Source of the DNA: a bacterium
GTDB lineage: Bacteria; Patescibacteriota; Minisyncoccia; Phycocordibacterales; UBA5272
Direction of reading: 5' to 3'
DNA: 64,000 nt
Assembly (NCBI GenBank): GCA_023267635.1
Contig: JAHFMX010000004.1
Span: forward strand, 2,837-66,836
Shown here: one piece after another, positions 1-64,000 of the stretch
How positions within the stretch are numbered: the stretch's first letter is position 1
Layout: every line of letters starts with the position of its first letter
Notes under the pieces: model-generated
What the model was told of the DNA's origin: nothing
Seen by the model: the letters and a program-made list of their open reading frames with translations, nothing else
Database searches by the model: none
Made by a program: the position numbers and the translations under genes

Positions 1-303
1 TTTAAAACAAGGCCGTTTCTGGCTTGAAATACAACAGAAGCTTGCGTGCTCGGTCCAGACCGTACATTTACGCATATTCCTTCATGTGAAGGACCACAAC
101 TTTCTATTACTTGCACATAGTCAAAAAGAACAGGCTCCGTATCGAGTGTGTTCTTAACAGTTGTGATTACTTGTTGTACGATTTCATTTTCAACTAACGC
201 TCCGCCAATTGGTTCCCACGCCAATCTCACCAGAATTACGATAGCAACGATACTAACCCCACAGATGATGTAGAGCTTATCTTTATGTTGTAGACTCTTC
301 ATA
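1..303 (-). CDS. partial hypothetical membrane protein (N-terminal part; runs off window start)
   Basis: Manual minus-strand translation from ATG (revcomp of 301-303): MKSLQHKDKLYIICGVSIVAIVILVRLAWEPIGG...; hydrophobic N-terminus; no stop before window edge, so not in ORF track. Confidence 0.35.
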
Positions 304-362
304 TGTTTGATTCTATAGGAATCAGAGACAATCCACAAACTTCGAAATCAATTTTTTCGACA

Positions 363-371
363 TGGTATACT
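363..371 (+). promoter_or_regulatory. extended -10 box TGGTATACT upstream of parB
   Basis: catGGTATACTc 17 nt before ATG 388; same TGGTAtAcT motif recurs before several genes. Confidence 0.4.
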
Positions 372-387
372 CATCAGATAAAAGAGT

Positions 388-1533
388 ATGGCACACGTAG
401 AGACATCAATTTTTTGGATAGAAACAGATAAGATCGTACCAAACCCGTATCAGCCACGACGGGAATTTGATGCTGATAGATTAAAAGAACTCTCAGATAG
501 TATTCGTCAGTACGGAGTGCTTCAGCCGCTTGTTGTTTCAAGAATGGAAACAAGTTTAGAAGATGGTGGAGTGAAGGTGGAGTATGAACTCATCGCAGGA
601 GAGCGACGACTTCGTGCTTCAAAAATGGCAGGGGTCACACAAGTACCAGTTGTTGTTCGTACAGGAGATGACAGTCGTGCAAAATTAGAACTCGCTATCA
701 TTGAAAACCTTCAGCGTGAAGATTTGAATGCTGTTGAGCGTGCACAATCATTCCAGCGTCTTGCTGATGAGTTTAAATTAAATTGGACAGAGGTAGGAAA
801 GAAGATGGGTAAGAGTCGAGAGTATGTTTCAAACACTGTGCGTATCCTAATGCTCCCTCAAGATATTTTGGATGCGCTTTCAAAAGGTCAAATAAGTGAA
901 GGTCATACCCGACCACTTCTTATGCTCATTGATCGACCACAGGAGCAGATGACTTTATTTAAAGAAATGATGGTGCGAAAGATGACGGTTCGTGAAGCAG
1001 AACAAATTGCACGACGTATCGCATTTGAAAAAGTTCGTAAAAAGGATTTGTTTATGACACCTGATGTTGTGGATATGGAAGAGAAGCTTGCTGAGACGCT
1101 TGGTACTCGTGTTCAGATTGAGCCACGCGAACGCGGAGGACGTATTTGGATCGATTATTTTTCTCACGAAGAACTATTAGCGCTTTCTATTGCGATACGA
1201 AAAGCAGGGGAAGCGAAAACACATAAGGGAATGTTTGATAGATTGAAAGAAGAGGATATGCAAACGCTTGCTGAGCAGTCAGGAAGTCCTCGCCATATTC
1301 GTCCAGTAACCGAAGAAGAATTAACACATTTACAGCCACAAGCAACGCAGGAAGAAGTTCGTGAATTAGTTGATACTGCGGCTACACAGGTTTCGAGTGA
1401 AGCAATTGAGGAAGATATCGAGGACACTATCTACGAGCCAACAGACACACTTGTGGACGACAGGTCAATTCAAGAAGTAAAAGAAGAGGAACAGAATGAT
1501 GATCTGTATAACGTGAAGAACTTCGCGATTTAG
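388..1533 (+). CDS. parB: ParB/Spo0J chromosome partitioning protein
   Basis: N-terminal ParB box (GERRLRASKMAG, VPVVV), HTH region, acidic C-terminal tail. Confidence 0.85.
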   Translation: MAHVETSIFWIETDKIVPNPYQPRREFDADRLKELSDSIRQYGVLQPLVVSRMETSLEDGGVKVEYELIAGERRLRASKMAGVTQVPVVVRTGDDSRAKLELAIIENLQREDLNAVERAQSFQRLADEFKLNWTEVGKKMGKSREYVSNTVRILMLPQDILDALSKGQISEGHTRPLLMLIDRPQEQMTLFKEMMVRKMTVREAEQIARRIAFEKVRKKDLFMTPDVVDMEEKLAETLGTRVQIEPRERGGRIWIDYFSHEELLALSIAIRKAGEAKTHKGMFDRLKEEDMQTLAEQSGSPRHIRPVTEEELTHLQPQATQEEVRELVDTAATQVSSEAIEEDIEDTIYEPTDTLVDDRSIQEVKEEEQNDDLYNVKNFAI

Positions 1534-1537
1534 TTCA

Positions 1538-1645
1538 TAAATCATCCTATCTACTTTGTCGCTACGGAATTTTTCTTCGTCAATGTACTATGTGTACATT
1601 TTCTAGAAAAATTTCTATGCTTCGCGTAGCTAGAATAATTTCTGA
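1538..1645 (+). repeat. 3'-UTR repeat family A, copy 1
   Basis: atcatcctatctactttgtcgctacggaatttttcttcgtcaatgta...gcttcgcgtagc; same core after the clpB and KH-domain genes; lies between stop codon and terminator. Confidence 0.6.
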
Positions 1646-1676
1646 ACTAAAAATCTTTCAAAGAGATAACAGTTAG

Positions 1677-1710
1677 AAAAAGACCGCAGCCGAAGGCTGC
1701 GGTCTTTTTC
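1677..1710. terminator. bidirectional rho-independent terminator
   Basis: aaaaaGACCGCAGCcgaagGCTGCGGTCtttttc; 9-bp GC stem flanked by A-run and T-run between convergent parB and rel. Confidence 0.7.
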
Positions 1711-1720
1711 TATTCCCTAA

Positions 1721-3217
1721 CTATCTTGTTAAGAATTTATCAATCAATCCTCCATGTTCACGGATGTGCTGGCGTATTTTTCTCTTAGCCATAGTGGTAC
1801 GTGCCATCTCAATCCATTTACGTTTTGGAAACGCGCTATCTTTTACATCAATCTCTATTACGTCGCGGTTTTTGAGTGTCGTATCAATTGGAACAAGTTT
1901 GCCATTTATTTTTGCACCAGCAACGTGGTCTCCAATTTTTGAGTGAACTGCGTATGCGAAATCAATTGGAGTTGATCCTTCAGGAAGGTCGATAACATCT
2001 CCTTTCGGTGTAAGAACAAATACACGCTTTTCAAAAAAGTCAGTCCGAAGGTTTTTCATAAACTCTTGGTGGTGCTCCACATCTTTTTGCCACTCAAGAA
2101 GATCTTTTGTCCAACCAATCTTTCTTTTTATTTCTTGCTCAGTCATGTTGCCATTTGCTTTACCAATTTCTTTATATGACAAATGAGAAGCAATACCGTA
2201 TTCAGCCTCTTCGTGCATATCTTTTGTTTTGATTTGAATTTCAAGCGTTGTTCCGTCTCCCGAGAAAATGGTTGTGTGGAGCGATCGGTAGCCGTTTGGT
2301 TTAGGCACCGCAATATAGTCCTTGAAGCGGCCTGGAACAGGTCTGTAGAGCCCGTGGATGACCCCAAGAGCCTGATAACAGTCAGAAGGTGATGGTACAA
2401 GTATACGAAGGGCAATCACATCGTAAATCTTGCTCTGGTCCATTTTATAGCGCTTTAGTTTATGCCACAATGAATAGAGGTGTTTGATACGTGAGTCGAT
2501 ACGTTCAATGCGAACGTCAAAGATTGAAAGTTCTTCTTCTAATTTTCCTACCACTTTTTCAAGTTGTTCATCAGAGATAGGGCGGAGAGATTTAAAGAGC
2601 TCAACAGTTTGTTTGTACTCTTCAGGATACACATAAGGAAATGCTGCGTCTTCAAGTTCTGCTTTTAATCGTCCCATACCCAAACGGTCAGCAAGACGGG
2701 CGTGGAGTTCTATTGTTTCGAGTGCGATGCGTTGCTGTTTATGTGCGTCTACATATTGTAGTGTCTGAATATTGTGAAGTCTGTCGCAGAGTTTAATAAC
2801 CACCACACGAATATCGTCCGCCATAGCAACGAAAAATTTTCGTAGTGATTCCACGTGACGCTCTACACCTGAGTATCGTAGCTTGCCAAGTTTTGTTACC
2901 CCTTGAACGAGTTTAGTGATGTGCCCACCAAATTCTGCAGTCATTTCTTCCTCTGTAACATCTGTGTCTTCAAGTACGTCATGCATGATTCCAGCAGCGA
3001 TGGTATCACTGTCCATTTTAAGGGTGGCAAGATTGTATCCTGTTGCAAATACGTGGTTGTAGTAGGGTTCACCTGATTTGCGCACCTGTCCACGGTGGGC
3101 TTTTTCTGCGAAAACGCAAGCACGAGAAATGAGCTCCTTTTCGGATTTTGGTAGTTTCGGCAGTAGTTCAAAAATTCTCTCGGGAGAGGTGTCCATCTCC
3201 TTACAATACCACAGCAA
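1721..3217 (-). CDS. rel: short bifunctional (p)ppGpp synthetase/hydrolase (RelA/SpoT family; HD + synthetase + TGS, no ACT)
   Basis: HD motif (HDVLEDT), RelA_SpoT synthetase core (RFKDYIAVPKPNGYRSLHT), C-terminal TGS-like region; 498 aa. Confidence 0.85.
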   Translation of the reverse strand: MLWYCKEMDTSPERIFELLPKLPKSEKELISRACVFAEKAHRGQVRKSGEPYYNHVFATGYNLATLKMDSDTIAAGIMHDVLEDTDVTEEEMTAEFGGHITKLVQGVTKLGKLRYSGVERHVESLRKFFVAMADDIRVVVIKLCDRLHNIQTLQYVDAHKQQRIALETIELHARLADRLGMGRLKAELEDAAFPYVYPEEYKQTVELFKSLRPISDEQLEKVVGKLEEELSIFDVRIERIDSRIKHLYSLWHKLKRYKMDQSKIYDVIALRILVPSPSDCYQALGVIHGLYRPVPGRFKDYIAVPKPNGYRSLHTTIFSGDGTTLEIQIKTKDMHEEAEYGIASHLSYKEIGKANGNMTEQEIKRKIGWTKDLLEWQKDVEHHQEFMKNLRTDFFEKRVFVLTPKGDVIDLPEGSTPIDFAYAVHSKIGDHVAGAKINGKLVPIDTTLKNRDVIEIDVKDSAFPKRKWIEMARTTMAKRKIRQHIREHGGLIDKFLTR

Positions 3218-3233
3218 AGAATGTTTTCAAGAA

Positions 3234-5453
3234 TTATTTCTTCGCTTCTCCCATCTTGTGTGGATTGTGCATTGGGCACGTTTTATCTGAACATCTTTCT
3301 GGGATAGTTTTCGTTCCTTCCATCATAAGTTCTTTACAGATTGGACAGCGATTACCTGTTGGTTTTGTTTTGATTGCATGTTTACAGTCAGGGTAGTTAG
3401 TACATGAGTAGAACACTCCAAAGCGTCCTCGGCGTTCTTCAAATACTCCGTCAGCACACCAACCACATGAAATACCAGTTGATTTTTTCTTACGCTCTTC
3501 TTCGTCTTGTTCAATATATTTACACTTAGGATAATTTGAACAGGCGATAAACTTCCCGTAACGTCCTTCACGTTCCATTAATTCACCACCGCCATTTTTG
3601 CCAGTGATGTCTCCACACTTAGGACATTTTCGTCCAAGAGACTTTGGTCCTTCCATGACACTGCCATCGAGTTTTCGTGCGCCCATACAATCAGGGTATC
3701 GTGCACAAGAGTAAAACTTTCCTGTACGAGCAAGTTTAATTACCATCTTTGAATTACAAAGAGGACAGAGAATATCATCAGGTGCTTCACCTAGATTCGT
3801 CGCTTTCTCAAGTTTCTCTTTTGATTTCACATCCTTAAGAAAAGGTCCGTAGAAATCTTTGAGTGTCTTCAAATAGGTTGCTTCTCCATTAGCAATTTTG
3901 TCGAGCTTATCTTCCATGTCCGCAGTGAAGGTGTCAGAAATATATTCACCGAGTTGTTCTTCGAGGAATGAGGTAACCACTTCTCCTGTATCCGTTGGGT
4001 GAAGCGCTTTGTTTATTTTTTCTACATATCCACGAGCTTCGATGGTTCCAATAATAGAAGCGTACGTTGAAGGTCGTCCAATACCACGCTTTTCCAATTC
4101 TTTAATAAGTCCAGCTTCAGAATAACGTGCTGGTGGTTGCGTTTGCTTTTCGATTGATTGGAGTGTCGTGAGAGTGAGTGTGCTTCCAACAGTAAGTTCT
4201 GGTAACTGTACATCATCTCCGCGAGCATCAGGATCTGCCATAAGCCATCCTTGGAATGTAACAACAGAACCAGTTACTGAAAAGTTTGGAATTGTTTCTT
4301 TAGATCCAACAATGTTTGCAATCACTTTTGAACGTCTGAGTTTTGCATCTTTCATTTGACTCGATACCGTTCTTTCCCAAATGAGAGAATAGAGTTTCTT
4401 TTCATCATCAGTTGTTCCAGCAGTACGCGCACTCGCATGTGTTGGACGAATCGCTTCATGGGCTTCCTGTGCGTTTTTTGCTTTTGTCTTATATGTTCGA
4501 ACTTCAAGGAAGTTTTTCCCGAAGATATTTTCTACTGTCGTAGCAATTTCGCCAAGTGCTGTACTTGAAAGAGTTGTAGAGTCTGTACGCATGTAGGTAA
4601 TGAGACCTTTTTCGTAGAGCTTCTGAGCGATTCCCATAGTACGAGACGGAGCATATCCTAAACGAGATGATGCTGTCTGTTGCAACGTTGAAGTTGTAAA
4701 TGGTGCACGAGGTGAACGTGATACATCTGATCCGTCGAGCGCTGTTACTTCCCACGCATGTTTACGTCCAAGAGAAACGATACGCTCAGCTTCTCCTTGT
4801 ACAGTAGGTTCAACTTCACACTCCATTGCAAGCGTGTAGCTTTTACTTTCTTTCATTCTTCCTTCTGTTTTCCATTCACCAGCTAGTACGAAATACGTCA
4901 CAGGGATGAACGCTCTGATTTCTCTTTCACGTTCCATAACAATACGAAGTGCAGGGGATTGTACTCGCCCAGCAGAAAGTCCGTAACGAACTTTTTTCCA
5001 GATAATGCCCGAAAGATCATATCCAACCAAACGATCAAGCACACGACGAGCTTCTTGGGCTTCCTTTAAGTTATTGTCGATTTCTCGAGGTTGCTTGATG
5101 GCTTCTTTAATAGCGCTTTCTGTAATTTCGTGGAAAGCTACACGTTTTGCGTTCTTAAGTCCAATAGCTTCTTTAATGTGCCATGCGATAGCCTCTCCTT
5201 CACGGTCGGGGTCGGTTGCGAGTAGTACAGTAGTAGCCTTCTTTGAAAGCATCTTAAGTTCTTCTACTATTTTTTCTTTCCCTGCAGAGATTTCATAGTG
5301 CGGAATAAACCCACCTTCAATGTCGATTGCCTTCTTGTTTGATTTAGGAAGATCACGTATGTGTCCAACGGACGCGCGCACTTCAAATTCACCGCCGAGA
5401 TATTTGGCGATGGTCTTTGCTTTCGATGGGCTTTCTACAATTAATAGTTTCAT
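3234..5453 (-). CDS. topA: DNA topoisomerase I
   Basis: Toprim N-terminus MKLLIVESPSKAKTIAKYLGG, active-site region, multiple C-terminal Cys4 zinc ribbons. Confidence 0.9.
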   Translation of the reverse strand: MKLLIVESPSKAKTIAKYLGGEFEVRASVGHIRDLPKSNKKAIDIEGGFIPHYEISAGKEKIVEELKMLSKKATTVLLATDPDREGEAIAWHIKEAIGLKNAKRVAFHEITESAIKEAIKQPREIDNNLKEAQEARRVLDRLVGYDLSGIIWKKVRYGLSAGRVQSPALRIVMEREREIRAFIPVTYFVLAGEWKTEGRMKESKSYTLAMECEVEPTVQGEAERIVSLGRKHAWEVTALDGSDVSRSPRAPFTTSTLQQTASSRLGYAPSRTMGIAQKLYEKGLITYMRTDSTTLSSTALGEIATTVENIFGKNFLEVRTYKTKAKNAQEAHEAIRPTHASARTAGTTDDEKKLYSLIWERTVSSQMKDAKLRRSKVIANIVGSKETIPNFSVTGSVVTFQGWLMADPDARGDDVQLPELTVGSTLTLTTLQSIEKQTQPPARYSEAGLIKELEKRGIGRPSTYASIIGTIEARGYVEKINKALHPTDTGEVVTSFLEEQLGEYISDTFTADMEDKLDKIANGEATYLKTLKDFYGPFLKDVKSKEKLEKATNLGEAPDDILCPLCNSKMVIKLARTGKFYSCARYPDCMGARKLDGSVMEGPKSLGRKCPKCGDITGKNGGGELMEREGRYGKFIACSNYPKCKYIEQDEEERKKKSTGISCGWCADGVFEERRGRFGVFYSCTNYPDCKHAIKTKPTGNRCPICKELMMEGTKTIPERCSDKTCPMHNPHKMGEAKK

Positions 5454-5467
5454 AAGTCATTCGTACA

Positions 5468-6364
5468 TTACACTACTTTTCTAACTTCGCCAAATGTCTC
5501 CTGTATAGAACCTTTCATTTCAAGTGATGAAAGTGTCATAAGAAATTGATCAGGAGGCAGTTCACTTCGCACGAGTAATGTATCTTTTTCTAAAGGTTCA
5601 GTAAGTAAATCTAAAATCTTCTTTTCTTCTTTTGAGTATACTTGCTCATCTTCTTTTTCTTCTCTTTTTTCTAAGTGAAGGAGATCATGAAGATCGTCAG
5701 CATTACGCAGAATATATGCTCCTTCTTTAATTAACATATTTGTTCCATAGGAAGATTCAGAAAAAATATCTCCAGGAAGTGCTCCTATGTCACGTCCTAA
5801 TTCAAGTGCCTGTCGTGCGGTTATCAGTGTGCCTGATTTTTCTGTTGCTTCAACCACGAAGAGTGCGTCTGATAGTGCTGCCATAATACGATTTCGTGCT
5901 GGGAAGGTCCATTGTGCGGCAGACATCTCTGGCGCGAATTCTGAAAGTAATACTCCACCTGAAGCAACAATCTGTTCAGCTAACCCTAGATTAGTTCTGG
6001 GGTAGATAACCTTAGTATCAAGTCCGCTTCCAGGAACCGCAATGGTTACCAGATTATTTCTGAGAGCTGCTTCATGACTTAGTCCATCAACACCAAGCGC
6101 AAGGCCAGAAAGAATAATAACAGGCTCTCCGCGAAGTGAGCCAAGTAATTTCTCTACAGCAAGTTTTCCGTAGCTGGTATATTTTCGTGATCCAATGACC
6201 GTGAGAATACGTGGAGTTGCGCGACCGTATATATCGAGCGTTACTTTTGGGAGCGTTCCTGCAACGTAGAGTTGCTCAGGTACATCGTGGAGTTCAAGTA
6301 AGCGCGCAAGAAGTGGATGGTTTTTAAATTCTTCACGCGGGATAATTGAAAGAGGAAAGGGCAT
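5468..6364 (-). CDS. dprA: DNA processing protein DprA/Smf
   Basis: Rossmann core SGLALGVDGLSHEAAL; classic dprA-topA adjacency. Confidence 0.85.
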   Translation of the reverse strand: MPFPLSIIPREEFKNHPLLARLLELHDVPEQLYVAGTLPKVTLDIYGRATPRILTVIGSRKYTSYGKLAVEKLLGSLRGEPVIILSGLALGVDGLSHEAALRNNLVTIAVPGSGLDTKVIYPRTNLGLAEQIVASGGVLLSEFAPEMSAAQWTFPARNRIMAALSDALFVVEATEKSGTLITARQALELGRDIGALPGDIFSESSYGTNMLIKEGAYILRNADDLHDLLHLEKREEKEDEQVYSKEEKKILDLLTEPLEKDTLLVRSELPPDQFLMTLSSLEMKGSIQETFGEVRKVV

Positions 6365-6414
6365 GAGCTCAGTCTATAGGTAATAGTCATTAGATGGTAG
6401 TGGAGAATACAAAA

Positions 6415-6492
6415 GTGCCCCGACGCGCAGGACTACGATTTCAAAAAATTGATTACAATTTAAGAAATCGGGAGTCTACGACGTCGGGGCAC
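6415..6492 (-). repeat. hairpin repeat family B, copy a (inverted relative to other copies)
   Basis: gtgccccgacg...cccgatttcttaaattgtaatcaa...gaaatcg...cgtcggggcac; terminal inverted repeats plus nested internal inverted repeats; homologous to 23663-23747 and 47191-47251. Confidence 0.55.
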
Positions 6493-6496
6493 GAAT

Positions 6497-7243
6497 TCAG
6501 AAGCAGGCTAGTCCACCACTATGTGGGTATGGAATTGAGTGTGCCTTAAGAGCGGTAACAGAGATGCCATTTTTACTTGTCTCAACGGATGACCAATTAC
6601 TGCGAATGAATTTCCAGTCCCGCGTTACAATCCTTGGCTGTCCGAAGAGTGGCCACAGTATTTTTTCTGAAAGAGTTTCGGGTTGCAGCACTCCGCGCGC
6701 AACAAAATGAACTTCATCCACCATGTTTACGGCCGCCTTCGGCGGAACACCTATCTGAAGTACCGAGCTTTTGCCAGCAGGGACAATTGAACACCCTTTC
6801 GGCGGAATATTTGCAAACGGCGTTGCGTCGTTACGAGATTCCTCGTAACGAATATAGGTGATGCCATTTGCCGTGAAGCTGGTCTCGCTCCCTTCTTGTA
6901 CTGGTTGGAAATAGAGCTTGCCTGGCACTGGAGGTAAATCCCCGCTTTCTAATTGGACGAAAAGAGCAACTTTACCTGATCTTTCTTCTGGATGTGTAAA
7001 AGAAAATTTTACAAAATCAGGATGAACGAAAAAGAAAACAAGCAAACTGGTTACGGCAAGGCGCCAGGTGTTGTGTTTTAGAAAATCTTTTCCTGCTGGC
7101 GTTTCCCATTGACTAGGGCGGTACCAAGCAAAAAATCCAACAATAGCTGCGAATAAACCGAGAAAGAGTTTGGAAATAACCCACACGATACCTTTTCCAG
7201 TACCTTCGCCAAGTTGTTCAGAAAGTTTATTAAAGCCACCCAT
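6497..7243 (-). CDS. hypothetical membrane-anchored protein
   Basis: ORF with N-terminal TM helices; no recognisable motif. Confidence 0.5.
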   Translation of the reverse strand: MGGFNKLSEQLGEGTGKGIVWVISKLFLGLFAAIVGFFAWYRPSQWETPAGKDFLKHNTWRLAVTSLLVFFFVHPDFVKFSFTHPEERSGKVALFVQLESGDLPPVPGKLYFQPVQEGSETSFTANGITYIRYEESRNDATPFANIPPKGCSIVPAGKSSVLQIGVPPKAAVNMVDEVHFVARGVLQPETLSEKILWPLFGQPRIVTRDWKFIRSNWSSVETSKNGISVTALKAHSIPYPHSGGLACF

Positions 7244-7377
7244 GACGGACCCCCTTTAGTAAAGAGCAGAATTTCTGTATCATACGAAAGAACAGTCGAA
7301 AAAGCAATTATGGAGAGTTTGCGCCCAGAAACACTTCATAGTAGTATTCGTCCCAGTTAAACAATGTTCTTTGGAGG

Positions 7378-8226
7378 ATGCATATGAAACTCTCACCAAC
7401 CGCTTCGCATGTTGTGGTCCTTTTGACTGGATTTATTGTTGCTAGTTCGGTATATCTTCTGTTGGCTGGAGAAGGATACTATTCTTTTGGTCCAGTACAC
7501 GTCTATCGAAACGGCCTCGCGGCGGCGCTGGCACTTGTTGTTTTTGGATTACTTGGTCGGTATTGGCATGTTTCAATCGAGCCCAACACTCAAGGTATCC
7601 AAGTGTTCCTCGGAACACAGAATGGTGAAGTGTGGAATGAAGGCAGTTTTCACTTCATACCTCGTCCCGTTTGGGATATTTGGAAATCGATGTCCGTTGA
7701 ACATTTTGTCTTTACTGTCGCGGCACAGAATCGCACCAGTGAAGGACATCAGATGATGGTGCTTGCCACAGGAAGGGCAATACCCACGGACGCATATGGG
7801 CTAGCAAAAGTAAGTCGAGAGGATCTGACCACCCAACTTATTGGACTCTCAATGCAAACAATTGGCGCATACATCAACAGAGAGCCCCGAGCGAACTTAT
7901 TAAGTTTTCCGGCTTACAACCTTTCTGAATGGTTTGTGTATGACCATCTACACCATGATTTCAACACGTACGGTGTACGAGTAAGTTTGAGCACTACCAA
8001 GGTGGTGGAAATAAATCCGAAAACCATGGAACAGTTTGATGCGCTTGCTCGGACCAAGGATATGGATGCCATCGTCCAGACTCTGAAGGTTTCATTCCCA
8101 GAAACTAGTGATATTGAGCGCTACGCCATCTATGCCACCATGGTAGGGATTAAACCCACGGTAATGACTCACATTATCAAAGGCGGAAACGGAAACATCA
8201 TTCTCGATGGGCATCAAGATACTTAA
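7378..8226 (+). CDS. SPFH/Band-7 (prohibitin-like) family membrane protein
   Basis: N-terminal TM followed by an SPFH-like beta-sheet region (VSIEPNTQGIQVF...GSFHFIPRP) and coiled C-terminus. Confidence 0.5.
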   Translation: MHMKLSPTASHVVVLLTGFIVASSVYLLLAGEGYYSFGPVHVYRNGLAAALALVVFGLLGRYWHVSIEPNTQGIQVFLGTQNGEVWNEGSFHFIPRPVWDIWKSMSVEHFVFTVAAQNRTSEGHQMMVLATGRAIPTDAYGLAKVSREDLTTQLIGLSMQTIGAYINREPRANLLSFPAYNLSEWFVYDHLHHDFNTYGVRVSLSTTKVVEINPKTMEQFDALARTKDMDAIVQTLKVSFPETSDIERYAIYATMVGIKPTVMTHIIKGGNGNIILDGHQDT

Positions 8227-8234
8227 AGGCAGCC

Positions 8235-8268
8235 AAAAGTGTAACCCGAGGGTTACACTTTTTAATTT
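8235..8268 (+). terminator. rho-independent terminator after SPFH gene
   Basis: AGTGTAACCCgagGGGTTACACTtttttaattt. Confidence 0.6.
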
Positions 8269-8270
8269 GT

Positions 8271-8305
8271 GCCCAGGGCGGGACTCGAACCCGCACGCTG
8301 TATAT
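8271..8305 (-). repeat. inverted 35-nt copy of the tRNA-Leu(TAA) 3' end (T-arm + acceptor); tRNA fragment, not a full gene
   Basis: revcomp = acagcgtgcgggttcgagtcccgccctgggcaca, identical to 8913-8947; no matching 5' acceptor strand or anticodon arm upstream. Confidence 0.5.
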
Positions 8306-8400
8306 CAGCTGAGGAAGTTGCGCTAAGTCTGTTTAATGTAGACAGAATTGAAGGCGGACAATCTCCTATAACCTAAAGTTCAGGTAAGTGAATGAACGCA

Positions 8401-8437
8401 AAACGCGGTCCCGTTAGGGACCGCGTTTTTCTTTTTG
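8401..8437. terminator. rho-independent terminator (bidirectional)
   Basis: AAACGCGGTCCCgttaGGGACCGCGTTTttctttttg. Confidence 0.55.
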
Positions 8438-8440
8438 ATG

Positions 8441-8513
8441 TGTCCCCAGAAGGGATCGAACCTTCGACCTGCGGATTAAGAGTCCGATGCTCTACCAGCT
8501 GAGCTATAGGGAC
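8441..8513 (-). tRNA. tRNA-Lys (CTT)
   Basis: Manual cloverleaf on minus strand: acceptor GTCCCTA/TGGGGAC, anticodon loop CTCTTAA, T-arm GAAGGTTCGATCCCTTC. Confidence 0.8.
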
Positions 8514-8623
8514 ATTGACACACGCAGAACACTATACCATAGTATGAAAAACTTTTCTAGATATGTTAGTATGGTATCTATTATGAGGGCGGAACCAAGA
8601 GGTTCCGCCCTCAATAAAAGAAT

Positions 8624-8697
8624 GACGCAGTGGCGAAGTGGCCTAACGCTGCGGTTTGCAAAACCGCCATTCGCGGGTTCGACTCCCGCCTGCGTCT
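8624..8697 (+). tRNA. tRNA-Cys (GCA)
   Basis: Acceptor GACGCAG/CTGCGTC, anticodon stem GCGGT/ACCGC with loop TTGCAAA, T-arm GCGGGTTCGACTCCCGC. Confidence 0.85.
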
Positions 8698-8715
8698 CAC
8701 GAAGTGAGTAAAGGA

Positions 8716-8739
8716 AAAAGCCACCTGCGTGGCTTTTGT
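8716..8739 (+). terminator. terminator hairpin after tRNA-Cys
   Basis: aAGCCACctgcGTGGCTtttg. Confidence 0.45.
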
Positions 8740-8811
8740 CGGGAGTCGAATAGGGGTCGCGAAGTCTTCTGTTTCGAGTATTCACGAAACTAGACTTTGT
8801 GACCGAATCTC

Positions 8812-8830
8812 CCCGCCTGCGTCTCACGAA
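8812..8830 (+). repeat. direct repeat of tRNA-Cys 3' end
   Basis: cccgcctgcgtctcacgaa identical to 8685-8703, 127 bp downstream; preceded by a degenerate T-arm-like gaccgaatctcccc and an inverted T-arm fragment gggagtcgaa (8741-8750). Confidence 0.5.
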
Positions 8831-8837
8831 AGGAATG

Positions 8838-8846
8838 TGCTAGAAT
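8838..8846 (+). promoter_or_regulatory. extended -10 box TGCTAGAAT upstream of tRNA-Leu(TAA)
   Basis: gtgcTAGAATacag 18 nt before tRNA start. Confidence 0.4.
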
Positions 8847-8863
8847 ACAGCCTATAAAACCCT

Positions 8864-8946
8864 GCCCGGGTGATGGAATGGTAGACATAGAGGACTTAAA
8901 ATCCTCGGCTGGTTACAGCGTGCGGGTTCGAGTCCCGCCCTGGGCA
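8864..8946 (+). tRNA. tRNA-Leu (TAA)
   Basis: Acceptor GCCCGGG/CCTGGGC, anticodon stem GAGGA/TCCTC with loop CTTAAAA, long variable arm, T-arm GCGGGTTCGAGTCCCGC. Confidence 0.85.
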
Positions 8947-8953
8947 CATGAAA

Positions 8954-8992
8954 ATAAAAATACCGAAATCATTTTTCGGTATTTTTATTTTT
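8954..8992. terminator. AT-rich rho-independent terminator after tRNA-Leu
   Basis: aaaaATACCGAAAtcattTTTCGGTATttttatttt. Confidence 0.5.
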
Positions 8993-8996
8993 ACAT

Positions 8997-9118
8997 GCAG
9001 GGCGGGACTCGAACCGCGGGCCGCAACCTGCGAAGAGCAGGTGTAGGTTTCGAGGCAAGCATGCCGAGAGGCGAGTCCCGCTGCCAAGCTTCGAATCTGC
9101 TGATTCGCCTGGGCACAT
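8997..9118. other. tRNA-Leu-derived structured element / decayed pseudo-tRNA (identity unresolved)
   Basis: Starts with inverted T-arm/acceptor fragment gcagggcgggactcgaacc (18/19 to tRNA-Leu 3' end) and ends with direct cgcctgggcaca; internal 10-bp long-range stem gcgggactcg (9002-9011) / cgagtcccgc (9074-9083); cannot be folded as a cloverleaf on either strand. Confidence 0.3.
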
Positions 9119-9795
9119 TATATAAACTCTACAGGAATTTCTGCCGTAAATGTTTTTTCTTCGCCGTTAAGTGTGAAGGAAAGTGAGTATGCGTGTAGCA
9201 TAATGCGTGAATCTTTAACGGTACTGCCGTATGCAATGTCTCCGACAATGGGATGTCCACCATATGACATGTGTGCGCGTAACTGATGTGTACGACCTGT
9301 TAAGGGAGCAAGTTCTACGAGGGTTGTGTTGCTGTTTCTTTGTAAAACGTTTACTTCTGTAACAGCAGAACGTAGTTCGCCTCGTGGGTTGATGGGATTA
9401 ACTGATTGTTTGTATTCCTTTTTATTTCTACCAAGAGGAGCATCAATGGTGTAGCTATCTTTTTCTACGACTCCTTCAACCAAAGCAATATATTTTTTTG
9501 TAGTAGCATGATTTAAAAACTCCTTTTTGAGCGCTTCAAAGGTGGGTTCATTTTTCGCAATAACCATAACGCCAGAAGTTTCCCTATCTAATTTATGTAC
9601 GATGCCTCCTAATGGAATGATTCTTTCGTCCTGGAGGGTTATAGAGTTGTTGATAGAAAACATAGCAGGGGAATGCGCATACAAAAAATCAACAACCGTT
9701 TCTTCGTCAGAAAAGTCAAAAGGGTGTACTACGACACCTGAAGGCTTATCTATAACAAGTATGTTTTCATCCTCGAATATAACAGGGATAATCAT
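9118..9795 (-). CDS. RluA-family pseudouridine synthase
   Basis: Catalytic motif region HRLDRETSGVMV and GRTHQLRAHM. Confidence 0.8.
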   Translation of the reverse strand: MIIPVIFEDENILVIDKPSGVVVHPFDFSDEETVVDFLYAHSPAMFSINNSITLQDERIIPLGGIVHKLDRETSGVMVIAKNEPTFEALKKEFLNHATTKKYIALVEGVVEKDSYTIDAPLGRNKKEYKQSVNPINPRGELRSAVTEVNVLQRNSNTTLVELAPLTGRTHQLRAHMSYGGHPIVGDIAYGSTVKDSRIMLHAYSLSFTLNGEEKTFTAEIPVEFI

Positions 9796-9995
9796 GATTA
9801 GTTCATACTACGGGAAAGGAGGAGGAATAACAAGAAAGGACTTGGTTGTAATATGTTTTGGAAAGGAGTCTTGGCTACAAGTTTTGTGTCGTCGCCACTC
9901 CACAAACTCGCAGCCCGCCCCTCGTGGTTTTGCTTGCTAGCAAAACATCACTGCGGGCATTCAAGTCCTTAAGTAAGACAAGTCATTGTCTTACT

Positions 9996-10050
9996 TCCCG
10001 GGCACAAATGAAAAAACACATCAAAGATGTGTTTTTTCATTTGTGCCCGG
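9996..10050. repeat. perfect 26-bp inverted repeat (hairpin) overlapping the 3' end of tRNA-Leu(TAG)
   Basis: cccgggcacaaatgaaaaaacacatc aaa gatgtgttttttcatttgtgcccggg; right arm includes the tRNA acceptor 3' strand; acts as terminator for the minus-strand tRNA. Confidence 0.65.
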
Positions 10051-10125
10051 GAAAGGACTTGAACCTTCATGAGTTGCCTCGCTTGCTCCTAAGGCAAGTG
10101 CGTCTACCAATTTCGCCACCCGGGC
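10044..10125 (-). tRNA. tRNA-Leu (TAG)
   Basis: Minus strand: GCCCGGGTGGCGAAATTGGTAGACGCA, anticodon stem CTTGC/GCAAG with loop CTTAGGA, long variable arm, T-arm. Confidence 0.85.
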
Positions 10126-10207
10126 ATATTTATTTTTTCTAACAACACTTTTCTACAATCTCCTTCGTAATCATTTATTTAAGCGAAATTCACCAATTAG
10201 CATCTTC

Positions 10208-10249
10208 CGCTTGCTAGCTCTAGATGTCTTCGAAGCCAAGCTGCTCGAG
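10208..10249 (+). repeat. short dispersed motif family C, copy 1
   Basis: cgcttgctagctctagatgtcttcgaagccaagctgctcgag ~80% identical to 24288-24329; followed by gccacccgggcata, a direct repeat of the tRNA-Leu(TAG) 5' end at 10117-10130. Confidence 0.45.
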
Positions 10250-10367
10250 CCACCCGGGCATATATAAACCATGTAACTTTACCATAAAACGTACCTTTTG
10301 GAAAATAAAAAACCCGAGGAACGATTTAACGTTCGACTCGGGTTTTGGTTCTCATTGCGAGAATTTT

Positions 10368-11318
10368 TTAGGCGGACAATTGTGTTGCCTTGTGCACGTT
10401 AGGTAATCCTTCCGTGACATGTGCGTGTCTGCCGCGACTGGACTTCACAGTGCTCAGACGGATGCCAGCTATTTCGAGGAGTGCACGGATGTGCTGATCG
10501 AATTCTGGATTCATTTTCGCAGCGCTGTCGACATTGATGATGCTTCCGTAAAGGAGGTGTGCACTCAGGTGGTGTCCTGGTGTGAGTTTCTTCACCACGA
10601 ACTCGTTGCCGAAGTTTCCGCGACGAAGATCGAGGATGAGTTGCCCTTTTTCGTCGGGGGCACTGTAGATACCCAAACAATCTTCCTTCATCAGGTCGGT
10701 AATGGGTCGGCAGGTTTCTCCCAACATCTTGTCTTGAATCGGAACGATGTCTGCGGTCTTGGTAGAACCTTTCTCAGCCGCAGGCACAACATGGGTAGCC
10801 GTCACAAGCACAGGTGGTTGCTTTGATTCCCAGTACCGCTGCTTGACTTCTCGTATTTCGCTTTGCAGGATGCTGTGAAGAAAACCCAACATCCTGTATT
10901 GTTCTTCGCCAATGTAGCCCATGGCAAAATGACATTTTTCCAAAGGAATAAAGAGCCAGACATGCGGGATAAAGATGCCATCTGCACGTTCGATGATGGG
11001 GAATTCACTAGTCGCACCTTCGCGCATCTTGAGTGTGACATCAATGGATTCGCTCCCATTGTCGAAGTTTCGTCCGATGAGGTAGGAGCCTTCGATGCCG
11101 TCACAGAACATTTGAAAGCGCAGACGTCCTGCTGCAATCTTTTGTGCAAGTGTCTGGCGCTCGCGTTCAGTCTCACGATTGCGCTTGGGTGTGTAGTCTG
11201 GCGGGACACCCTTTGCTTTTGCCACCTTTGGCTTCTGGTAGCGAGGCTGCTCGGGGTTTTTACCCCCATTTTCGCTGTCGTGTTTCTCGGTCTTGTGACC
11301 GTTAGATTTGTTCGCCAT
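10368..11318 (-). CDS. hypothetical protein, compositionally distinct (GC-rich, strong SD)
   Basis: 316-aa ORF; by eye ~50% GC vs ~42% background; basic N-terminus; SD aaggag 7 nt before ATG; no recognisable domain. Confidence 0.6.
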   Translation of the reverse strand: MANKSNGHKTEKHDSENGGKNPEQPRYQKPKVAKAKGVPPDYTPKRNRETERERQTLAQKIAAGRLRFQMFCDGIEGSYLIGRNFDNGSESIDVTLKMREGATSEFPIIERADGIFIPHVWLFIPLEKCHFAMGYIGEEQYRMLGFLHSILQSEIREVKQRYWESKQPPVLVTATHVVPAAEKGSTKTADIVPIQDKMLGETCRPITDLMKEDCLGIYSAPDEKGQLILDLRRGNFGNEFVVKKLTPGHHLSAHLLYGSIINVDSAAKMNPEFDQHIRALLEIAGIRLSTVKSSRGRHAHVTEGLPNVHKATQLSA

Positions 11319-11396
11319 TGCAATCTCCTTGGTATGATATGGAAAGGAACAGTTGAAGCATGTTTCTGTCAGAGTACAGCTTGTATGCCATTATAT

Positions 11397-11404
11397 ATTA
11401 TACA
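11397..11404 (-). promoter_or_regulatory. extended -10 box TGTATAAT for the GC-rich 316-aa gene
   Basis: revcomp of attataca; ~80 nt upstream of ATG. Confidence 0.35.
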
Positions 11405-11440
11405 CTAAATACATACTTTGTCAAGTTATACAAAGTACTA

Positions 11441-11462
11441 AAAATGACGCACTCATGCGCCA
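11441..11462 (-). terminator. weak terminator after rbfA
   Basis: minus strand ggcGCATgagtGCGTCatttttag. Confidence 0.3.
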
Positions 11463-11463
11463 T

Positions 11464-11865
11464 TTAGTTTTCTGATTCTTCCGTTTCTGGTTTACCGAGC
11501 TCTTTATCTTTTATCTTCTCGTTTCTGAGAAGTTCATCGATGTGCTGACGGTTTTTCTCTCCGTAATCAATTTCTACTTCAAAGAATGGGATTACTTTTA
11601 CAGGAAGCCGCTTCATCACGTATTTACGCATATCTGTTCGCATGCGACGAGCGAAGTCGAGCGCCGCCTGTTCCTTATCTACTGGAAGTACTGTCATGTA
11701 AATAGTTCCTTGGCGCATGTCTGGAGACACTTCACAGCGAGTGATAGTCATAAGTGAAAGACCTGATGATTCACGCTGAAAGAAATCTTGTACTAAGCTT
11801 AAGATTTCAAGACTCACTTTTGTTTGGCGCTGGCTAGGGCCTTTGTCTGCTCCTTGTGTAAACAT
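11464..11865 (-). CDS. rbfA: ribosome-binding factor A
   Basis: RbfA KH-like core (RVSEEIQRELS-like LEILSLVQDFFQRE; MTVLPVDKEQ) immediately downstream of infB. Confidence 0.7.
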   Translation of the reverse strand: MFTQGADKGPSQRQTKVSLEILSLVQDFFQRESSGLSLMTITRCEVSPDMRQGTIYMTVLPVDKEQAALDFARRMRTDMRKYVMKRLPVKVIPFFEVEIDYGEKNRQHIDELLRNEKIKDKELGKPETEESEN

Positions 11866-11868
11866 ATA

Positions 11869-13401
11869 TTAAATTCTAGTTTTTTCGATCTGGATTGATT
11901 CGAGAATATCTGATGGAATCATTTCGATTTTTGTTTCAACCATGAGACCACACTCATTTCCTTCGATCACTTCAGTAGCCTTAAGCTTTTGTGACTGAAG
12001 CTCAACAACACGACCACGTCCCATATCAACACCGCGACGAATAATCTTTACAAGAGAATTAAGTGCAATGCGACCAGTTTCTACACGGCCTCCAATAACA
12101 TGCTTTTCTTTCTGAGTACTAAATGTTTTAAGAACCTTAAGTGTTCCAAGTACAACTTCCTTTTCTTCGTATGGAAGGCGATCAAGCACTACGGTGTCAA
12201 ACCATTCAGAAAGTTTGTAGATGATATCAAAAGTTTCAGGAACAACCTTGAAGCGGTCTGCTTGTTCTCGAGCCTTACCGTCAATCTTTACCGCAAATCC
12301 AATGATAAGAACTTTTTCGTCTGATGAAGCTTGAATAATATCTCCCTCAGTGATTTGTCCAATTCCTTGCGCGATAATTTTTATCTTCACATGTTCGGTC
12401 TCTCTCTTTTGTAGTTCACGAATAACCGCTGAAAGTGTTCCGAGAGAATCTGCTTTAACGACGATAGGAATAACAACTCTAGCATTTCGGTAGAGGCGAG
12501 GGTCTAGCACTGTTTGAACAGCATTTGATTGTGCTTCAGATTGTAACTTCTCCATTAGTTTTTTGTCAGCAGATGAAATGAAAAGTGAACCAGCAAGAGG
12601 TGCTTCGTCAAAGCCTGTAACTTTTATTGGCTGACCTGCGTGTGGGCTTTTAATTGTTTTGCCCAAGAAGTCTTCAATAATACGAATAGGGGAAAGTGCC
12701 GTACCAGCCAAAATAGAACCAGATGCTGGAAGCGTACCGTCTTTAATGATGAGTGCGGCTGAGATACCACGCTTCTGGTCTACGAAACTTTCAAGTACAT
12801 ATCCTGTTGCTTCAACACCGAGGTTTGCTTTTAGGTCGTTCACTTCAACCACAAGAAGAAGTGTCTCAAGTAGGAAATCAATTCCTTGTCCTGATTTTGC
12901 AGAAATTTCTACGCACGGCACTTCACCTCCGTATCCTTCGATGTAAATTCCATTCTCAACAAGAGAATTCTTAGTCTTCTGGATATCAGCTCCTGGCTTA
13001 TCAATTTTATTGATGGCAACAACGTATGGAAGTTTGTGAGCTTCAATTGTTTTCCATGCTTCGAGCGTTTGAGCCTTTACTCCGTCTTCAGCTGAAACAA
13101 TAAGGATCGCAATATCTGCGATTTCTACACCGCGTTCACGCATAGACTGGAACGCTTCGTGGCCTGGTGTATCGAGGAACGTAATTGGAAGCACTCGTCC
13201 GTCGGTTGCTGTGTGCTGTACTTCGTATGAAGAAATACGCTGTGTGATACCTCCAGCTTCACCGTCCACTACGTTTGATTTGCGAATGAAGTCAAGAAGA
13301 GATGATTTTCCATGGTCGACATGACCAAGAACCGCAATAACTGGCTGACGAGAAACTATCTCCTTTTTCGGGGTGTTTGTAGGCATAAAATAATGACACA
13401 A
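11869..13401 (-). CDS. infB: translation initiation factor IF-2 (short form: G domain + C-terminal domains only)
   Basis: G1 motif GHVDHGKSSLLD, DTPGHEAF, NKID; 510 aa, lacks the long N-terminal region. Confidence 0.85.
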   Translation of the reverse strand: MCHYFMPTNTPKKEIVSRQPVIAVLGHVDHGKSSLLDFIRKSNVVDGEAGGITQRISSYEVQHTATDGRVLPITFLDTPGHEAFQSMRERGVEIADIAILIVSAEDGVKAQTLEAWKTIEAHKLPYVVAINKIDKPGADIQKTKNSLVENGIYIEGYGGEVPCVEISAKSGQGIDFLLETLLLVVEVNDLKANLGVEATGYVLESFVDQKRGISAALIIKDGTLPASGSILAGTALSPIRIIEDFLGKTIKSPHAGQPIKVTGFDEAPLAGSLFISSADKKLMEKLQSEAQSNAVQTVLDPRLYRNARVVIPIVVKADSLGTLSAVIRELQKRETEHVKIKIIAQGIGQITEGDIIQASSDEKVLIIGFAVKIDGKAREQADRFKVVPETFDIIYKLSEWFDTVVLDRLPYEEKEVVLGTLKVLKTFSTQKEKHVIGGRVETGRIALNSLVKIIRRGVDMGRGRVVELQSQKLKATEVIEGNECGLMVETKIEMIPSDILESIQIEKTRI

Positions 13402-13441
13402 TTATAGCACGAAAATGTAAAGATGCCTATCTCTGTAAGGC

Positions 13442-13924
13442 TTAGTTCTTATGAGCTTGTTTGGACTCTTCGAGTACTGCTTGCTCTTCTTCTGTGAGGT
13501 CGTGCGTGCTTGTGTACCCTGAAACTGGTTTCGCAAAAACAGATACTCGGTCTCGGTGATGAAGTGAAGACAAAATGAGTCCGTTTCCGAGTTCATTCAC
13601 GAGTGCTACAGCAAATGATTGATTACTTCCATTTTGATCAAAAGCTTTGAAGCGCATTGTTGATACGTTTCTAATAGACTGCGCGAGACGCTTGTCTAAT
13701 TTGAGAGCATGTTCAGCAATGAGCTCGTCATGCTTCTTAAGGTCATCTACTTTATCAAGATAGGTGCGAATGACGGACTCAAGACTTTTTGCATTTTCTC
13801 CACGAGTGAAAACAGAAATTTTATAATGAAGATATACAACATAGAGAAGAAGGATGACGAGTGCAATAGAGAGCGGAATACTTGGATACTGTAATGCTTG
13901 CTGAGCTAGAGAAGAGAGATTCAT
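13442..13924 (-). CDS. hypothetical membrane-anchored protein (DUF4446-like, CPR-typical)
   Basis: N-terminal TM (IALVILLLYVVYLHY) plus coiled region. Confidence 0.5.
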   Translation of the reverse strand: MNLSSLAQQALQYPSIPLSIALVILLLYVVYLHYKISVFTRGENAKSLESVIRTYLDKVDDLKKHDELIAEHALKLDKRLAQSIRNVSTMRFKAFDQNGSNQSFAVALVNELGNGLILSSLHHRDRVSVFAKPVSGYTSTHDLTEEEQAVLEESKQAHKN

Positions 13925-14082
13925 GTTGTGCTGTAGTGTAACAAAAAAGTTTGATCTTAGTTAGGTGTGTATAACGCTTTTATTTTTTATGGAGGAATGT
14001 TAGAGTTATACGTAGTGAGGGGTGTCGGATCCTCATTTTTTGTACAAGAATCCGATTGAATCAAACTTGAACAAGGAGAAGA

Positions 14083-14525
14083 CCATGAAAAAATCGCTGA
14101 TTGCTGCCGCACTGTTGTGCGCAGCGCTCTCTGCGGGTGCTTCCATGAATGCGCAGGCTTCGGGCCAGGCGCCGCCAGGTATCCACGCTGCAACTTCGAA
14201 CAAGGTCGATGCGGTGGAAGAAGTCAACAACCAGCAACCTGCGTTCGGCGGCAATCTCGCGCCCGACGGCAAGACCTTCGTGCTCACGGTCACGGGCCAG
14301 GGCATCACCAAGTTGCTGCCTGTGCGCCTGGTTGATGCAGGATGTGGTGACATCAGCAGTGGCGGTGGTTCGCGTTGCATTACTCCGACGCTGTGGCGGC
14401 CTGCCGTGGACAAGGTCAAGGCGCCACCATTGATTGCTGCCACCCCCGACCAGAACTACACCGGCCGTGCACGTTTGCCCGCAACCTCCCTCGGTGAGCC
14501 GCCCGGCGCCGCTGTTCTCACTTGA
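14083..14525 (+). CDS. small secreted protein, strongly GC-rich (foreign-looking)
   Basis: Start chosen at MKKSLIAAALLCAALSAGASMNAQA (signal peptide) with SD aaggag 7 nt upstream; by eye ~60% GC in an AT-rich genome. Confidence 0.6.
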
Positions 14526-14552
14526 ACATCGGCAGCTGGTGAAACCTACATG

Positions 14553-14595
14553 CTTCCATGTGCGCAATTGCATATGTGGAAGCGTTTTTATTTTT
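14553..14595 (+). terminator. terminator after GC-rich secreted-protein gene
   Basis: CTTCCAtgtgcgcaattgcatatgTGGAAGcgtttttattttt. Confidence 0.45.
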
Positions 14596-14641
14596 GTCAT
14601 TTAGTAGGTGTAGTATTTCTTATAGACACAAGGAGGTATGT

Positions 14642-14854
14642 ATGCAATCGTTAAGACTAACGAAAGTTGCTGTTTTTATAAAAAAGCTTTTCGGTTCACT
14701 GCCTGCCAATTTTAAGTATGACGATTTCATTTTGTGCGGTGAACTGAGTGAATTCCATCAGATGGCTAAAGCCGCTGAGGTCACTAAAGGTTTAGAGCTG
14801 TCACGCTATCGCCTTTCTGGGTACTCTGGATATAAAACTACGTACCTGAATTAA
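14642..14854 (+). CDS. small hypothetical protein (70 aa)
   Basis: In-frame ATG with strong SD aaggagg 5 nt upstream; MQSLRLTKVAVFIKKLF... Confidence 0.4.
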   Translation: MQSLRLTKVAVFIKKLFGSLPANFKYDDFILCGELSEFHQMAKAAEVTKGLELSRYRLSGYSGYKTTYLN

Positions 14855-14885
14855 ATCAGCCCCACCGGACTGATTTTTTCTTTTG
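14853..14885 (+). terminator. rho-independent terminator
   Basis: AATCAGccccaccggaCTGATTttttcttttg. Confidence 0.5.
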
Positions 14886-14903
14886 ATGTGATAGAGTATT
14901 CGT

Positions 14904-16100
14904 ATGTTTAACCTGTTTACAAAAAAACAAAAAAGAATCTATCTCGACAACGCTGGAGCAACACCAGTAAGTAAGCGCGCCCAAGCTGTTCTTATTGAAC
15001 GCTTGAGTGTCTTTGGTAACCCCTCAGCCATTCACCAAGAAGGAGATAAAGCCTCCCAGGTATTACAAAAAGCACGGAATACTGTGGCAACAGCCTTGAA
15101 CGCTCATTCATATGAAATAACATTTGTTGGAACGGGAACGGAGAGTTGTAACATTGCGATTTTAGGCACCATCGCAAAGGTTTCTGGAATTACGCTTCCT
15201 CATATTATTACAACGGAGATTGAACACCCAGCTGTACTGGAACCAATCCGTCATCTCGAGAAAACAGGAAAAGTTCGCGTGACCTATCTTCCTGTGTACG
15301 ATAATGGAATTGTAAAAGTAAAAGATATTCGTGAAGCTCTCACGGAAGAAACAGTATTGGTGTCAGTTATGTATGCCAACAATGAAATCGGAACCATTCA
15401 ACCAATAAAAGAAATTGGCCGTGCGCTTGATGAGTGGAAGAGGGAGCGAGAGAGGACATTTACTTCGTATCCATACTTCCACGTGGACGCATGTCAGGCG
15501 GGAAATTATTGTAACCTCGACGTGGTGCGCCTTAAAGCACACTTAGTTACGGTGAATGCTTCAAAGGTGTATGGTCCAAAAGGAATTGCTGCACTTTATA
15601 AACGAGAGGGAATTAGTGTTGAACCAACAACCTATGGCGGCGGACAAGAACGTGAGCTACGTAGTGGAACAGAATCAGTAGCTCTCGCAGCAGCGTTTGC
15701 TGAAGCGCTCACTGAAGCAGTTGAATTGCGTGATACAGAATCAGAACGACTAGCAGTATTACGAGACTTCTTTTTCAAAGAAGTTGTAAAACATATTCCT
15801 GATGTAACTATCTATGGAGATACGAAAGAAAGACTTCCAAATAATATCAACATTCGTGTTCCAGGTATCACAAGTGATGAGCTCATCTTACGTCTTGATG
15901 CGAATGGGTTTGCCGTCTCACATAAATCAGCGTGTGCCTCTGCTGAGACTGATGGAAGTTATGTTGTGCAAGCGCTCGGTGCCACGATTGCGGAATCGTT
16001 AGAAAACGTGCGCATCACACTCGGACGGGACACGACACAGTCAGATCTTGAAAGGCTTATTTCATCGCTCCAAACTATTAAAGAAACATTTGGGCGCTAG
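14904..16100 (+). CDS. cysteine desulfurase (class V aminotransferase, NifS/IscS family)
   Basis: YLDNAGATP N-terminus; PLP-lysine region VNASKVYGPKGIAAL; active-site loop HKSACASAE. Confidence 0.85.
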   Translation: MFNLFTKKQKRIYLDNAGATPVSKRAQAVLIERLSVFGNPSAIHQEGDKASQVLQKARNTVATALNAHSYEITFVGTGTESCNIAILGTIAKVSGITLPHIITTEIEHPAVLEPIRHLEKTGKVRVTYLPVYDNGIVKVKDIREALTEETVLVSVMYANNEIGTIQPIKEIGRALDEWKRERERTFTSYPYFHVDACQAGNYCNLDVVRLKAHLVTVNASKVYGPKGIAALYKREGISVEPTTYGGGQERELRSGTESVALAAAFAEALTEAVELRDTESERLAVLRDFFFKEVVKHIPDVTIYGDTKERLPNNINIRVPGITSDELILRLDANGFAVSHKSACASAETDGSYVVQALGATIAESLENVRITLGRDTTQSDLERLISSLQTIKETFGR

Positions 16101-16159
16101 TCACTCGATTGGTACTGTATTACACTGGTACCATCAACTACTAATTAATACTTATATTT

Positions 16160-16726
16160 ATGTACGAACAAAAAGATTTTGCACACCTGCTCTCGACTCC
16201 TGGATTTTCTGATGCGTTGCTCACTAATCACTTCACGCTCTATCAAGGGTATGTGAAGAATACCAACGCTCTTATCGAAAAGTTTAAGACACTTGAAATT
16301 GGAACTCCTGAATATGCAGAACTCCATCGTCGTTTTGGATGGGAATGGAACGGGATGCGACTTCATGAGCTTTATTTTGAGAACATGAAAAATGGTGGAG
16401 TGGCACTGACTGCAGGCTCTGAATTACAGAAAGTTATCGAATACGTATGGGGCTCATTTGAAAATTGGCAGAAAGAATTTATTGGTATCGGAACAATGCG
16501 TGGTATTGGATGGGTGGTCCTTGCGTATGATCCAGTAAAGAAAATGGTTTTCAACACATGGGTAAATGAACACAACGAAGGAAATCTAGCAGGAGCAGTT
16601 CCTGTTCTCGTTATGGATGTATTTGAACATGCATTTATGGTTGATTACGGACTCAAGCGCGCTGACTATATCACCGCGTTTATGAATGCAATTGATTGGA
16701 GTGTTGCAGAGAAGAGATTAGTTTAA
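16160..16726 (+). CDS. Fe/Mn superoxide dismutase family protein (divergent metal-ligand motifs)
   Basis: C-terminal DVFEHAFMVDY (cf DVWEHAYY); N-terminal helix region; first His pair only partly conserved (TNHFTLYQ). Confidence 0.7.
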   Translation: MYEQKDFAHLLSTPGFSDALLTNHFTLYQGYVKNTNALIEKFKTLEIGTPEYAELHRRFGWEWNGMRLHELYFENMKNGGVALTAGSELQKVIEYVWGSFENWQKEFIGIGTMRGIGWVVLAYDPVKKMVFNTWVNEHNEGNLAGAVPVLVMDVFEHAFMVDYGLKRADYITAFMNAIDWSVAEKRLV

Positions 16727-16752
16727 ATTAAAAAGCTAATATAATACTAACA

Positions 16753-17265
16753 ATGAAGTGGATTCTATTTACAGGTACCTGGAAGCTTACAAATCATGAA
16801 GTGGAGAATGATGTACGAGAAGCTGCTCGTGAAGTGCTTTCTCGTGGAGATGGAATCGTAACGGGAGGGGCTACTGGAGTGGATTATTTTGCTATGGATG
16901 AAGCCATGAAAATGTTTCCAGATGCTTCACGTTTAAAAGTTATCATTCCAGCAATGTTTAAAAGCTATGTGTATGACTATCATACTAACTGGCTTATGCC
17001 TCCAGTTACCACAGAGAGCATCTACAATCTCGAAAAAATTCTTCAACAGATAAAAGACACAAATCCTGAATCTCTTGTTGAAATGCCAAACGATATAATC
17101 ACGCAAGACCACTACAATGATCGCCACGATGAGGAGGTAAAGATTTCAGATGAAGTGTATGCTTTCCAAGTTAACAACAGTACTGGAACACAGGATACTA
17201 TCGACAAAGCTGCTAAGAGTGGTTTGCCTATCATTCTCCATAAGAAGTACACGATTGTGATTTAG
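16753..17265 (+). CDS. SLOG-family Rossmann protein (DprA/LOG-like)
   Basis: TGGATGVDYFAMDEAM resembles the DprA GxARGID loop (cf dprA SGLALGVDGLSHEAAL). Confidence 0.45.
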   Translation: MKWILFTGTWKLTNHEVENDVREAAREVLSRGDGIVTGGATGVDYFAMDEAMKMFPDASRLKVIIPAMFKSYVYDYHTNWLMPPVTTESIYNLEKILQQIKDTNPESLVEMPNDIITQDHYNDRHDEEVKISDEVYAFQVNNSTGTQDTIDKAAKSGLPIILHKKYTIVI

Positions 17266-17295
17266 GCTATAAAGCTAACCTCACTTAAAATTCTT

Positions 17296-17333
17296 ATAAA
17301 AAACAAAACCGCCGAAGCTGCTTTGCTTGGCGG
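17296..17333. terminator. terminator between convergent genes
   Basis: minus strand: CCGCCAAGCaaagcaGCTTCGGCGGttttgtttttt. Confidence 0.5.
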
Positions 17334-17342
17334 TATGTCCAC

Positions 17343-17552
17343 TTAGTTTTTTTTGATGACCTTGACGGGTGTGCAGGTTATGGGTTTTCCATCTTGTCCG
17401 AAGATGGGGGTTCCCACATTCGTATAAAGGGTTTTGGAAATTTCCAGGCAAACATTCTCGTCTGGGGAGAAAACCTTTGCGTAGTTGTTGCCACAACTCC
17501 AGGGCATGAGTGCAAGAATCAACAACAGGACACCAAAGATAGAGTAGTTCAT
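17343..17552 (-). CDS. small secreted protein (signal peptide), GC-elevated
   Basis: MNYSIFGVLLLILALMPWSCGN signal-like N-terminus; 69 aa. Confidence 0.45.
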   Translation of the reverse strand: MNYSIFGVLLLILALMPWSCGNNYAKVFSPDENVCLEISKTLYTNVGTPIFGQDGKPITCTPVKVIKKN

Positions 17553-17580
17553 TTCAATTCCCTTTGTCTTTTGGCGGAAT

Positions 17581-17826
17581 TTATTCGCGACTTGCGTGCA
17601 AGAGCCTTTTGCAATGGTTGGCCAGCGTCACGGCCGCGACTGAGATGAAGCCGACAATCGAGGTGATGAGGATAACTACCTTCACCACCTCAAACCAGTT
17701 CACCAAACGCGCTTGGTTGGAAATACTGATCAGCATTGGCATGATGAGGAAGCTCAGAGCTCCCAAGATAGCCAGCGCAGCAAGAAGGATTGCAGCCAAA
17801 GTAACTGTAATGGTTTTGATGCCCAT
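17581..17826 (-). CDS. small two-TM membrane protein
   Basis: 81 aa; two hydrophobic helices. Confidence 0.45.
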   Translation of the reverse strand: MGIKTITVTLAAILLAALAILGALSFLIMPMLISISNQARLVNWFEVVKVVILITSIVGFISVAAVTLANHCKRLLHASRE

Positions 17827-18020
17827 GTGTTTTCTCCAAGGTTATATATTGAGTAAAGAGCCATATGTATTATGCTATTTTTACCGAATATTGTCAAGTT
17901 GACTGGTATGGCGTAATTTGAGATTGTAGGTATATACCGTATTGACTGACTATCCACCACGCCTGAGACTCTGAACTGATACACTGAGCTAAAGACCTTG
18001 TGTTTTAACATTTACAATCC

Positions 18021-20726
18021 ATGCCTCCAAATTTCAACAACTTCACCACCAAAGCAAAGGAAGTGATTCGTCGGGCGCATGAACTTGCTATCGAGCGAGG
18101 ACAGAACCAGGTGAGTCCACTCCATCTTATGGGAGCTCTTCTTACACAGGAAGAGTCTCTTGTGCATGCTATTTTAGAAAAATTAGAAATCGATATTGTT
18201 CATCTTACTGACAGCATTGTGGACGCTATTGAAGTTCCTGGAGCTTCAGCTACGATGAGTCCGTCATATCAGATGTATCTCACACCTGAACTTGCAACAA
18301 CACTTGAAATGTCACTGAAGGTTGCTCAAACCCTTGGAGACGAATTTGTTTCAACGGAACACCTCTTCCTTTCATTACTTGAATCACAAGGACAAGTACG
18401 TGAAGTACTTGCACGTTTCCGAATCGACAAGGACGCGGCATATCATATATTAGAAGACCTTCGCTCACAGAATATTACTGAAGCGCAAGGCGGAAAGAAA
18501 AATAAAGCACTCGCGAAATACACACGTAATTTCACGGAGCTTGCACGTGCGGACAAATTAGATCCAGTAATCGGTCGCGATACAGAAATCATGCGTCTTA
18601 TGCAAATTCTTTCTCGTCGCACAAAGAATAATCCAATCCTCATTGGTGAAGCTGGTGTTGGAAAAACTGCAGTAGTAGAAGGACTCGCAATTCGTATGGC
18701 AAAAGGGGATGTTCCAGAGTCTCTTAAAGGTAAAGAACTCGTATCACTTGATCTTGGAATGCTTATTGCTGGAACAAAGTTCCGCGGAGAATTTGAAGAA
18801 CGACTCAAAGCAATCATGAAAGAAATTGAACGCTCAGAAGGAGGCATTATTCTTTTCATCGATGAGATTCACACCATTGTCGGAGCGGGGGCAACAGAAG
18901 GATCAGCGGACGCCGCAAACCTACTCAAGCCAGCACTTTCTCGTGGAGAGCTCAGAGCCATTGGAGCAACAACTATCAAGGAGTATCAGAAGCATATCGA
19001 AAAGGATCCAGCTCTTGCCCGTCGTTTCCAGCCAGTGTTTGTAGAAGAACCAACAGAGCTCGACACGCTTGCGATCTTACGTGGCCTCAAGGAAAAGTAT
19101 GAACTCTTCCACGGGGTACGTATTACAGATGATGCTCTTATCTCAGCGGTGAATCTTTCGACTCGATATATTACGTCACGATTCCTACCTGATAAGGCAA
19201 TTGACCTTATTGATGAGGCTGCCTCATCTCTTCGTATTGCTCTCGAGAATAAGCCTCCTGTGCTTGATGATGCTCATCGCAAGATCATGCGTTTAGAAAT
19301 CGAAAAAGAAGCGCTCACGAAGGAACTTGTTGCACATAAGGAAGACGATGATGCGCATGGAACAGGAACTGAAAAGCGAATTCATGCTATCGACGAAGAG
19401 ATTGCAAACGTAAAAGAGAAGACTCGCGAACTTGAGCTTAAGTGGAAAAACGAAAAGAAGACACTTAATGAAATTGGAGAACTTAAAAAGTCTCTTGAAA
19501 CCCTCCGTATTGAAGCAGAGAACGCAGAAATGCGCGCTGACCTTACTCGCGCTGCGGAGATTCGTTATGGACAAATTCCAGAGCTTACACGCGAACTTGG
19601 TGAACGTATGGAGAAACTAAAGAAACTTCAGAAGACACGCAGAATTCTACGTGAAGAAATTACAGAAGAAGATATTGCTTCTGTGGTGGCTCGTTGGACG
19701 GGTATTCCTGTTGTGAAAATGTTGGAAGAGGAAGAAGAAAAATTAGCGCACATGGAAGAAGGACTTGGAGAACGTGTGATTGGACAGCGTGATCCAATAG
19801 AAAAAATAAGTGGAGCAGTGCGCCGAAGTCGTGCGGGGATTAATGATCCATCACGCCCAATCGGTTCATTCCTATTTCTTGGTCCAACGGGTGTTGGAAA
19901 AACGGAACTTACAAAGGCGCTCGCAGAGTTTATGTTCAATGACGAGAAAGCGCTCATCAAAGTGGATATGAGTGAATACATGGAGAAGCATTCAACGTCA
20001 AAGTTGATCGGAAGTCCTCCAGGATATGTTGGATATGATGAATCAGGGCAACTTACTGAAGCAGTTCGCCATCGTCCGTACGCCGTTATCTTGTTTGATG
20101 AAGTTGAAAAGGCTCATCCTGAAGTATTCAACTTACTTCTTCAGGTTCTTGATGAAGGGCGACTTACAGACAGTAAGGGGCGCATTGTTAACTTCAAGAA
20201 CACGATTATTGTGATGACATCCAACATTGGAAGTCAGCACATCCAGAAGATGGAGCAGATTGGGTTTACTAATCACACAGAAGGAAGTGAGTACGCACAA
20301 GTGAAGGAACGAGTTATGGAATCTCTCAAAGAATTCTTTAAGCCTGAGTTCTTAAACCGCCTTGATGAAACAATTATCTTTGATGTGCTCGACAAGAGTC
20401 AGGTGAAGCAAATTGTAGGTCTACAGATGGCTCAAATTGCAAAGCGCCTACAGGAAAAAGATATTATTCTTGAAACAACAGAAGAAGCTCTTGCTCACAT
20501 TGCAGAGAAATCGTTTGACCCACATTATGGAGCGCGACCTATCAAGCGATTTATTCAGACTCATATTTTGAATCAGGTTGCATCTCTCATGCTTTCAAAG
20601 AAATTTATGAAAGGGGGAATAGCTGCAGTAGCACTCGATAAAAAGGGAGACGTTATTGTTGAAGCAAAGAAACCAAAGAAGATTCCAAGTCCAATATCCA
20701 AAAAGGATCTTGTAACAAAGAAGTAA
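18021..20726 (+). CDS. clpB: ATP-dependent chaperone ClpB
   Basis: Clp N-domain; two AAA+ modules ([18 protein letters not shown]) with long middle coiled-coil; 901 aa. Confidence 0.9.
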
Positions 20727-20735
20727 AGATCTACA

Positions 20736-20895
20736 AAATCATCCCATCTACTTTGTCGCTACGGGATTTTTCTCAGTCAATGTATATGGAAATGTTCCTT
20801 TGCTTGCTAGCTCCGGAACTCTTTGTCGCTCTTCGCTCCTAGATCCTTCTAAAAATCCCTAAGCTTCGCGTACCTGGAACAATTTTCTAGATTTT
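20736..20895 (+). repeat. 3'-UTR repeat family A, copy 2 (composite, with nested ~60-nt insert)
   Basis: aaaatcatcccatctactttgtcgctacgggatttttctcagtcaatgta...ccctaagcttcgcgtacctgg; insert duplicates ctttgtcgct and carries ttgcttgctagctc. Confidence 0.6.
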
Positions 20896-20903
20896 AAAAA
20901 CAT

Positions 20904-20937
20904 AAAGTGCCGCATATTTGCGGCACTTTATGTTTTT
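20904..20937 (+). terminator. rho-independent terminator after clpB and repeat
   Basis: AAAGTGCCGCatatttGCGGCACTTTatgttttt. Confidence 0.65.
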
Positions 20938-20946
20938 AATGAAATT

Positions 20947-20955
20947 TGCTATAAT
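20947..20955 (+). promoter_or_regulatory. extended -10 box TGCTATAAT (possible tRNA-Tyr promoter)
   Basis: tttGCTATAATcc, 46 nt upstream of tRNA-Tyr. Confidence 0.3.
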
Positions 20956-21000
20956 CCAATTCTGTTGGTTTGTGTCAAAGTATTTAGACCAACACTTTTT

Positions 21001-21083
21001 GCGTCAGTCGTATAGTGGCAATTACAGGGGACTGTAAATCCCCCGCGCATAGCGCTCCGCTGGTTCGAGTCCAGCCTGACGCA
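21001..21083 (+). tRNA. tRNA-Tyr (GTA)
   Basis: Acceptor GCGTCAG/CTGACGC, anticodon stem GGGGA/TCCCC with loop CTGTAAA, long variable arm, T-arm CTGGTTCGAGTCCAG. Confidence 0.85.
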
Positions 21084-21100
21084 CAAAATAGTTTTTATTA

Positions 21101-21131
21101 AAAATCTCCATATTTGAATGGAGATTTTTAA
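21101..21131 (+). terminator. terminator after tRNA-Tyr
   Basis: aaaATCTCCATatttgaATGGAGATttttaat. Confidence 0.6.
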
Positions 21132-21233
21132 TTCTAACGGTAGTATTGACTTTTATATTAAATATGTTATAATTAAAAAGCTAAGGATTTAATTTTTCAT
21201 TTCGAAAAATATTCTTGGCGAAGGAGATAGAGA

Positions 21234-21521
21234 GTGCAAACAGCAATGAGTTTGGCGCTTGCGAGAGTCGGTTTGATTACCGAAGAGCAAGCAAGAGACA
21301 TTACATGTCTGCCGCGGCACTTGAAGACATATCAGGAGCAGATTGAAGAAATCTCTCTACTTGCTGGTCTGATGAAAAATGCCAATATCAATGCATCTGG
21401 TACAGACACGCTTGTCTATATCGCGTACAGGCTTGATTTGGAAAGTGGAAGATATGCTGAAGGTTTTCAGCTCATGCTTTCCCATCTGAAGAAAAGAGTT
21501 GCTGAACTCGGACTCGTTTAA
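21234..21521 (+). CDS. small hypothetical protein (95 aa)
   Basis: ORF followed by its own terminator; no recognisable motif. Confidence 0.45.
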   Translation: MQTAMSLALARVGLITEEQARDITCLPRHLKTYQEQIEEISLLAGLMKNANINASGTDTLVYIAYRLDLESGRYAEGFQLMLSHLKKRVAELGLV

Positions 21522-21562
21522 TCTAAAATATAAAGGAGAATTCTATCATGAAGACATGACAC

Positions 21563-21590
21563 GCCGACACCAACTGTGTCGGCTTTTTAT
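21563..21590 (+). terminator. rho-independent terminator
   Basis: GCCGACACcaactGTGTCGGCtttttat. Confidence 0.6.
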
Positions 21591-21675
21591 ATGCCAAAGT
21601 TTTAACGTGAGGGCTTTGTTAATAAAACCTGCGCCATTTGAGATGAAAAACACATAGAGTGGTCTGTATAGAGGG

Positions 21676-21684
21676 TGATATACT
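21676..21684 (+). promoter_or_regulatory. extended -10 box TGATATACT, leaderless arrangement
   Basis: ATG at 21691 lies 7 nt after the box. Confidence 0.4.
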
Positions 21685-21690
21685 TACCAC

Positions 21691-22236
21691 ATGAGAATTG
21701 CAGTCCTTGGTCCACAAAATACTGGTAAATCAACTTTTATACAAGATTTCTTAGCTGAATTCCCACACTATACAACGCCGCCTGAGACCTACCGCGACCT
21801 TGTGGAGGAAAAGGAATTAGAGGTTAATCAACTGACTGGAGTAGAAAGTCAAAAAGCAATTCGTGATTTTATGTTTGGACAGTTGCGTCACAATACTGCG
21901 TATAATGTTATTTTTGATAGGTGTCTTATTGATAACTATGTGTATACCTACGTTCAGTATGAGGCAGGCACTATTCCAAAATGGTTTGTAGATGAAACCG
22001 AAGCAATGATGAAGGACACACTTCAAAATGTTGATATGTATTTCTTTATTCCTACGGCGGTTGCTGTGCCGTTGGTTGATGACGGAACACGAGACATTAC
22101 AGCTGAGTATATTGATACAGTTAATAATCACTTCTTAAGAGTTTTATTTGAGCTCTCAAGAAAATACAACATTACCGTTAAGGTTGTGTCGGGGAATCGA
22201 GAAGCAAGAATGGAACAGGTTAGAAAAATAATTTAA
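21691..22236 (+). CDS. P-loop NTPase (AAA_28/NadR-like nucleoside kinase fold)
   Basis: Walker A GPQNTGKST at N-terminus; DR motif IFDRCLID. Confidence 0.55.
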   Translation: MRIAVLGPQNTGKSTFIQDFLAEFPHYTTPPETYRDLVEEKELEVNQLTGVESQKAIRDFMFGQLRHNTAYNVIFDRCLIDNYVYTYVQYEAGTIPKWFVDETEAMMKDTLQNVDMYFFIPTAVAVPLVDDGTRDITAEYIDTVNNHFLRVLFELSRKYNITVKVVSGNREARMEQVRKII

Positions 22237-22248
22237 TTTTTAATTACT

Positions 22249-22629
22249 ATGAATATAGAAGATCGCAAAAAAGAATTAACACCAGAAGAAAACCACGTCC
22301 TCTTTAATGGTGGAACAGAGGCTCCGTTTACAGGTGAGCTTCTTAATGAACACCGTGTGGGAATGTTTAGTTGTAAGGTGTGTGGTACACCACTCTTTGC
22401 TTCGGACACAAAATTTGAATCAGGATCAGGGTGGCCTTCGTTTGATCAAGCTCTACCTGGCGCCACAGAGAATATTGAAGACAATTCACTCGGCATGCTT
22501 CGGACGGAAGTAAGGTGTGCTACGTGTCATGCTCACCTAGGGCATGTGTTCGATGACGGACCAGCAACAACTGGTAAGCGCTACTGTATGAACTCAATCT
22601 GTATGGAATTTAAGGAAGAAGAAAAATAA
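22249..22629 (+). CDS. msrB: peptide methionine sulfoxide reductase B
   Basis: SelR fold: two CxxC zinc pairs (CKVCGTPLF, CATCHAHLGHVF) and GWPSF. Confidence 0.85.
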   Translation: MNIEDRKKELTPEENHVLFNGGTEAPFTGELLNEHRVGMFSCKVCGTPLFASDTKFESGSGWPSFDQALPGATENIEDNSLGMLRTEVRCATCHAHLGHVFDDGPATTGKRYCMNSICMEFKEEEK

Positions 22630-22634
22630 TATAT

Positions 22635-23018
22635 ATGTCATCACTTTTTACAAAAATCATTGCAGGTGAAATTCCAAGTTACAAGATATACGAAGATGAA
22701 TACTCGTATGCTTTTCTGGACATTAATCCTTCACGTGAGGGGCACACTCTTGTTGTTCCTAAACAAGAAGTTGACCAGTTGTTTGATCTTGATGAAGAAT
22801 CATATCGAGGGCTTATGAGCGCTGTTAAGAATGTTGCTGAATTGCTTAAAGCAAAACTGAACTGCATGCGTATATGTGTCGTTGTTGAAGGGTATGAAGT
22901 TCCTCATGCTCATGTGCACCTGCTTCCTACCAATACTGCAGAAGATTTTATTTCTCGAAGACCACACACGGCAACTGACGAGGAGCTGAAAGAAGTTCAC
23001 GCTAACATCGTCTCATAG
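22635..23018 (+). CDS. HIT-family (histidine triad) nucleotide hydrolase
   Basis: HxHxHxx motif HAHVHLLP; N-terminal FxKII. Confidence 0.8.
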   Translation: MSSLFTKIIAGEIPSYKIYEDEYSYAFLDINPSREGHTLVVPKQEVDQLFDLDEESYRGLMSAVKNVAELLKAKLNCMRICVVVEGYEVPHAHVHLLPTNTAEDFISRRPHTATDEELKEVHANIVS

Positions 23019-23021
23019 TAT

Positions 23022-23288
23022 ATGAAGCAACCAATAACATTTAAAGAAGCTGTGTATGACGTTGTAGCTAAAATCCCAAAAGGGAATGTTATGACATATA
23101 AAGAAGTTGCTATAAAAATTGGAAAGCCAAACGCGTCCCGTGCGGTGGGTACGGTATTAAGTAAGAATTTTAATCCAGATATTCCGTGCCATCGTGTGAT
23201 TCGTGCTGACGGAAAAATGGGAGGTTATAATCGCGGGGGAATTACTAGTAAACGCACCATTCTCGAAGAAGAAGGTGCTAATATATAA
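23022..23288 (+). CDS. ogt: methylated-DNA-protein-cysteine methyltransferase (MGMT C-terminal domain only)
   Basis: Active-site IPCHRVIRADG, wHTH; 88 aa. Confidence 0.75.
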   Translation: MKQPITFKEAVYDVVAKIPKGNVMTYKEVAIKIGKPNASRAVGTVLSKNFNPDIPCHRVIRADGKMGGYNRGGITSKRTILEEEGANI

Positions 23289-23299
23289 TCTATACATCT

Positions 23300-23638
23300 A
23301 TGACATATATACTCATCAGAACAATCGGAGTTCTTCTAGCAAGTTACATAACTAAAGTGGGTGTTCCAATAGTGCTTGCTTGGCAAACAGGAGTGACTGC
23401 AGTGTTGGTTGCTTTAGTCCTTGCAATCATCAACAACACGATCAAACCAATCATTACCTTGATCTCGCTCCCAATTAACATTGTGACGTTGGGATTGTTT
23501 TCTTTTGTGATAAATGGAGTAATGATCCTACTCGCAGACAAGTTGGTTGATGGATTTACTATTCCGTCACTTTTAATGGCAATATATTTCTCAATCGTAC
23601 TTTCAGTTATTAACTGGTTTCTTCACGCATTTGAATAG
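23300..23638 (+). CDS. DUF360 / phage-holin-family-4-like membrane protein
   Basis: LISLPINIVTLGLFSFVINGVMILLADKLVDGF matches the DUF360 core (LTLP..LTLGLF...VPGF); 4 TM. Confidence 0.55.
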   Translation: MTYILIRTIGVLLASYITKVGVPIVLAWQTGVTAVLVALVLAIINNTIKPIITLISLPINIVTLGLFSFVINGVMILLADKLVDGFTIPSLLMAIYFSIVLSVINWFLHAFE

Positions 23639-23662
23639 GAGATAGTTAGGGGTTGCAGTTAG

Positions 23663-23747
23663 GGTGTTAGAGAAAAGAGTGCGCCGTATGGTTCCCGATT
23701 TCTTAGATTGTAATCAATCTTTTGAAATCGCAATACTCTGGAGTGCG
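23663..23747 (+). repeat. hairpin repeat family B, copy b
   Basis: agaaaagagtgcgc cgtatggtt cccgatttcttagattgtaatcaatcttttgaaatcgcaatact ctggagtgcgcactctttt; nested inverted repeats; between convergent genes. Confidence 0.55.
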
Positions 23748-23803
23748 CACTCTTTTCTTATTGGGTATTGATTATTAAGTTATTGAATATTTACTCCTAA
23801 CCC

Positions 23804-24265
23804 TTAACTACTAACTCCTGACTTGGATTCGTGTTCCTCGGTGATCACTTCAACGTCTTCTTGAATTTCATCCACATCCTCCTGAATCTCATCAATATCT
23901 TCTTGCATTTCTTCCACGTCTTCAGCGATCTCCTCAACGTCCTCAGCAATCTCTTCGACATCTTCTGCAATTTCTTCAACGTCTTCTTGAATTTCATCAA
24001 TATCTTTTTCAACGTTGGCTAGCGCTCGCGCCTGATGGTTAACACTCATTTGAATGAAGATAGAGAGATAAATTGCTTCAAGAGATACGACTGTTGTTAA
24101 TACGAGGAGAACTCGATCTAGGCCAACACCCATAAGCACAAGCGTAAAAGCGCCTATAAATAAAAAGGTGTGAACAATGACAGACCAAATCGATCCTGTC
24201 CACTTGGTGATTTTAAGCGCAAGGATTTCTAGGTCATTTATTGGGGTGTTTTCATTTTTTTTCAT
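23804..24265 (-). CDS. DUF1003-like membrane protein with acidic heptad-repeat tail
   Basis: Two TM helices then (EDVEEIA)n repeats. Confidence 0.5.
   Translation of the reverse strand: MKKNENTPINDLEILALKITKWTGSIWSVIVHTFLFIGAFTLVLMGVGLDRVLLVLTTVVSLEAIYLSIFIQMSVNHQARALANVEKDIDEIQEDVEEIAEDVEEIAEDVEEIAEDVEEMQEDIDEIQEDVDEIQEDVEVITEEHESKSGVSS
23839..24010. repeat. coding 21-nt tandem repeat (about 8 units)
   Basis: catccacatcctcctgaatct / catcaatatcttcttgcattt / cttccacgtcttcagcgatct ...; encodes EDVEEIA heptads. Confidence 0.7.
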
Positions 24266-24287
24266 ATGGTATAAGGGGTTGCGTCGA

Positions 24288-24329
24288 CGCTTGGTAGCTT
24301 ACGACGTCTTCGCAGTCAAGCTGCTAAAC
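24288..24329 (+). repeat. motif family C, copy 2
   Basis: cgcttggtagcttacgacgtcttcgcagtcaagctgctaaac ~80% identical to 10208-10249; lies between divergent genes. Confidence 0.45.
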
Positions 24330-24354
24330 ATATGTTTTTACTATACCATAAACA

Positions 24355-24363
24355 TGGTAAAAT
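24355..24363 (+). promoter_or_regulatory. extended -10 box TGGTAAAAT, leaderless
   Basis: ATG at 24370 lies 6 nt after the box. Confidence 0.4.
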
Positions 24364-24369
24364 AAAGGT

Positions 24370-25470
24370 ATGACAATATTAATTCTTGTCGGACTACTTA
24401 TTCCGTTACTTATTCTGGGAGGTTTTGGTGCGCTTATTTATTTTCTTGTAAAGAAAAATACAAATTCTATGGAATCAAAAACAAAGGCTCTTGATGTGTT
24501 TATGTATCTCGGTATTTTCATATCGCTCATCGTGTCAGTGACAAATAGTATTCAAATACTTTTTACAGCTATTGAACGTAAGTTCACAGATGTGCTAGAA
24601 GTTGGACAGTATGTAGATATGTACGGAAGCGATATGCGCATGGCTATCGCTTCTCTTGTGGTGATGTTCCCCATCTACCTAGTTCTCTCAATGTACGTTT
24701 CAAGAGACATTAAGAAGTTTCTTTTCAAGCGTGGTCTTCTTATTCGTAAGATTTTTATTTACACAACGCTTTTTGCAACAGCGGTGACGCTTCTCGGTTC
24801 TCTTGTTGCAACAATCTACACATACCTGGGTGGAGAGCTTACTGTTCGTTTCGAACTTAAGGCGCTTACGGTGTTTGTTATCGCAGCAGCAGTGGGAGGA
24901 TATTACCTCTATGCGCTTCGTCGTGACTATACAAAGAAGACAATGGTACCGAACATAATTGCAGCAGCCTCTGCACTCTTCGTACTCGCTTCTCTTGTGT
25001 GGAGCGTTTCTATTATCGGTACTCCAGCTGAAATGAGACTTAAGCGAATTGACGATGCACGTCTTAACGATGTATCTCGTATTCAGCAAGAAATCTTTAA
25101 CCACTTCCAGAGCACTGATAAGTTACCAAAAGATCTTTCAGAGCTTGATGATGCCTTTCAAGGATATGTTGTTCCAAAGGATCCAGTAACAGGAGCAGTG
25201 TACGAGTATCGTGTACTTCAACAGCCCGTTGTAAGAGCAACTGCTGTTGTAGGTAAAAAAGAACTCACAACACCTGCTATCTTTGAAATCTGTGCAACAT
25301 TCGAGACTGAGCGAAAGTATGACGACCGAGGAACGCCAGTGTTCGCGGAGAAGATGTATTCTGTATCAAATTACTATTATTCTGGAGACACATCAGCTTT
25401 CTGGAATCATGGTATTGGTAAGACATGTTTTAAGAGGGTTATTTCTTCTGACATGTACTACGGTCGCTAA
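24370..25470 (+). CDS. hypothetical polytopic membrane protein with C-terminal soluble domain
   Basis: Six N-terminal TM helices; C-terminal domain with no known motif. Confidence 0.5.
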   Translation: MTILILVGLLIPLLILGGFGALIYFLVKKNTNSMESKTKALDVFMYLGIFISLIVSVTNSIQILFTAIERKFTDVLEVGQYVDMYGSDMRMAIASLVVMFPIYLVLSMYVSRDIKKFLFKRGLLIRKIFIYTTLFATAVTLLGSLVATIYTYLGGELTVRFELKALTVFVIAAAVGGYYLYALRRDYTKKTMVPNIIAAASALFVLASLVWSVSIIGTPAEMRLKRIDDARLNDVSRIQQEIFNHFQSTDKLPKDLSELDDAFQGYVVPKDPVTGAVYEYRVLQQPVVRATAVVGKKELTTPAIFEICATFETERKYDDRGTPVFAEKMYSVSNYYYSGDTSAFWNHGIGKTCFKRVISSDMYYGR

Positions 25471-25507
25471 TACAGTACACCAACACAATCTTCTTTGTTG
25501 TGGGACC

Positions 25508-25580
25508 CAGTTTTCTCAGTCAATGTACTATTCGTACACCTCCTTCAAAAACTTTCCCACGCCTCGAATCTTGTGCCGTT
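25508..25580 (+). repeat. 3'-UTR repeat family A, copy 4 (5'-truncated)
   Basis: cagttttctcagtcaatgtactattcgtacacctccttcaaaaactttcccacgcctcgaatcttg; shares tttctcagtcaatgta + hairpin + ttcaaaaa...c.tcg with copies 1-3. Confidence 0.5.
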
Positions 25581-25613
25581 ATACTGATTAGTTTTCTTCT
25601 GGGGATTTTTAAA

Positions 25614-25649
25614 TAAAGAGCGGCGCCTACGGCGCCGCTCTTTATTTTT
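25614..25649 (+). terminator. strong rho-independent terminator
   Basis: AAAGAGCGGCGCCtacGGCGCCGCTCTTTattttta; 13-bp stem. Confidence 0.7.
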
Positions 25650-25674
25650 ATCTCACAGACGCAATATGATAGTA

Positions 25675-25683
25675 TGTAGTAAT
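25675..25683 (+). promoter_or_regulatory. extended -10-like box TGTAGTAAT before leuS (alternative: TGATAGTAT at 25667-25675)
   Basis: ATG at 25689, leaderless spacing. Confidence 0.3.
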
Positions 25684-25688
25684 AACGT

Positions 25689-28577
25689 ATGGAATCATAT
25701 AATCCTAAAAACATAGAACCTAAGTGGCAAAAGAAATGGGCAGACACAAAGCTCTACGAGACTGATATTTCTACCACAAAAAAGAAAATGTATGTTTTGG
25801 ATATGTTTCCATACCCATCAGGTGAAGGGCTCCACGTCGGACACCCTAAAGGATATATTGCAACAGATATTTATTCTCGCATGAAGAAGATGAGTGGATT
25901 TGAGGTGCTTCACCCAATGGGATGGGATGCTTTCGGTCTTCCTGCTGAGGAATTTGCTCTTAAACATAAAGTTCACCCACGAGTAGCTGTAGAGAAAAAT
26001 ATTGCTCGCTTTAAAGAGCAGCTTTCAATCATTGGATGTAATTATGATTGGACGAAAGAAATTAATACAACCGATCCAGAATTTTATAAATGGACTCAGT
26101 GGATTTTTAAACAAATGTGGAAGAAAAATCTCGCATACGAAAGTAACGAACCTATCAACTGGTGTCCATCATGTAAGACTGGGCTTGCGAACGAGGATCT
26201 AGAAGGAGACTCATGTGAGCGCTGTGGAAGTAAAGTAGAAAAGAAACCACTTCGACAGTGGGTACTTAAGATTACTGACTATGCAGATCGCATGATTGCA
26301 GATTTGGATAAGTTGGAATGGCCAGAAGGTGTAAAGCTTGCGCAGAAGAATTGGATCGGAAAAAGTGAAGGTGCAGAATTTGATTTTGAGTTAGTTGCGG
26401 GAATGGGTGTTCCCGTATCTCAAAAAGTATTCACCACACGACCAGACACGCTCTACGGCGCAACGTTTGTCGCTATTTCAGCTGAGCTTGCAAATACATG
26501 GATTAAAAATGGTTGGGAGACAACGAATGAGGTTGTTAGTTTTGCTGCCGCGCTCATACATGAACAAGAGTCTCTTGGGTATGGAGCAGAAAAAGAGAAG
26601 AAGGGAATATTCACTGGTGTCTACGCAATTAACCCAGCAACAAAGGAAGAGATTCCTGTGTGGATTGCTAACTATGTTATGGGAGGAGTGGGGACAGGGG
26701 CGCTTATGGCGGTCCCAGCTCATGATGACCGTGATTTTGAATTTGCTCAGATATATAATCTTCCAATTAAAGAAGTTATTCGTCCGTATGTTATTGATCA
26801 TGTGAACGCCCCACGAGCTGATAAGGTTACAAAAGTTCGTCGTAACGTGCACGCAATTGTGTATGATCCAAAGACTAAGAAATATTTGATACTAAGAAAC
26901 TCAATTCATAATTGGGACACGATTGTAATCGGCGGAGTAGAGGAAGGAGAAGATTTGATTGAGGCTGCTAAGCGAGAACTTGCTGAAGAAACGGGGTATA
27001 CAGATGTTGTATATAAGAGAACGCTTGGTTTCCCTGTACAGGCGGGATATTTTGCACCTCATAAAGATGAGAACAGATTAGCAATCGCCTCTGCACTTTA
27101 TTTTGAATTAGAAAGCGATACTAAGGTTGAAATTCCAACTGATGGGGAGAATGAGGGAAATGAGATCGTGTGGGTGGACGAATCAGATTTTGCTTTAGGT
27201 AAAATGATTAATTCAGAACTTGGACATTGGCTCGCTAGACTTAAGACAGGTAAAGATGTCGCGTATACAGGGGCGGGCGTACTAGTTAATTCTGGAGATC
27301 ACGACGGACTCACCTCTGAAGAAGCGTGCAAGAAAATAACAGAAGTTGTCGGAGGAAAGCTACTGTCTCGCTACCGTTTGAAGGATTGGGTATTTGCTCG
27401 ACAAAGATATTGGGGAGAACCTTTTCCAATTGTGTTTGATGAGAATCACGTTGCGCACGTTGTTGCTGACAGTGAGCTTCCCGTTAGGTTACCAGAAGTT
27501 GAAAAGTATGAACCAACAGGAACAGGGGAAAGCCCACTTGCTGCGATAGAATCTTGGGTGAATGTTACTGGGTATCTTAACGAAGAAGGGGAGTTTGTAA
27601 GTTGCGACTCATCTCATCCACAAGCTAGGCGTTTTACTCGCGAAACAAACACCATGCCACAATGGGCGGGGTCATCGTGGTACTATCTTCGTTTTGCGGA
27701 TCCTCACAATACTCAAGCGCTCACCGATAGCGGCATTGAAAAGAAATGGCAGCCAGTGGACGTGTATGTGGGAGGAGATCATGCAACTCGCCACTTAATC
27801 TACGCTCGTTTTTGGCACAAGTTTTTGTATGATATTGGTGTCGTATCAAACGACGAACCTTTTTCGCGACTTGAGTTTCTCGGATTTATCCTCGCTGAAG
27901 ATGGACGCAAAATGAGTAAGCGCGCAGGAAATGTTATCAATCCAGATGATGTTGTTAATCAGTATGGGGCAGATACTCTTCGAGTATATGAAATGTTTAT
28001 GGGTCCATTTGAACAGACCGTTGCGTGGGACACAAAAGGAATTGCAGGGGCTGAGCGATTTCTCGAACGTGTGTGGAAGCTCTCTGCCAAGGTAAGCTCT
28101 GATGTAGCTGATTCAGACCAGATGAAGTCACTGCTTCATAAAACAATTAAAAAAGTAGGCGAAGATATCGAAGGTTTTAAATTTAACACTGCTATTAGTG
28201 CGATGATGATATGTCTTAATCAAGCTGACGCAGAGGCCCCTGTTTCTCAATCCTGGTACACAGAGTTTCTAAAGATTTTGGCTCCATTTGCACCTCATAT
28301 TACAGAAGAGTTATGGAATCAGTCAGGAGAAGAGGGGTCTATTCATGAGAGTGCTTGGACTGTGTATGATGAAAGTTACCTGCGGGAGGCAATGGCTACC
28401 ATCGCAATTCAAATTGGTGGTAAGTTGCGAGGAACCCTTACCGTTCCTCATGATACGACAGAGATACACCTAGTAGATGAGGTTAAGAAAACTGATTTCT
28501 TCCAAAAATATGTCGGAGAGGCTACTCCTAAAAAAATCATTTTTGTGCCCAACAAGCTCATAAATATCGTAATTTGA
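25689..28577 (+). CDS. leuS: leucyl-tRNA synthetase with an inserted NUDIX hydrolase domain (aa ~365-523)
   Basis: HIGH (HVGHPKGY), KMSKS (KMSKRAGN), CP1 editing motifs (TTRPDT, AVPAHDDRDFEFA); insert carries a perfect Nudix box GGVEEGEDLIEAAKRELAEETGY; 962 aa vs ~800-860 typical. Confidence 0.9.
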   Translation: MESYNPKNIEPKWQKKWADTKLYETDISTTKKKMYVLDMFPYPSGEGLHVGHPKGYIATDIYSRMKKMSGFEVLHPMGWDAFGLPAEEFALKHKVHPRVAVEKNIARFKEQLSIIGCNYDWTKEINTTDPEFYKWTQWIFKQMWKKNLAYESNEPINWCPSCKTGLANEDLEGDSCERCGSKVEKKPLRQWVLKITDYADRMIADLDKLEWPEGVKLAQKNWIGKSEGAEFDFELVAGMGVPVSQKVFTTRPDTLYGATFVAISAELANTWIKNGWETTNEVVSFAAALIHEQESLGYGAEKEKKGIFTGVYAINPATKEEIPVWIANYVMGGVGTGALMAVPAHDDRDFEFAQIYNLPIKEVIRPYVIDHVNAPRADKVTKVRRNVHAIVYDPKTKKYLILRNSIHNWDTIVIGGVEEGEDLIEAAKRELAEETGYTDVVYKRTLGFPVQAGYFAPHKDENRLAIASALYFELESDTKVEIPTDGENEGNEIVWVDESDFALGKMINSELGHWLARLKTGKDVAYTGAGVLVNSGDHDGLTSEEACKKITEVVGGKLLSRYRLKDWVFARQRYWGEPFPIVFDENHVAHVVADSELPVRLPEVEKYEPTGTGESPLAAIESWVNVTGYLNEEGEFVSCDSSHPQARRFTRETNTMPQWAGSSWYYLRFADPHNTQALTDSGIEKKWQPVDVYVGGDHATRHLIYARFWHKFLYDIGVVSNDEPFSRLEFLGFILAEDGRKMSKRAGNVINPDDVVNQYGADTLRVYEMFMGPFEQTVAWDTKGIAGAERFLERVWKLSAKVSSDVADSDQMKSLLHKTIKKVGEDIEGFKFNTAISAMMICLNQADAEAPVSQSWYTEFLKILAPFAPHITEELWNQSGEEGSIHESAWTVYDESYLREAMATIAIQIGGKLRGTLTVPHDTTEIHLVDEVKKTDFFQKYVGEATPKKIIFVPNKLINIVI

Positions 28578-28602
28578 CGTTTTTGGCAAGTTCTGGTAGA
28601 AT
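28575..28602 (+). promoter_or_regulatory. sigma70-type promoter (-35 TTGACG, 16-nt spacer, extended -10 TGGTAGAAT)
   Basis: TTGACGtttttggcaagttcTGGTAGAAT; ATG at 28624. Confidence 0.5.
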
Positions 28603-28623
28603 GTATTTTATATATCACCACAT

Positions 28624-29652
28624 ATGGCAGGAATAACCTTTAAACCAAAAGCAGTTTCGAAGAAGCTTCTCACCACCCTCAACCCACGTACACGTGAGAT
28701 TGTGGTTAATCGCTATGGTCTTGAGAAGGAAGGTCGCATGACGCTTGAAGCGATCGGGAAGACATACGACATTACTCGTGAACGTGTTCGCCAGATTGAA
28801 AATTTTGCCCTAGCTTCGATTAAAAAATCAAAGGAATTTAAGGAACACGCTTTTGTGTTTGACGAACTTAAGGCTGTTCTTAAAGAACTTGGGGCTGTTG
28901 TTTCAGAGGAACACCTCATGCGTCATATTTCAAAGGATCCTGTAGTTCAGAACCACATTAACCTATACCTCGCTCTTGGGGATGAATTCAAGAAGCATAA
29001 AGAAGACGATAATTTTCACGCTCACTTTTCAATTGATGATAAGCACGCAACACATATTCGTGAAGCCCTTGGAAAACTCTACGGTTCTATTGATGAAGAA
29101 GACCTGGTAACAGAAGAAGAAATCTTTACTCGTTTTACGGGACATCTTACAGAGGTTCTTGGAGAATTTAAGGACAATAAAGAAGTTATTTATCGCTACC
29201 TCGCACTTTCAAAAGTAATCGGCAAGAATCAGCTCTCAGAATGGGGACGCACATCATCTCCTCATGTTAAAGCTCGTGGTATTAAAGACTATGCATACTT
29301 GATTATGCGTCGCGCAGGACGCCCTATGCACTTCAAGGAGGTGGCTACAGAAATCAATAAGACATTCGGAAAGAAAGCTCATGTTGCGACATGTCACAAC
29401 GAACTGATTAAGGATTCTCGATTCGTTCTTGTTGGCCGCGGAATGTATGGTCTTAAAGACTGGGGACACACAGGAGGTGTTGTTCGGGATGTAATCACTG
29501 AAGTTCTTAAGGAATCAGGACGCCCACTTCCAAAAGATGAAATTGTTAAACGAGTGCTCGCAAAGCGCATTGTAAAACCAAACACCGTTCTCGTAAATCT
29601 TCAGAACGCCAAGTATTTCCGTAAGGTTGCTGGAGAATACACACTAGCCTAA
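28624..29652 (+). CDS. sigma-70 region-4-like HTH domain protein with long C-terminal extension
   Basis: N-terminal LEAIGKTYDITRERVRQIENFALASIKK matches sigma region 4.2; no regions 2/3. Confidence 0.55.
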   Translation: MAGITFKPKAVSKKLLTTLNPRTREIVVNRYGLEKEGRMTLEAIGKTYDITRERVRQIENFALASIKKSKEFKEHAFVFDELKAVLKELGAVVSEEHLMRHISKDPVVQNHINLYLALGDEFKKHKEDDNFHAHFSIDDKHATHIREALGKLYGSIDEEDLVTEEEIFTRFTGHLTEVLGEFKDNKEVIYRYLALSKVIGKNQLSEWGRTSSPHVKARGIKDYAYLIMRRAGRPMHFKEVATEINKTFGKKAHVATCHNELIKDSRFVLVGRGMYGLKDWGHTGGVVRDVITEVLKESGRPLPKDEIVKRVLAKRIVKPNTVLVNLQNAKYFRKVAGEYTLA

Positions 29653-29663
29653 CAAGATAGAGG

Positions 29664-29706
29664 TTACAAACCACGAAGTCGAAAGCCTTCGTGGTTTGTA
29701 ATTTTG
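29664..29706 (+). terminator. strong rho-independent terminator
   Basis: TTACAAACCACGAAGtcgaaagcCTTCGTGGTTTGTAAttttg. Confidence 0.7.
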
Positions 29707-29742
29707 ACTAGTGACTATTCCCTATTACCTAGGTGTTAGTTT

Positions 29743-29751
29743 TGGTATACT
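29743..29751 (+). promoter_or_regulatory. extended -10 box TGGTATACT, leaderless
   Basis: ATG at 29758 lies 6 nt after the box. Confidence 0.4.
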
Positions 29752-29757
29752 ATTTCC

Positions 29758-31275
29758 ATGCAACTCCTCATTGATATCGCGCTTAGCCTTATCTATTTTT
29801 GTCTATTCTTACTTTTGTGCGCATGGGCATGGAGGTTCTGGATGATGTATATCAATCAGAAGTATTTAAACAAAACGAATCAGGAATATGTCATGCTTGA
29901 AATCAAGCTTCCTCGTGAAATTTTTAAATCTCCGTATGCTACTGAAGCGGCGCTAGCTTCACTTCTCCAAAGTGGAGGTATGAGTACATGGCATGCAAGG
30001 CTCTTTCAAGGAAATCTCCCGATGTATTCATCTCTAGAAATTGCATCAATTGAAGGTGTTGTTCATTTCTATATCCGTACTCAAGGAAAATTTCGTTCAC
30101 TTGTTGAATCTAACTTTTATGCACAGTACCCAGGAATAGAAATTGTTGAAGCAGATGATTATACAAACCTCATTAGGTATCATCATCTTACAAAAAATGT
30201 TAATTGTTGGGGGGAAACATATGGACTTCAAAAATCTTGGACACCAACTGATGAAGATAAGGGTGAAGCATATAAAGATAAAAAAGGTGATGACTATAAA
30301 ATGAAGGCAGATTTTCTGCCTATTAAAACATATGTTGATTATGGTTTGGATAAGGATCCAAAAGAAGAGTTTAAGATTGACCCGATTACACCTTTACTTG
30401 AAATGATGGGAAGCATTGGGAAGGGTGAATATTTATGGTATCAAATTATTCTTCAAGATGAATCAGTGTATGATGGAAAAAAGATGCCAAAAATATATGT
30501 TAATGAAATCACACACGAACATCTGTCTCTTGCGGATATGGCTAAAGAATATAAGAAGCAGAAAAAAGTAGCCGGATGGATAAAGAAAGGTGAGAAAGTC
30601 TACGACGATGAAGGGGATGTAAAACAGAAACAGATCGATAAAGATGCGGAGGGAAAACCTATCTATGGTGATGCTGTGCATCAAAAAACAAAACCTATTT
30701 CAAAAAAGGAAGTGGATGTAAGTGCCGAGGATAAAGATTTGATAGAAGCGGTAAATAAGAAACTTTCAAAGCCGCTCGCAAATGTCATTATACGTATGCT
30801 GTACCTGGCCAACACAGACGTAGGAAAATTTAATGTAGGAAATATTCAAAATATTCTTAGTTCCCATAAACCTTTTATAGGAATTAACTCTATTGGTTTC
30901 AAAAAAACAACTGACCCATATGATTTCAAATGGGAGAACTTTAGAGGGCGCCGTGTTCCATGGAGAACAGAAGAGATGTTTGAAGCATATGTTGAGCGCG
31001 AAGGATTCTACCCTCATATTGAATCAAGAAAGTCACTTGATGCTTGGGAGGATTCTATTTTCTGGGAATCAAGTATGAAAACAAGAAAGCTATGGCGCAT
31101 GATGTATGAAGGATTTTTCCATCCATTTAGTCATCCACAAGCAGATGAAGTATTTACGCTTAACCTTGAGGAATTAGCTACACTATGGCACTTGCCTGGC
31201 GCAGTTGCGACAACGCCTACGCTTCCACGTATCGACAGTGCTAAAGGAGTCGCCCCAGTTAATCTTCCTCAATAG
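29758..31275 (+). CDS. hypothetical membrane-anchored protein (505 aa)
   Basis: N-terminal TM, large Lys/Asp-rich domain; immediately upstream of mltG. Confidence 0.5.
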   Translation: MQLLIDIALSLIYFCLFLLLCAWAWRFWMMYINQKYLNKTNQEYVMLEIKLPREIFKSPYATEAALASLLQSGGMSTWHARLFQGNLPMYSSLEIASIEGVVHFYIRTQGKFRSLVESNFYAQYPGIEIVEADDYTNLIRYHHLTKNVNCWGETYGLQKSWTPTDEDKGEAYKDKKGDDYKMKADFLPIKTYVDYGLDKDPKEEFKIDPITPLLEMMGSIGKGEYLWYQIILQDESVYDGKKMPKIYVNEITHEHLSLADMAKEYKKQKKVAGWIKKGEKVYDDEGDVKQKQIDKDAEGKPIYGDAVHQKTKPISKKEVDVSAEDKDLIEAVNKKLSKPLANVIIRMLYLANTDVGKFNVGNIQNILSSHKPFIGINSIGFKKTTDPYDFKWENFRGRRVPWRTEEMFEAYVEREGFYPHIESRKSLDAWEDSIFWESSMKTRKLWRMMYEGFFHPFSHPQADEVFTLNLEELATLWHLPGAVATTPTLPRIDSAKGVAPVNLPQ

Positions 31276-31277
31276 GT

Positions 31278-32174
31278 ATGCGCATTCACGATAAGCTACA
31301 AATGTTAGTGATTGTGGGAGTTCTTGTTTTCGGTTTGCTAGCATACAGTCTAGCTTTTAATGCCCCAACTTCGTTTCCTGAAGGTCAAAGATTCCAAGTT
31401 GGTGAAGGAGAGAGTCTCTACAGTGTGAGCGAGCGTCTTGAAAAAGAAGGTATTATTAATTCAGCACTTTTTTTTAGAGGTTGGATTTCTATACTTGGTC
31501 GAGACAAGGCAATAGATCTTGGGGTATATGTGTTTACTTCAAAGGCACCTTTAGGTGCCGTTGTTGCAAAATTTGTTACAGGCCCTGATGAGCCACTTCT
31601 CTCTGTTACGATTCCTGAGGGGTACACTACGAAGGATATTGCAGAAGCTTTTAAGAAAGCAGTTCCTACTATCTCAGTTGATGCCTTCGGTGAGTTGGTG
31701 CAAAAAGATAAGCTAGATGGATATCTTTTTCCTTCAACGTATTATCCGCTTCCTTCATTTACGGAACAAGATATTATAGAGCGCATGAGAAGCACGTTTG
31801 ATAAAGAATATAATGCTAACTTTGGAGACGTGGCGTACCCACGCTTTGTTCCTACACAACAAGATGTTATTACATTAGCTTCGATTATTGAAGGAGAGGC
31901 CAATACTCCGAAAGACATGAAAATTGTTTCAGGGATTCTACAGAAGCGTCTTGAAAATGGCATGCGTCTTCAGGTGGATGTGGCAGAAGTAACGTATAGA
32001 AAAAGTGGTATTCCAGAGCAACCCATTAGCAACCCTGGATTAGTTGCGATAGATGCAGTCTTTAATCCAATAGCCAATCCATATCTCTATTATTTAACAG
32101 GACGTGATGGTAAAATGTATTACTCAAAAACGTTCGCCGAGCACAAGAAAAATATTGAAAAATATCTTCGTTAA
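31278..32174 (+). CDS. mltG: endolytic murein transglycosylase MltG (YceG family)
   Basis: N-terminal TM, LysM-like region, YceG core (LASIIEGEANTPKD). Confidence 0.7.
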   Translation: MRIHDKLQMLVIVGVLVFGLLAYSLAFNAPTSFPEGQRFQVGEGESLYSVSERLEKEGIINSALFFRGWISILGRDKAIDLGVYVFTSKAPLGAVVAKFVTGPDEPLLSVTIPEGYTTKDIAEAFKKAVPTISVDAFGELVQKDKLDGYLFPSTYYPLPSFTEQDIIERMRSTFDKEYNANFGDVAYPRFVPTQQDVITLASIIEGEANTPKDMKIVSGILQKRLENGMRLQVDVAEVTYRKSGIPEQPISNPGLVAIDAVFNPIANPYLYYLTGRDGKMYYSKTFAEHKKNIEKYLR

Positions 32175-32204
32175 AAATCTTTATCTACTAGTTACTTATC
32201 CCGC

Positions 32205-32756
32205 ATGAAAATTCACAATCTCGCTTTTATTGACACAGAAACAACAGGACTTGACCCAAATAGACATGAAATTATAGAACTAGCCTGTGTTATTGCTCGT
32301 CAGGTTGAGCGTCCAGGAAGAGGTCCTTCTATTGAAATCATAGAAGAGTGTGAATGGAAGATAAAACCTGAACGACTCGAACTAGCTGACGAGGAGGCTC
32401 TTCGTGTGAACGGGTACAACGAAGTTGATTGGATGTTTGCGGTAGACAGAAAAAAAGCTATGGAAGAATTTGCAAAGAAAACACAGAGTGCAACCTTTGT
32501 ATCACATAACCTTGTGTTTGATTACTCTTTCATTCAAAAAGCGTTTGAAGAAACTGGCGTGGATAGTCGTATGCACTATGCAAAGTTAGACACCATTTCT
32601 ATGGCGTTTGCTCGACTCTATGAGGCTCCACAGGCTGATAAGTTCTCTCTTCGTGCGCTCTGTGAGTTGTTGAAAGTGGAAAATACTAAGGCTCACACAG
32701 CACTCGCTGATACGAAAGCTCTTGTGGCGTGTTATCGCAAGATGATGAACGCCTAA
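32205..32756 (+). CDS. DEDD-family 3'-5' exonuclease (DnaQ/epsilon-like)
   Basis: Exo I motif IDTETTGLDP, Exo II FVSHNLVFDYSF, Exo III HTALADT. Confidence 0.75.
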   Translation: MKIHNLAFIDTETTGLDPNRHEIIELACVIARQVERPGRGPSIEIIEECEWKIKPERLELADEEALRVNGYNEVDWMFAVDRKKAMEEFAKKTQSATFVSHNLVFDYSFIQKAFEETGVDSRMHYAKLDTISMAFARLYEAPQADKFSLRALCELLKVENTKAHTALADTKALVACYRKMMNA

Positions 32757-32805
32757 CAAATGGGCTCGAGTTTGAAAAGAAGTTCCTCTATGGTAGATTT
32801 GGGTA

Positions 32806-33855
32806 ATGAATAACAAGAAGAAAGTATATGTCGGCATGTCAGGCGGAGTTGATTCGTCTGTCTCTGCTGCACTTCTTCTTGAACAAGGATACGATGTGAC
32901 AGGCGTGTTCATTAAAGTATGGCAACCAGATTTCATTGAGTGTACATGGAAAGAAGATAGATTAGATGCCATGCGAGTTGCTGCTCAATTAGGCATTCCA
33001 TTCGTGACACTCGATCTTGAAAAAGAATACAAACAGGGTGTTATTGATTATATGATAGAAGAATACAGAATTGGTCGCACACCTAATCCTGATGTGATGT
33101 GCAATCGAGAAGTAAAGTTTGGAGCATTTTGGAGATGGGCCAAGGAACAAGGTGCTGAGTACGTCGCAACGGGACATTATGCTTCTACAGATAATGCACA
33201 CCTACTTCTTCCGAAAGATGCAAATAAAGATCAAACATATTTTTTATGGACCTTGACCTGCGATGATCTTGAGCATGTACTGTTTCCGATTGGTTATATG
33301 GAAAAGGACGATGTGCGAAAAGAAGCAGAAAAAAGAAGTTTGTATACAAGCTCTAAGAAGGACAGTCAGGGACTTTGTTTTATAGGGACGATTGACCTAA
33401 AAACACTTCTTAAGGAATACATCAAACAAGAAACAGGAGACGTTATAAATCAAGCTGGTGAGATTATAGGGAGCCATGAAGGGGTTATGTTTTATACTAT
33501 CGGTGAGCGACATGGTTTTACTATTACAAAAAAAAGCACTGATGATGCACCGTACTATGTTATTGGAAAAGATTTAGAAAAGAACCTGCTTATTATTTCG
33601 CACAGTAAACCACACACAGAAAAGAGCCAGGAAATAGTTTTAGAAAAGATAAGCTTTGTAAATGAAGTTCCTCAAAAAGAAACTACATATAGCGCACGCG
33701 GGCGTTATCGAGCACCTCTCGCGAAGGTAAAAATAGTTGAAGATAACAATGTATGGAAGGTGCAAGTTTTGGAAGGAGAGCTTATTCATACATCAGGACA
33801 ATCTCTGGTCCTCTATGACGATACAAAATGTATCGGTGGAGGTATCATGAGATAA
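32806..33855 (+). CDS. mnmA: tRNA 2-thiouridine(34) synthase MnmA
   Basis: PP-loop MSGGVDSSV; catalytic Cys region; C-terminal beta-barrel. Confidence 0.85.
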   Translation: MNNKKKVYVGMSGGVDSSVSAALLLEQGYDVTGVFIKVWQPDFIECTWKEDRLDAMRVAAQLGIPFVTLDLEKEYKQGVIDYMIEEYRIGRTPNPDVMCNREVKFGAFWRWAKEQGAEYVATGHYASTDNAHLLLPKDANKDQTYFLWTLTCDDLEHVLFPIGYMEKDDVRKEAEKRSLYTSSKKDSQGLCFIGTIDLKTLLKEYIKQETGDVINQAGEIIGSHEGVMFYTIGERHGFTITKKSTDDAPYYVIGKDLEKNLLIISHSKPHTEKSQEIVLEKISFVNEVPQKETTYSARGRYRAPLAKVKIVEDNNVWKVQVLEGELIHTSGQSLVLYDDTKCIGGGIMR

Positions 33856-33884
33856 AAAGAGAGGCGCGAAGCCTCTCTTTGTAA

Positions 33885-34601
33885 TTAGTGAGAATGTCCT
33901 TCGTGACTATCTGGGTGTCGTCGATGGAAACCGATCTCAAGCCAGATAATCCAGAGCACAATCGCTCCCAAAGAAGCAATACTTGCTATTTCAAGTGCAT
34001 GAAGTTGCTCATGATCTATTTGTTTCCCAAGCATGTAGACAAGTATTGCTGAAATAGGAGATCCTATTTGAGCTGCCATACCGTAGACGATTGATTTTCT
34101 AATAGAAAGACCTAAGCCCCGAAACACAGTGAGCGTACCAATTATTTTTGGAAGCTCGTGGATAATAATTCCAAGTGTTGCAGCGTATCCCAGTAATGGA
34201 CTTACCAAATAGGTTGCTCCAATCACAGCTCCATCAATGAGAGAATGGAAGGCTTCACTCACCACAATTCCTTTTGCCCCTTCTAGCTCTTTATCGTGAG
34301 CATGTCCGTGATTGAAACGCGAAAGAATAAAAAGGGTAATGAGTGCCGTGATTGCAGCAACCAGTAAGTCAGTCCACCCTAAGTCTTCAGCATGTTCATT
34401 GAATGTTGCGAAGACAGTAAACACAAGAAGACCAAGCCCAATGAACAGGAAAGCAATTTTGAGCTTTCCTTCGAAAAGGTTTCTTCGCAAGAGAAGAGCA
34501 ATAACCGCAAGTAGAGGAAGTGCCGCAGAGCTCAAAAGAACAAGTAATAGTGATTGGTTCATGAGTATTTCCATAGGTGTAGGTATGTATAACAGTATCA
34601 C
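33885..34601 (-). CDS. ZIP-family metal (zinc) transporter
   Basis: Polytopic; HELPKIIG (cf ZupT HNxPEG), His-rich loop NHGHAHDKE and His-rich C-terminus. Confidence 0.55.
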   Translation of the reverse strand: MILLYIPTPMEILMNQSLLLVLLSSAALPLLAVIALLLRRNLFEGKLKIAFLFIGLGLLVFTVFATFNEHAEDLGWTDLLVAAITALITLFILSRFNHGHAHDKELEGAKGIVVSEAFHSLIDGAVIGATYLVSPLLGYAATLGIIIHELPKIIGTLTVFRGLGLSIRKSIVYGMAAQIGSPISAILVYMLGKQIDHEQLHALEIASIASLGAIVLWIIWLEIGFHRRHPDSHEGHSH

Positions 34602-34612
34602 GTGATATGTTT

Positions 34613-34660
34613 ATATGCAAATAGTTCGCACAGTATTTGTTCTGCGAATACATTGCATAT
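34613..34660. promoter_or_regulatory. imperfect 21-bp inverted repeat; candidate Zur/Fur operator in divergent ZIP-fur intergenic region
   Basis: atatgcaaatagttcgcacag tatttg ttctgcgaatacattgcatat (16/21 arm complementarity). Confidence 0.45.
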
Positions 34661-34677
34661 ACTTTTATAAAGTAGCA

Positions 34678-34686
34678 TGATAGTAT
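34678..34686 (+). promoter_or_regulatory. extended -10 box TGATAGTAT for fur-family gene
   Basis: ATG at 34696. Confidence 0.35.
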
Positions 34687-34695
34687 GAATACAGC

Positions 34696-35124
34696 ATGGC
34701 AATATATTCTAAAGACGAGCTTATTAACATGGTAAAAGGTGCAGGACTTCGTGTCACTGATCATCGGCTTTTAGTGTTGGAATATTTAGCAAAAGTAAAA
34801 CAGCCTGTTACTGTGTATGAACTCGTGGAAGACCTCCGCAAGAAAGAAAACATTGATCAAGCAACGGTATACCGAAATCTTTCCTCTCTACACGAGGCAG
34901 GACTCCTGAGACGGCTTGATTTTAATCATGGACATGCGCATTACGAGCTTGAAACAGGACATGCGTCACATCAGCTGGTGTGTAATAACTGTGAGACAAT
35001 AGAAAAGATAGAAGGCATTTCTATTGATGATACTGTGAAGAAAATGCTTAAGAAGAGTAAAAAGTTTAAACACACAACAACTCACTCAATGGAAATATAC
35101 GGTTTATGCAAAACTTGCGCCTAG
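34696..35124 (+). CDS. Fur-family metalloregulator (likely Zur)
   Basis: wHTH, HAHYELETGHASHQLVCNNC...C..C metal sites; adjacent to ZIP transporter. Confidence 0.8.
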   Translation: MAIYSKDELINMVKGAGLRVTDHRLLVLEYLAKVKQPVTVYELVEDLRKKENIDQATVYRNLSSLHEAGLLRRLDFNHGHAHYELETGHASHQLVCNNCETIEKIEGISIDDTVKKMLKKSKKFKHTTTHSMEIYGLCKTCA

Positions 35125-36224
35125 CTATTCTTTTTGTAAGCTTCGTTAGCACGTTCTCTTTTTCTTTTGCTCAGGATTCTGTGTTGCTTCAGGATAGAGA
35201 GCTAACGATGCTCGCGACAGTGCTTCGGGTGGAGAGCTCAGAACTTCAGGAGGTTCCAAATACAAACACCACAGCACTGTATCAGACTGTTGTCGTTCGT
35301 ATTACGAAAGGTGAACAGCAAGATAAAGAAGTAACGATTACGGACAGTGCTTTTGCGGTACAGTCGGGAGATAAAGTGTACGTAAGATATTTACAGACAG
35401 CTGACGGCGGAGAGTATTACAGCATTCAAGAACCCTATCGATTAGATGCGCTTCTCTGGCTCTTCATTTTTTTCGTAGCAGTAGTGCTACTTTTCGGAGG
35501 TAAGCAAGGATTCCTTTCGCTTGTTGCTTTGTTTGTGTCTTTTGGTGGAATATTTACATATCTTTTCCCGCATATTATTACAGGGGGAAACATTGTTGCG
35601 ATTGCAACACTCGGTGCGTTACTTTCGTTATTTGTGGTTATGTATCTTACGCACGGGTTTACAAGGCTCACTACGTCCGCCTTTCTTGGATGTACGTTGT
35701 CAGTACTTGTAACGCTTGCTTTGGCAAAATATGCTGTTGTTATAGCAAAGCTAACTGGTTTTGCTAATGAAGAGAGTGTGTACCTCAATATTGCAACGCA
35801 GGGTAATATTGATTTTATAGCACTTCTCGTCGGAGGAATTATTATAGGAGTAATAGGAGTTATTGATGATGTTTCCATTACTCAAGCGTCAGTTGTTAAT
35901 CAATTGCAATTAGCGAATCCGCAGATAAGCGCAAGAAATTTGTACACCAAAGCGCTTTCGGTCGGTAAGGATCATATGGGAGCTGTTATTAACACGCTTA
36001 TCTTGGCATACGCAGGTGCGTCATTGCCACTTGTTCTGCTTTTCTATGTAAGTAATACACCAGTGTTAGAGCTTATCAATCGTGAGATTGTAGCAACTGA
36101 AATTGTCCGCAGTATTGTTGGTTCTGTAGGACTGTTACTAGCTGTTCCACTAACAACACTTATCGCAGTGTTTCTTATGAAAAATCACGCCTCAAAGGAA
36201 CATGCGCACACCCATCAGCATTAA
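35106..36224 (+). CDS. YibE/F-like polytopic membrane protein with His-rich C-terminus
   Basis: Signal peptide, soluble N-domain, 6-7 TM, C-terminal KEHAHTHQH; overlaps fur stop by 19 nt. Confidence 0.4.
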   Translation: MQNLRLAILFVSFVSTFSFSFAQDSVLLQDRELTMLATVLRVESSELQEVPNTNTTALYQTVVVRITKGEQQDKEVTITDSAFAVQSGDKVYVRYLQTADGGEYYSIQEPYRLDALLWLFIFFVAVVLLFGGKQGFLSLVALFVSFGGIFTYLFPHIITGGNIVAIATLGALLSLFVVMYLTHGFTRLTTSAFLGCTLSVLVTLALAKYAVVIAKLTGFANEESVYLNIATQGNIDFIALLVGGIIIGVIGVIDDVSITQASVVNQLQLANPQISARNLYTKALSVGKDHMGAVINTLILAYAGASLPLVLLFYVSNTPVLELINREIVATEIVRSIVGSVGLLLAVPLTTLIAVFLMKNHASKEHAHTHQH

Positions 36225-36248
36225 GTTGAAAATGGTATACTTGTCAGT

Positions 36249-36704
36249 ATGATTAAAGTCGGAAATAAAGCTCCAAAGTTCTCCTTGCAAGACCAAGAGG
36301 GGAAGATTCATACACTTTCTCAGTACCAAGGAAAGAAAATACTGCTGTACTTTTATCCTAAGGATGACACACCAGGATGTACTACCGAGGCCTGTAACTT
36401 TCGTGATGGATATGACATGTTTACAAACATGGGGTTAGTTATTCTAGGGGTTAGTAAGGACGGGGTGGAAAGTCATAAAAAATTTGCAGAGAAGTTCTCG
36501 CTCCCATTCCCGCTTCTTGCTGATGAGTCAACAGATGTCTCACAAGCGTACGGTGTCTGGAAACAAAAAAAGTTTATGGGACGAAAATACATGGGAATAA
36601 ATCGCACAAGCTTTCTTATTGATGAAAAAGGGGTTATTAGTAAAATCTATGAAGGGGTGAAAGCTAACGAACACGCAAAAGATGTTGAAGGAGATCTCTC
36701 ATAA
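36249..36704 (+). CDS. bcp: peroxiredoxin Bcp (thiol peroxidase, PrxQ type)
   Basis: YFYPKDDTPGCTTEACNFRD. Confidence 0.8.
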   Translation: MIKVGNKAPKFSLQDQEGKIHTLSQYQGKKILLYFYPKDDTPGCTTEACNFRDGYDMFTNMGLVILGVSKDGVESHKKFAEKFSLPFPLLADESTDVSQAYGVWKQKKFMGRKYMGINRTSFLIDEKGVISKIYEGVKANEHAKDVEGDLS

Positions 36705-36766
36705 CCTCGTTTTCAAATAAAAAAAGCCCCACAGAGTGGGGCTTTCGTTTTGGTTTGGCAGGTAAA

Positions 36767-37129
36767 TTAATTCCCGCCAGGCATACGCATGAAGCAAACA
36801 TTCGGCGGACCGACGTCGTCTTTGAAATCGGGGTGTGCACTGAAGGGTTCGGTGCCTCCGTTGCTTGTCCACGAAATCAAATTGTCGCGATCCTGGATCT
36901 TTTTCGTCCTGTAAGGAGTGCCGTCGTGAGTGAGGCCCACCCAAGCAGAATTGATGTGGACGTTGGAAACCACGCCACCTTTCAGACGCACGGCACCCTG
37001 TGTGTCTACGTCAATCATTAATCCCAGAAAGCCGTTGATTCTGCTTCCCAGGAACGTCTGCATTTCTTCTGCGGTCATGTCGGACGTTGCAACCCCACTG
37101 ACCTGTTCTTCGATTTGATCTCTTGCCAT
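36767..37129 (-). CDS. hypothetical protein, GC-rich ORFan
   Basis: 120 aa, by eye ~55% GC; no confident motif. Confidence 0.4.
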   Translation of the reverse strand: MARDQIEEQVSGVATSDMTAEEMQTFLGSRINGFLGLMIDVDTQGAVRLKGGVVSNVHINSAWVGLTHDGTPYRTKKIQDRDNLISWTSNGGTEPFSAHPDFKDDVGPPNVCFMRMPGGN

Positions 37130-37326
37130 GATGTATCTCTCTTCTTCGATAGAGTATTTAAATGTGCATACGGCAATGGTTTCTCATCACCGCTCCTCGT
37201 GTCATCATCGTAAGGTTGCTCTTATTATAAAGTGCTTACATGACTCCACTCGGTAAGCCTATACCTCGGAGGTTCTTTTGTAAACCCTGCGGAGACGTTT
37301 ACCTGTGTACGAGAAAGAGATGTCTA

Positions 37327-38064
37327 TTATCGAGAGAGAGCTTCTTCAATTGCTGCTTGAATATATTCGTATGGTCGTGCGCCATCAAGCATTGCAACTA
37401 CTTCAAGACCTTTTCGTGTTTTTACAAGAACGAAAGAAGACGGTGTGCCTTGAACACCGGCTTGAACGCCATCATTAACTGAAGTATCAATAGTAAGAGA
37501 GGTATCCTCACTCTTCATACAAGCTGTAAAAGCAGAAGAGTTTAACCCTCCATTTTTTGCAAGATCTACTATTCCTGTTGCTGGTAGTTGCGTTGTTTGA
37601 TTAGAAAGTTTATAGCCATAGAGCGCATCAATGTATGTGTAGAATCCTTGTGACCCATTGAGCGTTCCTGCACAGGCGATGGCCTTTGATTCATTGAAAG
37701 CATTCGGGTGAATTTGTGTTAAAGGGAAATGGCGGTATACGAATCCAATTTTTTCAGCGTAGTCTGTCCTAATCTGCTTTAATGTTGGATGTAATGTCAC
37801 ACAGTACGGACATTCAGGGTCAGAGTATTCAACAATCACAACCTTGCTGTCAGCATTTCCTTCGATGTAATCTTTGTTGTCGATTGGTTTTCCTGTGAAA
37901 AGAGAACTTTCTGCTTTTGCTCCGTTATTTCTAATAATGAAACCATATGCGACATGGCTACCTGCCAAAATGAGCGCAGCAAGGATGATTGCAACAGGAG
38001 TGGTGAGTTTGAATGTGCTGAGTGTGTGGCGAAAAGACATAAGAAGTGATGGAGTTTTAATCAT
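37327..38064 (-). CDS. DsbA-like thiol:disulfide oxidoreductase (membrane-anchored)
   Basis: N-terminal TM, thioredoxin fold with CPYC active site. Confidence 0.7.
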   Translation of the reverse strand: MIKTPSLLMSFRHTLSTFKLTTPVAIILAALILAGSHVAYGFIIRNNGAKAESSLFTGKPIDNKDYIEGNADSKVVIVEYSDPECPYCVTLHPTLKQIRTDYAEKIGFVYRHFPLTQIHPNAFNESKAIACAGTLNGSQGFYTYIDALYGYKLSNQTTQLPATGIVDLAKNGGLNSSAFTACMKSEDTSLTIDTSVNDGVQAGVQGTPSSFVLVKTRKGLEVVAMLDGARPYEYIQAAIEEALSR

Positions 38065-38098
38065 ACTGGTTTATACTAAATATACTTTCGAGTATATC

Positions 38099-38674
38099 AT
38101 GAGCATCTCCTCTCCTTTTTCGATGGCCACTTTTAAACGTCTCATGCTTGGCACGTTTCTTGAGTTCGGTCCGATACTTATTTTTCTCGGATCTTTTCAA
38201 CATTTTCATATTTATAAAGCAACGATGTTGCTGATGATTGGAACCATTATTTCAACCGTCTTGACGTACCGCCTCCAGAAGAGGCTTCCGTACCTTGCTT
38301 TGTACCTAGCTTTCCTCACTATTGCTTTTGGATACCTTACATTAGCTCATCGGGAGCCGAAGTTTATACAAATGCGAGACACGCTCTATGATCTTACATG
38401 TGCGATTACACTTCTTGTCGGGCTTATGATTAATGTTCCTTTTCTTAAACATGCTTTCCACCAAGTGATCCCAATGACGCTTCGAGCATGGCACAGGTTA
38501 ACGTATGCGTGGATAGCTTTTTTTATAACGATTGCAATACTTAATGAGTATGTGCGAAGAACGTATAATCTGCAGGACTGGTTCGACTTTAAGAGTGTTA
38601 TGGTGCTTGTTACTGTGGTGTTTGGCTTCACAGCACTCTCTCTCTGTTATGAGAAAGGGGTAGAAGAGAAGTAG
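38099..38674 (+). CDS. polytopic membrane protein (YciB/IspZ-like)
   Basis: Start moved to MSISS (38099) to avoid overlap with dsbA-like gene; 5 TM helices. Confidence 0.35.
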   Translation: MSISSPFSMATFKRLMLGTFLEFGPILIFLGSFQHFHIYKATMLLMIGTIISTVLTYRLQKRLPYLALYLAFLTIAFGYLTLAHREPKFIQMRDTLYDLTCAITLLVGLMINVPFLKHAFHQVIPMTLRAWHRLTYAWIAFFITIAILNEYVRRTYNLQDWFDFKSVMVLVTVVFGFTALSLCYEKGVEEK

Positions 38675-38721
38675 TATTTCTATAGAAAACAGCATAAGAA
38701 TATGCTAAACTCTGTTTCATT

Positions 38722-39573
38722 ATGCGCGAAGAGGTAGTACAACACGGAGCCGAAGAAGTCCACACAAGCAGCTTTCTTCATGTTATTGAAGAGATACCTT
38801 CTATAAACGCACCAATTCTTGGGGATATCGGCCCAATCACTATTGCAACCTCAACAGTTACGGTAATGCTTATCACGCTTATATTCGTGGCGCTCACCAT
38901 TAAAGTATCTCGAGCGAAATTAATTCCTTCAAAGTTTCAAGTAGTGCTTGAGATGTTCTATGGCGCGGTTGCTGATTTCATTACATCTATCGTAGGAGAT
39001 AAAGAGCGTGCAAAAAAGATTATTCCATACGTTGGAGCGCTTATGACGTATCTTATCGTAGCAAACTTACTTCCTATGGTTCCTGGAGTAGCTAGTTTTT
39101 ATGTAACAGGGTCTGAAGGTCAACATATTCCGCTTTTCCGCGGTGCAACAACTGATTTCAACACAACCTTTGGTCTGGCGCTTGCTGTAATTGTGATTAT
39201 GCAGTTTGTTGGTATGAAAGAACAGGGTATTGGAGGATACTTATCTCACTTTATTCAGATCAAGCAAGTGATACGAGGATTTAGAAAAAGTTTTGGTGAA
39301 GGAATGGTTTCAATTATCGGTTTCTTCGTTGGTCTCATTGAAATTATTTCAGAAGTAGCAAAGATTTTATCACTCTCACTTCGATTATTTGGAAACATGT
39401 TTGCTCACGAAGTGCTTACGGTAATTCTTTTAGGAGCCTTTGCTGTTGCAGTTCCCGCTATTTGGATGGGAATGGGATTACTTGTTGGGGTGGTGCAATC
39501 AATTGTATTCGTAGCGCTCGTTACGGTGTACTACTCTTTGGTCTTAAAGAAAGAAGGTAAAGACGCACATTAG
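38722..39573 (+). CDS. atpB: F0F1 ATP synthase subunit a
   Basis: LSLSLRLFGNMFAHEV conserved Arg helix. Confidence 0.85.
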   Translation: MREEVVQHGAEEVHTSSFLHVIEEIPSINAPILGDIGPITIATSTVTVMLITLIFVALTIKVSRAKLIPSKFQVVLEMFYGAVADFITSIVGDKERAKKIIPYVGALMTYLIVANLLPMVPGVASFYVTGSEGQHIPLFRGATTDFNTTFGLALAVIVIMQFVGMKEQGIGGYLSHFIQIKQVIRGFRKSFGEGMVSIIGFFVGLIEIISEVAKILSLSLRLFGNMFAHEVLTVILLGAFAVAVPAIWMGMGLLVGVVQSIVFVALVTVYYSLVLKKEGKDAH

Positions 39574-39590
39574 AAAGATTTTTGGGAAAT

Positions 39591-39618
39591 AAAAAAGCGC
39601 TCATGGAGCGCTTTTTTG
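39591..39618. terminator. bidirectional terminator after atpB
   Basis: aaaaaaGCGCTCatgGAGCGCttttttg. Confidence 0.6.
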
Positions 39619-39873
39619 TTCGGTCGAGGTCAAAGCCTGTTTTGCAGCAAAGTGTTCAGCCACCAATAATGCGGCCTTCATGAGTTTGCGTGTGGTGCTC
39701 GGTGGTTCATTTTTCCATGTGTAGGGGTAAGGTTCGAGCTCTTCTGCTCCCACAGGAAGCTCTTCGATAACCTTAAATTCTGCCAGCGCGCTGACAGAAA
39801 AGAATGTTCCATCGGGAAGCTTCATGAAGAAGGTTGATCCCGCACAAAACAATTGCATGTCTGAGAGGTTCAT
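39601..39873 (-). CDS. hypothetical protein encoded antisense within the atp cluster
   Basis: Start chosen at MNLSDM with SD ggagaa 5 nt upstream (ORF track used upstream TTG); GC-elevated. Confidence 0.4.
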   Translation of the reverse strand: MNLSDMQLFCAGSTFFMKLPDGTFFSVSALAEFKVIEELPVGAEELEPYPYTWKNEPPSTTRKLMKAALLVAEHFAAKQALTSTEQKSAP

Positions 39874-39985
39874 AACGTTCTCCAAAGGTACTAGGTTCTT
39901 TAAACTGTACGCTTTTATTACTTCCAAGTCAAAGATATTTCATCTGCCTACCCACAGAAGTCAATCTGCACAAAGCAATTTTTTC

Positions 39986-39994
39986 TGCTATACT
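39986..39994 (+). promoter_or_regulatory. extended -10 box TGCTATACT upstream of atpE
   Basis: ttttcTGCTATACTctc ~50 nt before atpE ATG. Confidence 0.35.
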
Positions 39995-40044
39995 CTCATC
40001 AAAGCCCCGTGGGGCGGATTTTTATTGATTAGTTACAATTATTT

Positions 40045-40263
40045 ATGACACCAGAAGCAGCAATTTATATCGCAAAGGGAATGTGTATCATCGCCATGAT
40101 CGGTACAGCTATCGGACAGGGATACCTCGTAGGAAAGACTATGGAAGCAATCGGTCGCAACCCAGACATTGAAGGATCACTCTTTTCAAAGATGATCATC
40201 GGTGTTGCCATGACAGAAACAACAGCCATCTTTGCGCTCGTTGCATTCTTCCTCCTTGGTTAA
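40045..40263 (+). CDS. atpE: F0F1 ATP synthase subunit c
   Basis: Two-helix hairpin, GxGxGxG packing, conserved carboxylate region. Confidence 0.85.
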   Translation: MTPEAAIYIAKGMCIIAMIGTAIGQGYLVGKTMEAIGRNPDIEGSLFSKMIIGVAMTETTAIFALVAFFLLG

Positions 40264-40273
40264 TTTTTTCTAG

Positions 40274-40768
40274 ATGGAGCAGATTCTTACCATTTTAGGA
40301 AGTGTTGGGTTCAATTGGCACGTTGCACTAGCAAACTTCATTAACTTTCTCATCATCTTATTCATTTTGAATAAGTTCTTTTTCGGCAAGCTTGGAAAAG
40401 TGATTTCAAATCGTCAGCAAGTAATTGAACGTGGTCTTTCTCAGGCATCTGATGCTGAAAAAGCTCTCGCATCTGCTGAAGACGAGAAGAAACAAATCAT
40501 TCATGAAGCTAAAAAAGAAGGACATGTGATTGTGAGTGAAGCGCAAACACAAGCAGAAAATCTTGCTGCAACAATTAAGAGTGATGCAGAAAAAGAGATA
40601 ACACTACGAACAGAAGCCATGAATCACAAAGAAGCAGAGTTAAAGACAAAGGTGGAAAAAGAGTTCGCTCTTCGTGCACCATCTCTTGTTGCGACGCTCT
40701 ACGCTGAAACACTTAAGAAAAACCTTACAGCAGAGGATAATAATGCGCTTATCGCAAGCATGAAATAG
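40274..40768 (+). CDS. atpF: F0F1 ATP synthase subunit b
   Basis: N-terminal TM then long charged helix; position in operon. Confidence 0.75.
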   Translation: MEQILTILGSVGFNWHVALANFINFLIILFILNKFFFGKLGKVISNRQQVIERGLSQASDAEKALASAEDEKKQIIHEAKKEGHVIVSEAQTQAENLAATIKSDAEKEITLRTEAMNHKEAELKTKVEKEFALRAPSLVATLYAETLKKNLTAEDNNALIASMK

Positions 40769-40772
40769 TTGT

Positions 40773-41120
40773 ATGATTTTGTCACGACAAATTGCAGAGT
40801 TACTGCTTAAGAAGAAGGTTGGGGTGGATGAAGTAACAGAAGCACTGTCTTCGTACGGACTTCTTTCTCTCTTACCCAACATTCTTGATGCAGTTACCAA
40901 ATTAACTCGTGATGAAAAAGAACAAGACACTATTCGCATAGAATCTCCTTTTGAAATAGAAGAGAGTGCGCTCTCTCGAATTAAAAGAATTGTGGGAAAC
41001 GACATGGCGCCCACCGAAGTAACTATCAATAAAAATCTTCTAGCTGGATTCAAAGCACGCTACAAAGGAATGTCATACGATGGATCAGCGGCACGAATTA
41101 TTAAACAATTAACAAAGTAA
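40773..41120 (+). CDS. atpH: F0F1 ATP synthase delta subunit (short, C-terminal OSCP part)
   Basis: 115 aa; position between b and alpha; LLAGFKARYKGMSYDGSAARIIKQL. Confidence 0.6.
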   Translation: MILSRQIAELLLKKKVGVDEVTEALSSYGLLSLLPNILDAVTKLTRDEKEQDTIRIESPFEIEESALSRIKRIVGNDMAPTEVTINKNLLAGFKARYKGMSYDGSAARIIKQLTK

Positions 41121-41125
41121 CCAAC

Positions 41126-42628
41126 ATGTCAGTAGAAAAAATCATCAAGGATCTGGAGAAAAAAATAGAAACACTTTCGACTGAGGTAGAAGTGAATGAA
41201 ATCGGAAGTGTTATTTCTGTCTCTGACGGTATTGCTCGTGTATCTGGCCTTTCAAAGTGTGCGAGTATGGAAGAAGTGACATTTGCTTCAGGGGCTAAAG
41301 GGCTCGCTCTTAACCTCGAATCTGACATGGTTGGTATCGTTATTGTTTCTGGTGCTGAAACGGTTCGTGAGGGCGAAGAAGTGACGCGCACAGGACGCGT
41401 GCTCGCTATTCCTGTAGGAGAATCTCTTCTTGGACGTGTGGTTGATCCTTTGATGAACCCAGTGGATGGTGAAAAGATAACAGGCCTGGACGCAATGGAA
41501 CTTGTAGAGAAGATCGCACCAGGTGTGATGGATCGTGAACCAGTGAATGTTCCTATGCAAACAGGAGTTAAGGCGATTGATGCCATGATTCCAGTTGGAC
41601 GTGGACAGCGTGAACTTATCATTGGTGATCGCCAAACAGGGAAGACAACGATTGCGCTCGATACGATCATTAACCAAAAGGGAACTGGCGTTATTTGTGT
41701 ATATGTTGCGATTAGCCAGAAGGAATCAAAGATTGCTCAGATTGTTGAAAAGTTGAAAGCAGCTGGAGCTATGGAGTACACCGTTGTGGTACTTGCTGGA
41801 GCCTCACACTCTGCAGCGCTATCATACTTGGCACCGTACGCAGGAACTGCCGTTGCTGAATACTTTATGAACAAGCAGAAGGACGTGCTTGTTGTATATG
41901 ATGATCTTTCAAAGCACGCTGTTGCATATCGCGAAATGTCACTTCTTCTTAAGCGCCCACCAGGGCGTGAAGCGTACCCAGGAGATGTATTCTACCTCCA
42001 CTCTAGACTTCTAGAGCGTGCTTGTCGCAGAAATGAGGCCGCAGGAAGTGGTTCTATCACAGCGCTACCAATTATTGAAACTCAGGCGGGAGATGTGTCA
42101 GCGTATATTCCAACAAACGTTATTTCGATTACTGACGGACAGATTTTCTTGGATGCAAACCTTTTCTACAAGGGTATGCGACCAGCGATTGATGTTGGAC
42201 TCTCGGTATCACGTGTGGGATCATCTGCTCAAACAAAAGCGATGAAGAAAAATGCGGGCAAGATGAAACTTGCGATGGCACAGTATCGTGAACTTGAATC
42301 ATTCTCTCAGTTTGATTCTGACTTGGACCAAGATACAAAAAGAACTATTGAACGAGGAAAGAGAACACAGGAAATACTTAAGCAAGCAAACGGTTCACCA
42401 CTTCGTACAGGACTACAAGTTGCGTCAGTGTACGCAGTTAACAATGGCTACCTGGATTCAGTTCATGTAGAACATGTTCAAGGATGGGAAAAAGCTATGC
42501 ACACATACATGCTGTCATCTGGAAAAGAAGTAGTTGAATCTCTCGAAAAGGGTTGGGATGACAAGATAGAGAGTGACCTTAATGCTGCACTCGAAAGTTT
42601 TAAACATGTGCACAGTAATGGTGCGTAA
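41126..42628 (+). CDS. atpA: F0F1 ATP synthase alpha subunit
   Basis: Walker A GDRQTGKT; alpha signature. Confidence 0.9.
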   Translation: MSVEKIIKDLEKKIETLSTEVEVNEIGSVISVSDGIARVSGLSKCASMEEVTFASGAKGLALNLESDMVGIVIVSGAETVREGEEVTRTGRVLAIPVGESLLGRVVDPLMNPVDGEKITGLDAMELVEKIAPGVMDREPVNVPMQTGVKAIDAMIPVGRGQRELIIGDRQTGKTTIALDTIINQKGTGVICVYVAISQKESKIAQIVEKLKAAGAMEYTVVVLAGASHSAALSYLAPYAGTAVAEYFMNKQKDVLVVYDDLSKHAVAYREMSLLLKRPPGREAYPGDVFYLHSRLLERACRRNEAAGSGSITALPIIETQAGDVSAYIPTNVISITDGQIFLDANLFYKGMRPAIDVGLSVSRVGSSAQTKAMKKNAGKMKLAMAQYRELESFSQFDSDLDQDTKRTIERGKRTQEILKQANGSPLRTGLQVASVYAVNNGYLDSVHVEHVQGWEKAMHTYMLSSGKEVVESLEKGWDDKIESDLNAALESFKHVHSNGA

Positions 42629-42757
42629 TAGAGATAAAAATTTCAATTTATAATTTTCAATTTTTAATCAAGTATCAATGTACTAATTAAAAAATTAAGA
42701 ATTAAAACATTCAATAAAAATTAGAAATTGAAAATTAAAAATTAAAGCAAAGCGCAT

Positions 42758-43606
42758 ATGCAGACAAAAGTTATCAAGCAGAAAATAAAGAGCGTTGGAT
42801 CCATCAAGAAAATTACAAAAACGATGGAGATGGTTTCTGCTGCGAAAATGAAGAAAGCAACTGATGGAGCTCACACACTTCGACCATTCCATCAAGAAGC
42901 GCAGGCTATTTTAGAAGATCTTTCACTGGACCCGCTCGCGTCTCATGAGCTTCTTGCTCACAATGGAGTAGAAGAGGAAGTTGTTGTTATTGTTGCATCT
43001 AACAAAGGTCTTTGTGGTAGCTACAATGTGAATATCTATCGTAAGTTACTTGAGGCTTACACAGAAGAAGAGAGAAAGAAATTGAAGATCGTTGCGTTTG
43101 GAAAATACGCAGAAAAAGTAGCAAAGAAACTTCATATTGAAACACTTGCCTCTTTTACTCATCCACAGCTTACAGGCGACGACGCACGAGTCGTTGCTCA
43201 CATGCTTGTTGATTGGTATACACAAAAGAAAATCGGTACAGTGAGAATTCTCTACACTCATTACACCTCAGCTTCTGTGTTTACTCCAACACTACTCCAA
43301 CTTCTCCCATTTTCTTCGGAAGGGAAGCCTGACACACAAGGTGAGCCTCGTTATGACTATGAGCCAGATCAGGAAACAGTGCTTACAACTATCATTCCAA
43401 TGATGATACATAACATCATCTACGGTGCTGTACTTGAAAGTTACGCATCTGAACATTCAGCGCGAATGTTTGCTATGAAATCAGCAACAGATAACGCAAG
43501 CGAGCTTCAGGACGAGCTCAAGTTGTACTATAACCGTGCTCGTCAGGAGCGAGTAACGCAAGAAATTGCTGAAATTACGTCAGGCGCCATGGCGCTGTCA
43601 TCTTAA
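42758..43606 (+). CDS. atpG: F0F1 ATP synthase gamma subunit
   Basis: N/C-terminal coiled helices; ITxEITEI-like C-terminus QEIAEITSGA. Confidence 0.85.
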   Translation: MQTKVIKQKIKSVGSIKKITKTMEMVSAAKMKKATDGAHTLRPFHQEAQAILEDLSLDPLASHELLAHNGVEEEVVVIVASNKGLCGSYNVNIYRKLLEAYTEEERKKLKIVAFGKYAEKVAKKLHIETLASFTHPQLTGDDARVVAHMLVDWYTQKKIGTVRILYTHYTSASVFTPTLLQLLPFSSEGKPDTQGEPRYDYEPDQETVLTTIIPMMIHNIIYGAVLESYASEHSARMFAMKSATDNASELQDELKLYYNRARQERVTQEIAEITSGAMALSS

Positions 43607-43625
43607 AATCAAAATAATGTACTAG

Positions 43626-45498
<1,873 letters not shown>

Positions 45499-45640
45499 AA
45501 ATAAAACCCTTCATTGGTATTGATAAATAAAAAGATTGCTTCAGATGCAAGGCGTGGAGGGTTTGCGAAGAAGATGTAGATACAACTACATTGATGAGCA
45601 AACGAGGCTCCGCAACGCAGCAGATGAGGCGATATTTTAT

Positions 45641-46438
45641 TTATCTAGGGAGAAAGATAAAGAAGGCGATGATGCCAATAATAATTCTATAGAACCCAAA
45701 CACAACAAACGTGTGTTTTTTAATATAATCAAGGAAGAGTTTAATAACAAAGGTTGCAACAATAAATGAAGAAAGCATTCCGACTAAAAGCGGTGTAAGG
45801 TTTGCTGAGTGAAGTACGACATCCATATTTTTATAGAAAGAATAGAGTGTTGCAGCTGCCATGGTTGGAACAGCTAAAAGGAAAGTAAATTCAGTGAGAA
45901 TCTTTCTGTCGAGTTTCATAAGAAGTCCTCCTATGATTACTGAACCAGAGCGAGACACTCCTGGAATTATGGCTACAATTTGATAGATACCTAGAAGGAA
46001 CGCTTCCTTCATAGATACCTCATGACGAAGTTCTACTATTCCTGCCTCGGTCCATTTTAGGTACATATGTTCCACAAAGAGGATAATAATTCCTCCGATA
46101 AAAAGGGTGACACCAACCAAGAGTGGATTAGTAAGAAGTGGTTTGATGTATGGATAGATAAAAAAGCCTGCTAATCCTGTTGGAATGAATCCCACAGTTA
46201 AGCGTTTAATCATTGATACCGTAAAAATTCTTTTCCAGAACATGTAGAGCACTGCTAAGATGGCACCAAGTTGTATTGCGATTTCAAAAGCGATAAGGAA
46301 ATCAGTCTGAGGGATGTTAAGAAAATGAGAAGCAAGGATGAGGTGTCCTGTTGAAGAGATTGGTAAAAACTCCGCGAGACCCTCAATTATTCCAAGAACA
46401 AGGGCTTGTAAGATAGTCATGTGTGTATAATAACACAT
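45641..46438 (-). CDS. uppP: undecaprenyl-diphosphatase
   Basis: ISSTGHLIL and SRSGSVIIGG motifs. Confidence 0.85.
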   Translation of the reverse strand: MCYYTHMTILQALVLGIIEGLAEFLPISSTGHLILASHFLNIPQTDFLIAFEIAIQLGAILAVLYMFWKRIFTVSMIKRLTVGFIPTGLAGFFIYPYIKPLLTNPLLVGVTLFIGGIIILFVEHMYLKWTEAGIVELRHEVSMKEAFLLGIYQIVAIIPGVSRSGSVIIGGLLMKLDRKILTEFTFLLAVPTMAAATLYSFYKNMDVVLHSANLTPLLVGMLSSFIVATFVIKLFLDYIKKHTFVVFGFYRIIIGIIAFFIFLPR

Positions 46439-46452
46439 GCTAAAATAAGCAC

Positions 46453-46914
46453 ATGAACATGCTTATTCTTTTCTGTGCAGTAGTACTGATTTTTATCGCA
46501 GCCATTTTTGCAGCACATCGAGTGTTTACTCGTCATGAAAAGAAACATCACGTGCGACACATCATCATGTTATCGCTTATCCCGTTTGCTTCATGGCACG
46601 CCGCCACGTTTCTTAAGAATGCAATTACATTTCCTCGTCCCGATTTAACGAACGCTCTATTTTTACCGCAAGATGTTACTAGCTATGGACTGCCATCAGG
46701 ACACGCTGCTTTTATGTTTGCTTTAGCTGCTACGATGTATTCATTTGATAAGAAAGCAGGAATAGTTTTGTTTGTGTTAGCTGTTTTCACTGGAATTGGA
46801 CGCGCTCTCGCAGGAGTGCATTATTGGTATGATATTGTGGGCGGAGCAGTTCTAGGATTTATTATTTCTTCTTTTGTTGTTACTGTTTGTAAACGTGTGA
46901 TTAGGCGTTGGTAA
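46453..46914 (+). CDS. PAP2-family membrane phosphatase
   Basis: PSGHAAFMFALA and SRxxxxxHxxxD-like GRALAGVHYWYD. Confidence 0.7.
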   Translation: MNMLILFCAVVLIFIAAIFAAHRVFTRHEKKHHVRHIIMLSLIPFASWHAATFLKNAITFPRPDLTNALFLPQDVTSYGLPSGHAAFMFALAATMYSFDKKAGIVLFVLAVFTGIGRALAGVHYWYDIVGGAVLGFIISSFVVTVCKRVIRRW

Positions 46915-46987
46915 TATACTTCGGTAGTGTACTGAGAAATTGTTTTGTGGTAGATTAGAAAACGATTGTTCAACTTTAGGAGTAGAA

Positions 46988-47143
46988 ATGAAAGCAACTC
47001 ACATCCAAAATGGCGGACTTGTTCCAAAGTCACCACGTCATTATCAAGGGCCAACGCGTCCTAAATCGGTACGTAAAGCGGAGCAGCGTAAGCGGAAAGG
47101 ATACTCCGATTCTCCCAGGAAGAATTCCAAAACCAACAAGTGA
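46988..47143 (+). CDS. small basic protein (51 aa), hypothetical
   Basis: ATG with SD aggag 7 nt upstream (ttaggagtagaaATG); Lys/Arg-rich; followed by terminator. Confidence 0.35.
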   Translation: MKATHIQNGGLVPKSPRHYQGPTRPKSVRKAEQRKRKGYSDSPRKNSKTNK

Positions 47144-47159
47144 CTGATCGTCCTTGTAA

Positions 47160-47189
47160 AAAAGACTAGCCCACAGGCCGGTCTTTTTT
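47160..47189 (+). terminator. terminator (imperfect stem, A-run/T-run flanks)
   Basis: aaaAGACtagcccacaggccgGTCTttttt. Confidence 0.4.
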
Positions 47190-47190
47190 A

Positions 47191-47251
47191 GTGTGCTCCC
47201 GATTTCTTAGACTGTAATTCAGTCCTTTGAAATCGCAGTCCTGTGTTACAC
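47191..47251 (+). repeat. hairpin repeat family B, copy c
   Basis: gtgtgct cccgatttcttagactgtaattcagtcctttgaaatcgcagtcct gtgttacac; ends 10 nt before smc ATG. Confidence 0.5.
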
Positions 47252-47261
47252 TTTTTATACT

Positions 47262-49490
47262 ATGCGTTTGTCGCACATCACCATCCAAGGGTTTAAGTCC
47301 TTCGCCAAAAAAACCACACTTGATGTTACTCATCAAGTAACTGGTGTTGTTGGTCCAAATGGTTCTGGTAAATCAAACATCGCAGAAGCAATTCGTTTCG
47401 TTCTCGGCGAACAGTCAATGAAATCCATGCGTGGAAAGATCGGAGCTGATGTGATATTTAAAGGTTCAGAGCATTTATCTCCACTTTCACGCGCTTCCGT
47501 TATGATGGTGATCGATAATAAGGATAAAGGAGATGTAGCGCACGCTTCAGAAACACTTGCTCCGTATTTGGTATATGACGAACTTACGTTATCCCGTGTT
47601 ATTTATGCTGACGGTACGAGTGATTATATGCTCAATGACGCAAAAATCCGCTTAAAGGACGTACAGGAATTATTATCGTTTGCTGGTATTGGAGGAAGTG
47701 CCCACACTATTATCAATCAAGGTGAGGCGGATAGAATTTTACTTGCTAATCCTCGAGACAGAAAAGAAGTATTAGAGGATGCTCTTGGGTTACGTATGTA
47801 TCATATGCGTTTAAACGAAAGTAAGCGCAAACTTGAGCGCGTGAAAACACATGTGCATGAAGTTGAACTGTTGCGAAAAGAAATCAAGCCGCACCTCGAT
47901 CATTTGAAGCGACAGGTTGATAAAATTGAAGCGGCAAGTGAAGAGCGGAATAAATTACATGCACTTCTTATTGCATATCTAACTCGTGAAGAAAACGAGT
48001 TGCAGGCGTTGGATGAACGTATCCGTGAAGAAGGGTCTTCAGCTTCTCTTATTCTCATCACTGATTCTATTCAGAAAGAATTACGTGTACTTAAAGATAG
48101 TACTTCTACAACGCAGGTAACATCTACTTCCGAAAAGCACACACTTCAAACTGAAATGCGTGGACTCTTAGAACGTCGTGATCAGGTAACAAAGACGCTC
48201 GGGAGACTAGAAGCAGAAAAAGCATATTTAGAAAAAGAATTTTCACGGGATGTAGAAGGTAAGGCTGTTACTTTGACCCATGAGAAATGGACAACTACTC
48301 AAACCCTTTTTTCTCATGAAATTGGAGCGCTTGAATCTGCGCTCACCGCTTCTGATATTCAAAAGGCAAGCACACACGTAGAGGGACTTAAACATGAGGT
48401 GAATGAGTTTTTTGGAGCGCAAGACAAAGGAGACGTAACTAAAAAAGAATCATTGAAGCGGGACATTGAAACAGTAACGCAAGCTATTGTAGAACATGAG
48501 CAGAAGGAGCAAACTCTTTCTCGAGATGTTGTAGTGCTTCAAGAAAAGATAGATGCAATTGATGTTCATGCCCAAACGTCTCTCCAGTCTCGTCACGAAG
48601 AAGAAAAGAAGGTAATGACACTCCAGAGTAAGTTGCGTGAACTTGAAAGTACTATTGCATTACGAAGACAAGAAGAAGGAGAGTTTTCTCTTCGTAAGCA
48701 ACACTTTGAAGCTCTGCGAGAGGAGGGTGTGCTTATTGTGGGGCGAGTTGTGTTGGAATATAAGGATCATAGTCCTGAAGAGCGATTTCGTGACACTCCA
48801 AAACCAGATATCCTGCGTGCTATTGAACGTTGTAAACTCCGCATTGAAGAAGCAGGGGTTCCTAATCGTGAAGAAGTTATTGCAGAGTATGCTTCAACTC
48901 GTGAACGTGATGAATATCTTGCTCGAGAACTTACGGATATTAAAGATAGTGAAGAAAAGTTACTCACACTCATTGATGAACTCACCACATCTCTAGAAGA
49001 ACGTTTTTCAAAAGGGGTAGAAGAAGTGTCTAAGGTATTCAGTGAATTTTTTGGAGAGGTGTTCGTGGGAGGAAAAGGAAAGCTTGTGCTTTTACAGTTA
49101 ACCAAGATAGATGACGAAGGAAATCAAACGATTGAACAGGGAATAGACATTGACGTTTCGCTTCCAAATAAAAAAGTGAAAGAGATAACTATGTTCTCGG
49201 GCGGAGAGCGTGCGCTCGTGTCCATCGCCCTTCTTTTTGCAATGTCATCAATTACCCCACCTCCATTTATGGTTCTCGATGAAACAGATGCGCCGCTCGA
49301 TGAATCAAACGCTCGTAAGTATGGAGTGATGTTGAAGCGACTAGCAGAAAAGAGTAAGTTGCTCGTGATTACACACAATCGAGAGACCATGAATCACTGT
49401 GATATGTTGTACGGCGTAACGATTGGAGTAGACGGAGGAAGTAAATTACTCTCAATTAATTTTAAAGAGGCAGAGAATTACAGTAAGTAA
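47262..49490 (+). CDS. smc: short SMC-family ATPase (no obvious hinge)
   Basis: N-terminal IQGFKSF...GPNGSGKSN Walker A; C-terminal signature LSGGERALVSIALLFAM and Walker B LDETDAPLD; ~450 aa coiled region; 742 aa. Confidence 0.7.
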   Translation: MRLSHITIQGFKSFAKKTTLDVTHQVTGVVGPNGSGKSNIAEAIRFVLGEQSMKSMRGKIGADVIFKGSEHLSPLSRASVMMVIDNKDKGDVAHASETLAPYLVYDELTLSRVIYADGTSDYMLNDAKIRLKDVQELLSFAGIGGSAHTIINQGEADRILLANPRDRKEVLEDALGLRMYHMRLNESKRKLERVKTHVHEVELLRKEIKPHLDHLKRQVDKIEAASEERNKLHALLIAYLTREENELQALDERIREEGSSASLILITDSIQKELRVLKDSTSTTQVTSTSEKHTLQTEMRGLLERRDQVTKTLGRLEAEKAYLEKEFSRDVEGKAVTLTHEKWTTTQTLFSHEIGALESALTASDIQKASTHVEGLKHEVNEFFGAQDKGDVTKKESLKRDIETVTQAIVEHEQKEQTLSRDVVVLQEKIDAIDVHAQTSLQSRHEEEKKVMTLQSKLRELESTIALRRQEEGEFSLRKQHFEALREEGVLIVGRVVLEYKDHSPEERFRDTPKPDILRAIERCKLRIEEAGVPNREEVIAEYASTRERDEYLARELTDIKDSEEKLLTLIDELTTSLEERFSKGVEEVSKVFSEFFGEVFVGGKGKLVLLQLTKIDDEGNQTIEQGIDIDVSLPNKKVKEITMFSGGERALVSIALLFAMSSITPPPFMVLDETDAPLDESNARKYGVMLKRLAEKSKLLVITHNRETMNHCDMLYGVTIGVDGGSKLLSINFKEAENYSK

Positions 49491-49514
49491 GTTTTATGCT
49501 ATAGTTGATAGATT

Positions 49515-51449
49515 ATGGAACGTCTGTTTACAGGGGCAATCAGCCTCACTTCTAAGAGAGATGGATATGTACGGGTTACAGAGCTTGAGCACGATGGTGC
49601 GATTTTTGTTGACCATAGTCATCTTGGAACAGCGCTTCACCAAGATATTGTTCAGGTGGAATTACTTGGTAAAAAGCAGAATGTAAAAGGTGAACAAGAA
49701 CTCTACGGAAAAGTATTATCTATTATTGAACGTGGACGCAAAGGATACGCTGGCATCATAGAAGAAGACGCAGGGCATTACTTCCTCGTTCCTCAGGACA
49801 AGAAAATGTACACCGATATCATGATTGGTAAAGATGACCTTAATGGTGCTGAAGTTGGTATGAAGGTTATAGCAAGCATTGACGAATGGACTGATCAAAA
49901 GAAATCTCCAATTGGACGCGTGACGAATGTTCTTGGATATCCAGGAGACAACAATGCAGAAATGTTGGCCTACGCTCTTGAACGTGGTTTTAGTGCTGAA
50001 CATACTGATGCCGTGAATAAAGAAGCTGATGAAATAAAAGCGCGAGGGATTACAGAAGAAGATAAAGCGAATCGAAGAGATTTCAGAACGACTCCAACCT
50101 TTACCATTGACCCAATCGACGCTAAAGACTTCGACGACGCTATCTCATTTAAGAAGCTTGATAATGGACACTATGAAGTTGGTATTCATATTGCTGACGT
50201 ATCGTACTATGTTCGTCCAGGCATGGCACTTGATGAAGAAGGAATCGCTCGCGAGACTTCTGTGTATCTCGTAGACCGTGTAATCCCTATGCTTCCAGAA
50301 GTGCTTTCAAACGATTTGTGTTCTTTGGTACAGGGTGAGGATCGTCTTGTGATGTCTGCGGTGCTTGAGCTTGATGATGAAGGAAAAGTTCATGGAGAAT
50401 GGTTTGGACGCTCTCTTATTAATTCTCATCGAAGATATTCATACGAAGATGCGCAAGTAACGCTCGATACAGGAACAGGAGATTTCTACGAAGAGCTCAC
50501 TATTTTAAATAAGATTGCAAAGAATTTAACAAAAGCACGTTTTGAAGGTGGGGCGCTTTCACTTGAAACTGAAGAGGTTAAATTTAAGTTAGACGAAAAG
50601 GGTGTGCCAATCGATGTGTATGTGAAGTCACGCGGTGATACTCACAAGCTGATTGAAGAGTACATGCTTTTAGCTAACAAGCATGTAAGTAAGTTCATCA
50701 CTGAAAAACAAGAAGAGAAAAACGGACGATCAATCTGTGTGTATCGTATTCACGATAAGCCAGATGCTGACAAGATGCATGATCTTGATCTCTATATTCG
50801 TGGACTCGGGTTCCATGTTCGTTTTCTGGACGGACTCATTCCTTCACAAGACCTCAACGACCTTCTTCGCAAGATGGCAGATAGACCTGAGAAACAACTA
50901 TTGCAAGTTCACATTACTCGATCAATGCAAAAAGCTGTCTATAGTACAAAAAATGTTGGTCACTATGGACTAGCATTTGATTATTATTCTCACTTCACCT
51001 CTCCAATTCGTCGATACCCAGATGTGCTTACACACAGACTCCTTATGCGAGTACTTTCTGAGGATTATCCTAAAGAAGAAGAACGTGGATTGTTTGATTC
51101 ATTGTGTGCTAAGGCAAGTCGTCGTGAAAAAGAAGCATCAGACGCTGAGCGTGGAAGTATTAAGTACAAGCAGGTGGAATATATGTCGTACCGCATTGGG
51201 CAAGAATTCGACGGTATGGTGTCTGGTGTATCAGAATGGGGGATTTATGTAGAAGAGAAGAAAAGTAAGTGTGAAGGCATGATTCGCTTGCGTGATCTCG
51301 GGGATGATTTCTATAACTTTGATCAAAAGGGTGGACGAGTGTTTGGAGAGCGAACAGGAATGGAGTGGAAAATTGGAACACCAGTACGAATGCGTGTAAA
51401 GAACGCAAATCTTGATTTGCGAGTGATTGATTACGAACTAGTACAGTAG
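49515..51449 (+). CDS. rnr: ribonuclease R (RNB family 3'-5' exoribonuclease)
   Basis: Cold-shock/OB N-terminus; RNB catalytic region DPIDAKDFDDAIS; C-terminal S1. Confidence 0.85.
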   Translation: MERLFTGAISLTSKRDGYVRVTELEHDGAIFVDHSHLGTALHQDIVQVELLGKKQNVKGEQELYGKVLSIIERGRKGYAGIIEEDAGHYFLVPQDKKMYTDIMIGKDDLNGAEVGMKVIASIDEWTDQKKSPIGRVTNVLGYPGDNNAEMLAYALERGFSAEHTDAVNKEADEIKARGITEEDKANRRDFRTTPTFTIDPIDAKDFDDAISFKKLDNGHYEVGIHIADVSYYVRPGMALDEEGIARETSVYLVDRVIPMLPEVLSNDLCSLVQGEDRLVMSAVLELDDEGKVHGEWFGRSLINSHRRYSYEDAQVTLDTGTGDFYEELTILNKIAKNLTKARFEGGALSLETEEVKFKLDEKGVPIDVYVKSRGDTHKLIEEYMLLANKHVSKFITEKQEEKNGRSICVYRIHDKPDADKMHDLDLYIRGLGFHVRFLDGLIPSQDLNDLLRKMADRPEKQLLQVHITRSMQKAVYSTKNVGHYGLAFDYYSHFTSPIRRYPDVLTHRLLMRVLSEDYPKEEERGLFDSLCAKASRREKEASDAERGSIKYKQVEYMSYRIGQEFDGMVSGVSEWGIYVEEKKSKCEGMIRLRDLGDDFYNFDQKGGRVFGERTGMEWKIGTPVRMRVKNANLDLRVIDYELVQ

Positions 51450-51493
51450 TTCTGTATTCGTGCTAGAATAAATTCCTAGAAAGGAGGTGTGCT

Positions 51494-51787
51494 ATGACCA
51501 CCTTAAGCCGTAGATTGCCCTTTGTGGCGCCGATAGAGAAGCCTCCATCCTTTTCTCATGATGAAATAAGAGTTTTCACAGCTTCATTTTGGAGCGAAGC
51601 AGATGAATATGTTGCGGGCAAGTTAGGGGATGCACCGAAGTGCCCCTCCTTGTCGGTAACTGCGCCGAAGTGTGATTGCCCGAAAACTCATGACGGCATG
51701 TTCAAAAAAGAACATGAGTGCAAACGTGAAGCTGTGTGTTGTGTTCGTATAACCCTTTTTCCCAAAGGGGTGCCATTTCATGAGTAA
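51494..51787 (+). CDS. small Cys-rich hypothetical protein
   Basis: Strong SD aaaggagg 8 nt upstream; 7 Cys (CPSLSVTAPKCDCP...HECKREAVCC); followed by terminator. Confidence 0.4.
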   Translation: MTTLSRRLPFVAPIEKPPSFSHDEIRVFTASFWSEADEYVAGKLGDAPKCPSLSVTAPKCDCPKTHDGMFKKEHECKREAVCCVRITLFPKGVPFHE

Positions 51788-51798
51788 AGCTTCGTCAC

Positions 51799-51850
51799 AA
51801 GACCCTACATATTCCAAGAGGTTGAATATGTAGGGTCTTTTTCTTGTTTT
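51799..51850 (+). terminator. rho-independent terminator
   Basis: AAGACCCTACATATtccaagaggttgaATATGTAGGGTCTTtttcttgtttttt. Confidence 0.65.
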
Positions 51851-51863
51851 TTATTGGGGTTTA

Positions 51864-51872
51864 TGGTAGAAT
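51864..51872 (+). promoter_or_regulatory. extended -10 box TGGTAGAAT, leaderless rpsP
   Basis: ATG at 51880 lies 7 nt after the box. Confidence 0.45.
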
Positions 51873-51879
51873 ATGGAAC

Positions 51880-52179
51880 ATGTTAAAAATCAGACTACAG
51901 CGTACAGGACGCAAGAACGACCCTCATTTCCGTCTTATCGTTACAGAAAGTACCCTTAAGGCAAAAACATCTCAATTTACTGAGATTGTTGGAACGTATA
52001 ATGTTAAAGCTGGTATCTTTGAAGCTAAAGGAGACCGCGTAAAGCATTGGATGTCAGTTGGAGCACAGGTTACTCCAACGGTTCACAACCTCCTTATCTC
52101 AAAGGGAGTTATCGAAGGAAAGAAGATCAACGTTCTTCCAAAGAAGAAGCCAGTTGTTAAAGTAGCAAAGGCTGCATAA
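51880..52179 (+). CDS. rpsP: 30S ribosomal protein S16
   Basis: MLKIRLQRTGRKNDPHFRLIV; start moved to internal ATG (ORF track began at a TTG). Confidence 0.85.
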   Translation: MLKIRLQRTGRKNDPHFRLIVTESTLKAKTSQFTEIVGTYNVKAGIFEAKGDRVKHWMSVGAQVTPTVHNLLISKGVIEGKKINVLPKKKPVVKVAKAA

Positions 52180-52306
52180 TACTAAAAAACTTGAGATTCA
52201 TTCTCAAGTTTTTTAGTATAAAAATATCAAGTTGTGTGCGCTGTGCATAACTTGTCTATAAAAAAGTTGGAGAAGAGTACACTGAAATGATAAATACAAA
52301 CACGAT

Positions 52307-52624
52307 ATGAAAGACCAAGAATTTGTTGAATATGTTGTAAAGGCACTTGTAGAGAATCAAGATGAGGTAAAAGTAGAACGACGAGTGGATGAGATGGGTG
52401 TTTTGATTACACTTGATGTGGCTGCGGAAGATATGGGAAAAATTATCGGGCGTGATGGAGCAACCGCAAAGGCGCTCCGAACATTGCTCCGTGTTGTTGG
52501 TATGAAGAACAATGCTCGAGTGAATTTGAAAATTAACGAACCAGAAGGACGCACGGATGGACAAGTTCCACGGTATGATACCTCAGATGTGGACGCAGTG
52601 ATGAATGACTTGAAGTCTTTGTAG
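52307..52624 (+). CDS. KH-domain RNA-binding protein (YlqC/UPF0109)
   Basis: KH motif GKIIGRDGATAKALR; rpsP-KH-trmD synteny. Confidence 0.75.
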   Translation: MKDQEFVEYVVKALVENQDEVKVERRVDEMGVLITLDVAAEDMGKIIGRDGATAKALRTLLRVVGMKNNARVNLKINEPEGRTDGQVPRYDTSDVDAVMNDLKSL

Positions 52625-52628
52625 TAAA

Positions 52629-52730
52629 ACTATTCCACCTACTTTGTCGCTACGGAATTTTTCTCAGTCAACGTAGAGGTGCCTACGTCTCTTTCAAAAA
52701 TTCCTAAGCTTCGCGTATCTGAAGCAGTTT
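52629..52730 (+). repeat. 3'-UTR repeat family A, copy 3
   Basis: ctattccacctactttgtcgctacggaatttttctcagtcaacgtagaggtgcctacgtct...ttcaaaaattcctaagcttcgcgtatctg. Confidence 0.6.
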
Positions 52731-52740
52731 TCCAAGAAAG

Positions 52741-52770
52741 AAAAAGCCCCACTTTGTGGAGCTTTTTTTA
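52741..52770. terminator. bidirectional terminator
   Basis: aaaaAGCcCCACtttGTGGaGCTttttttt. Confidence 0.5.
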
Positions 52771-52791
52771 ATTCTCATCACGGAGACGGAA

Positions 52792-52950
52792 TTAAAAAAG
52801 TAGGGATACAGCAACTGTTGTAACCACTGCTGCGGCAATAGCGCCTATGGCCACAGAACTTGTTATTGGCGAAAACAAAATAGCGGCCAGACCAATCCAG
52901 ATGCCTGCAATCGCGATGCCTTTCCCGATATTTTTTCCAGCACTGTCCAT
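52792..52950 (-). CDS. small Gly/Ala-rich membrane protein (52 aa, YeaQ/YmgE-like), below ORF-track cutoff
   Basis: Manual translation MDSAGKNIGKGIAIAGIWIGLAAILFSPITSSVAIGAIAAAVVTTVAVSLLF*; SD aggag 8 nt upstream. Confidence 0.4.
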   Translation of the reverse strand: MDSAGKNIGKGIAIAGIWIGLAAILFSPITSSVAIGAIAAAVVTTVAVSLLF

Positions 52951-52995
52951 AAAGAGCTCCTGTCAGTTGTAAGTATTGTTACAGTACATCAAATA

Positions 52996-53004
52996 TGGTA
53001 TAAT
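52996..53004 (+). promoter_or_regulatory. extended -10 box TGGTATAAT, leaderless trmD
   Basis: ATG at 53012 lies 7 nt after the box. Confidence 0.5.
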
Positions 53005-53011
53005 GTCAATT

Positions 53012-53707
53012 ATGAGATACCACGTGGTAACAATCTTCCCAAACATGCTCGACTCGTATTTTGCAGAGTCGATTATTTCTCGTGCTGTAGAGAGTAAATT
53101 AATTGAAATTAATACCTACGCGCTTCGCGAATACACAACTGATAAACATCGTCGAGTTGATGGTAAGTCATACGGTGGCGGTCCTGGTATGGTGATGTGG
53201 GTTGATCCAATCATTAACTGTGTAGAAAAAATTCAGAAGAAAATTGCTCGCCGAAAAACTGCAAAAGTGCTTGTGGTTATTTTCAACGCGGGTGGAGACA
53301 TGTTTACCAATACGATTGCAAAAAGTTCTGCTACTAAGTACACAGATATTATTTTTATTTGTGGTCGCTATGAAGGAATTGATTCGCGAGTGAAAAAGAT
53401 TTTGAAAGCAAAAGAATGGAGTATTGGAGAGTATGTGCTCACTGGAGGAGAGCTTCCTGCCATGATTTGTATCGATGCTATTTCTCGACAGATTAAAGGA
53501 GTGTTGAATGACGATCTTTCTCTTGAGGAAAAACGTATGGCGTCCCACGAGATATACGCTCGTCCAGAAATATATGAATATAAGAATAAAAAGTATCGAG
53601 TACCGAAGGTTCTTCTTTCTGGTAACCATAAATTGATTGATGAGTATCGTGCGAAAAAAGAAAACACGATTGGTAAGAAAATAAAAACCGATGTATCTAA
53701 AGCTTAA
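53012..53707 (+). CDS. trmD: tRNA (guanine37-N1)-methyltransferase
   Basis: MRYHVVTIFPNM, SPOUT knot region GRYEGIDSR. Confidence 0.85.
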   Translation: MRYHVVTIFPNMLDSYFAESIISRAVESKLIEINTYALREYTTDKHRRVDGKSYGGGPGMVMWVDPIINCVEKIQKKIARRKTAKVLVVIFNAGGDMFTNTIAKSSATKYTDIIFICGRYEGIDSRVKKILKAKEWSIGEYVLTGGELPAMICIDAISRQIKGVLNDDLSLEEKRMASHEIYARPEIYEYKNKKYRVPKVLLSGNHKLIDEYRAKKENTIGKKIKTDVSKA

Positions 53708-53903
53708 AGTTATTCCTGATTCTAAAATCGAAAAAGTGGAGCAATTAAAAGACGATGAGTATCGTATTTGGGTGCGCGCTCCAGCGGAGAATAATCATGC
53801 AAACAATCGAGTTTTGGAAATTGTTCGTGAATTATATCCGCAGATGAAAGTTCGTCTTGTTTCTGGGCATACGAGTCCTTCCAAGATTGTTTCGGTGGGG
53901 TAA
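53691..53903 (+). CDS. DUF167/YggU-family protein
   Basis: 70 aa; ...NNHANNRVLEIVRELY...VRLVSGHTSPSKIV matches the DUF167 pattern. Confidence 0.65.
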   Translation: MYLKLKVIPDSKIEKVEQLKDDEYRIWVRAPAENNHANNRVLEIVRELYPQMKVRLVSGHTSPSKIVSVG

Positions 53904-53906
53904 GTT

Positions 53907-53915
53907 TGGTAGAAT
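53907..53915 (+). promoter_or_regulatory. extended -10 box TGGTAGAAT upstream of tRNA-Thr
   Basis: 25 nt before tRNA start. Confidence 0.4.
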
Positions 53916-53940
53916 GAGCGCTACTTGTTTTAGGTTACAT

Positions 53941-54013
53941 GCCAAGATAGCTCAGTTGGTAGAGCACTTCCATGGTAAGGAAGAGGTCGCGGGTTCAATT
54001 CCCGCTCTTGGCT
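53941..54013 (+). tRNA. tRNA-Thr (GGT)
   Basis: Acceptor GCCAAGA/TCTTGGC, anticodon stem CTTCC/GGAAG with loop ATGGTAA, T-arm GCGGGTTCAATTCCCGC. Confidence 0.85.
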
Positions 54014-54062
54014 CAGAAATTAAAAAGCACCGGTAAGGTGTTTTTTAATTTCTGAGCCAAGA
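54006..54062. repeat. perfect 21-bp inverted repeat (terminator hairpin) incorporating the tRNA-Thr 3' end
   Basis: tcttggctcagaaattaaaaa gcaccggtaaggtg ttttttaatttctgagccaaga. Confidence 0.65.
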
Positions 54063-54182
54063 GCTTTGAAAGGGGTCGGGGAAACGATAGTTTCCCCGTA
54101 GAGGAGAGTAGTGAGTGTACTCGCGAACGTTGAGAACCGTGGGTTCTCAAAACCGAAGCTTAGCGATAGCGTAGCGGAGGTT

Positions 54183-54202
54183 GCTCTTGGCTCAGAAATT
54201 AA
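54183..54202 (+). repeat. direct repeat of tRNA-Thr 3' end plus trailer
   Basis: gctcttggctcagaaattaa identical to 54004-54023, 179 bp downstream; preceded by degenerate T-arm-like gtagcggaggttgc. Confidence 0.5.
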
Positions 54203-54299
54203 CCTCTTGTAGTCGATTCCCGCTCTAAATTAAGATTCGACAAAACCCTTAATTTTGAGTAGTGTAAGACTTAATTGTTCAACTACTACGGGAGGTTAT

Positions 54300-54650
54300 A
54301 TGGCAGAAGATGCCGAGCTTGGCCCGTCGTTAAGGCGGTTGCTCAAGTGGATTACGAAGAAATACAAAATAGAAAAAGAAATTGCTAAAGAGCATCTTGG
54401 CTTTAATCCACCATCCATCGAAATGTTCATGGTGCTCTCAAGTGCCATGAGGCGCAGGATTTTTAAGGAAGGGAAAAATCCCACCTTCGATGAGCTTATT
54501 TCAAAGCTAGTTGATTCTGGATATGTTCATCGGTTCACTGGTTACCATGATCCAAATCATCCAGAAATCAGACTATCAAAAGAAAGCACTTTCTATTGTC
54601 TTACAAAAAAAGGTGAGGAAGCAAAAATAATAGTGGTGCGAAAACGCTAA
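54300..54650 (+). CDS. small hypothetical protein (possible winged-helix)
   Basis: Start at MAEDAEL with SD gggagg 4 nt upstream. Confidence 0.4.
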   Translation: MAEDAELGPSLRRLLKWITKKYKIEKEIAKEHLGFNPPSIEMFMVLSSAMRRRIFKEGKNPTFDELISKLVDSGYVHRFTGYHDPNHPEIRLSKESTFYCLTKKGEEAKIIVVRKR

Positions 54651-54696
54651 ACGCTGCCAGAAATGGTGGCGTTTATTTTTTGCTATACTAAGCAAA

Positions 54697-55578
54697 ATGG
54701 AAAATAATAATCTTATTGATGCTGAAATCGCTGAACTGGAAAATCTCATGAATGGGGTTGATTTTTGGAATGATAAAGAGAAGGCTCAGGACACTATCAA
54801 GAAGATAAAAGAACTAAAAGATAGACGTGATGGAGTTGGAGCTCTCGATAAAGGAAATGCAATTCTTACACTCTTAGCTGGAGCTGGAGGAGATGATAGC
54901 GAAGACTTCACTCGCATGTTGTTTGAAATGTATGACGCGTACTGTAAACGAAAAGGATATTCATATAGTGTTCTTCATGATAATAAAAATGAGCGTGGAG
55001 GATTTCGTAATCTTACGATAGAAATTGATGGCAAGAACGCCTATGGAAATTTGAAACAAGAATCAGGAGTACACAGACTCGTACGCATCTCACCATTTAA
55101 TGCACAAGCAAAGCGCCACACATCATTTGCTCTTGTGGAAGTGTTGCCTGTAATTCCAGCTGTTGAACAAACACCAATCGCTCCAGAAGATATTCGTATC
55201 GAAACATCTAAGTCATCTGGCCCTGGTGGGCAAAATGTGAACAAGCGAGAAACAGCAGTTCGTATTGTGCACATTCCTACAAATATCGCAGTTCATGTAG
55301 CAACAGAACGAGAACAAGAGCGCAACAAACAAAAAGCACTCGAAATTTTGGCTGCGAAATTGTACAAGATACAAGAAGAAGAGCGACAAGCAGAAATTGA
55401 AGGAAGGCAGATTAGTAAGACGATGGAAATAGAATGGGGGAATCAGATTCGCTCGTATGTTCTCCATCCGTATAAGATGGTGAAAGATCACAGAACAGAT
55501 GTGGAAACGAGTAACATCGAAGCGGTTCTTGAAAAAGGAGAGATCGATGAATTCATTGAAGCTGAAAAGAAGCTGTAA
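54697..55578 (+). CDS. prfB: peptide chain release factor 2 (N-terminally short, no programmed frameshift)
   Basis: GGQ (SGPGGQNVNK) and RF2-specific SPF (RISPFNAQ) motifs; 293 aa. Confidence 0.8.
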   Translation: MENNNLIDAEIAELENLMNGVDFWNDKEKAQDTIKKIKELKDRRDGVGALDKGNAILTLLAGAGGDDSEDFTRMLFEMYDAYCKRKGYSYSVLHDNKNERGGFRNLTIEIDGKNAYGNLKQESGVHRLVRISPFNAQAKRHTSFALVEVLPVIPAVEQTPIAPEDIRIETSKSSGPGGQNVNKRETAVRIVHIPTNIAVHVATEREQERNKQKALEILAAKLYKIQEEERQAEIEGRQISKTMEIEWGNQIRSYVLHPYKMVKDHRTDVETSNIEAVLEKGEIDEFIEAEKKL

Positions 55579-55621
55579 TTGACTCATTAGGTATAAAAAT
55601 GTAGGGTTATAGCAGTTGTTT

Positions 55622-55667
55622 CTATACCGAAGCGGACAGTGCGATTGCTTTGTCCGCTTCGGTATAG
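55622..55667 (+). other. 17-bp perfect stem-loop without T-tract
   Basis: CTATACCGAAGCGGACAgtgcgattgctttGTCCGCTTCGGTATAG between prfB and a GC-rich ORFan. Confidence 0.5.
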
Positions 55668-55706
55668 CCCATGTCGGGTCAGTACTATGAGGCAAGGAGA
55701 AATGAA

Positions 55707-56390
55707 ATGCAAAACATAATCGAACCCCGTCACGTGCTTGAACTTCAGGCAAAGCTGGGAGGTCAGGTCAATTGGTCCGAATTCAAGCCTACGGATATCC
55801 AGCCGATTATTGAATCGCCACGTCTCTCGGGTGTCCACTTTGAAGAGTTCATCCGCCAAGGTGGAAGAATGTCGCTTGAAGGGATACCAATTAAAGTCTT
55901 GAAAAGCTGGACTATCACCCCTGGCCCTACTCTTACGTGGGAGACCTGGGTGAGGTTTGCAAAAGAGGACGTTGGTAATTCAACTATTCTCTCAGGCTCT
56001 TACGACGGAATGGTGTTGTCGGATACCTTGCTTAAACCAAAAAATTTCACGATGAAGCCGAAGGTTCAGGTGCACATGCTCGAAGTTACCAGAAAGGAAG
56101 GCGTTCTGACCAAAAGGATGCTTGAACTCTTCGAACTACTCAACATGTACCCAAGCACAGTTCCTGAGGTGTTTACCGTCCTCAACAGCTTTGCCCCAGA
56201 GCTGCCCAAAGGTGCCGTCCTTCTCAACGCCTGCAAAAACGAAATCTACCAAAATGTGAAAAACATGTTGATAGAAGCGCAAGAGGGAGAGCAGAGGAGG
56301 CGCTATAGGTTTTCGGTTATCGGTGGGGATGTAGAGGACCTTGGTTGCTGGCATGACCATATGTATTACTTTGCTACGTCCTACGACTAA
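55707..56390 (+). CDS. hypothetical protein, GC-elevated, SD-bearing
   Basis: In-frame ATG with SD aaggag 7 nt upstream (ORF track used ATG 55671). Confidence 0.5.
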   Translation: MQNIIEPRHVLELQAKLGGQVNWSEFKPTDIQPIIESPRLSGVHFEEFIRQGGRMSLEGIPIKVLKSWTITPGPTLTWETWVRFAKEDVGNSTILSGSYDGMVLSDTLLKPKNFTMKPKVQVHMLEVTRKEGVLTKRMLELFELLNMYPSTVPEVFTVLNSFAPELPKGAVLLNACKNEIYQNVKNMLIEAQEGEQRRRYRFSVIGGDVEDLGCWHDHMYYFATSYD

Positions 56391-56402
56391 GCACGACACA
56401 AG

Positions 56403-56435
56403 AAACTCGCTCTTAGCACGGCGAGTTTTTATTTT
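56403..56435 (+). terminator. rho-independent terminator
   Basis: aaACTCGCtcttagcacgGCGAGTttttatttt. Confidence 0.55.
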
Positions 56436-56498
56436 GACTACTTAAGTGGAATATTCTTTGTACACAAGGTGTAATACTGAGTGTGATACAATAAATAT

Positions 56499-57179
56499 AT
56501 GCTCTACTTCGACAAAGTTTCAAAGGAATATGATAACGGTAATAAAGTCCTTGAAGATATTTCTCTCACGATTCACCCAGGTGAACTCGTATCAATTGTA
56601 GGTCACTCAGGCGCGGGTAAAACGACGCTTATCAAACTACTTCTCGCTGAAGAACATCCAACAGAAGGTAAGGTCTCTTTCCATTCAGAAGATATTCATA
56701 AATTAAAAGGATCTGGAATGACTAACTATCGCCGAAAGGTGGGTGTCGTGTTCCAGGATTTTCGTCTTATACCGAACAAGACAGCGTATGAGAACGTAGC
56801 GTTTGCTATGGAAGCAGCAGGGAAACATGATGAGGACATTATGGAAGACGTGCCACACGTTCTTGATCTTGTTGATTTGAAAGACAAGATGCATCATTTC
56901 CCCCATCAGCTTTCAGGAGGTGAACAGCAGCGTGTTGCTATTGCTCGTGCGATTATCAATCGTCCTGAAATTATTATTGCGGATGAACCAACAGGAAACC
57001 TTGACCCACTTAACACGTACGATATTGTTCAGATCTTGAAGAAGATTAATGATTTGGGTACAACAGTGATTCTCACTACTCACAACAAGGGAATTGTGGA
57101 CAATCTTGGTCGTCGTGTGATTACTATGGAAGATGGACGAGTGACTCGAGATCAGAAGTCTGGAAAGTTTACAATGTAG
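56499..57179 (+). CDS. ftsE: cell division ATP-binding protein FtsE
   Basis: ABC ATPase: Walker [10 protein letters not shown], signature LSGGEQQR, Walker B IIIADE. Confidence 0.85.
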
Positions 57180-57192
57180 CTCTTTTTATTTT

Positions 57193-58122
57193 ATGAAAAC
57201 AACCCTTACACGACGAATAGTAACAGCAGGCCTACGCGGGTTTTATCGTAACCGTACTGTTTCTCTCTCTTCAATCTTTATTCTTACGATTACGCTTTCA
57301 ATTATTACAGCGTTTTATCTTTTCCATGCAATCTTTGCATACACACTCGATCAGGTAACGGAAAAGGTGGATGTGCGTATTTATTTCACAACTGACGCAA
57401 CAGAGGAACAGATAGGGGATGTAAAAGCCCGTCTGATGGGGCTCCCACAAGTAAAGTCAGTGACATACACCTCTCGTGATCAAGCGCTTACAGAATTCCG
57501 TGAAAAACATATAGGGGATCAGCTTACTATTCAAGCGCTTGATGAACTAGGAACAAATCCATTCGGTGCATCTCTCTCAGTGGTTGCAAAGGATACATCT
57601 CAGTATCAAGCAATTGCTGAACAGGTTTCCTCACCAGATTCAGGTTTGCTAGGTGGTGCTTCAGGATCAGTTGATAAGATTAACTACTATCAATTGAAAG
57701 ACAGTATCGATAAGCTCAATAATATTATCGGCTGGACAAACACGGTTGGATTCTGGCTTTCGATGATATTTATTCTTATGAGTTGTATGATCGTATACAA
57801 CACGATTAGATTGGCTATCTTCGTGTATCGAGATGAAATTGCAGTGATGAAGCTCGTTGGGGCATCAAACATGTTTATCCGTGGTCCGTTTATTGTAGAA
57901 GCGATATTGTACGCTCTCTCAGCTACGGTTGTGACTCTCGCTATCTTCTATCCAGCAACTATTTGGGTGACAAAGAAAACAGTGTTCTTCTTTGAAGGAA
58001 TGAATATTAATGCATACTTCCTCTCTCATTTCTTTGAGCTCACAGGACTTCTCCTTCTTGCTGGAATTGTGCTCGCAGTGATATCTTCCCTTCTTGCTGT
58101 TCGAAAGTATTTACAGATTTAA
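57193..58122 (+). CDS. ftsX: cell division permease FtsX
   Basis: N-terminal TM, periplasmic domain, 3 C-terminal TM; adjacent to ftsE. Confidence 0.8.
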   Translation: MKTTLTRRIVTAGLRGFYRNRTVSLSSIFILTITLSIITAFYLFHAIFAYTLDQVTEKVDVRIYFTTDATEEQIGDVKARLMGLPQVKSVTYTSRDQALTEFREKHIGDQLTIQALDELGTNPFGASLSVVAKDTSQYQAIAEQVSSPDSGLLGGASGSVDKINYYQLKDSIDKLNNIIGWTNTVGFWLSMIFILMSCMIVYNTIRLAIFVYRDEIAVMKLVGASNMFIRGPFIVEAILYALSATVVTLAIFYPATIWVTKKTVFFFEGMNINAYFLSHFFELTGLLLLAGIVLAVISSLLAVRKYLQI

Positions 58123-58126
58123 AATA

Positions 58127-58156
58127 TTGACAAAACACTATATATTGTGTTATAAT
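58127..58156 (+). promoter_or_regulatory. sigma70-type promoter (-35 TTGACA, 18-nt spacer, TGtTATAAT)
   Basis: TTGACAaaacactatatattgTGTTATAAT upstream of 58222 gene. Confidence 0.55.
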
Positions 58157-58221
58157 AATATTTGAATGTTTTGGCGATTTTGCCATTTTGAATCAATGCG
58201 CACAGCGCAAAGGAGAAAACT

Positions 58222-58626
58222 ATGGAACTGAACCAAGCGAAAATTGAGGTTTGCTTTCCTGGCACATTGCTGAAGATTTTTTGGCTAATTCTCCACCCGA
58301 TTTTGTGGGTGGGGGCGCTGATCATGGTGAGTGCTTACACATCACCCGTCAGCAAAATCATCTTCCTGGTTGCGGGACTGGTTTCTTTTGCCGCCTTGCT
58401 AGGAGTTTTCTTCGGAAGCTCATCCACTGTTCGCAAAGAATCTGGGTATGTCGCTGGCACCGTTGCTGCTGTGGCCGCCATGGTTTTGAGTTTTAGCGCG
58501 GCCACCTATTCAGCAACCGACAACTTCCCAGGCGAAAGCCTGATTGACAAAAGGGCAGCTGCCATACAGCAAGCCCCTGGTGGACAGTTTCGTGGTCAAG
58601 GTGCCACCGGCTCCATCAAACCCTGA
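58222..58626 (+). CDS. small membrane protein, GC-elevated
   Basis: 134 aa, 3 TM, Ala/Gly-rich tail. Confidence 0.5.
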   Translation: MELNQAKIEVCFPGTLLKIFWLILHPILWVGALIMVSAYTSPVSKIIFLVAGLVSFAALLGVFFGSSSTVRKESGYVAGTVAAVAAMVLSFSAATYSATDNFPGESLIDKRAAAIQQAPGGQFRGQGATGSIKP

Positions 58627-58642
58627 AGCACTTCGCTTCCAA

Positions 58643-58673
58643 AAGCCCTCGTCTACGGACGGGGCTTTTTTTA
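58643..58673 (+). terminator. rho-independent terminator
   Basis: aAGCCCtCGTCtacgGACGGGGCTttttttt. Confidence 0.6.
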
Positions 58674-58757
58674 TTCTCCATCACTTTTGTCACATCTAGA
58701 ACAATTGTTCTACTATCAACAGTCGTCCTTACTAACCTGAGGTATACTGTACTTCTC

Positions 58758-60413
58758 ATGACGCAGAAAACCGCTCTCGATATTCTTAAACTTGGACATA
58801 CGGTATTTCTCACTGGTGCAGCGGGAGCTGGTAAAAGTTACGCTCTGCGTGAATATATTACGTACCTTCGTAAACACGGTATTAAATTCGCTGTTACCGC
58901 TTCCACTGGAATTGCTTCAACACACATCGGTGGAACAACCATTCACGCATGGAGTGGTCTTGGTATTAAACAAAAACTCACCGCGTATGATTTGGATGAA
59001 TTAGAAGAGAAACCAAACGTGTACAAACGATGGAATGATACACAAGTGCTCATCATCGATGAAATCTCGATGCTTCACGCTTCACTTGTGGATATGTTGG
59101 ATAAAGCAGGGAAACATCTACGAAGAAGTGATAAACCGTTCGGTGGACTACAAGTAGTATTCACGGGGGATTTCTTTCAGCTTCCACCAGTAGTACGTAA
59201 TGGAAATGAATATGAAAGTACGGACGTGTTCGCGTTTATGTCTAAAGCATGGAAAGAAGCCAAGCCTGTAGTCTGCTATTTAACAGAACAGTTCCGCCAA
59301 GAAGATGATACGCTCACGAATATTTTAAATGCTATCCGTTCTGGTGAAGTAGAAGAGGATCATTACCTGACACTTAAAGAATCGAGTAACACGCCACACA
59401 CGGATGATCATATAAAACTCTACACGCACAATGAGAATGTGGATCTGATTAATAAGAAAGCCTTTGACGCGCTCGAGGGTGAAGTGAAGAGATTCGACAT
59501 GGTAACAAAAGGGAAAGGTCCTGTACTCGCGTCATTGAAGAATAATTGTTTGGCGGATGAAATATTGGAACTCAAAATCGGAGCGAAAGTTATTTGTATC
59601 AAGAATGATGCGGAGCGAAAGTATGTGAATGGCTCTATGGGAATCGTGGTTGATTTTGAAAAGGATAACAGCCCAGTGATTGCACTTCAAACAGGCAAAC
59701 GAGTGGTTATGAAAGCCGACACTTGGCGTGTGGAAGAGGACGGAAAAGTAAAAGCTGAGATATCGCAGTTACCTATTAAATTAGCCTGGGCAATCACGGT
59801 TCACAAGAGCCAAGGAATGACCCTTGATAGGGCACAAATTGACCTCAGCCGTGCGTTTGCTTCAGGGCAGGGATATGTTGCTCTTTCTCGATTAAAGAGC
59901 ATGGAAGGGCTGCATTTGGTTGGCTTCAATCCACAAGCACTTCAAATCTCGGAAGAGGTTCGAGAAGCAGATTATACTTTCCGCAGCAAGAGTGAACAGG
60001 CAGAATATGCCCTTGATAAATATACTGAAGACGATTTGAAAGTGCTCCATGAAAAGTTCCTCACGGAGAAAGGAGGAACGCTCGTAGAGTTGAGTGATTC
60101 TGAGGCGGATGAGATTCAAGAGAAGACACTCACCCATACGGTAACGCAAGAGATGTTAAAGATCGGCCTTACACTTCCAGAAATTGCAGAGCAGAGAAAT
60201 CTCTCAGTGGATACTATTATTGGACATATTGAGAAGCTGGTAGAAATGAAAGAAGAAGTGGTGTTGGACAAAGTGTTACCTCCTAAAAAAGATGTGACCG
60301 CAATCAAGAAAGCTTTTAAGACTCTAGAGACCACAAAGCTCACCCCGGTCTTCGATGAACTGGCTGGAAAATACACCTTTCACCAAATACGTTTGGTTCG
60401 AGCCACATTATAG
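58758..60413 (+). CDS. Pif1/RecD-family ATP-dependent DNA helicase with C-terminal HTH
   Basis: Walker A GAAGAGKSY; motif II LIIDEISM; SF1B motifs TVHKSQGMT; C-terminal helix-turn-helix region. Confidence 0.8.
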   Translation: MTQKTALDILKLGHTVFLTGAAGAGKSYALREYITYLRKHGIKFAVTASTGIASTHIGGTTIHAWSGLGIKQKLTAYDLDELEEKPNVYKRWNDTQVLIIDEISMLHASLVDMLDKAGKHLRRSDKPFGGLQVVFTGDFFQLPPVVRNGNEYESTDVFAFMSKAWKEAKPVVCYLTEQFRQEDDTLTNILNAIRSGEVEEDHYLTLKESSNTPHTDDHIKLYTHNENVDLINKKAFDALEGEVKRFDMVTKGKGPVLASLKNNCLADEILELKIGAKVICIKNDAERKYVNGSMGIVVDFEKDNSPVIALQTGKRVVMKADTWRVEEDGKVKAEISQLPIKLAWAITVHKSQGMTLDRAQIDLSRAFASGQGYVALSRLKSMEGLHLVGFNPQALQISEEVREADYTFRSKSEQAEYALDKYTEDDLKVLHEKFLTEKGGTLVELSDSEADEIQEKTLTHTVTQEMLKIGLTLPEIAEQRNLSVDTIIGHIEKLVEMKEEVVLDKVLPPKKDVTAIKKAFKTLETTKLTPVFDELAGKYTFHQIRLVRATL

Positions 60414-60439
60414 ATAATTAAGAAGTAATACAAATACAA

Positions 60440-60468
60440 AAGCACCCATAAAAGGGTGCTTTTGTATT
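60440..60468 (+). terminator. rho-independent terminator
   Basis: aaaGCACCCataaaaGGGTGCttttgtattt. Confidence 0.6.
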
Positions 60469-60471
60469 TGC

Positions 60472-60542
60472 TGGGGAACAGGGACTCGAACCCCAATACC
60501 ATCCTCCAGAGGGATGTGTCCTACCATTAGACGATTCCCCAA
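60472..60542 (-). tRNA. tRNA-Gln (CTG)
   Basis: Minus strand: U1-A72 acceptor TGGGGAA/TTCCCCA, short D-loop, anticodon stem CATCC/GGATG with loop CTCTGGA. Confidence 0.8.
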
Positions 60543-60682
60543 TATATGAGATTTTTTACCTCAATATGCACAACATAATACTATATTATAGAGCTTTTGG
60601 GAATCCCTCTTCTTCAAGGTGTTTTTGTTTTATATAAAATAGTTTTTAAGATAAACCACACCTTGTGCTATTGTTATGACAT

Positions 60683-61105
60683 ATGGAAAAACTAAAAAGT
60701 AGATTACAGGTGCTTCTTGGTCTCTCATTATTTTTTCCTGTTGTTATGCAGGCACTTTTTGATAAAGAAACAAGTGGGGTAAATCATCTTATTTTACAGT
60801 GGAGCACCGTAATTGCTGTCCTAATTGTTAATTATTTAATTATTGAGTACTTTACTCCGAAATTCTCAAAGAAGGTGGAGAAAATTCTAGACAGGGTTAT
60901 AGGTATAAACATTTTACTGTTTGTTCCAGTAATCATGATTTTAGCAACTAATCCTGTAAATATCGCTGGACTGGCTCGTGTCGGTCTAACTTTAAGTGTC
61001 TGGGGGATAATAACTTTACCCATAATTTTGTTAGTCTCCATGATTTTATATTTTGCAGTAAACGTATGGGTTCCTTATTTGGAGAAGAAAATAGGGTCTA
61101 TTTAA
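60683..61105 (+). CDS. hypothetical polytopic membrane protein (low-GC region)
   Basis: 140 aa, 4 hydrophobic helices. Confidence 0.5.
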   Translation: MEKLKSRLQVLLGLSLFFPVVMQALFDKETSGVNHLILQWSTVIAVLIVNYLIIEYFTPKFSKKVEKILDRVIGINILLFVPVIMILATNPVNIAGLARVGLTLSVWGIITLPIILLVSMILYFAVNVWVPYLEKKIGSI

Positions 61106-61173
61106 TTTCCATCTTGGTTGCATATAACACAACGTTTACTTGCTTTTGACTAGATTAGGCGTAGAATTGAGTC

Positions 61174-63183
61174 ATGATTTCGAATATTGCTGGGTATCAC
61201 ACAAAAGAAGAATGGTTTCTAGGGAAGGGTTCTTTTGGCTCAGTTTACAGAGCTGAAAAAGACGGCAAGTCATACGCAATTAAAATATTTCAGACAGAGT
61301 TTCTTAAGGATGAATATAAAAAGTTCTTAGATAGAGAAGTTGATGCTTTAAGGAAAATTGATCATCCCCAGGTTGTAAAATTTTACGAATCTGGTATTTT
61401 TTCAGATAAAGGATTCGATTATTTCTATATAGTTATGGATTTCATCGAAGGGAAGAAACTTTCTACTTATGTTGGAAGTGGAGACGAGAAGCTCATAGTG
61501 GGAATTATTGAATCTCTTCTTGTGCCCCTTGAAGCTATTCATGCTGGCGGGATACTTCACAGAGATCTGAAACCAGACAACATCATCATTGATCAAAAGG
61601 GAACACCAATTATTCTGGATTTTGGTTTATCTAAAATAATTGATTACACATCAATTATTCAAACAGGAGAATTTGCTGGGACATTCTATTTCATGTCTCC
61701 TGAGCAAATAGTAGATAGTAAAAATATAGATGCTCGTTCTGATTATTTTGCAGTAGGTGTAATTCTCTACCAGCTTCTTACGGGGTTATTGCCGTTCGAT
61801 GCGCCAAATATTCCCGCGTTAATCGAAGAGATACAAAAGAGGTATCCGAAAGCCCCATCTGATATTAATCCAAATATTAGCAATAAAACCGAGAACGTAA
61901 TATTAAAACTTCTTGAGAAACAGCCTTATTCTCGCTATCAATCGACCGCTGAGATTATTTCAGCATTTAGCGAGGAGATAATTTTAAGAAAAGCAAAGCT
62001 AGATTTAAGAATTCGTAATTATGTAAGGGTTCTTAATAACGAAAAAACTGTTTTTAAAAAAGCATCAGAGGCTGGTTTGATTAGCGAAGTTTTATATCCA
62101 GCTAATTTGTTTGCAAGCTATAAACCCACTGTTAAGGTCATACAGGATTCTAGACTTCCTTTCACTACAGATCCGTCCACTAATAGACTTAACTACCCAG
62201 CTTTTTCAAGTTCGCCTACACTACAAGAGCTACCATACTCATCGGGCAGCGACACAACCCCACTTCAGAAAAAAGATTTTCATTCTATTACACAAATTCA
62301 AGAATATGTAAAAAAGGTGATTGACCATCAAATTATGTATGGAGTTAATGAACTCGCAGCCCCTTTTTTCTTTGCAAAAGATCCATCGGATGAATGGTAT
62401 TCTATTAATCTTAAACTCCTCAAAGAGTCTATAGATTATAGAGATAAGAATCATTCTGAATTACCTCTCTGGGCGGGAATCTGTATGAATGTAGACGGTT
62501 GGCATGACGATGATATAAAAAACGAAATACTTAATAAGTATGTTAAGAATGCCCCAGATGGTTTTTTTGTATATGGTGATCCTGTCAGTAACAGTGCTAA
62601 TTTAGCTCAAGTTTTTCATTACTCAGACTTCTTAATAAAGTTACAAAAAGCATCTAATGTTCCTGTTATAACAGCAAGAGTGAACGGTTTAGGGCTAGTT
62701 TTGTTATGTCTAGGTTTATCTGGGATGTCGTGCGGTATTTCTGGGTTAGACAGTTTTCAAGAGGGACTGCTTTCAGATCAAAAAGAAGATACATATGGTA
62801 TGGACCCTAGATACTATATTCCTGAATTAATGTCTCTAGTAACTTTAAAAAAAGGCATTACAACAAAACTTAAAGATATTAATAAATCTAGTATTTCAGA
62901 AGCGTTGAAATGCCCATGTCCGTATTGTAAAGATATTTTAGAAGAAGAAGTTTTAATCTCTGAGCGAGTCAAGATGCATTTCCTTTATCGGAGAAAAGAA
63001 GAAATGGATACCATCAATTCACTTAATGAAGAAGAGAGACTTAAATATATAGAAGAGAGACTTGCTAAAGCTCTAGAGTATAAAAAAACACTTACAAAAG
63101 AAGGTTTTAAAATTAGTAGCGATTTTTCTCATTTAAATACTTGGAAATCTTTAATAGAGGAGTTTAAGAAATTAGGAGTGTAG
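61174..63183 (+). CDS. Ser/Thr protein kinase with large uncharacterised C-terminal domain
   Basis: Kinase subdomains: GKGSFGSVY, AIK, HRDLKPDNIII, DFGLSK, SPE; C-terminal ~400 aa with CPCPYC...H motif; 669 aa; low GC. Confidence 0.75.
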   Translation: MISNIAGYHTKEEWFLGKGSFGSVYRAEKDGKSYAIKIFQTEFLKDEYKKFLDREVDALRKIDHPQVVKFYESGIFSDKGFDYFYIVMDFIEGKKLSTYVGSGDEKLIVGIIESLLVPLEAIHAGGILHRDLKPDNIIIDQKGTPIILDFGLSKIIDYTSIIQTGEFAGTFYFMSPEQIVDSKNIDARSDYFAVGVILYQLLTGLLPFDAPNIPALIEEIQKRYPKAPSDINPNISNKTENVILKLLEKQPYSRYQSTAEIISAFSEEIILRKAKLDLRIRNYVRVLNNEKTVFKKASEAGLISEVLYPANLFASYKPTVKVIQDSRLPFTTDPSTNRLNYPAFSSSPTLQELPYSSGSDTTPLQKKDFHSITQIQEYVKKVIDHQIMYGVNELAAPFFFAKDPSDEWYSINLKLLKESIDYRDKNHSELPLWAGICMNVDGWHDDDIKNEILNKYVKNAPDGFFVYGDPVSNSANLAQVFHYSDFLIKLQKASNVPVITARVNGLGLVLLCLGLSGMSCGISGLDSFQEGLLSDQKEDTYGMDPRYYIPELMSLVTLKKGITTKLKDINKSSISEALKCPCPYCKDILEEEVLISERVKMHFLYRRKEEMDTINSLNEEERLKYIEERLAKALEYKKTLTKEGFKISSDFSHLNTWKSLIEEFKKLGV

Positions 63184-63831
63184 CGAAAGAAACTTTTCCA
63201 ACATAAGTTCTTTTGCATATATATTAATCTTACTTGCCGCAGTTTGTTGTGATTTTGGGTATTTAATTTCAATTGAGTTATTTTTAATATCAAAAAGAAT
63301 TAAACCTATATTACTTTTATTGAATTCATTGATATCTATATTTTTTTCTGCTTCTTTAAGAATTGCTAAGTAAGACTCATCAGCGAAGTATTGGTACCTT
63401 TTTGCTTGAAGTAAGCCATTTTTGTGATCAGTTAGTTTAACTTCAATTGCTATCACTTTCTTTATTTGCCCCAGGTTACTACTTGGGCATTTTTTAAAAT
63501 GGTTATTCGTTACTATTTCTATGTATTTGTTTTTTATTAAAAAATTTAATTGAGAAGATAAATGGCGTTTCTCTGTCACGTCTCCTAACGAAAGGACCTC
63601 TTCTTTAGAAAATTGATTCTTATGTATCGATAATAAGATTTTTAATGCATAAAAATTAGTAAGAGGAGCTCGACTGACCGCTTTTTTGGAGAAAGAAAAA
63701 TTACTAGCAAAAACTAGATCAGCAATACCGTAGCCAGCTGAAAACTCTTTAAATGATAGATTTGTGCCAAATTTTTTTCTTAAGATCTTATCGAGTTTCT
63801 CAACTAGAGTCTTCTCGTTAAAATTTTTCAT
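63172..63831 (-). CDS. hypothetical protein, possible PD-(D/E)xK nuclease fold
   Basis: 219 aa, low GC; candidate motif GIADLVF ... IAIEVKL (D...E.K). Confidence 0.35.
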   Translation of the reverse strand: MKNFNEKTLVEKLDKILRKKFGTNLSFKEFSAGYGIADLVFASNFSFSKKAVSRAPLTNFYALKILLSIHKNQFSKEEVLSLGDVTEKRHLSSQLNFLIKNKYIEIVTNNHFKKCPSSNLGQIKKVIAIEVKLTDHKNGLLQAKRYQYFADESYLAILKEAEKNIDINEFNKSNIGLILFDIKNNSIEIKYPKSQQTAASKINIYAKELMLEKFLSLHS

Positions 63832-64000
63832 AATTAAATAGATAAATGAGTTTAATCCTTATATAGGAGTATACTCTACATAAAGGGACTTTGCCTGTTG
63901 ATAGGCAAATAAAATGTCAAAAATAGAAATAATAAAAAAGAATATCTTCTTATGTAGCCTCGAGAAAAATAATGTCTTAGAGGCATTTAAAGAGTGGAGA

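Follow-up and report, generated by a model that had tools for sequence, protein, structure and literature searches.

The element designated Family A in the initial annotation is clearly a lineage-specific dispersed palindromic repeat of the Paceibacteria (Candidate Phyla Radiation, CPR), of the REP/ERIC/MITE kind and new for the CPR. This identification rests on the occurrence of multiple copies behind unrelated genes, their structure, their docking on stop codons, their orientation, their turnover and homogenisation, and an asymmetry between the two strands. The CPR or Patescibacteria have genomes that are among the smallest and most streamlined known, and they cannot be grown alone. In the 64 kb stretch of DNA analysed here (the window), approximately 8 % of the genes carry the hairpin on their stop codon, a conserved non-coding structure that is unexpected ballast for streamlined genomes. 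As a repeat family, it would be the first known to us from this radiation and a convenient marker in strain typing, in binning and in comparisons of synteny and, if the asymmetry and the docking are functional, they would point to a hitherto unknown form of gene-end marking in organisms with a hardly studied RNA biology. The covariance model can be used to annotate the element and avoids mistaking it for terminators or small ORFs.

Copies in the window and their fold

A first covariance model (R1), run unfiltered, identified five copies in the window, including one that had been missed previously (copy 5), and a second model (R2), built from 53 copies, found the same five and no others. Hence, the shared-core family behind unrelated genes described in the initial annotation was confirmed, but it has five members in the window and not four. 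The copies are spaced 5–20 kb apart behind parB, clpB, the DUF5671 gene, bacA and khpA, and are given below with the stop codons and terminators next to them.

1529–1651, + strand: copy 1, canonical type; 120 bits with R1 and 119.8 bits with R2 on the complementary strand; folds
1531–1533: stop codon (TAG) of parB, within the stem base of copy 1; ParB identified by Pfam
1674–1712: bidirectional intrinsic terminator, separate from the repeat, downstream of copy 1
20724–20897, + strand: copy 2, canonical arms; 94.6 bits
20724–20726: stop codon (TAA) of clpB, at the start of the stem base of copy 2; ClpB identified by Pfam
20900–20933: separate intrinsic terminator downstream of copy 2
25460–25594, + strand: copy 4, full-length and diverged; 62.9 bits with R1 and 86.3 bits with R2
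25468–25470: stop codon (TAA) of the DUF5671 membrane-protein gene upstream of copy 4
25612–25646: separate intrinsic terminator downstream of copy 4
45519–45649, - strand: copy 5, diverged; 54.4 bits with R1 and 71.2 bits with R2 on the + strand
45641–45643, - strand: stop codon (TAA) of bacA/uppP, in the same orientation as copy 5; BacA identified by Pfam
52616–52739, + strand: copy 3, canonical type; 115.8 bits with R1
52622–52624: stop codon (TAG) of khpA, within the stem base of copy 3; KhpA identified by Pfam
52741–52767: separate bidirectional intrinsic terminator abutting copy 3

A 26-nt core (CTACTTTGTCGCTACGGRATTTTTCT) is present at 1551, 20748 and 52639, always on the + strand, and had no matches across 100 shuffles. 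The sequence TTTTCTYMGTCAAYGTA was found at 1571, 20768, 25511 and 52659, a 3' box is present in copies 2 and 3, and a repeat search of the window yielded the same families (D2, D4 and D10). Copy 4, which had been considered truncated at its 5' end, is complete but diverged; its helices are made up of other sequences that compensate on both sides, the pairing is intact, and the fold energy is -51.4 kcal/mol for the complementary strand versus -27.9 kcal/mol for the gene strand. Copy 5 (also delimited as 45523–45646) lies between two convergent genes, and its match to the model is on the + strand, i.e. the complement of the strand of its gene. The apical hairpin of copy 2 is replaced by an insertion of approximately 45 nt. 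The sequence at this apex (20785–20845 in the window) includes CTCTTTGTCGCTCTTCGCTCC, which resembles the left-loop motif CTACTTTGTCGCT and the right-loop motif GCTTCGCG of the element placed next to one another and, judged from this resemblance, the insertion may be what is left of another copy that had nested within the apical hairpin.

Each copy forms one long interrupted hairpin of approximately 125–160 nt, an imperfect inverted repeat, and the two conserved cores formerly seen as separate boxes are the two arms of this single hairpin. The fold is described here for the better-folding strand. The outer stem is 15–28 bp long and its outermost part differs copy by copy. Next inward is a 3-bp helix (UAC/GUA), followed by an internal loop in which GAGGA or GCGAA faces GACAAA, then a GCY/AGC helix, then a GGAAUUUUU/AAAAAUUCC helix. 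Two tandem G.A motifs lie on either side of a 2-bp step, and the two internal-loop regions are purine-rich. The variable apical hairpin is mostly GACGUAC...GUACGUU, with the loop free. On hand inspection, the internal loops could be assigned neither to the kink-turns, as there is no 3-nt bulge beside the tandem G.A, nor to the sarcin-ricin motif, as the AGUA belongs to a covarying helix.

Analysis of 20 copies with RNAalifold gave 36 pairs, of which 19 show compensatory changes, and in an alignment of 53 copies changes on both sides were seen at 30 of the 36 pairs. Standard pairs occupy 95.5 % of the pair cells in the 53-copy alignment, compared to 38–63 % in slid registers, and in none of 500 shuffles were its pairing values matched; this alignment was fitted to the model and so favours the structure, but the margin is large and folds of single sequences agree. 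The GUA/UAC helix covaries to GAA/UUC and GCA/UGC. The earlier proposal that structure is conserved over sequence was therefore borne out by strong covariation, though it extends to the whole rod and not just to the small apical hairpin.

Further features of the window were recorded. Seven in-register 21-nt tandem units (family D1) at 23835–24030 lie inside a minus-strand ORF (23804–24265), where they would encode an acidic repeat of seven residues within a small protein. A tRNA cluster (8274–9015) includes tRNAs at 8441–8513, 8624–8697 and 8864–8946 and exact 18–19-nt duplicates of tRNA 3' ends (8685–8703 is the same as 8812–8830, and 8274–8291 the same as 8998–9015), which on their sequence suggests tRNA fragments or pseudo-tRNAs. 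ParB (388–1533) has an acidic-rich tail of approximately 115 residues after the dimerisation domain, for which there was no Pfam domain match.

Position, transcription and turnover

Altogether, the window, 13 Paceibacteria/Nomurabacteria MAGs and metagenomes yielded 56 distinct copies, of which 54 could be assessed for position. The stop codon of a long ORF falls inside the first 17 nt of the left (5') arm in 48 of these 54, and all 22 copies with an exact core have the end of a long same-strand ORF 10–27 nt ahead of the core. The base of the stem is approximately 4 nt upstream of the stop codon (median), such that the stop codon, and often the last codons, are paired, and their partner is the copy-specific distal right arm. 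Thus, the element does not start 5–15 nt after the stop codon, as had been reported; the stop codon is inside the base of the stem. The copies that depart from this docking comprise three reversed ones and, in tandem pairs, the distal member. A peptide or readthrough extension was rejected, as the distances from the stop codon to the core (-10 to -27 nt) fall in all three frames.

The orientation of the element relative to genes is 51 : 3. The three reversed copies (L030 2609–2731, L037 10816–10937 and L041 1719–1843) are upstream of rpsS, ftsA and rpsG and place the strongly folding strand in the 5' UTR; in two of them, L037 and L030, the arm that usually holds the stop codon contains a start codon, that of ftsA or rpsS. 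In five convergent pairs (L004, L017, L026, L010 and L040), both stop codons are in the two arms of one rod, and no other terminator was noted between the genes. The direction of replication was rejected as the determinant of orientation, the ratio being 38 : 6 by GC skew versus 51 : 3 by gene direction. GC skew is positive throughout the window, copy 5 flips with its head-on gene, and the gene rule is obeyed by four head-on genes.

The host genes are unrelated to one another, of housekeeping and mostly strongly expressed kinds. Those identified using Pfam encode ParB, ClpB, DUF5671, BacA, KhpA, SLOG, L27, L5, S20 and S7, and further ones, identified by eye, include those for SecY, EF-G, MreB, DnaJ, RF2, GyrA, S12, S18 and SSB, among others. 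The stop codons of the 48 docked genes are TAA (38) and TAG (10), with no TGA, against a background of 154 TAA, 80 TAG and 20 TGA. TGA is generally rare as a stop codon, ending 20 of the 254 long ORFs in the window and the loci.

By its position, the element is co-transcribed with the upstream gene, as a 3' UTR or as intercistronic RNA. The transcribed position in the initial annotation was upheld, with copies found between the stop codon and a terminator or between the cistrons of rpsF-ssb-rpsR, and transcription of the sense strand is certain because in L053 the element is behind both ssb and rpsR inside one operon. Copies are also found inside rpsL-rpsG-fusA operons. A terminator had been reported behind every copy, and this applies to four of the five copies in the window (none was predicted at the site of copy 5) but family-wide to only 16 of 49, counting terminators within 110 nt, and a downstream terminator is not a family-wide feature. 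The element itself was rejected as an intrinsic terminator, as the scan reported only separate downstream hairpins and none at copy 5. No consistent promoters for RNA from the complementary strand were found, and a TTGACT inside the element was discarded as a promoter because no usable -10 box accompanies it and the sequence is not a conserved one, GGCGACU being among the variants.

When one genome for each species was scanned with the exact pattern, the core was located in 19 stretches belonging to 13 MAGs, which are labelled as Nomurabacteria, Paceibacterota or Parcubacteria and, in a few cases, 'Saccharibacteria'. On this basis, the window was assigned to a CPR/Patescibacteria genome. A metagenome scan added approximately 28 further real loci with differing flanks; 14 other matches to the pattern were due to chance, lay inside unrelated coding sequences and were discarded. 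The possibility that the family reflects chance similarity, low-complexity sequence or an assembly artefact, the last a concern raised at the outset, is negligible. No shuffled sequence matched the core, the covariance model E-values range from 1e-9 to 1e-28, and the element recurs in 13 independently assembled MAGs, with varied flanks, and on approximately 28 metagenome contigs. A scan of the window against Rfam 15 at gathering thresholds returned seven tRNAs only and no family over the element, and when both strands of copies 1 and 3 were scanned against Rfam by E-value only the downstream terminators matched. There were no matches to the element in collections of viral contigs, phages and plasmids, or in 5426 complete Escherichia coli genomes (blastn, 11-base words), and no description of it was found in the literature by sequence or by topic.

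On the time scale of species divergence, turnover of the element by gain, loss, tandem duplication, subtype replacement and within-genome homogenisation was shown. Four pairs of filled and empty orthologous sites were found, the orthologues without the element being 77–94 % identical in protein. The mreB site is filled in L002 and empty in L004, at 94 % protein identity, and one empty orthologous site retains a 20-nt relic. At the DUF5671 site, the copy in the window is diverged, that in L012 is canonical, and L052 has one of each in tandem; copy 4 is the orthologue of the proximal member of the L052 pair, and the sites of copy 4 and of the L012 copy are orthologous. At the fusA site, the subtype (type 1 or type 2) differs between two genomes. 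In genome JAHFMZ, the central modules of four copies at unrelated sites are 0.90–0.99 identical, whereas at orthologous sites between genomes the central modules are 0.80–0.90 identical. The MITE-like option offered in the initial annotation fits these gain, loss, tandem and replacement events.

When one site is compared across species (the mreB and rpsG sets), its copies differ by changes on both sides of the stem, and the distal right arm in L001 and L017 has changes that match synonymous substitutions in the final codons. The right arm in L002 and L023 is paired with native codons of mreB, which the orthologue without the element also has and, hence, the stem was extended after insertion. 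Selection, or a template switch inside the palindrome, would have brought this about.

Neither a transposase nor an autonomous partner was found in viral contigs, phages, plasmids or 0.48 Mb of loci. In the same 0.48 Mb, which consists of genome fragments, no IS200-like or RAYT-like ORF was found, though this is a weak negative; tblastn with IS608 TnpA and E. coli RAYT sequences gave only spurious matches inside a ribonucleotide reductase gene. Inspection of 48 copies revealed no direct repeats outside the stem ends that could represent a target-site duplication. A different structure, a long near-perfect G+C-rich hairpin (CTATACCGAAGCGGACA...TGTCCGCTTCGGTATAG) with no T-run, is found at 55619–55670 in the window behind an RF2-like gene (54697–55578), where the orthologue in L008 has a Family A copy.

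Strand asymmetry and maintenance of the repeat

The strand complementary to the mRNA folds better than the mRNA strand in 57 of 58 copies, with mean fold energies of -47.4 versus -33.9 kcal/mol using RNA parameters and -22.6 versus -18.6 kcal/mol using DNA parameters. For copy 3, the z-scores are -3.9 (complementary strand) and -1.8 (gene strand). At the fixed pairs there are 118 G.U cells on the complementary strand and 17 on the mRNA strand, the corresponding numbers for the copy-specific outer helix are 27 and 7, and the bias is toward the complementary strand in 49 of 53 copies. In the conserved loops, tandem G.A on the complementary strand corresponds to U.C/C.U in the mRNA. Within the element, the mRNA strand has much C and little G (23 % versus 14 %), and it still has 90 % standard pairs. 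A mutational bias was considered as the source of the G.U asymmetry and rejected, since deamination on the non-template or leading strand would yield G.U on the sense strand; known biases would thus predict the opposite pattern, and for this reason the asymmetry was read as selection on the fold of the complementary strand.

The asymmetry bears on whether the element acts in cis in the sense mRNA, as a barrier to 3'-to-5' exonucleases, an intercistronic processing site or, via its pyrimidine-rich loops, a landing pad for an RNA-binding protein. Such a role deserves consideration, though we think it on balance unlikely. The position of the element guarantees its transcription in the sense direction, including in the rpsF-ssb-rpsR and rpsL-rpsG-fusA operons, its placement and orientation follow strict rules, the hosts are mostly strongly expressed housekeeping genes, the fold is retained at orthologous sites across species, and the sense strand, with its standard pairs largely kept, has a mean fold energy of -34 kcal/mol. 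However, it is the other strand that has the G.U pairs and tandem G.A, which in the mRNA become C.A mismatches and U.C/C.U loops, and copy 3 reaches a z-score of only -1.8 in the sense direction. The absence of the element from orthologues that are 77–94 % identical in protein indicates that it is dispensable, and homogenisation and subtype replacement are not expected for a locus-specific regulator. The stronger fold of the mRNA complement likewise argues against a landing pad in the sense RNA, which the initial annotation had listed together with a 3'-UTR-derived small RNA; no evidence for a processed small RNA was found, and the better-folding strand argues against a simple form of this too.

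The explanation we favour, with somewhat less than even confidence, is that the repeat is maintained via the hairpin of the non-mRNA strand, and is tolerated or mildly useful only where the weaker complement is in the mRNA directly behind a stop codon. The fold under selection would be that of the complement of the mRNA, which carries the G.U pairs and the tandem G.A loops, and this hairpin would be used for the maintenance or spread of the element itself or by a factor that acts on the same strand. Most surviving copies would be those whose weaker, pyrimidine-rich complement enters the mRNA; it would be tolerated right after the stop codon, where it may serve as a moderate 3' hairpin. Several observations count against this. 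The searches yielded no transposase or autonomous partner in viral contigs, phages, plasmids and 0.48 Mb of loci, no target-site duplication in the copies inspected, and no promoters for the complementary strand. The changes on both sides at orthologous sites and the persistence of G.U at fixed positions resemble host-level selection more than the decay of a selfish element. In addition, in the five convergent pairs and the three reversed copies the strongly folding strand is within an mRNA, and that orientation is therefore not lethal.

We regard it as unlikely, though still a candidate, that the rods are instead a host system of these minimal-genome bacteria, with the mRNA-complementary strand, as antisense RNA or single-stranded DNA, being the functional form and acting as a strand-selective gene-end signal. 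Such a signal might stop or destroy RNA reading backwards into the gene, or dock a structure-specific enzyme. To our knowledge, a system of this kind has no described counterpart.

Another proposal, which we consider distinctly improbable, is a strand-selective barrier to antisense transcription, whereby a strong rod would be formed only in RNA entering the gene from downstream and would stop or mark that transcript (e.g. for RNase III) while the mRNA is spared. The complementary strand does fold much better in nearly every copy, with outer stems of 20–28 bp, the stem ends at the stop codon and so at the gene boundary, orientation tracks the gene and not replication (including at the four head-on genes), and some convergent pairs share one rod with no other terminator. 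On the other hand, no promoters that would feed antisense transcripts were found, many copies are in co-directional ribosomal-protein operons where antisense transcription is unexpected, a bidirectional terminator is often already present between the rod and the downstream DNA, and the rod has no U-tract of its own.

Comparison with known repeat systems

In form, the element resembles the attC sites of integrons, being a palindrome behind an ORF in a fixed orientation, with the folded strand the complement of the ORF and with a variable terminal part. A site in single-stranded DNA, comparable to attC or to the substrates of HUH/RAYT enzymes, would involve recognition of the non-coding-strand hairpin by a recombinase or nuclease, and we consider this very unlikely. 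Size and the dominance of structure over sequence are also attC-like, copy 2 has its 45-nt insertion in the variable terminal part, the strand asymmetry holds with DNA energy parameters (-22.6 versus -18.6 kcal/mol), and canonical copies have two GTAG motifs on the strong strand. However, the R''/R' core sites (RYYYAAC/GTTRRRY) are absent, and reading of the aligned arms showed that the element ends AAAUYRUU.../...AAYRAUUU, with no conserved AAC/GTT pair where attC requires one. The copies are dispersed behind syntenic housekeeping genes and not in cassette arrays, no integrase or Y1 transposase was found in the sampled loci, the GTAG belongs to a helix that covaries and does not constitute a fixed tag, and in most cases the strong strand is the one that templates leading-strand synthesis, on which single-stranded DNA is scarce. 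The likeness to attC is one of form only.

REPs are mostly found downstream of ORFs, between unidirectional or convergent genes, and are judged to be transcribed (Di Nocera 2013, PMC3733652). REPIN/RAYT systems are reported to be inherited vertically, with dynamics inside each genome (PMC3116915). Like REP, BIME and REPIN sequences, the element is an extragenic palindrome downstream of ORFs (48 of 54 copies), and its canonical copies contain GTAG. Unlike the 20–40-nt palindrome or doublet of REP sequences, the unit is 125–160 nt long with conserved asymmetric internal loops, and its GTAG sits in a covarying helix, so that there is no fixed GTAG/CGTC tag. No RAYT was found in the 0.48 Mb of loci sampled from these genomes, which is a weak negative.

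The Correia/NEMIS and RUP repeats and bcr1 of Bacillus cereus are non-coding, multi-copy and co-transcribed, with terminal inverted repeats and presence/absence polymorphism. Part of this description follows the background given in PMC3733652. The element shares with these MITE-type 3'-UTR repeats its non-coding nature, co-transcription, terminal inverted repeats, with the outer arms (helices 1 and 2) paired in 88–97 % of cells, and many copies with presence/absence polymorphism (five in 64 kb, and four filled/empty pairs). It differs from MITEs in that no target-site duplication was seen in the 48 copies inspected, in that the outermost stem is copy-specific and reaches into native coding sequence, and in that old copies keep their fold via changes on both sides. 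No cognate IS was found in the viral contigs, phages, plasmids and 0.48 Mb of loci searched.

The ERIC (or IRU) sequences of enterobacteria are imperfect palindromes of approximately 127 bp that form one long hairpin, are dispersed in transcribed intergenic regions adjoining unrelated genes, and vary between related genomes. The element is like ERIC in its length, in being a long imperfect hairpin over its whole extent, in its dispersed transcribed positions and in its variation between genomes. It is found in a different phylum (CPR) and has no sequence similarity to anything in the E. coli genomes. The docking on stop codons (48 of 54) and the orientation lock (51 : 3) of the element are also far stricter than is known for ERIC, and a further difference is that its stronger fold is that of the non-mRNA strand.

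Follow-up and report, generated by a model that had tools for sequence, protein, structure and literature searches.

A small dispersed hairpin element occupies the tips of host terminators and other palindromes in CPR bacteria

By definition, a REP sequence carries a GT(A/G)G head ahead of its palindrome (PMC2817692). The repeat family described here, family B, lies in a 64-kb window (the whole stretch of 64,000 nt of CPR DNA that was analyzed) and resembles the REP/REPIN-RAYT systems in consisting of short, strand-specific, non-autonomous imperfect palindromes that are present in multiple intergenic copies, often at gene 3' ends, and whose stems are kept through compensatory changes. In about half of its copies, a G(T/A)AGG-type motif that recalls the REP head is found just 5' of the hairpin. 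However, REPs have a simple GC-rich stem, form inverted pairs (BIME/REPIN), and reach hundreds of copies per genome, whereas family B has an AT-rich core with two nested helices and conserved internal loops, occurs singly or in direct tandem, and amounts to ~3 copies per 64 kb in the part of CPR sequence that was seen. Furthermore, family B sits inside another hairpin, GTAGG is also the loop of host terminators, and neither the window nor the surroundings of any copy yielded a RAYT gene.

IS200/IS605 elements and their miniature derivatives (PATEs) are without terminal inverted repeats and give no clear target duplication; they insert 3' of a short motif, and the feature that is recognized is a hairpin on one strand. 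Family B resembles them in having no inverted ends of its own and no clear target duplication; its position 3' of a short motif and the probable recognition of a hairpin on one strand would fit as well. In contrast to their two different subterminal hairpins, it has one main hairpin with an optional hairpin of 3-4 bp (P5), and in place of the strict tetra- or pentanucleotide target of IS608-type elements it has a loose one (..GG), with no TnpA found in the window or beside any copy.

Host palindromes receive other elements as well: IS1397 and ISKpn1 (IS3 family) and members of the IS110 family insert into REP/BIME palindromes, and group IIC introns insert beside terminator stem-loops. Family B also ends in or beside host palindrome tips, but it is ~50 nt long and non-coding, whereas these elements are autonomous, span 1-2 kb, and bring their own enzyme. 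Classical MITEs (Correia/CREE, RUP, ERIC, Nezha), some of which act as terminators, are likewise small, non-coding, intergenic, polymorphic among strains, and able to form long hairpins. They carry terminal inverted repeats of their own and target-site duplications, while family B has the arms of host hairpins and a duplication of at most 4 nt at one site; with neither element-borne terminal inverted repeats nor a fixed-length target duplication, a classical MITE was rejected. Finally, chloroplast non-coding DNA is well known for small inversions in which a hairpin loop flips between perfect inverted repeats. Family B shares with them an exact reverse-complementation between arms that recurs independently in close relatives, although this parallel covers the flipping only and not the origin or spread of the core. 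In CPR/Patescibacteria, genomes are small and compact, and mobile DNA is usually described as scarce.

The 51-nt core of family B is present three times in the window (copies a, b, and c), each time with the common stretch CCGATTTCTTA..TTTGAAATCG (6436-6471 on the minus strand; 23695-23730 and 47199-47235 on the plus strand). Copy c differs from copies a and b by an additional apical-loop base and by one A.C mismatch. The consensus given in the initial annotation, searched with up to 3 mismatches, matched twice versus 0.00 matches expected, and the pattern CGATTTC-N18-34-GAAATCG matched three times, also versus 0.00 expected. A covariance model built from 20 copies (R1) assigned 79.8 bits to copy b, 75.6 to copy a, and 68.1 to copy c, with a next-best match of 16.9 bits elsewhere in the window and at most 10.4 bits on the opposite strand. 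From this gap in score, we conclude that the window holds exactly three copies and that the strand of the element is defined. Coordinates, chance tests, and model agree with the three places reported in the initial annotation, whose account of the gene context and intergenic siting was also correct for every copy: copy a is found 4 nt downstream of the stop codon of a 248-aa gene, with the dprA start 50 nt beyond the copy, convergent genes flank copy b, and copy c lies 10 nt ahead of the start of an SMC-like gene, past a separate terminator. The features at the three sites are listed below; L0xx labels denote the loci or relatives compared (CPR MAGs and metagenome contigs).

6428-6478, minus strand: copy a core; P2-P3-P4 with CC bulge, TT/TTT internal loop, and TAAT apical loop.
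6426-6481, minus strand: copy a, whole inter-arm segment, in element orientation TCGTAGA-CTCC..core..GTAGTCCTGCG, from alignment to relatives.
6415-6425, unstranded: copy a, putative host terminator arm GTGCCCCGACG, also conserved in L054 (empty site) and L057 (flipped site).
6482-6492, unstranded: copy a, other putative host terminator arm CGTCGGGGCAC; minus-strand hairpin, then TTTT.
23688-23738, plus strand: copy b core, of the subfamily with P2 = GTT/AAT; near-identical to L007, L018, and L048.
23692-23744, plus strand: copy b, segment missing from the L063 hairpin (TTCC..core..CAAT plus P5).
23735-23744, plus strand: copy b P5 mini-hairpin, ACTC-TG-GAGT.
23670-23684, unstranded: copy b, 5' putative host terminator arm GAGAAAAGAGTGCGC.
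23685-23691, unstranded: copy b loop remnant CGTATGG, directly after the 5' host arm.
23745-23759, unstranded: copy b, 3' putative host terminator arm GCGCACTCTTTTCTT.
47192-47243, plus strand: copy c core; P4 = AGACTG/CAGTCC with one A.C mismatch and a 5-nt apical loop.
47196-47241, plus strand: copy c, minimal insert CTCC..CAGTCC (46 nt), with TGTG at 47192-47195 and 47242-47245.
47191-47241, plus strand: copy c, alternative insert (51 nt) without target duplication, from the empty-site comparison.

The core consists of the nested helices P2, P3, and P4, with a constant asymmetric TT/TTT internal loop, a CC bulge, and a TANT apical loop. The unit opens with CTCC, continues through P3 (CGATTTC/GAAATCG) and P4, which is variable in sequence, always paired, and capped by the TANT loop, and runs via GCAGT to a 3' end that is either CCTG or the mini-hairpin P5. 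P5 (3-4 bp) is found in one subfamily only and covaries among copies. The internal inverted repeats noted previously, cgatttc/gaaatcg and agattg/caatct, are correct and correspond to P3 and P4; copy a has a rare P4 variant, AAATTG/CAATTT, which is present in inverted form in L057/L058. Using RNA parameters, copy a folds at -45.2 kcal/mol (z -10.2), copy b at -39.4 (z -5.4), and copy c at only -17.6 (z -2.7). Using DNA parameters, the cores alone gave -8.4 to -10.7 kcal/mol (z -4.8 to -7.5), and the core folds as single-stranded DNA.

Across 42 distinct copies, 98.6% of the cells were paired, and double changes were present in 9 of the 16 pairs; slid pairing registers gave 44% paired or less. 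Compensated cells numbered 38 versus 5.0 +/- 2.0 after shuffling, and none of 500 shuffles reached 38. Judged by these compensatory changes relative to the shuffles, the structure is under selection. Within the stems, G.T pairs numbered 44, versus 4 for A.C. One strand (CTCC..CAGT) holds both the conserved unpaired bases and the G.T pairs, and scores ~80 bits versus ~10 for the other.

In all, 51 copies of the core were found in CPR MAGs and metagenomes (14 CPR MAGs and 21 metagenome contigs), and a 40-kb contig of L001/L006 contains 4 copies versus 3 in the 64-kb window. These 51 copies, together with the compensatory changes and the presence/absence patterns described below, bear out the original view of a dispersed intergenic hairpin repeat family of the REP/MITE sort. 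All 30 copies that were checked are intergenic, and their orientation relative to flanking genes, for which the initial annotation had considered a bias, is mixed. Most copies are located at gene 3' ends; downstream of secA the element is kept in three genomes. P3 and the unpaired bases are strongly conserved among hosts whose ClpB is only ~60% identical. Copies are otherwise single, with no inverted pairs, and the doublets (L040, L052, L010) are all direct tandems. Nested and tandem copies were observed at L015:1342, L040, and L052. A TIGR/CRISPR-like array was rejected, as the copies are dispersed, direct doublets are few (two or three), and nothing matches. When IMG/VR viral contigs were searched with a degenerate core pattern, 9 loci were returned, all with 19.9 bits or less by the covariance model; these are chance matches, and a phage origin was rejected. 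The element has so far been seen only among CPR bacteria. We do not claim that it spans CPR classes: a 'Saccharibacteria' label proved unreliable, since SecA of L018 shares 92% identity with its counterpart in a 'Parcubacteria' MAG.

The copies had initially been described as ~80-nt elements bounded by terminal inverted repeats. This proved incorrect, given that the outer stems of copies a and b are present without the core in L054 and L063, and that at copy c only AGTGT/ACACT (5 bp) pairs, no better than shuffled flanks. The outer stem reported at copy b is real, at 15 bp longer than in any shuffle, although its true limits (23670-23684 and 23745-23759) are slightly wider than those originally given. 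Only 20 of the 51 copies have an uninterrupted outer stem of at least 11 bp, and about half have no stem above chance. Because the outer stems of copies a and b exist in relatives without the core, and because copy c and about half of the copies are without one, the mobile unit is the inner segment of ~47-62 nt and not an 80-nt MITE. Judged from sequence, copies a and b have the arms of ordinary host terminators as their outer stems: these arms have the features of intrinsic terminators (a GC-rich stem and a T/U tract), and CCGTAGG or CCGAAGG loops are common in plain terminators, both in the window and in relatives without the element. With their triloops, the empty hairpins have folding energies of -20 to -31 kcal/mol, compared to about -45 kcal/mol for the filled ones. 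Three unoccupied sites in the window are relevant here.

1674-1712, plus strand: plain putative host terminator with a CCGAAGG loop (-31.0 kcal/mol, CC-GAA-GG triloop), unoccupied and of the same kind as the sites of copies a and b.
25611-25647, minus strand: plain putative host terminator AAATAAAGAGCGGCG-CCGTAGG-CGCCGCTCTTTATTT, with arms that nearly match those around the filled copy of L033.
8996-9055, plus strand: unoccupied homologue of the L003/L004 core context, ..CGAACCGCGGGC|CGCAAC..GTAGGTTTCGAG; the insertion point is the mini-palindrome GCGG-G-CCGC.

The L033 arms and the terminator at 25611 lie at different loci, and orthology between them was rejected. The core itself is not an intrinsic terminator; it is AT-rich, conserved in sequence, missing from empty terminators, and present at non-terminator sites.

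Empty sites in relatives were found for all three copies. At the position of copy a, L054 reads GTGCCCGACG-CCTACGA-CGTCGGGCAC, that is, 10-bp arms around a 7-nt spacer, while in L057/L058 the inter-arm segment is reverse-complemented. The hairpin of L063 is empty (GCGCGC-CGTAG-GCGCGC) compared to the filled form at copy b (GTGCGC-CGTATGG-insert-GCGCAC), and L061 is missing the entire copy b module. Clean empty sites of copy c are present in L065 (96% protein identity), L066 (88%), and L067 (82%), where the sequence ..TTTTTTAT TGTG TTACAC.. contains a mini-palindrome (GTGT-T-ACAC). The empty-site spacers are 3-5 nt for copy b and 1 nt for copy c. All three copies are thus presence/absence polymorphisms, and family B is gained and lost at orthologous sites. 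Within ~147 kb of close relatives, the covariance model detected the core only at L057 and in L059, the latter being another assembly of the genome from which the window comes. Copy c, the most degenerate of the three, is probably the latest gain. Comparison of filled and empty sites revealed no target duplication at copies a and b, nor was a repeated overlap sequence found flanking them; copy c is ambiguous, with a 4-nt duplication of TGTG possible. Family B lacks inverted ends that belong to the element itself, and a clear target duplication is likewise missing.

Exact reverse-complementation of the inter-arm segment between relatives was observed at three orthologous loci. L033 and L035 share 88 nt that are 100% identical yet inverted, between flanks that are 92.7% identical, and the segment is flipped in L007/L048 relative to L018, in which SecA is 92% identical. 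The identity of L033 and L035 beside flanks diverged by 7%, together with retention after secA, fits either purifying selection, implying function, or recent movement.

At its 5' end, the element is joined at the same base in 51 of 51 copies, just before C/TTCC. G(T/A)AGG or GTAGA directly precedes CTCC in about half of the 51 copies, and the other flanks include TGTG, AATG, ATTG, GACG, and TAAG; the last base is G in ~90% of copies, with no fixed motif. The G(T/A)AGG head is also the ordinary loop of empty host terminators, and it may represent a target, a footprint, or a coincidence. The element is situated at the tips of pre-existing palindromes, which are mostly intrinsic terminators with a CC-GNA-GG triloop, and mini-palindromes such as GTGT-T-ACAC are occupied as well.

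Family B is best seen as a small selfish repeat that is closest in kind to REP, and not as a transposon with inverted ends of its own. On balance, we lean toward a non-autonomous, strand-specific hairpin element at palindrome tips that would be moved in trans as single-stranded DNA, in the manner of REP and IS200/IS605. It would travel as a folded single DNA strand, and an enzyme acting in trans, a step that we infer, would read the hairpin and its asymmetric loops; the likeliest candidate would be an HUH/Y1 transposase as in REP-RAYT and IS200/IS605. One-strand cut and paste would place the element 3' of a short motif with no duplication. The terminator tip would be either a preferred target or a place where insertion is harmless, since the host arms would still close and the U-tract would be kept. 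Flipping would follow secondarily, when the perfect host arms recombine or a template switch occurs between them.

The cognate transposase, which the initial annotation had suggested looking for, was not found. No Y1/HUH transposase, RAYT, or other recombinase was detected in the window or beside any copy (64 kb here, pieces of up to 14 kb elsewhere). Searches of 600 kb by tblastn with IS608 TnpA, the E. coli RAYT, and an IS200 consensus (approximate queries) returned nothing, the best E value being 0.31. Pfam analysis of 27 window ORFs yielded no transposase and only housekeeping genes, as did clustering of the 172 ORFs located up to 3 kb from copies. A literature search yielded no paper with the core sequence and nothing relevant on CPR repeats, MITEs, or REPs.

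An element of ~50 nt that is gained, lost, and flipped among relatives with 80-96% protein identity would survive by hiding where extra DNA does little harm, at the tip of a terminator hairpin. The empty, filled, and flipped alleles of one site offer a natural system for studying target choice by hairpin-recognizing enzymes, and the R1 model could serve as a marker for strain tracking and for horizontal exchange in uncultured CPR lineages. For annotation, our results are a warning that 'long terminators' or 'MITEs with inverted repeats' in such genomes can be a host hairpin plus a guest. The mobilizing enzyme, if found, may be a compact nuclease or transposase specific for single-stranded DNA hairpins.

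Selection on the structure could also mean that the core is a functional RNA module, either a protein-binding or processing hairpin in terminators and 3' UTRs or a small RNA, that selection maintains and that would have spread through a benefit to the host, with mobility being secondary. We regard this as unlikely, but it has a real chance of being correct. Most copies, at gene 3' ends, would be transcribed; covariation of this type is typical for structured RNAs; G.T pairs occur on one strand; P3 and the unpaired bases are conserved across the hosts with diverged ClpB; and both the retention after secA in three genomes and the L033/L035 identity despite diverged flanks would be expected. However, orientation to the upstream gene is mixed and flips among close relatives, so the mRNA contains the sense strand in some genomes but the antisense strand in others. 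The closest relatives are without copies b and c, and copy c, probably the newest gain, is the most degenerate. Rfam searches of the window and six loci at gathering thresholds returned only tRNAs, and a relaxed search of copy b gave GAIT as its best match (E 0.58), at 17.4 bits where the threshold is 37; a known RNA family was rejected. No promoter-like site was found over copies a or b in a scan of 5-25 kb, a scan that, for terminators, considered loops of 3-8 nt only and to which filled hairpins are invisible.

We give a small chance to a new, CPR-specific class of mobile hairpins within hairpins. Such an element would either be read as a folded single strand by enzymes of a family with no transposition role assigned so far, or exist at the RNA level and be copied back to DNA, and the tip of any palindrome, whether of a terminator or of a tRNA arm, would serve as its target. 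If true, such a class would drive terminator turnover, tRNA-gene fragmentation, and local inversions in reduced genomes.

The failure to find a transposase in the searches above is consistent with spread by no dedicated enzyme at all, through ectopic gene conversion between similar terminator hairpins or, during replication, through template switching at the tips of palindromes, with the flips arising by the same route. Host terminators with near-identical arms and loops (AAAGAGCGGCGCC-GTA-GG..) are present at non-orthologous sites in different genomes and would provide homology for conversion, and exact inter-arm inversion is the expected product of recombination between inverted arms. Still, the chance that conversion explains the family is slim. 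The arms of copies a and c and of L003/4 (GTGCCCCGACG; AGTGT; GCGGG) are unrelated to those of other copies, leaving no flanking homology there; the 5' junction at the same base in 51 of 51 copies is unexpected; and the asymmetric loops, being conserved, and the stems, being covariant, point to a strand that is recognized in its folded state, whereas conversion would require no such recognition.

It is very unlikely that a miniature integrative element, mobilized by a tyrosine or serine recombinase that uses terminator or tRNA stem-loops as pseudo-att sites, has the core as its end or as its recombinase-binding hairpin. Several copies do abut tRNA fragments that are cut in a loop, namely the D-loop (L009, L010), the anticodon loop (L016), or the T-loop (L003, L004, L053), and L010 contains 150-nt tandem units in each of which the initial 16 nt of the tRNA recur together with the region upstream of it, a pattern that successive integrations would yield. 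The empty site of copy a, with its 10-bp arms and 7-nt spacer, would suit a recombinase as well, but the spacers at copies b (3-5 nt) and c (1 nt) would not. Copies a and b are without a repeated overlap sequence, no integrase gene was found in the window or beside any copy, and most copies have no tRNA fragment. An integron attC site was rejected since the pattern is reversed, the center being conserved and the outer stem variable or absent.

Virtually nothing speaks for chance or convergent bidirectional terminators, the fallback of the initial annotation, apart from the A-tract/stem/T-tract hairpins that enclose copies a and b: zero copies were expected by chance, the same 51-nt core recurs in 51 places including other CPR genomes, empty versions of the same terminators are predicted to work without it, and copy c lies outside any terminator, so that the chance counts, the empty/filled comparisons, and this recurrence refute it.

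Simple insertion does not fully explain the tRNA fragments that abut copies at L009, L010, L016, L003/4, and L053. An intact tRNA is located near the copy in L009 and L016, and a tRNA gene is also near L003/L004. A tRNA intron or tRNA-like gene was rejected, as ARAGORN called ordinary tRNAs only and the other half is absent after the fragments. At L010, only the start of the tRNA is visible at the edge of the locus and ARAGORN calls none; in L010 alone, the D-arm continues ~45 nt downstream.

The initial annotation placed three copies of a hairpin element, Family B, in the window, and this observation was borne out. The copies lie where it put them, and in the window the chance expectation is zero both for its consensus and for the bare arms of helix P3. 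The shared core CCGATTTCTTA..TTTGAAATCG was located by sequence match:

6436-6471, minus strand, core of copy a
23695-23730, plus strand, core of copy b
47199-47235, plus strand, core of copy c, apical loop one base longer

A covariance model of the core built from 20 copies (R1) scored copy b at 79.8, copy a at 75.6 and copy c at 68.1 bits. The next-best match in the window reached 16.9 bits and the reverse strand at most 10.4 bits; this gap and the weak reverse strand indicate that there are exactly three copies and that the element strand is defined. Copies a and b form the long hairpins proposed for the whole element (-45.2 and -39.4 kcal/mol), whereas copy c folds weakly (-17.6 kcal/mol). 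The claim that copies are intergenic held for all 30 that were checked.

Pattern scans with exact P3 ends yielded 23 loci from species-representative genomes and 21 from metagenomes, on which R1 found 51 copies (42 distinct), including diverged copies beyond the reach of the P3 pattern. In element orientation, the 5' end is a variable leader, often CCG(T/A)AGG. P2 has 3 bp (GCT/AGT or GTT/AAT) and is followed by a CC bulge facing a single C. P3 has 7 bp (CGATTTC/GAAATCG; diverged variants CGACTTT/AAAGTCG and CAATTTC/GAAATTG), and an asymmetric internal loop, TT facing TTT, joins it to P4, 6 bp of free sequence (variants AAGCTG/CAGCTT, AATCCG/CGGATT, ATGTGG/CCACAT and AGTTTC/GAAACT) with the apical loop TANT. 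Two subfamilies are distinguished 3' of GCAGT: one ends in CCTG and the other has a mini-hairpin, P5 (ACTC-NN-GAGT, ACTT-AT-AAGT, ACC-TTYA-GGT or ACCC-TTA-GGGT).

On an alignment fitted to R1, with most P3 ends fixed by the search pattern, 98.6% of stem cells were paired, both sides had changed in 9 of the 16 pairs, compensated cells numbered 38 as against 5.0 +/- 2.0 in shuffles, and slid registers were at most 44% paired. The structure of the core is under selection. G.T outnumbered A.C in the stems by 44 to 4 (9 to 4 once the fixed G.T pair of P2 is left out), an excess that identifies CTCC..CAGT as the folding strand. Under DNA parameters, too, the core alone folds (-8.4 to -10.7 kcal/mol).

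All genome matches to the core came from CPR/Patescibacteria MAGs, apart from one chance match in Halobacillus (23.9 bits). The 14 host MAGs are labelled Paceibacterota, Parcubacteria, Nomurabacteria or Saccharibacteria; the last label is unreliable, because the SecA proteins of locus L018 and of a 'Parcubacteria' MAG share 92% identity. Hosts are deeply diverged (ClpB 63% identical, other proteins about 57-62%), and the window's own proteins place it in Paceibacterota. The core was absent from IMG/VR and from the searchable literature, and no Rfam family matched it. Over about 147 kb of window relatives, R1 found it only at L057 and at L059, which is another assembly of the genome that the window comes from.

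At site a, a relative with an 86% identical 248-aa protein (L054) shares the flanks, between which it has a plain terminator, GTGCCCGACG-CCTACGA-CGTCGGGCAC-TTTT, which lacks the core and folds at -20.2 kcal/mol. Relatives L057/L058 (82%) share the arms and the same rare P4 variant, with the 56 nt between the arms reverse-complemented and 4 differences. At site b, the spacer of L061/L062 (93%) is unrelated, is 55 nt long and contains a simple terminator, and L063 (79%) has the same outer flanks and a homologous hairpin, GCGCGCC-TAC-GGCGCGC, without the core. Site c is empty in L065 (96%), L066 (88%) and L067 (82%), and the junction is clean: ..TTTTTTAT-TGTG-TTACAC.. when empty and ..TTTTTTAG-TGTG-[CTCC..CAGTCC]-TGTG-TTACAC.. 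in the window. The target here is a mini-palindrome, GTGT-T-ACAC, and no terminator; judged from these junctions, the insert may be either 46 nt with a 4-nt duplication or 51 nt without one. Hairpins are more stable when filled than when empty. In 20 of the 51 copies the outer stem runs uninterrupted for 11-22 bp, and an A-tract and a T-tract usually accompany it; about half of the copies have no outer stem above chance. The outer stems belong to the host and not to the element. The terminal inverted repeats had been taken as the bounds of the element, a reading that we abandon, as the arms of L054 and L063 stand without a core and so many copies have no outer stem.

The terminator loops CCGTAGG, CCGAAGG, TCGTAGG and CTGTAGG, which are GNA triloops closed by CC/GG, are very common in plain terminators of the window (1674-1712, 25611-25647) and of element-free relatives. 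In every filled terminator such a heptamer lies 5' of the core, which begins directly after ..GG. At L003/L004 the context is ..CGAACCGCGGGC[core..]CCGCAGC.., and comparison with the empty homologue at window 8996-9055 puts the insertion in the middle of GCGG-G-CCGC. One rule fits this locus and sites a, b and c: insertion at a palindrome tip, on a single strand and to the 3' side of a G-rich end, with no consistent duplication.

Fragments of tRNA genes ending in a loop adjoin the core in several loci (D-loop in L009 and L010, anticodon loop in L016, T-loop in L003, L004 and L053). L009 and L016 have an intact tRNA near the core, and L003/L004 likewise a tRNA gene; in L010 a tRNA start at the locus edge is all that can be seen, and ARAGORN calls no tRNA. 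Extended to tRNA arms, the palindrome-tip rule explains these cases in part, and simple insertion is not the full explanation. In L010:1-360 (reverse strand), units of roughly 150 nt are repeated in tandem next to the intact-looking tRNA start. Each unit contains the 16 nt with which a tRNA begins (GGGGTATCGTCTAATG), the core, about 45 nt on GTAGGAC.. (the rest of the D-arm) and the tRNA upstream region. The array looks like a tRNA copy broken in the D-loop and amplified afterwards. At L015:1342-1440 a diverged full core and then the 3' half of a canonical core lie within one outer-arm pair (GCGACCGCC..GGCGGTCGC), either a nested insertion or a recombinant of two subfamilies.

Terminators of this lineage are stereotyped, with an A-tract, a perfect GC-rich stem, a CC-GNA-GG triloop and a T-tract:

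1674-1712 and 25611-25647, window
16205-16243, L054
8764-8814 and 16226-16264, L063
8795-8831 and 13676-13708, L064

Near-identical arms (AAAGAGCGGCGCC..) occur at non-orthologous loci and across different genomes (L033, L037, L051, L064), so the terminator hairpins themselves may be a dispersed family. Short-period TTAG/GTAAT-type repeats lie 5' outside many hairpins and their CTAA-rich reverse complement 3' (for example AGTTAGGGGTTGCAGTTAGGGTGTTAGAG ... CTCCTAACCCTTAACTACTAACTCC and ACCAATTACTAATTACGAATAACT), with stop codons on both strands in several frames:

23640-23669 and 23795-23825, window
flanks of L011, L015, L033, L035, L048, L007 and L001

The window and L063 have the whole repeat-plus-hairpin module, which L061, a closer relative, lacks.

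The inter-arm segment was exactly inverted in three independent orthologous comparisons: window versus L057/L058; L033 versus L035, in which 88 nt are 100% identical in reverse between flanks 92.7% identical; and L007/L048 versus L018, downstream of secA. Orientation was kept between L007 and L048 (76% nucleotide identity). The flips would most simply arise by recombination or template switching between perfect arms. The suggested check for orientation bias against flanking genes gave a mixed result, with 12 copies co-oriented and 6 opposed where the neighbours agree in direction. The coding strand switches at about 14.0-14.9 kb, from mostly minus before about 14.6 kb to mostly plus after, and parB lies at 388-1533. 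The switch could mark a replication origin, for which GC skew gives no clear support; if the switch is an origin, the CTCC..CAGT strand of all three cores would lie on the lagging-strand template.

Family B is mobile, with both gain and loss, and often inverted; it is non-coding, strand-specific and structure-constrained, has no ends of its own and sits at palindrome tips. We rate it a CPR-specific hairpin-in-hairpin repeat. The definition of REPs comprises a GT(A/G)G head, a palindrome and a rayt gene flanked by REPs (PMC2817692). Family B is most like REP and IS200-type hairpin elements in its working, and it lands like IS1397 and IS110-family elements, which target host palindromes. It differs from MITEs in having neither inverted ends of its own nor a fixed duplication, so that of the initial reading the REP-like hairpin repeat stands and the MITE does not. 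Unlike REPINs/BIMEs it has no inverted pairs, and unlike IS200/IS605 derivatives it has one hairpin and a loose target.

In REP-RAYT and IS200/IS605 systems, Y1/HUH enzymes recognise an imperfect hairpin in one of the strands and insert 3' of a short motif without duplication. We infer that a folded single DNA strand of Family B is recognised by a trans-acting enzyme most like these. A covarying P4 with invariant P3, bulge and loops would be expected if a protein reads the shape together with a few bases. Terminator tips may be true targets or simply places where insertion is tolerated, which it would be because the arms and U-tract stay untouched. The weak point is the missing mobilising enzyme: in the small part of each genome that was covered, none was found among window ORFs (Pfam on 27 ORFs), by tblastn with TnpA/RAYT queries over 600 kb, or among the recurrent neighbours of copies (SecA, Mur ligase, S1 protein and peptidoglycan-binding proteins).

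The main rival is that the core is a functional RNA. Orientation flips and the absence of copies from the closest relatives speak against this, but strong conservation, the G.T asymmetry between strands, long retention after secA and the identity of L033 and L035 although their flanks diverged all suit it. Spread without an enzyme, by conversion between similar terminators, would draw on the arm sequences that terminators share; at sites a, c and L003/L004, however, the arms are unique. Spacer lengths are unfit for a miniature integrative element with stem-loops as att sites, and the repeated crossover sequence is missing, although tRNA fragments beside the core and the L010 array (150-nt unit) favor it. 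The fallback of converged bidirectional terminators is excluded. Family B would carry more weight if its mobilising activity proves new or if an RNA function is found.

A second dispersed repeat of about 130 nt, probably Family A of the initial annotation, lies just downstream of plus-strand genes:

1514-1643, window
20711-20887, window, with a 48-nt insertion
about 25490-25600, window
52602-52732, window
850-945 and 1020-1180, L002, reverse strand

In this repeat CTACTTTGTCGCTACGGAATTTTTCTCAGTCA is conserved and the hairpin ATGTAC-N-GTACAT covaries; it also contains ..CTAAGCTTCGCGTA.. and has no Rfam match. Its end is fused directly to the Family B core in L002 and L019 (..ACAAAGTAGA|CTCCCGATTTC). 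The window also carries inverted copies of tRNA 3' ends:

8268-8302, matching the 3'-terminal 35 nt of tRNA-Leu(taa) (8864-8947) exactly in reverse complement
8944-8998
8986-9117, mosaic of tRNA-like pieces, uncalled by ARAGORN
9995-10053
54004-54064

The terminators that follow tRNA-Leu(taa), tRNA-Leu(tag) and tRNA-Thr have perfect stems of 25-28 bp, to which the acceptor 3' end of the tRNA contributes. Beside tRNA-Gln lies a gene (58758-60413) for a PIF1-like helicase whose C terminus carries an HTH_40 domain; in L008, a homologue with 62% identity is 1.5 kb away from a copy of the core. A 21-nt periodic repeat of at least 7 units (23835-24030) within a DUF948 gene (23804-24265, minus strand) encodes a heptad-like repeat, and homologues of the protein vary from 136 to 215 aa. 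Two further genes are:

47262-49490, 'smc', 742-aa SMC_N/AAA protein
49515-51449, RNase R, following 'smc'

The length of the SMC-like protein is conserved (741-795 aa across more than 100 Paceibacterota homologues), which indicates a short SMC-like ATPase and no truncated SMC.

Follow-up and report, generated by a model that had tools for sequence, protein, structure and literature searches.

Genes for tRNA and tmRNA are classical landing sites for mobile DNA, and the usual explanation of such landings requires an island that bears an integrase. Williams, in 2002, is said to have placed the classical integrase sublocations at the T-loop or the 3' end of tRNA genes. The Islander abstract is a further source on where integrases act within tRNA genes (PMC4383910).

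In the patescibacterial DNA considered here (the window, the whole analysed stretch of 64,000 nucleotides), the tRNA/tmRNA landing site is taken by a conserved fold of about 100 nt, whose arms reproduce both strands of its target and which brings a terminator. This module stands behind tRNA and tmRNA genes of many uncultured bacteria of Patescibacteria type and comes and goes between genomes that are about 90% identical, and searches of the literature, including searches with literal motif strings, returned no description of it. The presence of RF2, together with the named relatives, establishes a standard UGA stop and an origin of Parcubacteria type; a comparison of ORF lengths under codes 11 and 25 gave no discrimination.

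Repeats at the tRNA loci

ARAGORN and Rfam locate three tRNA genes within positions 8200-9200, tRNA-Lys(ctt) (8440-8513, minus strand), tRNA-Cys (8624-8698, plus strand) and tRNA-Leu(taa) (8864-8947, plus strand), and call no other there, even at E ≤ 10. The fragments around these genes, which the original prediction had noted might be explained by additional intact tRNAs, therefore have no such origin. The predicted repeats are real and beyond chance, with coordinates right to 1-3 bases. The 19-mer said to recur downstream of tRNA-Cys (CCCGCCTGCGTCTCACGAA) occurs exactly twice, at 8685-8703 and 8812-8830 (none expected by chance in 100 shuffles), and the inverted T-arm piece reported between the copies is CGGGAGTCGAA at 8740-8750, 100% complementary to 8678-8688. 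The inverted pair of 35-mers is perfect, again with a chance expectation of none, although its position is 8268-8302 and 8914-8948, not 8271-8305 and 8913-8947. At tRNA-Leu the supposed inverted 19-mer is a perfect 18-mer (8998-9015 against 8925-8942), the 19th base being unpaired, and the short direct copy (CGCCTGGGCACA) is present, but one base away, at 9106-9117, and with a 1-nt deletion relative to the tRNA. The same layout had been claimed for tRNA-Thr, and here X (54004-54023), X' (54045-54064) and the second X (54183-54202) are each 20 nt and perfect. The repeats recur in another assembly, the ENA contig L002, which is 100% identical over window positions 3378-12226 and may share the window's source.

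Anatomy of the modules

The trailers share one order: a tRNA 3' segment (X), a terminator hairpin, an inverted copy (X'), a structured core and a direct copy of X, after which the old downstream DNA resumes at filled loci. X begins at T-loop position 57, at the boundary between T-stem and acceptor, or at the mature 3' end, and extends into the trailer; in many cases a conserved hairpin, P0, interrupts X'. The suggestion that the trailer pairs with the tRNA 3' end holds in so far as X' is complementary to it, but the supported pairing is that of X' with the second X on the tRNA-sense strand, forming a stem that closes the core into a multi-helix junction. Module sizes are uniform, at about 80-220 nt (110-220 nt for the segments searched for an integrase gene), and no ORF or integrase remnant was found in the bounded segments. 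The features of the window are as follows.

8235..8262, no strand: bidirectional terminator hairpin, common to the 282-aa gene and, in relatives, to minus-strand tRNA-Leu(taa)
8268..8330, minus: tRNA-Leu(taa) pseudogene, left arm of the inverted repeat, aligned to the Leu gene
8438..8700, no strand: Lys(-)/Cys(+) block, inverted relative to L004, 99.6% identical
8624..8698, plus: tRNA-Cys(gca); X runs from the T-loop to the 3' end plus a CGAA trailer, 8678-8703
8715..8738, plus: Cys module P0, terminator-like hairpin GCCAC-CUGC-GUGGC, then a U run
8740..8750, plus: Cys module X', inverted T-stem 3' strand and T-loop, 11/11 complementary to 8678-8688
8751..8804, plus: Cys module core, short type, UAGG and helix P3 (GGUCGCGAA ... 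UUUGUGACC)
8805..8830, plus: Cys module direct X copy; 5' part GAAUCUCC diverged, 19-mer 8812-8830 perfect
8831..8948, plus: tRNA-Leu(taa) (8864-8947) with its upstream region, inverted relative to L004, 99.2% identical
8944..8998, plus: Leu-TAA module terminator palindrome, resembling the L004 terminator behind Lys(+)
8998..9117, plus: Leu-TAA module, divergent variant, with X' at 8998-9015 and two internal hairpins at 9012-9071
9072-9081, plus: Leu-TAA module T-stem copy CGAGUCCCGC
9082-9107, plus: Leu-TAA module hairpin insert of 26 nt, conserved, also in L001
9108-9117, plus: Leu-TAA module acceptor copy CCUGGGCACA
9861..10042, minus: Leu-TAG module, full type 1, behind tRNA-Leu(tag) (10043-10125), conserved in L004
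54004..54226, plus: Thr module, with X, terminator, X', type-2 core (54065-54182) and X copy (54183-54202)

The Leu-TAG module comprises a terminator palindrome, A', P0, T', P2, P3 (GGCUGCGAG/CUUGUAGCC) and an X copy. P0 of the Cys module has homologues with a CUGC-type loop in five contigs (L001, L016, L023, L046 and L056). The closing stem reaches 11 bp in the Leu-TAA module (z -2.7) and 20 bp in the Thr module (z -9.0), and at the Thr locus an older type-1 module has left a remnant (CCUCUUGUAGUC and GAUUCCCGCUCU) at 54203-54226, 3' of the X copy.

A conserved core behind many tRNAs

The cores of the Cys and Leu-TAG modules are members of a single family, defined by the invariant helix GGUCGCGAA/UUUGUGACC and two conserved G.U pairs. 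A covariance model of it, R1, finds 32-34 copies across the window and 24 metagenome contigs, the latter being the true members among 120 that matched the sequence pattern. All 62 viral contigs matching the same pattern were chance matches by model R1 (0/62 true members), and viruses were rejected as carriers. Within the window R1 matches twice, at the Cys module (8731-8816, 28.6 bits, E 3e-7) and the Leu-TAG module (95.6 bits, E 1e-29); the Leu-TAA module gives no match and the Thr trailer, which carries a second core type, no significant one. The four window modules differ in type. In window-wide motif counts, the two 10-11-mers are no commoner than chance outside modules.

Position is strict: among the 25 R1 matches with enough upstream sequence, 23 begin 27-78 nt behind a tRNA or tmRNA gene on the same strand. 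The hosts are tRNA-Leu(tag) (five), Leu(taa) (two), Leu(gag), Cys (three), Ser and Arg (two each), Asp, Phe, Gly, Tyr, Trp and Lys, together with tmRNA (two), and at least 13 kinds of tRNA are used. In the distant relative L001, whose proteins are about 50% identical to those of the window, the same layout stands behind Leu-TAA and Lys, with the same helix GGGGTCGCGAA...TTTGTGACCGA.

Standard pairs occupy 95.9% of cells in the core alignment, and in this alignment, which depends on model R1, covariation is 0.442 against 0.130 when shuffled (0/500 shuffles reach the observed value) and at most 0.09 with slid partners. One of the two G.U pairs is retained in 30/32 sequences and the other in 27/32, and the fold therefore exists only on the tRNA-sense strand. 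The longest exact match of the arms to the cognate tRNA has a median of 11 nt for the inverted arm (maximum 23) and 9 nt for the direct arm (maximum 26), whereas for non-cognate tRNAs the medians are 6 and 5 nt (95th percentiles 8 and 7); as judged from these matches, the arms derive from the cognate tRNA.

We propose the type-1 tRNA-trailer module as a new family, recognised by P3 with both G.U pairs, by a same-strand tRNA or tmRNA gene lying within about 80 nt upstream, and by cognate arms, one inverted and one direct. The Cys and Leu-TAG modules of the window have all three; the Leu-TAA and Thr modules have the type-1 topology, but do not fit model R1. At the gathering threshold and at E ≤ 10, the cores match no Rfam family, including tRNA, tmRNA and the group I and II introns, and the only Rfam scores at these loci are those of the tRNAs and tmRNAs themselves. 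A covariance model is deserved whichever reading holds, as the module will confuse the annotation of tRNAs, islands and repeats.

Presence, absence and inversion among relatives

That the bounded segments might be variably present at orthologous tRNAs was confirmed. The relative L004 (89-92% nucleotide identity) lacks the Cys and Leu-TAA modules and has the Leu-TAG module; in L195 and L192 (88-90% identical) tRNA-Thr has neither module nor terminator. Parsimony over these few genomes favours module loss in the L004 group. In L193 a type-1 module stands behind Thr(ggt), and the type-2 core of the window is found behind Thr(cgt), its arms re-matched to that tRNA. Tandem or nested copies occur in L034 (three in a row), L001, L113 and at the Thr locus of the window, where the displaced remnant has the ancestral T-loop base G57, against A57 in the working tRNA. 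Decay or truncation of the downstream X copy is frequent. A tRNA-Thr of L193 has, in addition, a group-I-like insertion in its anticodon loop.

The pair of inverted 35-mers had been suspected of mediating inversion, and the Leu-Cys-Lys block between them does align in inverted orientation relative to both L004 and L001. The left copy is the old 3' end of tRNA-Leu: a perfect 35-nt 3' half (8268-8302) that keeps the ancestral Leu trailer, as in L004, is joined to a decayed 5' part (8303-8330), the whole being colinear with the 3' half of the minus-strand Leu gene of L004, where the hairpin equivalent to 8235..8262 directly adjoins the intact gene. The right arm is 8914-8948. Recombination between inverted copies would invert the intervening DNA, and the Leu-Cys-Lys block would be a case of this.

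A proposed insertable cassette at tRNA 3' ends

What the sequences show, and what has to be explained, is the anatomy, the conserved, covarying core, the strict position behind tRNA or tmRNA genes, the derivation of the arms from the cognate tRNA, the pattern of presence and absence, the nested and tandem copies, and the inversion. The fragments may be the flanks of small structured cassettes that insert at tRNA 3' ends and duplicate them, a reading to which we give an even chance. A small circle consisting of X, terminator, X' and core, either double-stranded or a single-stranded dumbbell with an X:X' stem, would recombine with the chromosomal tRNA inside X and so produce the observed order. 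The tRNA would stay intact and gain a terminator, its former 3' end would be shifted downstream and be free to decay, and a crossover between the direct X copies would excise the cassette cleanly. Cassettes would, we infer, move or be copied in via recombination within X, and the core would be a fold recognised by a trans-acting enzyme. The fuller version is more tentative and seems to us somewhat less than an even prospect: that these are a hitherto unrecognised class of tiny gene-less elements of Patescibacteria, specific for tRNA/tmRNA 3' ends, which would spread or regenerate through a folded single-strand intermediate (dumbbell or hairpin) whose stem copies the target, with an enzyme acting in trans, or, alternatively, a host trailer RNA matched to its tRNA.

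Several observations stand against a cassette. Neither a free or circular form nor a long version carrying cargo was found. The four window modules are mutually different, whereas copies left by a mobile element in a recent burst would be alike, and the Leu-TAG module recurs in five different genomes and is about 96% conserved between the window and L004, as if selected where it stands. A cassette must carry the X and X' of its target, so that switching between tRNAs should be difficult, yet at least 13 kinds are used; and X' of the Cys module matches the working tRNA, not the downstream copy, which a simple circle model does not predict.

A linked enzyme was sought and rejected. An all-against-all BLAST of ORFs from the 24 carrier loci showed no enrichment of any protein family, recombinases and reverse transcriptases included, beside the modules; the neighbours share no recombinase, reverse transcriptase or nuclease family, and within the window no recombinase or reverse transcriptase lies near the modules. 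The only recurrent neighbour is a pseudouridine synthase, at four loci, with synteny as the simplest cause.

If the modules are mobile, they represent a new and minimal way to target tRNA genes, and would explain local inversions and the reshuffling of tRNA loci in very small genomes. If they are host RNA, a widespread and unannotated part of tRNA expression has been found in a large, poorly understood bacterial phylum.

Alternative explanations

The main rival, which we think unlikely but by a good way the strongest of the alternatives, is a cis element of the tRNA transcription unit that serves the host. The trailer would provide termination and a folded RNA, which might, for example, help to form the 3' end, keep exonucleases away or act as a switch, with the tRNA 3' end and the downstream copy as alternative partners of X'; on this view the tRNA-derived arms are needed for function and do not mark an insertion. 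Such a role agrees with a strongly covarying fold that exists on the tRNA-sense strand only, with its conserved G.U pairs, and with a position always co-oriented with, and immediately behind, a tRNA or tmRNA gene. The ORFs of the 24 carrier loci include no mobility gene linked to modules, the Leu-TAG module seen in five genomes has changed less between the window and L004 than its flanking genes have, and tandem G-A motifs, which we read as kink-turn-like, suggest a protein-binding RNA. In most cases, however, the tRNA and the core are separated by a canonical terminator hairpin with a U run, at which the majority of transcripts should end without reaching the core. In close relatives, tRNA-Cys, Leu-TAA and Thr have no module. 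Tandem arrays and decayed or nested remnants are hard to square with one host function, and the downstream X copy is often decayed or truncated.

It is far less probable that the repeats are decayed attL/attR scars of prophages or islands that used tyrosine integrases at tRNA 3' ends and later lost their interiors. Of the readings offered at the outset, att-like duplication is topologically the nearest: behind an intact tRNA stands a displaced direct copy of that tRNA's 3' end (at Cys, at Thr and in the family), the repeat begins at one of the classical integrase sublocations (T-loop or 3' end), tmRNA is used too, and, as with tyrosine-integrase islands, occupancy varies among relatives and elements stack in tandem. 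The modules are nonetheless not decayed integrase islands, for the bounded segments carry the same conserved, covarying core at many unrelated tRNAs and at tmRNA on unrelated contigs, a finding by which this explanation is already largely refuted. Unlike islands, they are uniformly small and without genes, with no integrase gene or remnant in the window segments or among the neighbours in the 24 carrier loci, and no protein family common to those neighbours; their arms are an inverted and a direct copy of the local tRNA, and the inverted target copy and structured core are added across at least 13 tRNA kinds.

Degenerate tandem tRNA duplicates decaying in place are scarcely credible as a general account and already refuted for every part but the Leu pseudogene, since only 8268-8330 can be aligned with most of tRNA-Leu(taa), its 5' part being decayed, and has the whole-tRNA similarity, with D and anticodon arms, expected of a tRNA pseudogene, whereas the Cys, Leu-TAG, Leu-TAA and Thr trailers lack any trace of a D-arm or anticodon arm, are not called as tRNAs at E ≤ 10, and fit either a covariance model other than that of tRNA or a second conserved core.

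Other identities were considered and set aside. The core nucleotides mismatch, by eye, those of the hammerhead, group II domain V and the tmRNA 5' domain, with no Rfam signal for any of them. The T-loop junction, which follows GTTC, is suggestive of analogies with IS200/IS605, IS91, bridge RNA or omega RNA. These were rejected: no transposase or TnpB gene is present, the arms are the same target half twice, and the 3'-end and acceptor-boundary classes of junction share no common target motif.

Comparison with other known systems

Group I introns occur in tRNA genes of Patescibacteria (PMC13011429), sharing phylum and type of locus with the modules, which differ from them in standing behind the tRNA and not inside it, in being far smaller, and in giving no Intron_gpI signal. 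The likeness to the msr-msd (a1/a2) of retrons is one of shape only: a closing stem formed by flanking inverted repeats encloses one short and one long conserved hairpin, and conserved G residues adjoin the stem. The modules are much shorter, however, their arms are derived from tRNA, and no reverse transcriptase gene lies adjacent or directly downstream, the neighbours being tRNAs, the pseudouridine synthase gene, small ORFs and prfB.

REP/BIME, Correia and Rickettsia palindromic elements and MITEs are, like the modules, small, gene-less, structured, intergenic and often terminator-like. They are distinct from the modules in having constant terminal inverted repeats, with a short target duplication, and many near-identical copies per genome. 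The arms of the modules are instead locus-specific copies of the neighbouring tRNA (5-26 nt, one inverted and one direct), the modules stand exclusively behind tRNA or tmRNA genes, and copies within a genome are dissimilar, with two R1 matches in 64 kb.

There is, finally, what we take to be a resemblance to the folded single-strand attachment sites integron attC and the CTX-phi attP hairpin, the latter used by XerCD. The modules have neither the RYYYAAC / GTTRRRY (R/L-box) consensus of attC, their helix being GGTCGCGAA/TTTGTGACC, nor a dif-like site, no integron integrase gene is found in the loci, and the target is a tRNA 3' end. By analogy, both kinds of site may be seen as imperfect hairpins with a conserved base, non-Watson-Crick positions and a variable top, whose stem appears to reproduce the duplex of the chromosomal target, and a folded circle that integrated in the manner of attC or attP would yield the order X, loop, X', core and X.

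tRNA genes and flanking repeats

Three tRNA genes, on which ARAGORN and Rfam agree, lie at 8200–9200, and all of the tRNA-derived repeats that the original prediction had described around them are present, with coordinates off by 1–3 bases at most:

8440–8513, minus strand: tRNA-Lys(ctt)
8624–8698, plus strand: tRNA-Cys(gca)
8864–8947, plus strand: tRNA-Leu(taa)
8685–8703 and 8812–8830: direct repeat, Cys 19-mer
8740–8750: inverted T-arm piece CGGGAGTCGAA
8998–9015: inverted Leu piece, a perfect 18-mer
9106–9117: direct copy CGCCTGGGCACA
8268–8302 and 8914–8948: 35-mer, a perfect inverted pair

Neither program called any further tRNA-like sequence at 8200–9200 that would explain the fragments, even at E ≤ 10. 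Less than one occurrence is expected by chance for the Cys 19-mer, and likewise for the 35-mer, and over 8.8 kb the window matches an ENA contig (L002) with 100% identity. The presence of repeats behind these tRNAs is real and confirmed.

A family of modules behind tRNA and tmRNA genes

A scan of metagenome contigs for this pattern returned a majority of chance matches and one clear family. From 5' to 3', its members comprise a tRNA or tmRNA gene ending in a 3' segment (X); a terminator hairpin with a palindrome that commonly reaches across trailer and acceptor strand; an inverted copy of the acceptor 3' strand (A'); a conserved hairpin, P0 (GAAAGnCA-ACUGCU-UGnCUUUC); the inverted T-stem 3' strand and T-loop (T'); a core; and a direct copy of X, from T-loop position 57 onwards. 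In its full form, the type-1 core consists of a GAAAG linker, a hairpin P2 with tandem G-A motifs at its base, and a hairpin P3 (GGUCGCGAA-variable-UUUGUGACC) preceded by GG. A short core lacking P2 is found at the Cys gene of the window and in the comparison genomes and contigs L001, L016, L023, L056 and L126.

L001, a MAG named Ca. Gracilibacteria, is the sole labelled relative in the genome collection; it has the same tRNA cluster as the window, at ~50% protein identity. Its Leu(taa) and Lys genes are each followed by a terminator hairpin, a T-arm piece in inverted orientation, a hairpin (GGGGTCGCGAA...TTTGTGACCGA) and the T-stem 3' strand as a direct copy; the helix of this hairpin is identical in the Cys trailer of the window. 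Release factor 2 of the window has close relatives named Ca. Pacebacteria, Nomurabacteria and Parcubacteria, which assigns the window to the Patescibacteria and UGA to its stop codons.

A covariance model of the type-1 core (R1) matches 32–34 copies across the window and 24 metagenome contigs, and finds no module on 62 viral contigs that fit the bare pattern. Among the 25 matches with enough upstream sequence, 23 start 27–78 nt behind a tRNA or tmRNA on the same strand, and the host genes include at least 13 kinds of tRNA as well as tmRNA. Pairing cells make up 95.9% on the model alignment, and the covariation score is 0.442, versus 0.130 when shuffled (0 of 500 shuffles reach 0.442) and at most 0.09 with partners slid, on an alignment that was fitted to R1 itself and is biased in the model's favour. 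MAFFT with RNAalifold recovered the same helices from 16 sequences, with double changes at 13 of 20 pairs. Two G.U pairs of P3 are kept in 30 and 27 of 32 sequences, which confines the fold to the tRNA-sense strand, as RNA or single-stranded DNA. The two arms match the 3' end of the cognate tRNA over a median of 11 and 9 nt, compared with 6 and 5 for non-cognate tRNAs. No family matching the core was found in Rfam 15, and no description of the modules in the literature, which was searched also by literal motif strings. The family is real, widespread and apparently undescribed.

Modules of the window

The trailer of tRNA-Leu(tag) is a full type-1 member:

9861–10042, minus strand: Leu(tag) trailer

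Its P3 (GGCUGCGAG/CUUGUAGCC) carries a compensatory swap, with both G.U pairs retained. Upstream of the same tRNA (10140–10260, minus strand), a direct copy of its first 11 bases (GCCCGGGTGGC) lies ~125 nt before the gene and is followed by a piece resembling an inverted D-arm region. This arrangement is conserved in the relative L004 and is possibly the 5' equivalent of the 3' modules.

The Leu(taa) trailer, to which R1 gives no match, is a divergent variant of the module, in which an 11-bp closing stem (9001–9011 with 9072–9082) surrounds two hairpins. Between its T-stem and acceptor copies lies a 26-nt hairpin (9082–9107; AGCUUCRAAUC-UGCU-GAUUCG) that is conserved in L001 (4965–4990, minus strand). 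Its place corresponds, in mirror image, to that of P0 on the 5' side, and both hairpins have a CUGC-type loop.

At tRNA-Thr, a perfect 20-bp closing stem encloses a different, type-2 core (z = -9.0), homologous to the tRNA-Thr(cgt) trailer of a further relative, L193, with a compensatory change in one hairpin; the arms of the L193 module are re-matched to its own tRNA. Behind the window's type-2 module lies a type-1 remnant (...CUUGUAGUC|GAUUCCCGCUCU), which keeps G57, the state in all three relatives compared at this locus (L195, L192 and L193), while the working tRNA-Thr of the window has A57.

A gene for an RluA-type pseudouridine synthase (9118–9795, minus strand, in the window) adjoins module-bearing tRNAs in four loci (the window, L001, L016 and L046), its stop codon directly abutting the last tRNA-derived copy in the window and L001. 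This is probably synteny.

Presence and absence among relatives

L004, with 89–92% nucleotide identity to the window, has the order 282-aa gene, terminator, Leu(taa)(-), DUF2238 gene, Cys(-), Lys(+), terminator. It has neither the Cys nor the Leu(taa) module, and keeps the Leu(tag) module at ~96% identity. In L195 and L192 (88–90% identity) tRNA-Thr has neither module nor terminator, with other DNA or a PGA_cap gene directly 3', and in L193 (~77%) a module stands behind each of the two Thr genes. In L001, Leu(taa) and Lys have modules and Cys has none. Copies stand in tandem or are nested in L034, L113, L001 and at the Thr locus of the window. Together, these patterns indicate that modules are gained and lost over the time in which species diverge, and that they stack at one tRNA.

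At the place of the window's 130-nt Cys module, L004 has the DUF2238 membrane-protein gene (4862–5476), flanked by Leu(taa) and Cys, and in L192 (20827–20882) and L193 the PGA_cap gene begins a few bases at most from the end of tRNA-Thr, or after the trailer; the 3' flanks of tRNA genes seem to be hot spots for insertion in general. In L001 (5664–6300) the complete Lys module is followed, after 615 bp that include a 100-aa ORF, by an orphan second right end (AGACCTTGTGACC|GATCCCTA), perhaps that of an older, cargo-bearing module. A weak core-like match on contig L067 (3982–4095; 18 bits), with its own inverted T-arm-like piece, lies behind a 346-aa ORF, 1.4 kb from the nearest same-strand tRNA, and may be an orphan or cargo-carrying module. 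The tRNA-Thr(ggt) of L193 (7787–7975) is split just after the anticodon by ~190 nt containing a sub-threshold Group I intron match (24 bits, E 7e-4), which fits the tRNA introns described in Patescibacteria (PMC13011429).

Inversion of the tRNA block

The original prediction had suggested that the 35-mers could mediate inversion, and this is supported as a past event. Between colinear flanks, the Cys-Lys block (8438–8700; 99.6% identity) and the Leu gene plus the sequence upstream of it (8831–8948; 99.2%) are inverted relative to L004, whose orientation L001 shares. The copy at 8268–8302 occupies the exact place of the 3' half of the intact Leu(-) of L004, with the trailer and terminator of that gene retained, and 8303–8330 aligns to a decayed Leu 5' part. 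In the simplest history, a second Leu copy with a module would have been gained on the far side of Lys, and recombination between the two inverted Leu copies would then have flipped the block, leaving one working Leu (a good 5' part and a module-linked 3' part) and one pseudogene. Overall, the earlier interpretation is supported in part.

The identity of these tRNA blocks to L004, which includes 110 nt of non-tRNA promoter spacer, exceeds the 89–92% of the flanking genes, and points to very strong constraint or else to a recent exchange of tRNA loci. The tRNA-Gln of the window (60470–60541, minus strand) runs opposite to its orthologue in L195, L192 and L193, between genes that are colinear on both sides and intergenic flanks that are unrelated; the tRNA genes here apparently undergo replacement or inversion in small units.

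Possible origin of the modules

That the modules are inserted cassettes, subject to gain and loss, is a reading to which we give an even chance. A small circle that carries X, terminator, X' (the inverted copy) and core would, by crossing over once with the chromosome within X, give the order X, terminator, X', core, X; a single-stranded version of the circle would form a dumbbell whose stem copies the target duplex. Such a circle would account for the intact tRNA, the imported terminator without counterpart at empty sites, the displaced and decaying copy, the stacking and the clean loss. It leaves unexplained how both arms come to match a new tRNA, and why the Cys X' fits the working tRNA instead of the copy downstream; as to an enzyme, no protein family is enriched near the modules.

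The fold on the sense strand and the long-term retention at Leu(tag) support the main rival, a trailer RNA primarily serving the host, which we consider rather unlikely. Against it speak the terminator that stands before the core, the dispensability of the module in close relatives and the tandem remnants. The cassette and host-RNA readings are not mutually exclusive.

Relation to known systems

The modules share their topology with tRNA-targeting integrative islands, whose integration scars were among the earlier readings of the repeats, but lack the defining integrase and have a conserved fold instead. Because their arms are locus-specific, they are not MITE or REP elements in the usual sense, and while retron RNA is similar in shape, the modules are without reverse transcriptase. 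The proposed fold, carrying a mimic of its target, would resemble attC and CTX-phi sites.
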